A stretch of DNA of 12,491 nucleotides from Planctomycetota bacterium (GCA_021777845.1 JAJYDB010000140.1:1-12491); one strand, 5' to 3'. Positions 1 to 12,491 are shown, numbered from the stretch's first letter. Notes: generated by a model from the letters alone, not told the origin. A program made the numbers and translations.

Positions 1-438
1 CTACCTTACGGCTTACTTTTCTTCTTGTGCCGACGTTACTTCGACTCGTTTCCCGACCCGCTCACGCTCGTCGCGTACTTCGTATCGCTGGTGCTGGCGT
101 TCGCGGTCGGATTCTTCTTCGAGGCGTGCGTCGGGATGATCGGGTTCTGGTTCCTCGAAGTGACGTCGATCCTTTATATTGTGATGACGTTAAACTTTTT
201 TGTGTCGGGACAGATGCTCCCGCTCGACTTGCTGCCCGCGCCGTGGTCGGCGATCTTGAAGGCGTTGCCGTTTCAGTACATGGCGTATTTTCCGGCGGTT
301 GTCTTTCTCGGCAAGGTGCGGGGCGCGGCGCTCGTGTGGGGTCTGTGCGCCGAGGCGGCGTGGGCGTGCGCGTTCATCGTCGCGGCGCGGGTTTTGTATC
401 GCCTGGGGTTGCGACGCTACAGCGCGTTTGGAGGCTAA
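1..438 (+). CDS. ABC-2 family transporter permease (DUF990/PF06182-like), 5'-truncated at window edge
   Basis: Frame 1 is open from base 1 (LPYGLLFFLC...) through the ORF-track Met at 25 to TAA 436-438. Translation is strongly hydrophobic/multi-TM. The C-terminal 'LPFQYMAYFPAVVFLGK' matches the conserved F-Q-Y...Y-F-P motif of ABC-2 type permeases. It is paralogous to the next gene. Confidence 0.7.
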   Translation, partial: LPYGLLFFLCRRYFDSFPDPLTLVAYFVSLVLAFAVGFFFEACVGMIGFWFLEVTSILYIVMTLNFFVSGQMLPLDLLPAPWSAILKALPFQYMAYFPAVVFLGKVRGAALVWGLCAEAAWACAFIVAARVLYRLGLRRYSAFGG

Positions 439-443
439 GAGCC

Positions 444-1256
444 GTGTTCAAGCAGCCAGGCCGGTATCTTCGCTTCTTCGGATCGGTCGCGCGCTACACG
501 ATGGTGCGCGAAATGAGTTTTCGCGGGAACTTTCTCGTGAAGATCGCGGTCGAGGTAATTTGGCTCGGGATCCTCGTCGCCTTCTTCCGCACGTTGTTCG
601 CGAGCACGAAGTCGGTCGCGGGCTGGGACGAGTCGCAATACTTGTTCTTTATGGGATGCTTCTTCGCGATCAACGGGCTGATCGAATGTCTCTTTCTCGA
701 CAACTGCAACGAGTTCGCCGAACTGGTCCGAACCGGCGACCTCGACTTCCTGCTCGTGAAGCCGATCGACGAGCAGTTTCTCGTGACCTGCCGTCGGATC
801 GACTGGGGGACCGCGCCGAACGTCTTGATGGGCGGCGTGGTGATGGCGACGGCGCTCGCGGGCATGTCGTGGTCCTTCGACCTCGCCCGCGTGGCGGCGT
901 TCTGCATGACTTTCGCGTGCGGCGTCGCGATGTGTTATTGCTTCATGCTCACGCTTACCTCCTTTTCCGTCTGGATGGTTCGCAACCAAAGTCTGATGGA
1001 AATGTGGTGGCTGTTCTCGAGCCTGGCTCGCTATCCGAAAGAGATTTTTCTGGGCACGTGGCTGCAGCCCGCGGGGTTTATCCTGACGTTCGTGGTGCCG
1101 ATCATGCTCGTCGTGAACGTCCCCGCGAGCACGATGGTGCGCGCCTTCGACCCGGCCATGGTCGCCTTCACCGTCGTTGCGACGGCGCTCGCGTTCGTCG
1201 CAAGCCGGGCGTTCTTCCGCCGCGCGCTCCGGTCGTATCGCAGCGCGAGCAGCTAA
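444..1256 (+). CDS. ABC-2 family transporter permease (DUF990/PF06182-like), second paralogue
   Basis: GTG at 444 is in frame with ORF 27..1256, starts 5 nt after the stop of the previous gene, and is preceded by GGAGG at 431-435. The N-terminus 'RYLRFFGSVARYTMVREMSFRGNFL' is the typical start of this permease family. About 6 TM segments. The C-terminal 'SLARYPKEIFLGTWLQ...PIMLVVNVP' matches the family motif. The part of ORF 27..1256 upstream of 444 overlaps gene 1 in another frame and is not used. Confidence 0.75.
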   Translation: MFKQPGRYLRFFGSVARYTMVREMSFRGNFLVKIAVEVIWLGILVAFFRTLFASTKSVAGWDESQYLFFMGCFFAINGLIECLFLDNCNEFAELVRTGDLDFLLVKPIDEQFLVTCRRIDWGTAPNVLMGGVVMATALAGMSWSFDLARVAAFCMTFACGVAMCYCFMLTLTSFSVWMVRNQSLMEMWWLFSSLARYPKEIFLGTWLQPAGFILTFVVPIMLVVNVPASTMVRAFDPAMVAFTVVATALAFVASRAFFRRALRSYRSASS

Positions 1257-1282
1257 GACGACGTCGGTCGTCGCGTTATTTT
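1257..1282 (+). terminator. Hairpin (stem gacgac/gtcgtc, loop gtcg) followed by GCGTTATTTT; candidate intrinsic terminator between convergent genes
   Basis: 1257-1262 gacgac pairs with 1267-1272 gtcgtc. The T-rich run ttatttt lies at 1276-1282, directly after the permease stop (TAA 1254-1256). It overlaps the stop codon (1276-1278) of the convergent minus-strand gene. Confidence 0.45.
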
Positions 1283-4200
1283 GACTCCGGCGGCTGCGCT
1301 TTGGATCGGGACGCGGGGGCCGGTCGCGCGGGTTGCGGATCACGCTTCGGGTCCGCGGCGAAGAGCGCCGGATCAAACGGGACATCTTGAAAAATCAGGT
1401 GTCTGCGCGACTTCGCCGCGTTGGATTCGTCGAGGTCGAGGATGAGCTTCGACTTCTCGCGAAAGACGTTTTCGATCACGCTCCAATAGATATCGCGATC
1501 GTTGACCAACGCATACGAGGATCGCGCCGAGGCACGGTCCAAGAAGACGTCCGCCGCGCCCGACGCCCGCGAGCGCGAGGCCGCGGCGCGCCCCCCCGCG
1601 CTTTCGCGGATCTCGACGGCTCGGGCCGACGCGGCTTGCAACTGCGTGGTCTCATACGAATGCGCGTCGATCAGCAGGCGTTTGCGCTCGCTCTCGGCGC
1701 GTGCGACGTCGCGGTAGGCGTCGGAGACGGCGCGGGGCGCCCGGACCTCGAGAAACGAAACCGAGGCGATGTTCACGCCGAGATGAAGCTCGTCGGCCTT
1801 CCGTTGGAGCGCGCGGGCGACGGCGTGCTCGGCGTCGGCGCGGCCGTTTGTGAGCAGATCGTCGAGTTTGAGTCGGCCCACAACCTCGCCCAAGGCCGAC
1901 TCCGCGAGGCGTTCCACAACCTGCCCGGGGTTGTCGACGTTGAACAGATAATCACGGAGCGAGGCGACGTCTGCGCTGCGCACGGTGAATTGCGCGACGG
2001 CGTCGATCTCGATCAGCCTGCCGTCGCCGGTGTGCAAGAGGGCGTTCTCGGATGCCGCTCGGACCGCGGCGGCGAGCGCTGCGTCGGCGGCCCAGGGCGT
2101 GGTCGACGACGGGCGCGCGATCGACTCCGCCGTCCCCGCGCCGATCGTCAGCGAACGCACGACGCCGGGCTTGAAGCGGTCGACGCGTTCCCAAGGCGCG
2201 GGGAGTCGCCAGTGCAATCCCGGAGCCAAAACACCGAGAAAACGGCCCGAGCGCGTCCAAACCCCAACCTCGTCCGGCTCCACTTGGACGAAACCCTCGG
2301 CCAGGTAGAGCAACGCGGCGGCGATCGCGAGCGAGGCAACGACGTACTTCGCGGGAATCCGAATCAGACGCCCCGGCGCGGGACCGCGGACCTGACGATC
2401 GAACCAATCGAGCGCGGCGGCGAGACGTCGCACGCGGGTGCCCGCGGGTCGCGCGCCGCCCCGGCCGACCTTGAGCAGACGCAAGGCGTTCAAGAGGACG
2501 AGCAGCGACCCCAACTGATGCGCGACCGCCGCGGCGACCGGCCCGAGAAATCCGAGCGCGGCCGCGAGCACCGCCACGGTGTTCCAACCAAAGGCGAAGA
2601 TCACGATGTTCTGCTTGATGACGGCGACGGCTTCGCGAGCGATCCGAAACAGGTCGGGCAGGGGGGTGAGCGGCTCGCCGAGCAGGATCACGTCGCCGGC
2701 CTCGGCGGCGAGGTCGGATCCGACGCGGCCCAGGGCGATGCCGACGCCGGCCTCGACGAGCGCGGGGGCGTCGTTGATCCCGTCGCCGATCATCACGACG
2801 CGACGGCCCTCGGCCTGCTTGCGGGCGATCCATCGGGCCTTTTCGGACGGCGAGAGTTCGGCCTCGAACGTCTTGATGTGCGTCCGTTTCGCGACCGGCA
2901 GCGCGGCGGCGGCGCGGTCGCCGGTCAGGATCGCGAAGTCCTTGATGTTCAGGTGCTTGAGCGAGTGGACGACGTCGTGCGCCTCGGGCCGGACTGCGTC
3001 GCGCGCCGTGATCAAGCCGACGACCCGGCGGTCGATCGCGACCAGCAGCGGTGTTTCGCCGCGTTCGTCGGCGGAGCGCAAGGCGTCGGCGACCTCGGGT
3101 TCGATCGCGACGCCCGACTCGACGACGAGCCTCTGGTTGCCGACGAGGACCTCGAACGCGGCTCCCGCGGCGTCGCGACACTGCGAGCTGACGCCGGCGC
3201 CCGGCCGCGCGGTCGCCGAGACGCATCCCTCGGTCGAGATCCGGCGCGCGACCGCGGCGTCGACGACGACCTTCGCGAGCGGGTGCGGGCTCGAAAGCTC
3301 AGCCGCGGCCGCCAGACCGATCATTTGGGATTCGTCGTAGTCCGCGAAGACGACGATCCGGGCGAGCTCGGGCCGGCCGAGCGTGAGGGTGCCGGTTTTG
3401 TCGAACGCCACCAGGTCGCAAGCCGCGAGCCGCTCGAGCGCGACGCCCCCTTTGATCAGGACGCCGCGACGAGCGAGGGTCGCGAAGGCGGCGAGCACCG
3501 CGGCGGGCGTCGCGAGGATCAAGGCGCAGGGACACGCGACGACGAGCACGGCGACGGCTCGCATCCACGGGTTCGACAGGTGAAAGAGATAGCCCGCGAT
3601 CAGCACGGCCGCGGCCGTGATTTCGACCGCGGGCAGGAACAGCCGCGCGTAGCGATCGGCGAGCCGTTCGATCGGCGCTTTGCGGTGTCTGGCCGCGCCG
3701 ACCATCGCGACCACTTGCCCGAGCGTTGTCGCCGCGCCGACGCGTTCGGCCTCGACTTCGAGCGTGCCGAACTGGTTGATCGAACCCGCGACAACCGGCT
3801 CGCCCGGCCCTTTGTCGACCGGCAGCGACTCGCCGGTGAGCGGCGATTGGTCGACCGCGGAGCGGCCCAGCAGCACCTTGCCGTCGACGGGAATACGCTC
3901 GCCCGCTCGGACGAGAACGACGTCGCCGACGACGACCTCGGTGATCGGCAGCTCGCGTTCGGCCCCGTCGCGACGGACGCGTGCCGTGCGCGGCGTCTGG
4001 TCGAGCAGGCTCCGGATGGCTTGCCGGGCCCTCGCGAAGGTGAAGGCCTCGAGCAGCTCGCCGAAGAGCGCGATGAAGACGACCTCGGCCGCGACGAACG
4101 GCATCCGCAGGACCAGCGCCGCCACCGACGCCTGCGCCAGCGCGAAGTCGGCTCCGATTCGACCCGACGCGAGCGCGTCGAGCGCGTCGTAAACGACCTT

Positions 4201-4485
4201 CGCCGCGCCCAGGAGCGCCGCCAGCCAGATCAGCGGAATGCCTCCCGGAGCCCGCGCGGCCTCCCAGCCCAACTGGCCGAACAGCAGGTCCGCGACGATC
4301 ACCAGGCCGAGAAAGCCGGCGAAGATCGCGAGCGCGCGGTCGTCGTGCGGGCCGTGGGAGTGCGGCTTGCCGGCGCCGTCGTCCTTGTGGCCGTGAGCAT
4401 GATCATGCGACGCTCCGTGGTCCGCGCGGGCATGATCATGCGAGTCGTCGAGGTCGAAAGCCGAGGGGTCGTATTCGCGATGCAT
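1276..4485 (-). CDS. P1B-type heavy-metal-translocating ATPase fused in frame to a C-terminal HflK/HflC-like SPFH (band 7) domain (1069 aa)
   Basis: Single uninterrupted ORF. ATPase features: N-terminal His-rich stretch (SHDHARADHGASHDHAHGHKDDGAGKPHSHGPHDD); actuator 'LTGES' (3826-3840); TM6 'ACPCALI'; phosphorylation site 'FDKTGTLT' (DKTGT at 3388-3402); hinge 'GDGINDAP'; TM8 'HQLGSLLVLLNALRLL'. After a ~35-aa linker there is an extra TM helix (IPAKYVVASLAIAAALLYLAEGF) and an SPFH domain (EPDEVGVWTRSGRFLGVLAPGLHWRLPAPWERVDRFKPGVVRSLTIG ... RAVEIRESAGGRAAASRSRASGAADVFLDRASARSSYALVNDRDIYWSVIENVF) typical of HflK/HflC. Start ATG 4485 lies 9 bp downstream of the MBL gene stop. Confidence 0.8.
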   Translation of the reverse strand: MHREYDPSAFDLDDSHDHARADHGASHDHAHGHKDDGAGKPHSHGPHDDRALAIFAGFLGLVIVADLLFGQLGWEAARAPGGIPLIWLAALLGAAKVVYDALDALASGRIGADFALAQASVAALVLRMPFVAAEVVFIALFGELLEAFTFARARQAIRSLLDQTPRTARVRRDGAERELPITEVVVGDVVLVRAGERIPVDGKVLLGRSAVDQSPLTGESLPVDKGPGEPVVAGSINQFGTLEVEAERVGAATTLGQVVAMVGAARHRKAPIERLADRYARLFLPAVEITAAAVLIAGYLFHLSNPWMRAVAVLVVACPCALILATPAAVLAAFATLARRGVLIKGGVALERLAACDLVAFDKTGTLTLGRPELARIVVFADYDESQMIGLAAAAELSSPHPLAKVVVDAAVARRISTEGCVSATARPGAGVSSQCRDAAGAAFEVLVGNQRLVVESGVAIEPEVADALRSADERGETPLLVAIDRRVVGLITARDAVRPEAHDVVHSLKHLNIKDFAILTGDRAAAALPVAKRTHIKTFEAELSPSEKARWIARKQAEGRRVVMIGDGINDAPALVEAGVGIALGRVGSDLAAEAGDVILLGEPLTPLPDLFRIAREAVAVIKQNIVIFAFGWNTVAVLAAALGFLGPVAAAVAHQLGSLLVLLNALRLLKVGRGGARPAGTRVRRLAAALDWFDRQVRGPAPGRLIRIPAKYVVASLAIAAALLYLAEGFVQVEPDEVGVWTRSGRFLGVLAPGLHWRLPAPWERVDRFKPGVVRSLTIGAGTAESIARPSSTTPWAADAALAAAVRAASENALLHTGDGRLIEIDAVAQFTVRSADVASLRDYLFNVDNPGQVVERLAESALGEVVGRLKLDDLLTNGRADAEHAVARALQRKADELHLGVNIASVSFLEVRAPRAVSDAYRDVARAESERKRLLIDAHSYETTQLQAASARAVEIRESAGGRAAASRSRASGAADVFLDRASARSSYALVNDRDIYWSVIENVFREKSKLILDLDESNAAKSRRHLIFQDVPFDPALFAADPKRDPQPARPAPASRSKAQPPESK
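1488..2358 (-). other. Domain: extra TM anchor plus HflK/HflC-like SPFH (band 7) module of the fusion ORF (residues ~710-1000)
   Basis: TM helix at residues ~710-732, then a recognisable SPFH core and HflC-like C-terminal helix region. The remaining C-terminal ~70 aa are low-complexity (P/A/R/K-rich). Confidence 0.65.
2460..4485 (-). other. Domain: P1B-type ATPase module of the fusion ORF (residues ~1-675; 8 predicted TM helices, A/P/N domains)
   Basis: Motif positions as listed for the parent CDS. Boundary estimated from the end of the last ATPase TM helix (...LLVLLNALRLLK). Confidence 0.7.
4397..4443 (-). repeat. Two copies of the 14-bp direct repeat gcatgatcatgcga (4397-4410 and 4430-4443; each contains the perfect 12-bp palindrome GCATGATCATGC), 33 bp apart, encoding a duplicated S-H-D-H-A motif
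   Basis: Direct reading of the sequence. The copies are in frame and correspond to residues 15-19 and 26-30 of the ATPase N-terminus. Confidence 0.6.
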
Positions 4486-4494
4486 GCGGGTTCC

Positions 4495-5169
4495 TTAGCC
4501 GGGGCTCGCCCAGGCTCCTTCGCTCAAAAACGGGTTCGTCCGGCGTTCCGCACCGATCGTCGTGGGGGGTCCGTGACCGGGAAAAACGAGCGCGGCGTCG
4601 GGGAGCGTGAGCAGTTTCGCGCGGATGCCCTTGAGCAGCTGATAGCCGTTGCCCCCCGCAAAGTCGGTCCGACCGACCGAGCCCGCGAACAGGACGTCGC
4701 CGCCGAGCACGAAAGTCGGGTCGAACTGATCGACGACGAAGACGACCGAGCCGGGGCTGTGTCCGGGGATCTCGCGGGTCTCGAAGCGGAAGCCGGCGAC
4801 CTCGAAGCACTCGCCGTCGTCGACCAGCCTGTCGGCGGCGGGGCTGCGGCTCGGGAACAGGAACGACGCGCTCAGGTTGGCTTCGGGATCGACGAGCAGC
4901 GGGGCGTCGTTGCGGCCGACGATGATCGGCGCGTAGGGAAACGCCGCCTTCAGCGCCTCGTTGCCCGCGATATGATCAAAGTGTCCATGCGTGTTCAAAA
5001 TAGCGGCCAAGGTGCGCTTCTCGTCGGCGAGCGTCCGCAAAATCGACCGCGCGTCGAACCCCGGGTCGATCACGACGGCGTCGTCGCGGCCGCGGATCCT
5101 CAGCACGTAGGCAACTTCCCCGAGCGGGGGCGACTCCACGGCGTCGATCAGATAGTCGTTGTCGATCAT
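4495..5169 (-). CDS. MBL-fold metallo-hydrolase (hydroxyacylglutathione hydrolase/GloB-like)
   Basis: 'NTHGHFDHIAGN' is the HxHxDH zinc-binding motif, and '...FPGHGPPTTIGAERRTNPFL' is a GloB-type C-terminus. Start chosen at ATG 5169 (MIDNDYLIDAV...). The 41 codons further upstream in ORF 4495..5292 are low-complexity and likely not translated. Stop TAA at 4495-4497. Confidence 0.75.
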   Translation of the reverse strand: MIDNDYLIDAVESPPLGEVAYVLRIRGRDDAVVIDPGFDARSILRTLADEKRTLAAILNTHGHFDHIAGNEALKAAFPYAPIIVGRNDAPLLVDPEANLSASFLFPSRSPAADRLVDDGECFEVAGFRFETREIPGHSPGSVVFVVDQFDPTFVLGGDVLFAGSVGRTDFAGGNGYQLLKGIRAKLLTLPDAALVFPGHGPPTTIGAERRTNPFLSEGAWASPG

Positions 5170-5218
5170 GCGTTCGCGATCCTCACGAGGAATTCCAAAG
5201 GGGTCGGGACCGTCGGCG

Positions 5219-5245
5219 TTTGTCTCCGTTTGCAAGAACGACAAA
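5219..5245. promoter_or_regulatory. Nested imperfect palindrome TTTGTC-tccgt-TTGCAA-gaac-GACAAA; candidate operator in the divergent MBL/ATPase - DUF1571 intergenic region
   Basis: Outer arms tttgtc (5219-5224) and gacaaa (5240-5245) are exact reverse complements. The centre ttgcaa (5230-5235) is itself palindromic and shares the same axis. It lies ~50-75 bp upstream of the MBL start codon. Confidence 0.25.
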
Positions 5246-5563
5246 GCCCGCGACCCCAGCCCGCCGCAACTCGGCCCGCACAACCGGCCCATCAGGAATT
5301 ATGCGCGCGCCGGCCCGAGGATTCGAGCGGTTTCCGCGCTCGGCGCGTAATTTGCGTGCTAGATTCCTAAAGCGAGCGGGTCACCCCTTGACGAGAGGCG
5401 GTCCGGCGGGAAGGCACCGAAGTTCGAGCTCTGGGTCTTGAATCGGCGCGACCGATCGGAACGTCCGCACCTCAAACGCACAGCGTTCACACTTTTCGAT
5501 CGGTTTATGCCCTCGGGCGATGCCCTCAACCATCCGGCCGCGACGCCGGAGCGAGGTCGAGCC

Positions 5564-6505
5564 ATGCCGCAATACATCGGAAGTCGCCGTCGCGTCTGTT
5601 CATCACGCCGATCCGTGGCGGGTGTTCGCTTGGTGCTGGGGTGTTGCCTCGGGATGTTCGCGGGCGACGCGGGCATGAGTTCCCGCCCGCTCCGCGCCGC
5701 GGACGAAGCCGCGGCCCCGGCCGCCGCCGCCGACAAGCCCGCGGCCGAATCGCCCCGACGCGTCGCGAGCAATGTCGGCTCGACGGCCAAGCCGCCGCTC
5801 GAAACCGGCGTCACCCCCGTCGATCAGGCCCGCCGCGAAATCGACGCCTGCCTGAAGCGCTACGCCTCGGTCGACGACTACACATGCACATTCTTAAAGC
5901 GCGAGCGCATCAACGGACGACTCTCGTCGCAAGCGATGATTGACATGAAGATGCGCGTGGAACCGAAGAGTATTTACTTCAAATTCGCGCGTCCGAACGC
6001 GGGTCGCGAGGCGATTTTCGTACCCGGCCGGTACGACGACAAGATCGTGGCGCACGACGTCGGTCTGGGCAAGTTGTTCGCGGGGACGATGTATCTCGAC
6101 CCGTTCGGGACGCGGGCGATGGAGAGCAATCGGCATCCGATCACCGAGGCGGGGATCGGCGCGATGCTCGATAAGCTGGCGAAGCACTGGGCGTACGAGC
6201 TGACGCCGCAGGAGTCGGTGGTCACGTTTCACCCGCTCGCGAGCATTGGGCCGCGCGCCTGCTTGATGATCGAGACCGAGCATCCGCACCGCGACCCGAA
6301 GTTTTTGTTCCACAAAGTGAAGCTCTACATCGACCGCGAACACGGCCTGCCGATCCACATCGAGGCGTACGACTGGCCGCGGCGGCCGGGGCTCGCGCCC
6401 GAGTTGGTCGAGGAGTATTCGTACGTCGACCTCAAGCTCAACGTCGGTTTGACCGACCTCGATTTCGACCCGTCGAACAAGAGCTATTCGTTCGGACGGT
6501 TCTGA
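5564..6505 (+). CDS. Secreted protein, probable DUF1571 family (function unknown)
   Basis: Start chosen at ATG 5564 (MPQYIGSRRR...), preceded by GAGG at 5552-5555. Basic n-region plus hydrophobic h-region (VAGVRLVLGCCLGMFAG) indicates a signal peptide; 'VLGC' is a possible lipobox. An Ala/Pro-rich linker precedes a ~250-aa globular domain that resembles the DUF1571 proteins common in Planctomycetota. The 42 upstream codons of ORF 5438..6505 are not needed. Stop TGA at 6503-6505. Confidence 0.6.
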   Translation: MPQYIGSRRRVCSSRRSVAGVRLVLGCCLGMFAGDAGMSSRPLRAADEAAAPAAAADKPAAESPRRVASNVGSTAKPPLETGVTPVDQARREIDACLKRYASVDDYTCTFLKRERINGRLSSQAMIDMKMRVEPKSIYFKFARPNAGREAIFVPGRYDDKIVAHDVGLGKLFAGTMYLDPFGTRAMESNRHPITEAGIGAMLDKLAKHWAYELTPQESVVTFHPLASIGPRACLMIETEHPHRDPKFLFHKVKLYIDREHGLPIHIEAYDWPRRPGLAPELVEEYSYVDLKLNVGLTDLDFDPSNKSYSFGRF

Positions 6506-6620
6506 GCCGCGCGGCGGCGGCCGACGCATCGGCACGCAGGCGGTCGAAGCGGTTTTAACGCTCACGAGCAACCTCGATCGTGCCGATAAGAATGATCGGG
6601 TACACGCGAGCGGCAAACGG

Positions 6621-6650
6621 GAAGCGACCTTGGCAGTGCGTGGTCGCTTC
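6621..6650 (+). other. Perfect 9-bp stem hairpin (gaagcgacc / ggtcgcttc, 12-nt loop) in the 360-bp non-coding gap
   Basis: 6621-6629 is the exact reverse complement of 6642-6650. No U-tract follows (GATAGAATCC), so it is not a classical terminator. Confidence 0.3.
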
Positions 6651-6866
6651 GATAGAATCCGGCCCGCCTCGGGGAGGCCCGCGGCGGCGCGAAGGAACGC
6701 GACGCACGCGAGGGCCGCGGCTGAGATCGCCGTCCTGGTGCGGTTTGACGCTCGTTCGACGCGGACGCTGGTCCGCGCGGCAGGGGTCGCTTCCACCTTG
6801 AAGTTGGGTTCGACGGCCGCCCGGCGGCTCGTCCGTCGTTGTGCAGGCTGAAGCCAAGGAGGCTCG

Positions 6867-7385
6867 ATGAGCGTCGTCACTTCCTCGAAATCCGGGATTC
6901 GCGCGCACGTCCGCTGGATGATCCGCCGCGATATGCCCGAAGTCCTCGCCATCGAACACGCCGGCCGCGACTTCCCCTGGTGCGAGGAGGATTTTCTCCG
7001 CGTGCTGCGCCAGCGCAACTGCATCGGGATGGTCGCCGAATACGGCGAGCGGCTCGTCGGCTTCATGATCTACGAATTGCACCGTAATAAGCTGCAACTG
7101 CTCAACCTCGCGACGCACCAGGAATTTCGACGTCAGGGGGTCGGCGCCCAAATGGTCGCTAAGCTCGTCGGCAAACTTTCCGCACAGCGACGCACTCATA
7201 TTCTGCTGCACGTTCGCGAGACCAACCTCGACGCGCAACTGTTCCTTCGTTCGCAAGGCTTTCGCGCCCGCGAAGTTGTCCGCGAGCATTATCCAGACTC
7301 CGGCGAGGACGGCTTCGTGATGCAATATCTTTTCGAGGAGTCGCTCGTCGAGAACGAGCGCCCCGTCGACCAGATCGCGCATTGA
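6867..7385 (+). CDS. rimI: GNAT family N-acetyltransferase, RimI-like (ribosomal-protein-alanine N-acetyltransferase family)
   Basis: AAGGAGG at 6856-6862 precedes ATG 6867. RimI-like motifs: 'IRRDMPEVLAIEHAGRDFPW', acetyl-CoA-binding 'RRQGVGAQMVAKLV', and 'VVREHYPDSGEDGFVMQY'. Stop TGA at 7383-7385. Confidence 0.7.
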   Translation: MSVVTSSKSGIRAHVRWMIRRDMPEVLAIEHAGRDFPWCEEDFLRVLRQRNCIGMVAEYGERLVGFMIYELHRNKLQLLNLATHQEFRRQGVGAQMVAKLVGKLSAQRRTHILLHVRETNLDAQLFLRSQGFRAREVVREHYPDSGEDGFVMQYLFEESLVENERPVDQIAH

Positions 7386-7417
7386 TCGCACCGCGGACGC
7401 TGCTGGGACGGTCGAGG

Positions 7418-7440
7418 CGCGCGTTTGATTTTTTCGCGCG
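7418..7440. terminator. CGCGCG stems flanking a T-rich loop (tttgatttttt) between convergent genes; possible bidirectional terminator-like element
   Basis: 7418-7423 cgcgcg and 7435-7440 cgcgcg are self-complementary. The 11-nt loop is T-rich. It sits between the rimI-like stop (7385) and the LarA-like stop (7458). Confidence 0.3.
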
Positions 7441-7457
7441 TCGCGGTCGCGACCAAC

Positions 7458-8777
7458 TCAGTCGCGCGTCGCGGCGCGTTCGCGACGTCGCCCGCGTGTA
7501 CTATCGGGAAAGAGCCGTTCCTGATTCAGCGCGCCGTCCGCGAGAAACGGGATCGGCTCGCTTTCGGCCGCGAGTTCGACGTCGGGCCGCGTGCGCAGCT
7601 CGTCGACGAGCGAGCTCGAAACCCAAACCGTTTCGAGCTCGAGCGTGTTCGGGATGATCGCGAGCCGCGCGTCGTCGCGACGCAAACGCCAACAGGTGTC
7701 GAGGCACGCCGCGAAGACGTCGACGTCGGTCGCCAGCGCGATCGGCACGCGGGCCCTCGTGAGAAAGTTGCTCGTGAAGCTGTTCACCCGCATCGGGACG
7801 GGGTCGACCGCGCGTGCGACGCGCTCGGTCGTGAGATCCGCGAGCCCCACCCCAAGCGCGTTCCCGCGGGTTTCGACGCTCAGGTCGAGCACCGCCAGTC
7901 GGGTCACGACCGGTCGCGGCAGGTCGGGCATCGTCTCGACGCGCTGCCTGCCGATCACGTTCGGGTCGAGGCCCGTCCCGCTGTAATTCTTGCCCAGCTC
8001 GCCGACGACCAGCACGTCAAGCTGATCGAACGGAAGCTGCGGCATCAAGCCGCGCGCCTCGTCAAGCAAAAGCGGCTCGCGCTCGAGGATATGCTCGGGC
8101 GCGACGGCTTCCACGCGCGCCAGCCGTTCGCGGGCGTTCTCAAGCAGAGCCAAGCCGAGCACCACCTTCGTCCGCGCGAGCAAAAACGCGCCGACCTCGG
8201 GCAAGAGCCGCCGCAGACCCGGCAGCCCCAGCTTGTGAACCTGCGCCGCGCCTTCGCGCTTGCCGAGGCCGATCGCGAGCATTTTCAACAGCCCGCTTTC
8301 ATAGCGACCCGTAAACGAAGTGTGCGGCTTAATGCGATTCATGAGCACGATGCCGTCGGCTTCATACGCGTTGCGGTCAAAATGGATCGGCAACCCGAAG
8401 GCGTTCGCGCCCAAAACGACGGTGTCGACTTCAGAGCGCACCGGGCAGCCCATCGACGCCTCGTTGACGCCGAACTCGGCGAGCAAGCCGCGCTGGCCCT
8501 CGGCCGTGCCGCCGCCGTGACTCCCCATCGCCGCGACGATAAACGGTCGAAAGCCCATCGACCGGAGCGTGTCCACCGCCGCGCGCGCCAGGACGTCGAT
8601 CGCGCGTATGCCGCGGCTCCCGACCGTCACCGCAACCGTGCCGCCGACCGGAACGCGGTCGCGAATGTCGCTCGCGAGGATCGCGTCGCGCACCGCCGCG
8701 GCGGCGTCGGCCGCTTCGGGTTGGTCGTGAAAACGCCTGCGCAGCCGCGTGATCGCCGGAAAATCAAAGGTGTGCAT
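7458..8777 (-). CDS. LarA-like (lactate racemase N-terminal domain / DUF2088) family protein
   Basis: 439 aa. The N-terminus 'MHTFDFPAITRLRRRF' is LarA-like. 'FIVAAMGSHGGG' parallels the LarA 'ILVATGFHRP' segment, and 'HTSFTGRYESGLLK' parallels LarA 'HFFAGFSGGRK'. The opposite-strand ORF 7425..9113 is Arg-rich antisense and rejected. Confidence 0.55.
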   Translation of the reverse strand: MHTFDFPAITRLRRRFHDQPEAADAAAAVRDAILASDIRDRVPVGGTVAVTVGSRGIRAIDVLARAAVDTLRSMGFRPFIVAAMGSHGGGTAEGQRGLLAEFGVNEASMGCPVRSEVDTVVLGANAFGLPIHFDRNAYEADGIVLMNRIKPHTSFTGRYESGLLKMLAIGLGKREGAAQVHKLGLPGLRRLLPEVGAFLLARTKVVLGLALLENARERLARVEAVAPEHILEREPLLLDEARGLMPQLPFDQLDVLVVGELGKNYSGTGLDPNVIGRQRVETMPDLPRPVVTRLAVLDLSVETRGNALGVGLADLTTERVARAVDPVPMRVNSFTSNFLTRARVPIALATDVDVFAACLDTCWRLRRDDARLAIIPNTLELETVWVSSSLVDELRTRPDVELAAESEPIPFLADGALNQERLFPDSTRGRRRERAATRD

Positions 8778-8899
8778 CGAGCAACCGGGTTCGAGGAAGT
8801 TCGTCGAGGCCGAGCACCGCTCGGACTTGCGTCGCGATCGTACGCGATGCGGCCGCGATCGTCAAAACGCGCGGCCCGAGCGCGACCGCGCGGGCGTCG

Positions 8900-8939
8900 C
8901 CGCAAACGACAAGAGGCCCCGCCGTGGGCGCGGAGCCTC
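8900..8939 (-). terminator. Candidate intrinsic terminator of the PEP-CTERM gene: 10-bp GC-rich stem (GAGGCUCCGC/GCGGGGCCUC, one G-U) followed by UUGUCGUUUG
   Basis: Minus-strand reading of 8939-8913 gives GAGGCTCCGC-GCCCACG-GCGGGGCCTC, then 8912-8900 TTGTCGTTTGCGG. It lies 35-75 nt downstream of the stop at 8974-8976. Confidence 0.45.
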
Positions 8940-8973
8940 GTTGTCTCGAACAAGTGTTACGTCGCCTCGCGAC

Positions 8974-9768
8974 TCACGCCGCCGAGGTCCGACGACGGAC
9001 GCGACGGATCACGAAGAGCGCCCCGACAACGCCCGTCCAAGCCAGCACCGAGGCGGGCTCAGGCGCGGCGATCGGCGAGATCGTCCCGCCCTGAGCCGAG
9101 TAGACCGGCGTGAACGGCACCGAGGTCGGCACCGTGCTCGCGATGTTCACGAATTGTTCGGTAAACGGCTGCTTCGCGATGATCACGAAGGTCGCGCTGT
9201 CGGAGCCCGCTCCCAGCGACGGCGACGACGACGCGGGGTCGTAGAACTGCGCGCGAATGCCGCCGATCGTCGTGCCGGGGTTCCACGTCAACGACGCGGG
9301 CACGACCGCCGTGCCGCCCGCCGGAGTCGTGATCCCGCCGACCTGACCGTCGGTGACGACATACGCATAGGCCGGCGTCGATCCGCCCAAGAACGTCGTC
9401 CCCGAGGGCGTGGCGTTGAATTGGAAGCCGAGGCCGTCGACGTGCACCGGCTCGCCGACCGTCGTCTTCACGTTGCTCACGTCGACCTGATACGCGTAAG
9501 CATAGTAGCCGGCCGCGGCGCCGGAGCCTTGAAACACCTGCGACTGGATCACGCCCGAAGTCGGCGCGTCCTGAAAGGTAAACGGCGACGACATCACCGG
9601 CGCATTCGAAACAGGCTGGAAGAGGCTGTTGAACGTCGCCGCGGACATGTTCGGCGTGGCCAGCGACTGAGAAATGGGGATCGCATCGGCTTGAACCCGC
9701 GACGTCGTCGCGATTCCGCACAGGACGACCCCAAACAGCACTCGTGCGATGGGCTTATTCATTCTCAT
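8974..9768 (-). CDS. PEP-CTERM sorting-domain protein (putative exosortase substrate), secreted, Gly/Thr/Ser/Ala-rich
   Basis: Start chosen at ATG 9768 (MRMNKPIARVLFGVVLCGIATTSRVQA|DAIP; alternative ATG at 9762), which gives an N-terminal Sec signal peptide. The C-terminus '...APEPASVLAWTGVVGALFVIRRVRRRTSAA' is a PEP motif, a TM helix and an Arg cluster, i.e. a canonical PEP-CTERM. The 72 upstream codons of ORF 8974..9984 are rejected because the signal peptide must be N-terminal. Confidence 0.7.
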   Translation of the reverse strand: MRMNKPIARVLFGVVLCGIATTSRVQADAIPISQSLATPNMSAATFNSLFQPVSNAPVMSSPFTFQDAPTSGVIQSQVFQGSGAAAGYYAYAYQVDVSNVKTTVGEPVHVDGLGFQFNATPSGTTFLGGSTPAYAYVVTDGQVGGITTPAGGTAVVPASLTWNPGTTIGGIRAQFYDPASSSPSLGAGSDSATFVIIAKQPFTEQFVNIASTVPTSVPFTPVYSAQGGTISPIAAPEPASVLAWTGVVGALFVIRRVRRRTSAA

Positions 9769-9880
9769 TGATCTTCCAAGGTTGATCGGGAATGGTCCGA
9801 ATCGTCGATCAGACCGAAGTCCTGAGCGAGTCAATCCTTTGCTCGCCGGCCGGAGTCCAACTCCGGGAAAGACCGGCACG

Positions 9881-9910
9881 CGACGCCGCGTCGGCACTCT
9901 TTTCGCCTTT
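9881..9910 (+). terminator. Small GC hairpin (cgacg-ccg-cgtcg) followed by CACTCTTTTCGCCTTT; plus-strand-oriented terminator-like element where no plus-strand gene is annotated
   Basis: 9881-9885 pairs with 9889-9893. T-rich tract at 9897-9910. It is preceded by a perfect 7-bp-stem hairpin, ccggagt-cca-actccgg, at 9850-9866. Confidence 0.25.
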
Positions 9911-10126
9911 GCGGCGCCGCAAATCCGCAGCCTCAAGCCTGCGACGCTCCCCAAACGCGCGACGACCAGTCGCGGCCGACTCAAACTCCCAAGGAGCCCG
10001 AGCCGACGGGACGATCCCGACCGGCGCCGAGACGTTGGCGGACGTCTCTTGCAGCGCGGTCGCAGGCCAAAAGCACCTCGCCGCCCGCACTTCGAAAAGA
10101 CACGGCCTACGAGGCGGCGGGAAAAT

Positions 10127-10161
10127 AACAGGGTCGATTCTCGCGGTCAACCCTGTTTTTT
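10127..10161. terminator. 8-bp stem hairpin (aacagggt / accctgtt) enclosing the DedA stop codon, followed on the + strand by T6 and preceded by an A-run; bidirectional terminator-like element
   Basis: 10127-10134 is the reverse complement of 10150-10157. The DedA stop (tca, 10147-10149) lies in the loop. Six T's at 10156-10161 on the + strand; on the minus strand the stem is followed by AUUUUCC. Confidence 0.35.
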
Positions 10162-10977
10162 ACTCAAGTCCCCCGCCGCGCCGACCGAAGGACCCGCCGC
10201 GCCGACCGAAGGACCCGCCGCGCCGTCGACCCTCCCGTCCGTCGGCTCGACCGCCGCCGCGTCCAACTGCTCGAACCCTTCCACCCCGTTGAACATCAAC
10301 GGCGGACCGACAGGTCGACCCCGACGCCGACGCGCCTGAACATAACGATACAAAAGCCAGATGCTCAAACCCGCCGCCACAACCGCCAGCAACCAATGCT
10401 TCAGACGGTCGAAGCTCGCCTCGATCTGATGCGCGAACACGTATCCAAGCGCGAACATCAACGTCGTGCTCAGCGTCGCCGCCAGCAGGTCGGTGAAAAA
10501 CAACTTCAGCGGCGGCAGCTTCAAGATCCCCGCCGTCAAGTACGCCGCAGTCCGAAACCCAACCGCGAAGCGACCCAAAATCAGGATTTTGAATCCGTGC
10601 CGATGGAAGTAACCCTTGATTTGCTCTTCGCGCTCGCGGGTCAGAAAGGTGCGCGTCAAGCGCAGCTTGAGGACGCGCTCGCCGTAGTGGAATCCAAGAA
10701 AGTAGACGACGAAATCGCCCGCGAGCACGCCCGCGAAGCACGACGCGAAGGCGAACGGCCACCACATTCGGCCGCTCCTCGAGAGCACCGCCGCCAGCAC
10801 GATCGGCGCTTCCTCGGGCACCGGCAGCCCCAATCCGCCCAAGATCAACAGCAGCGCGATCCCGACGTAACCTAGTTGCTGGACAAACTGTTCGGTCAAT
10901 CTCGAAGCACTCCGCGTACGCCGCGCCCGAGCCCAAGCACGCGTGACAGAATACGCCGCGCAGGCCGCGTACGCCAT
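10147..10977 (-). CDS. DedA/VTT-domain family membrane protein with a repeat-containing C-terminal extension
   Basis: DedA signatures 'LGYVGIALLLILGGLGLPVPEE', 'FLGFHYGERVL' and 'HRHGFKILILGRFAVGFRTAAYL'. ATG at 10977 directly follows an in-frame TGA. An alternative TTG start at 10899 (preceded by GGAG) would give the more typical DedA N-terminus. The C-terminal ~60 aa are non-membrane, Gly/Ala/Pro-rich. Confidence 0.75.
   Translation of the reverse strand: MAYAACAAYSVTRAWARARRTRSASRLTEQFVQQLGYVGIALLLILGGLGLPVPEEAPIVLAAVLSRSGRMWWPFAFASCFAGVLAGDFVVYFLGFHYGERVLKLRLTRTFLTREREEQIKGYFHRHGFKILILGRFAVGFRTAAYLTAGILKLPPLKLFFTDLLAATLSTTLMFALGYVFAHQIEASFDRLKHWLLAVVAAGLSIWLLYRYVQARRRRGRPVGPPLMFNGVEGFEQLDAAAVEPTDGRVDGAAGPSVGAAGPSVGAAGDLSKKQG
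10172..10225 (-). repeat. 21-bp tandem repeat cccgccgcgccgaccgaagga x2.6 inside the DedA 3' end (encodes GPSVGAA repeats)
   Basis: Units at 10172-10192 and 10193-10213, partial unit at 10214-10225. It translates on the minus strand to ...GAAGPSVGAAGPSVGAAG... Confidence 0.6.
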
Positions 10978-11053
10978 GCGTCAGGCGTTCGATTCCCGCG
11001 TTCGACCCCGTCGCGCCGCCGTGCGCCTTTGACTCCACTCCACTGATTGTCGA

Positions 11054-12244
11054 TCATGAGAGTAGAGTTAAGGCGTGTTCGAGTTCCGCGCGCAAATCCT
11101 CGAAGGCTTCGAGTCCCACCGAGAGCCGCACCAGTCCGGGGTGGATGCCTTGCCGCGACCACTGCTCGGCGGACTGACCGCGGTGGCTCGTCGTCGACGG
11201 GTGCGAGAGCGTCGTCGCGACGTCGCCGAGGCTGGGCGCGAAGACGATGCCGCTCAGACCGCGGATGAAGGCGTCAACCTCCGCGCGGCCGCCGAGGTCA
11301 ATCGTCACGATCGTCCCAAAGCCCCCCTGGAGCAGACGCGTCGCGAGCGCGTGGTCGGGGTGCGACGCCAGCCCCGGATAGTGCGTCGCGGCCACCTTCG
11401 GGTGCGCCGCCAACAGTTCGGCGAGCCGCATCGCGGTCGCGCACGCGCGTCCAGACCGCAACGGCAGTGTCGCCAGCCCGCGCGACGTCAGCCAGCAGTC
11501 GAACGCCGCGCCGGTCTGCCCGAACGTCGACGCCGTCGCACCGACCCGCGCGACCAATTCCCGCGCGCCCGCGACCGCGCCCAACGTCACGTCGCTGTGA
11601 CCGCCGATCAACTTCGTCAGCGAATGCACAACCGCCGACGCGCCCCACTCGAGCGGACGGCAGAGCAGGGGCGCGAACGTGTTGTCGACGACCACCATCG
11701 CCCCCGCCGACCGCGCAACCTCCGACAAACCCGCCAGGTTCGCCAAACGCAACAGCGGGTTCGAAATCGTCTCGACGAACACCAGCTTCGTGTTCGGACG
11801 CAGCACCTCGCGCAAAGTTTCGGGCTGCGTCGGATCGAACCACGAATGCTCGACGCCGAACCTCGAAAACTCTCGCGCCGCAAGCGCCGCCGTCTTGCCG
11901 TACAACCCGTCCGAGAGCGCGACGTGATCCCCTTGGCCCAGCGACGACAGCATCAAGGCCGCCTCCGCCGCCATCCCCGACGAGCAAATCAATGCCGCTT
12001 CCGCCGCTTCGAGCGCCGCGATTTTTGTCGCCAGCCGCGCCCCCGCGGGATGCCCGTCGCGCGCGTAAATAAAGCCCGGCTCGCGACTTTCGTACAGCGC
12101 GTCAATATGATCGAGGTCCGCGACCCGAAAAACCGCGCTCAACTCAATCGGCCCCGCCAACGGAATCGTAGTCGACGGCGCAGGTTCGTCGGGCCGCGCG
12201 CACAGCGTCGCGAGATCAAGTTCACGAGGTGGCCGAGGTTGCAT
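11054..12244 (-). CDS. Cys/Met metabolism PLP-dependent enzyme (cystathionine gamma-synthase / beta-lyase / O-acylhomoserine sulfhydrylase family, PF01053)
   Basis: 'ICSSGMAAEAALM', 'VVVDNTFAPLLCRPLEWGASAVVHSLTKLIGGHSDVTLG' (PLP-lysine in S-x-T-K), 'TLSHPSTTSHR' and 'GLVRLSVGLE' are hallmark motifs. ATG at 12244, TGA at 11054-11056. The sub-family (MetB, MetC or MetZ) cannot be resolved by eye. Confidence 0.8.
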   Translation of the reverse strand: MQPRPPRELDLATLCARPDEPAPSTTIPLAGPIELSAVFRVADLDHIDALYESREPGFIYARDGHPAGARLATKIAALEAAEAALICSSGMAAEAALMLSSLGQGDHVALSDGLYGKTAALAAREFSRFGVEHSWFDPTQPETLREVLRPNTKLVFVETISNPLLRLANLAGLSEVARSAGAMVVVDNTFAPLLCRPLEWGASAVVHSLTKLIGGHSDVTLGAVAGARELVARVGATASTFGQTGAAFDCWLTSRGLATLPLRSGRACATAMRLAELLAAHPKVAATHYPGLASHPDHALATRLLQGGFGTIVTIDLGGRAEVDAFIRGLSGIVFAPSLGDVATTLSHPSTTSHRGQSAEQWSRQGIHPGLVRLSVGLEAFEDLRAELEHALTLLS

Positions 12245-12253
12245 CGAAGTCCG

Positions 12254-12272
12254 CGCTCAAAAATAATGTGCC
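12254..12272 (-). promoter_or_regulatory. Isolated AT-rich patch (minus strand CACATTATTTTTGAGC) 10-28 nt upstream of the metB-like start; possible -10 region
   Basis: Unusual AT-rich island in otherwise GC-rich DNA, positioned just upstream of ATG 12244. Confidence 0.2.
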
Positions 12273-12386
12273 GATTCCGCGCCGCGCCCGCGCGCCGACG
12301 ACGAAACCTTGGAAGTCGAGCGTCTCGCGCGATCGGCGCGCCGCTTTAGGACGCCGACCTCGCGACGGGCGGTCGCGAGCCGATCA

Positions 12387-12491
12387 CGAGTGACCGTTCC
12401 CCCCGCCCTTCTTATAGTATCGGGCGGCCTGACCCAGCATGGCGATCAACTCGCCGATTTGGTAGAGCGCCTTCCGGTGGTTCCCCACCTG
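12387..12491 (-). CDS. 3' end (last 35 codons) of an unidentified minus-strand gene continuing beyond the window
   Basis: Minus-strand frame is open from the window edge: ...QVGNHRKALYQIGELIAMLGQAARYYKKGGGNGHS, with TGA at 12384-12386. Not in the ORF track because it is short. A GC hairpin cgcgac-gggcg-gtcgcg (12361-12377) follows the stop. The product is not recognisable. Confidence 0.35.

What the first reader, a model, noticed from the sequence alone, without database searches (positions are those of the whole stretch)
1276..4485. Heavy-metal P1B-ATPase fused in frame to an HflK/HflC-like SPFH (band-7) domain
A single 1069-aa ORF joins a complete P1B-type pump (TGES, CPC, DKTGT, GDGINDAP, 8 TM) to an extra TM helix and a full SPFH domain with an HflC-like C-terminal region. 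A ninth TM after an 8-TM pump would place the SPFH domain on the periplasmic side, which is the native HflK/C topology, so the architecture is geometrically coherent and not random read-through. SPFH proteins form large membrane rings or cages that corral partner proteins such as FtsH. A covalently tethered SPFH module suggests the metal pump sits inside, or nucleates, its own SPFH microdomain. I do not recognise this as a described architecture.
Basis: partly seen in the sequence, partly recalled or inferred. Interest (0 to 1): 0.75.

Follow-up and report, generated by a model that had tools for sequence, protein, structure and literature searches.

The report
Metal pump fused to HflK cage subunit
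One gene really does join a heavy-metal P-type ATPase to a periplasmic HflK-type SPFH "cage" subunit, and it belongs to a large, apparently undescribed group in which metal transporters of three unrelated families are fused to the first subunit of a three-gene HflK/HflC-like operon.

Summary
ORF 1276-4485 (minus strand, 1069 aa) encodes a complete P1B ATPase with 8 TM helices, a basic cytoplasmic linker, a ninth TM helix and an HflK-like SPFH domain with its coiled coil.

It is not an assembly artefact. The ORF is intact in four further assemblies of the same lineage. More than 200 homologues in Planctomycetota, Acidobacteriota and Fervidibacter carry the same fusion.

New findings:
- In 76 of 80 related loci the fusion gene is followed by a dedicated hflC, and usually by a second hflK-like gene.
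- The same three-gene layout occurs with a CDF transporter or an ArsP-type permease in place of the ATPase.
- The ATPase- and CDF-fused subunits share an extra periplasmic W...H...E loop that unfused HflK lacks.
- The pump's metal-site signature (CPC / N / HQxxS) fits no classical P1B subgroup as I recall their motifs.

The window's copy is atypical. No partner SPFH gene lies within 10 kb, and two loop residues are lost. Its SPFH part is still under purifying selection.

The most likely mechanism is that the pump is tethered into an HflK/C-type ring. That step is inferred, not shown. The closest published analogue is the Zur-regulated hmtA-hflKC-like cluster of P. aeruginosa. I found no paper describing the fusion.

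The parts
1276..4485 (-). Whole fusion gene: 1069 aa plus stop codon. P1B ATPase, linker, TM9 and HflK-like SPFH domain.
4342..4485 (-). aa 1-48: N-terminal cytoplasmic tail. It opens with the family-conserved MHREY motif and carries a His-rich stretch. There is no HMA/CxxC domain.
   Evidence: Translation. Homologues share the MHREYHP start and a His-rich run. pLDDT is below 50.
4000..4341 (-). aa 49-162: TM helices MA, MB, M1 and M2.
   Evidence: Hydropathy peaks at 51-69, 81-101, 114-132 and 123-153. AF2 helices 47-72, 85-106, 112-125 and 129-162.
3676..3999 (-). aa 163-270: actuator domain with TGES (217-220).
   Evidence: Pfam E1-E2_ATPase. TGE is invariant in 207 fused sequences.
3469..3675 (-). 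aa 271-339: TM helices M3 and M4. CPC is at aa 318-320 (nt 3526-3534), within the motif CPCALILATP.
   Evidence: CPC is conserved in 206 of 207 sequences.
2662..3468 (-). aa 340-608: phosphorylation and nucleotide-binding domains, with DKTGT (362-366) and GDGINDAP (567-574).
   Evidence: Pfam Hydrolase. D362 and GDGxND are invariant or nearly so.
2470..2661 (-). aa 609-672: TM helices M5 and M6 with the family metal-site signature N635 and H656-Q657-x-x-S660.
   Evidence: Conservation: N635 207/207, H656 207/207, Q657 204/207, S660 203/207.
2353..2469 (-). aa 673-711: basic cytoplasmic linker. It holds an amphipathic helix at 680-699 followed by a disordered stretch at 699-710.
   Evidence: 11 K/R against 2 D/E. 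pLDDT is about 42-58.
2287..2352 (-). aa 712-733: ninth TM helix. It corresponds to the signal-anchor helix of HflK.
   Evidence: It aligns with the E. coli HflK TM and the start of its SPFH domain.
1735..2286 (-). aa 734-917: periplasmic SPFH1/SPFH2 domains. They include the family-specific inserted loop at about 792-815. The window has W798 but A802 and N814, where the family has H and E.
   Evidence: Pfam Band_7, fold match to HflK, loop analysis.
1462..1734 (-). aa 918-1008: long coiled-coil helices (CC1 and CC2). In HflK/C these build the cage wall and cap.
   Evidence: AF2 helices 918-988 and 992-1008. TIGR01933 match reaches aa 1022. Foldseek aligns about 303 columns to HflK.
1279..1461 (-). 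aa 1009-1069: C-terminal tail. It has the conserved RRHL(I/V) motif followed by a Pro-rich disordered end.
   Evidence: Alignment. pLDDT is below 50.
4495..5292 (-). Metallo-beta-lactamase-fold hydrolase gene directly upstream on the same strand, 9 nt from the pump's ATG. An AAGGA Shine-Dalgarno sequence overlaps its stop codon, so the two genes are probably co-transcribed. The pairing is specific to this lineage.
   Evidence: Pfam Lactamase_B E 3e-29, sequence. Same order in L088-L091. Absent from the other 80 loci.

Best explanation
The gene encodes one polypeptide with three parts.

1. A catalytically intact P1B-type pump for transition metals, probably divalent ions. It has 8 TM helices and a cytoplasmic His-rich tail.
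2. A basic cytoplasmic linker of about 40 residues, followed by a ninth TM helix.
3. A periplasmic HflK-type SPFH domain with the long coiled coils that let HflK/HflC build a 24-subunit ring or cage. That stoichiometry is established knowledge of E. coli HflK/C, not a result obtained here.

These steps are shown by the sequence and tool results.

The protein belongs to a large family whose standard layout is a three-gene operon: transporter::HflK-A, then HflC, then HflK-B. The transporter can be a P1B ATPase, a CDF or an ArsP-type permease.

The following is inferred. HflK-A, HflC and HflK-B co-assemble into an HflK/C-like ring. The ring then carries covalently tethered metal transporters at its membrane rim. 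The transporter-free HflK-B paralogue would dilute the number of pumps per ring. The W...H...E loop occurs only in the ATPase- and CDF-fused subunits. It would sit on the periplasmic face near the transporter's exit, where it could contact the transporter or bind the released metal.

Transport direction is most likely export. This follows from the canonical P1B mechanism and from the CDF analogue. The metal is most likely Zn2+ or a similar ion.

The window's lineage has a stripped-down version: the pump::HflK-A gene stands alone behind an MBL-fold hydrolase gene, and its loop is divergent. It would therefore have to self-assemble, or use partners encoded elsewhere in the genome.
For: Domains and motifs.

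Active pump: DKTGT, TGE and GDGxND are invariant in 207 fused sequences.

Topology.

HflK identity: E. coli HflK is the only PDB sequence match and the best fold match (E 4e-19, about 303 of 319 columns). It is followed by prohibitin, stomatin, erlin, QmcA and flotillin cage subunits.

The fusion is conserved:
- 120 of 120 top hits carry it.
- About 27 full-length clusters at 50% identity appear among the top 150 representatives.
- 75 of 80 genome loci have the fusion in one ORF.

Partner genes:
- Gene 2 matches TIGR01932 HflC at 175-184 bits, above the cutoff of 134. Gene 3 is HflK-like at 136-148 bits.
- The genes overlap by 4 nt in Tundrisphaera.
- HflC is present in 76 of 80 loci, and all three genes in 63 of 80.

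Parallel fusions with the same three-gene layout:
- CDF::SPFH.
- ArsP_1::SPFH.
- The two unfused hflK loci I examined form plain hflK-hflC pairs with no third SPFH gene.

Signature loop: W798 202/207, H802 189/207, E814 196/207. It is shared by ATPase- and CDF-fused subunits and absent from HflK-B, pair-type HflK and canonical HflK.

The SPFH part of this lineage is under purifying selection: dN/dS 0.13 (11 synonymous, 4 non-synonymous changes) against 0.33 for the ATPase part.

Literature analogue: P. aeruginosa PA2439-PA2434 holds three HflK/C-family genes plus the P1B ATPase HmtA. The cluster is induced by Zn depletion and its promoter binds Zur (PMC4542158, PMC8531726, PMC11761036).
Against: No experiment or multimer model shows that these proteins form a ring, or where the pump sits relative to it.

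The window locus and its close relatives have no HflC or HflK-B gene within 10 kb on either side. Two loci from other taxa, L051 (Gemmata) and L064 (Fervidibacter), also lack them.

The window protein lacks two of the three conserved loop residues (A802, N814). Its SPFH part is somewhat more diverged than expected for its ATPase identity: ratio 0.63 against 0.76 +/- 0.10.

The TIGR01933 score is below the HflK equivalog cutoff.

Metal specificity and transport direction are not determined. HmtA, the only studied pump with a comparable gene context, is reported to be an importer.

I could not test sequence homology between this family and HmtA or PA2437-2439.

The dN/dS estimate rests on only 15 substitutions.
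Confidence: 0.6

Rival explanations
1. FtsH coupling. The fused HflK-A, HflC and HflK-B are the organism's FtsH modulators. The purpose of the fusion is then to place the metal transporter beside FtsH, inside or at the HflK/C cage. Pump abundance would be set by regulated proteolysis, or the pump would be shielded from it. This could coexist with the best explanation.
For: Gene 2 passes the curated HflC equivalog cutoff. E. coli HflK from FtsH-HflK/C complexes is the best sequence and fold match. Source annotations call these proteins FtsH modulators. From general knowledge, not tested here: FtsH degrades the P-type ATPase MgtA in enterobacteria, under the control of small proteins.
Against: No ftsH gene is seen next to any locus I inspected. 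No FtsH-contact residues were examined. I do not know whether these genomes also carry a separate canonical hflKC pair.
Confidence: 0.25
2. In this particular lineage the SPFH module is a relic. The partner genes are lost and the loop residues mutated. The pump works alone and the C-terminal third has no ring-forming role.
For: No partner SPFH genes lie within 10 kb on either side in the window or in L088-L091. The window has A802 and N814, and EVRAP in place of the conserved DVHPP motif. The SPFH part is relatively more diverged.
Against: The ORF is intact across all 1069 codons in five assemblies. dN/dS of the SPFH part is 0.13-0.18, no higher than for the ATPase part. The domain is predicted to fold with confidence: pLDDT is about 80-95 over most of the SPFH domains and 72-83 over the coiled coil. 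Partner genes could lie elsewhere in the genome.
Confidence: 0.15
3. The fusion is an assembly or sequencing artefact: a lost stop codon or frameshift between two adjacent genes.
For: None, beyond the general possibility in metagenome assemblies. Some long-read MAG loci do show the opposite error, with the fusion gene split by frameshifts (L008, L009, L013, L030, L031, L073, L075, L082).
Against: The same in-frame junction occurs in more than 200 homologues from several phyla, including complete genomes. It also occurs in four other independent assemblies of this lineage. The linker and TM9 are themselves conserved.
Confidence: 0.01
4. The pump is an importer of the HmtA type. It would be switched on under zinc limitation. 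The SPFH ring would serve metal acquisition, for example by holding metal or a periplasmic donor near the pump entrance, rather than efflux.
For: The P. aeruginosa hmtA cluster with three HflK/C-family genes is Zur-controlled and induced by Zn depletion. HmtA overexpression raises cellular Zn and Cu (papers read). The periplasmic W...H...E loop could be a metal ligand site.
Against: The same SPFH subunit is fused to CDF transporters. All characterised CDFs export from the cytoplasm; this is general knowledge. The His-rich tail is cytoplasmic, as in exporters. The cited reviews themselves question the import activity of HmtA. Homology to HmtA was not tested here.
Confidence: 0.15

Closest known systems
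E. coli HflK/HflC-FtsH complex (PDB 7vhp, 7wi3, 9cz1/2, 9paw)
   Same: The C-terminal third has the same build: one N-terminal TM helix, periplasmic SPFH1/2 domains and long coiled coils. HflK is the best sequence and fold match. In relatives a true hflC gene follows directly.
   Different: HflK's short cytoplasmic N-terminal tail is replaced by an entire 8-TM ATPase. The operon has three SPFH genes (HflK-A, HflC, HflK-B) instead of two. HflK-A carries an extra W...H...E loop. Any link to FtsH is untested. The window lacks an adjacent hflC.
P. aeruginosa hmtA cluster PA2434-PA2439 (P1B ATPase HmtA plus three HflK/HflC-family genes, Zur regulon)
   Same: A P1B ATPase gene and three SPFH genes sit in one co-regulated cluster (PMC4542158 Table 2; PMC8531726). 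This is the only published case I found that links the two protein types.
   Different: The genes are separate and in a different order, with the SPFH genes first. HmtA is reported as a Zn/Cu importer. Nobody has studied the link mechanistically. I could not obtain the sequences, so homology to this family is untested.
Classical P1B ATPase subgroups: CopA (P1B-1), ZntA (P1B-2), sCoaT/CzcP (P1B-4)
   Same: All catalytic motifs are present, as are CPx in M4 and 8 TM helices as in P1B-1 and P1B-2. PDB matches are roughly equidistant: sCoaT 328 bits, CopA 317-320 bits, ZntA 303 bits.
   Different: The metal-site signature is CPC (M4) / N (M5) / HQxxS (M6). It matches none of the subgroup signatures as I recall them from Arguello 2003 and Smith 2014: YN + MxxSS, K + DxG, SPC + HEGxT. 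There is no HMA domain. The C-terminus continues into TM9 and SPFH.
SPFH cages that enclose membrane clients (stomatin-aquaporin 1, PDB 9zd2; QmcA-YbbJ, 8z5g; prohibitin; erlin; flotillin)
   Same: The fold is the same. The concept is also the same: an SPFH ring corrals or contacts a channel or transporter.
   Different: In those systems the client is bound non-covalently. Here it is part of the same polypeptide as a ring subunit.
PacL-organised 'effluxosomes' of M. tuberculosis (PacL1-CtpC and others)
   Same: Small single-TM scaffold proteins encoded next to P1B ATPases gather the pumps into membrane platforms needed for metal resistance (PMC9374683, PMC13043812).
   Different: As described in the abstract of PMC9374683, PacL1 has a TM domain, a cytoplasmic Gln/Ala-repeat region and a metal-binding motif, with no SPFH domain. 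PacL proteins are also not fused to the pump. The resemblance is functional only.

Membership tests
P1B-type (heavy-metal) P-type ATPase | Phosphorylation motif DKTGT, actuator TGES and hinge GDGxNDxP | tested here: met
   aa 362-366, 217-220 and 567-574. These are invariant in 207 family members.
P1B-type (heavy-metal) P-type ATPase | CPx/xPC motif in the fourth core TM helix, and 6-8 TM helices | tested here: met
   CPC at aa 318-320. Eight TM helices by hydropathy and AF2.
P1B-type (heavy-metal) P-type ATPase | Curated family model above its cutoff | tested here: met
   TIGR01525 scores 545 bits against a cutoff of 346.
P1B-2 (ZntA-type Zn/Cd/Pb exporters) | Conserved Lys in M5 and DxG in M6 (signature recalled from the literature). 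The ZntA equivalog models are also checked here. | tested here: not met
   M5 has an invariant N635 and no Lys. M6 is HQxxS. NF033775 and PRK11033 score far below their cutoffs.
P1B-1 (CopA-type Cu+ exporters) | YN in M5, MxxSS in M6 and N-terminal HMA domains (recalled signature) | tested here: not met
   None of these is present. TIGR01511 scores 391 bits, below its cutoff of 397.
P1B-4 (CoaT/CzcP-type) | SPC in M4, HEGxT in M6 and only 6 TM helices (recalled signature) | tested here: not met
   The protein has CPC, HQxxS and 8 TM helices. sCoaT is nevertheless the top PDB hit, by a small margin.
HflK (FtsH modulator, SPFH family) | Band_7/SPFH domain | tested here: met
   PF01145, E 5e-20, 72.7 bits against a cutoff of 23.6.
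HflK (FtsH modulator, SPFH family) | Curated HflK equivalog model above its cutoff | tested here: not met
   TIGR01933 scores 117-121 bits against a cutoff of 159. It is still the best SPFH model and covers positions 3-253 of 261.
HflK (FtsH modulator, SPFH family) | Single TM anchor with a periplasmic SPFH domain, followed by long coiled coils, with an HflK-like fold | tested here: met
   Foldseek top hits are HflK chains at E 4e-19.
HflK (FtsH modulator, SPFH family) | Adjacent, co-transcribed hflC partner gene | tested here: not met
   The window and L088-L091 have no Band_7 gene within 10 kb on either side. The feature is met in 76 of 80 loci of relatives.
HflK (FtsH modulator, SPFH family) | Physical and functional association with FtsH | not testable with these tools
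   No ftsH gene appears in any inspected neighbourhood. Pull-down or cryo-EM is needed.
HmtA-type cluster (P. aeruginosa PA2434-PA2439) | P1B ATPase genetically linked to three HflK/C-family genes | tested here: inconclusive
   The family at large has the pump plus three SPFH modules in one operon. The window has only the fused module.
HmtA-type cluster (P. aeruginosa PA2434-PA2439) | Sequence orthology of the ATPase to HmtA and of the SPFH parts to PA2437-2439, and Zur control | not tested
   I could not reach a PAO1 sequence. Plasmid searches found only canonical hflKC and CopA-like pumps. No Zur-box analysis was done.
SPFH-NfeD operons (stomatin/QmcA type) | Adjacent NfeD-family partner gene | tested here: not met
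   No NfeD Pfam family appears among the neighbours of any inspected locus.

The most novel reading that the evidence does not exclude
The three SPFH paralogues build a closed HflK/C-type vault on the periplasmic face. Exporters of three different transporter families, tethered to its rim, discharge into its lumen. The vault would then be a dedicated periplasmic metal-handling nanocompartment, used for sequestration, buffering or metallation of clients. The conserved W...H...E loops of the transporter-bearing subunits would act as metal ligands or gates at the pump exits. On this reading SPFH cages would be reaction or diffusion chambers for transported solutes, not only protease regulators or lipid-raft scaffolds.
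Probability: 0.12. Interest if true: 0.9.

Novelty: new variant of a known kind. Interest (0 to 1): 0.7.

Why it matters
SPFH proteins (HflK/C, prohibitin, stomatin, flotillin, erlin) form large rings or cages in all domains of life. What these cages do to the membrane proteins they surround is still debated.

This family offers a natural experiment. The client is covalently attached to a cage subunit. The same solution has arisen with three unrelated metal or metalloid transporter families. It comes each time with a dedicated HflC and a transporter-free HflK paralogue.

That makes the client, the stoichiometry question and the relevant physiology (metal homeostasis) explicit and testable. Cultured Isosphaeraceae such as Singulisphaera and Tundrisphaera carry the operon, and heterologous expression is another route.

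The family also points to a possible unrecognised P1B subgroup with a CPC / N / HQxxS metal site. In addition it gives a rationale for the unexplained co-regulation of hmtA with three hflK/C-like genes in the P. aeruginosa zinc regulon.

Tried and rejected
1. Assembly artefact. Rejected: the fusion is conserved in more than 200 homologues and in four other assemblies of this lineage.

2. Plus-strand ORF 1333..5370 as a gene. Rejected as a compositional shadow ORF.

3. A downstream HflC partner in the window. None exists: the downstream genes are convergent ABC-2 permease genes.

4. Obtaining P. aeruginosa HmtA and PA2437-2439 sequences to test homology. This failed.
- tblastn against the plasmid collection with the SPFH part, the ATPase part and the M5-M6 consensus gave only canonical hfq-hflX-hflK-hflC loci, CopA-type pumps or nothing.
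- The Lewinson 2009 and Smith 2014 papers are not held.
- Look-ups of unfused representatives gave only fragments or canonical HflK.

5. The proteobacterial example. The 'Nevskia soli' locus L017 looks like a misbinned acidobacterial contig: its HflC is 77-82% identical to those of acidobacterial loci (Terriglobia, Bryobacterales).

A 6-sequence alignment worked.

7. A neighbour-joining tree of the SPFH domains. Only the HflC against HflK-type split was resolved (100/100). Whether the ATPase-, CDF- and ArsP-fused subunits share one origin stays open.

8. Conserved neighbours beyond the three genes. None is general. None of the window's neighbour genes recurs in the other loci.

9. Literature searches for SPFH, band 7 or HflK combined with P-type ATPase or CDF fusions. 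No description was found.

Full report
**1. Observation**

The window has a 1069-codon ORF at 1276..4485 on the minus strand. Pfam finds three domains:
- E1-E2_ATPase, aa 163-340, E 3e-54.
- Hydrolase, aa 357-580, E 5e-27.
- Band_7/SPFH, aa 734-937, E 5e-20.

NCBIfam places aa 117-670 in TIGR01525, the heavy-metal P-type ATPases, at 545 bits against a cutoff of 346. Aa 734-1022 match TIGR01933 (HflK) at 117 bits, below the equivalog cutoff of 159.

Topology was checked in two ways.
- Hydropathy gives eight TM segments in the ATPase part and a ninth at about 712-733.
- The 45-residue stretch 671-715, which spans the linker and the start of TM9, has 11 K/R against 2 D/E. By the positive-inside rule it is cytoplasmic, so the SPFH domain is periplasmic.
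- A full-length AlphaFold2 model (mean pLDDT 81.8) shows the same helices. Its linker has low confidence: a helix at 680-699 and a disordered stretch at 699-710.

The 1345-aa ORF on the opposite strand is R/D/G-rich. I regard it as a shadow ORF of a 70% GC gene.

**2. Not an artefact**

- All 120 best full-length database hits are proteins of 925-1084 aa, 46-54% identical to the query (the query's own entry at 100%). All carry the same three Pfam domains. Named sources are Isosphaeraceae, Tundrisphaera lichenicola and Singulisphaera sp. PoT.
- An exhaustive search with the C-terminal 370 aa found about 27 distinct full-length fusion clusters at 50% identity among the top 150 representatives, plus many fragments.
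- A genome scan with the SPFH part gave 528 confirmed loci. The best 80 come from Isosphaeraceae, Pirellulales, Gemmata/Gemmatales, many Acidobacteriota (Bryobacterales, Solibacteraceae, Terriglobia, Vicinamibacterales) and Fervidibacter.
- In 75 of those 80 loci the ATPase and SPFH parts lie in one ORF. The rest are cut by contig ends or frameshifted in long-read MAGs. One is a different fusion.
- The window's own lineage (Planctomycetota MAGs) is represented by four further contigs with the identical gene order and an intact 1069-codon ORF.
- Window against L088 is 98.1% identical in nucleotides. dN/dS is 0.33 for the ATPase part and 0.13 for the SPFH part. The counts are small (11 synonymous and 4 non-synonymous changes), but the direction is clear.

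**3. What the parts are**

*The pump.* In 207 aligned fused sequences the catalytic motifs are invariant. The transmembrane metal site has a fixed signature:
- M4: CPC(A/G)L(I/V)LATP, 206/207.
- M5: N635, 207/207.
- M6: H656 207/207, Q657 204/207, S660 203/207.

As I recall the signatures from Arguello 2003 and Smith et al. 2014, this fits none of P1B-1 (YN, MxxSS), P1B-2 (K, DxG) or P1B-4 (SPC, HEGxT). Those papers were not available to me. PDB matches are nearly equidistant: sCoaT 328 bits, CopA 317-320 bits, ZntA 303 bits.

The N-terminus is a His-rich cytoplasmic tail with no HMA domain. The family-conserved start MHREY confirms the start codon.

*The SPFH part.* Its only PDB sequence match is E. 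coli HflK. A model of aa 712-1030 (pLDDT 79.9) shows a TM helix, SPFH1/2 domains, a 73-residue coiled-coil helix and a second helix. Its best Foldseek hits are HflK chains from FtsH-HflK/C complexes (E 4e-19, about 303 aligned columns). Other cage-forming SPFH proteins follow, including stomatin bound to aquaporin 1.

**4. Context in relatives: a three-gene module**

In the complete genomes of Tundrisphaera and Singulisphaera two more Band_7 genes follow the fusion gene. In Tundrisphaera they overlap by 4 nt.
- Gene 2 passes the curated HflC model (175-184 bits against a cutoff of 134).
- Gene 3 is HflK-like (136-148 bits).

Across the 80 loci, HflC follows in 76 and all three genes are present in 63. 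Most shortfalls are contig ends. Only L051 (Gemmata sp. IIL30) and L064 (Fervidibacter) have sequence downstream but no partner genes.

The window resembles those two exceptions. Downstream lie convergent ABC-2 permease genes. Upstream, 9 nt away, lies an MBL-fold hydrolase gene. The 126-kb contig of a 98%-identical relative shows no Band_7 gene within 10 kb on either side.

**5. The same module with other transporters**

*CDF fusions.* A class of SPFH relatives 570-610 aa long turned out to be Cation_efflux (CDF) transmembrane domains fused to the same kind of HflK-like domain.
- The top 120 hits of a search with one of them all carry PF01545 and PF01145. Named sources are Eisenbacteria, Chloroflexi, Actinobacteria and Deltaproteobacteria MAGs.
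- In the four inspected CDF loci (L058, L086, L087, L096) two more SPFH genes follow, of about 290 and 310-330 aa where sized. In L058 they match HflC and HflK-B by BLAST.
- In L096 the deposited 333-aa gene call is a truncation of a 581-aa CDF::SPFH ORF.

*ArsP fusions.* A third class fuses an ArsP_1-family permease (PF03773) to the SPFH domain, again followed by two Band_7 genes.

*Unfused HflK.* The two unfused HflK genes I examined from the same profile search sit in ordinary two-gene hflK-hflC pairs.

In this limited sample, therefore, the third SPFH gene appears together with a transporter fusion.

**6. A loop specific to the cation-transporter fusions**

ATPase- and CDF-fused subunits share an insertion in SPFH1 with the consensus W-(E/N)-x-x-H ... 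E. Conservation is W798 202/207, H802 189/207 and E814 196/207. The insertion is absent from HflK-B, from pair-type and canonical HflK, and from the ArsP fusions.

The window keeps W798 but has A802 and N814. Its SPFH part is also somewhat more diverged than expected for its ATPase identity: ratio 0.63 against 0.76 +/- 0.10 in other pairs. The window's protein is thus an atypical, partner-less member, yet one still under purifying selection.

**7. Mechanism**

*Shown.* The protein is an intact P1B pump joined through a cytoplasmic linker and a ninth TM helix to a periplasmic HflK-type subunit. The family has a conserved operon with HflC and a second HflK paralogue. The same SPFH module has been fused to three unrelated transporter families.

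*Inferred.*
- The three SPFH proteins assemble like HflK/C, in which 12 + 12 alternating subunits form a ring. That stoichiometry is established structural knowledge, not tested here.
- The transporter would then be tethered at the membrane rim of the ring.
- HflK-B would fill HflK positions without a transporter. Twelve 70-kDa pump heads on a ring of about 20 nm would be crowded; this is my own geometric estimate.
- The W...H...E loop would face the periplasmic side near the transporter exit.

Export of a divalent metal such as Zn2+ is the more likely activity, given the canonical P1B mechanism and the CDF analogue.

Rival or complementary readings are coupling to FtsH proteolysis, a relic SPFH domain in this lineage, and an HmtA-like import role.

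**8. Comparison with what is known**

The only published link between the two protein types that I found is in P. aeruginosa.
- PA2439 (HflK family), PA2438 (HflC), PA2437 (HflC family), PA2436, PA2435 (the P1B ATPase HmtA) and PA2434 form one cluster.
- The cluster is induced 5.6- to 14-fold by zinc depletion (PMC4542158, Table 2).
- The proteins rise under Zn depletion (PMC11761036).
- Zur binds the PA2439 promoter (PMC8531726).

Those papers note the neighbouring genes but do not study the connection. I could not retrieve the sequences, so homology with the present family remains untested.

PacL-organised effluxosomes of M. tuberculosis are a functional analogue: a scaffold plus P1B pumps, without an SPFH domain.

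Literature searches for SPFH, HflK or band 7 together with P-type ATPase or CDF fusions found nothing. Databases hold the proteins under generic names such as 'cation-translocating P-type ATPase family protein', 'Cu+-exporting ATPase' and 'FtsH protease activity modulator HflK'.

**9. Verdict**

The architecture is not unique to this window. It is the ATPase version of a widespread, apparently undescribed arrangement of transporter::HflK, HflC and HflK.

I rate it a new variant of known kinds (P1B pumps and HflK/C cages), with interest 0.7. Ring assembly, FtsH involvement, metal specificity and transport direction remain to be shown.

Noticed in passing
L058:2643-4349; L086:6001-9642; L087:6001-9569; L096:5257-8880: CDF (Cation_efflux) transmembrane domains are fused to the same HflK-like SPFH domain and followed by HflC-like and HflK-like genes. 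This is a large family: the top 120 hits all carry PF01545 and PF01145. Named sources are Eisenbacteria, Zixibacteria, Chloroflexi, Actinobacteria and Deltaproteobacteria MAGs.
   Followed up: yes
L092:1054-5273; L093:5199-8941; L094:3810-7823: An ArsP_1-family permease (PF03773) is fused to an HflK-like SPFH domain, again followed by two Band_7 genes. L093 also has a ZIP transporter gene and a further Band_7 gene nearby. These fusions lack the W...H...E loop.
   Followed up: partly
L096:5257-7002: The deposited gene call of 333 aa (Zixibacteria SM23_81) is a truncation. The ORF extends to a GTG start, giving a 581-aa CDF::SPFH protein.
   Followed up: yes
window 4495-5292 (-): A metallo-beta-lactamase-fold hydrolase gene lies 9 nt upstream of the pump gene, with an AAGGA Shine-Dalgarno sequence overlapping its stop codon. 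The pairing is conserved in this lineage (L088-L091) but absent from all other loci. Enzymes of this fold are usually zinc-dependent (general knowledge), so the pairing with a putative Zn-type pump may not be accidental.
   Followed up: partly
window 1333-5370 (+): A 1345-aa ORF lies antisense to the pump gene and the MBL gene. It is R/D/G-rich and looks like a shadow ORF typical of high-GC DNA.
   Followed up: partly
window 5438-6505 (+), 8974-9984 (-): A DUF1571 protein (Pfam, E 2e-72) and a protein ending in a PEP-CTERM-like anchor (my reading of the sequence) flank the region. They fit the Planctomycetota label that NCBI gives two members of the window protein's 90%-identity cluster.
   Followed up: partly
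L017 ('Nevskia soli' RefSeq MAG); L015 ('uncultured Clostridia' MAG): These contigs carry the acidobacterial type of operon. L017's HflC is 77-82% identical to those of acidobacterial loci (Terriglobia, Bryobacterales), so the contig is probably misbinned. L015 was not checked.
   Followed up: partly
L015:788-3889 and L015:72-617, with equivalents in 19 and 27 loci: In many loci, apparently mostly acidobacterial, the fusion gene is preceded on the same strand by a conserved protein of about 1000 aa with weak Reg_prop and DUF3604 matches. A conserved ORF of about 190 aa with no Pfam match lies further upstream.
   Followed up: partly
L008, L009, L013, L030, L031, L073, L075, L082: In these MAG loci, mostly long-read ('MFD') assemblies, the fusion gene is broken into 2-4 ORFs by apparent frameshifts. 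This looks like a sequencing error that would make the fusion appear as separate genes.
   Followed up: no
L002:11102-11425: In Singulisphaera sp. PoT a 107-aa ORF with no NCBIfam match and no Pfam hit on record sits between the fusion gene and hflC. It is not present in Tundrisphaera.
   Followed up: no
window 7458-8777 (-); L088:17567-18769: A weak Lar_N (lactate racemase N-terminal) homologue lies in the window. A Ni_insertion (LarC-like) gene lies about 4.4 kb beyond the pump gene in the longer contig. Nickel-cofactor genes therefore sit in the same neighbourhood as the pump.
   Followed up: no
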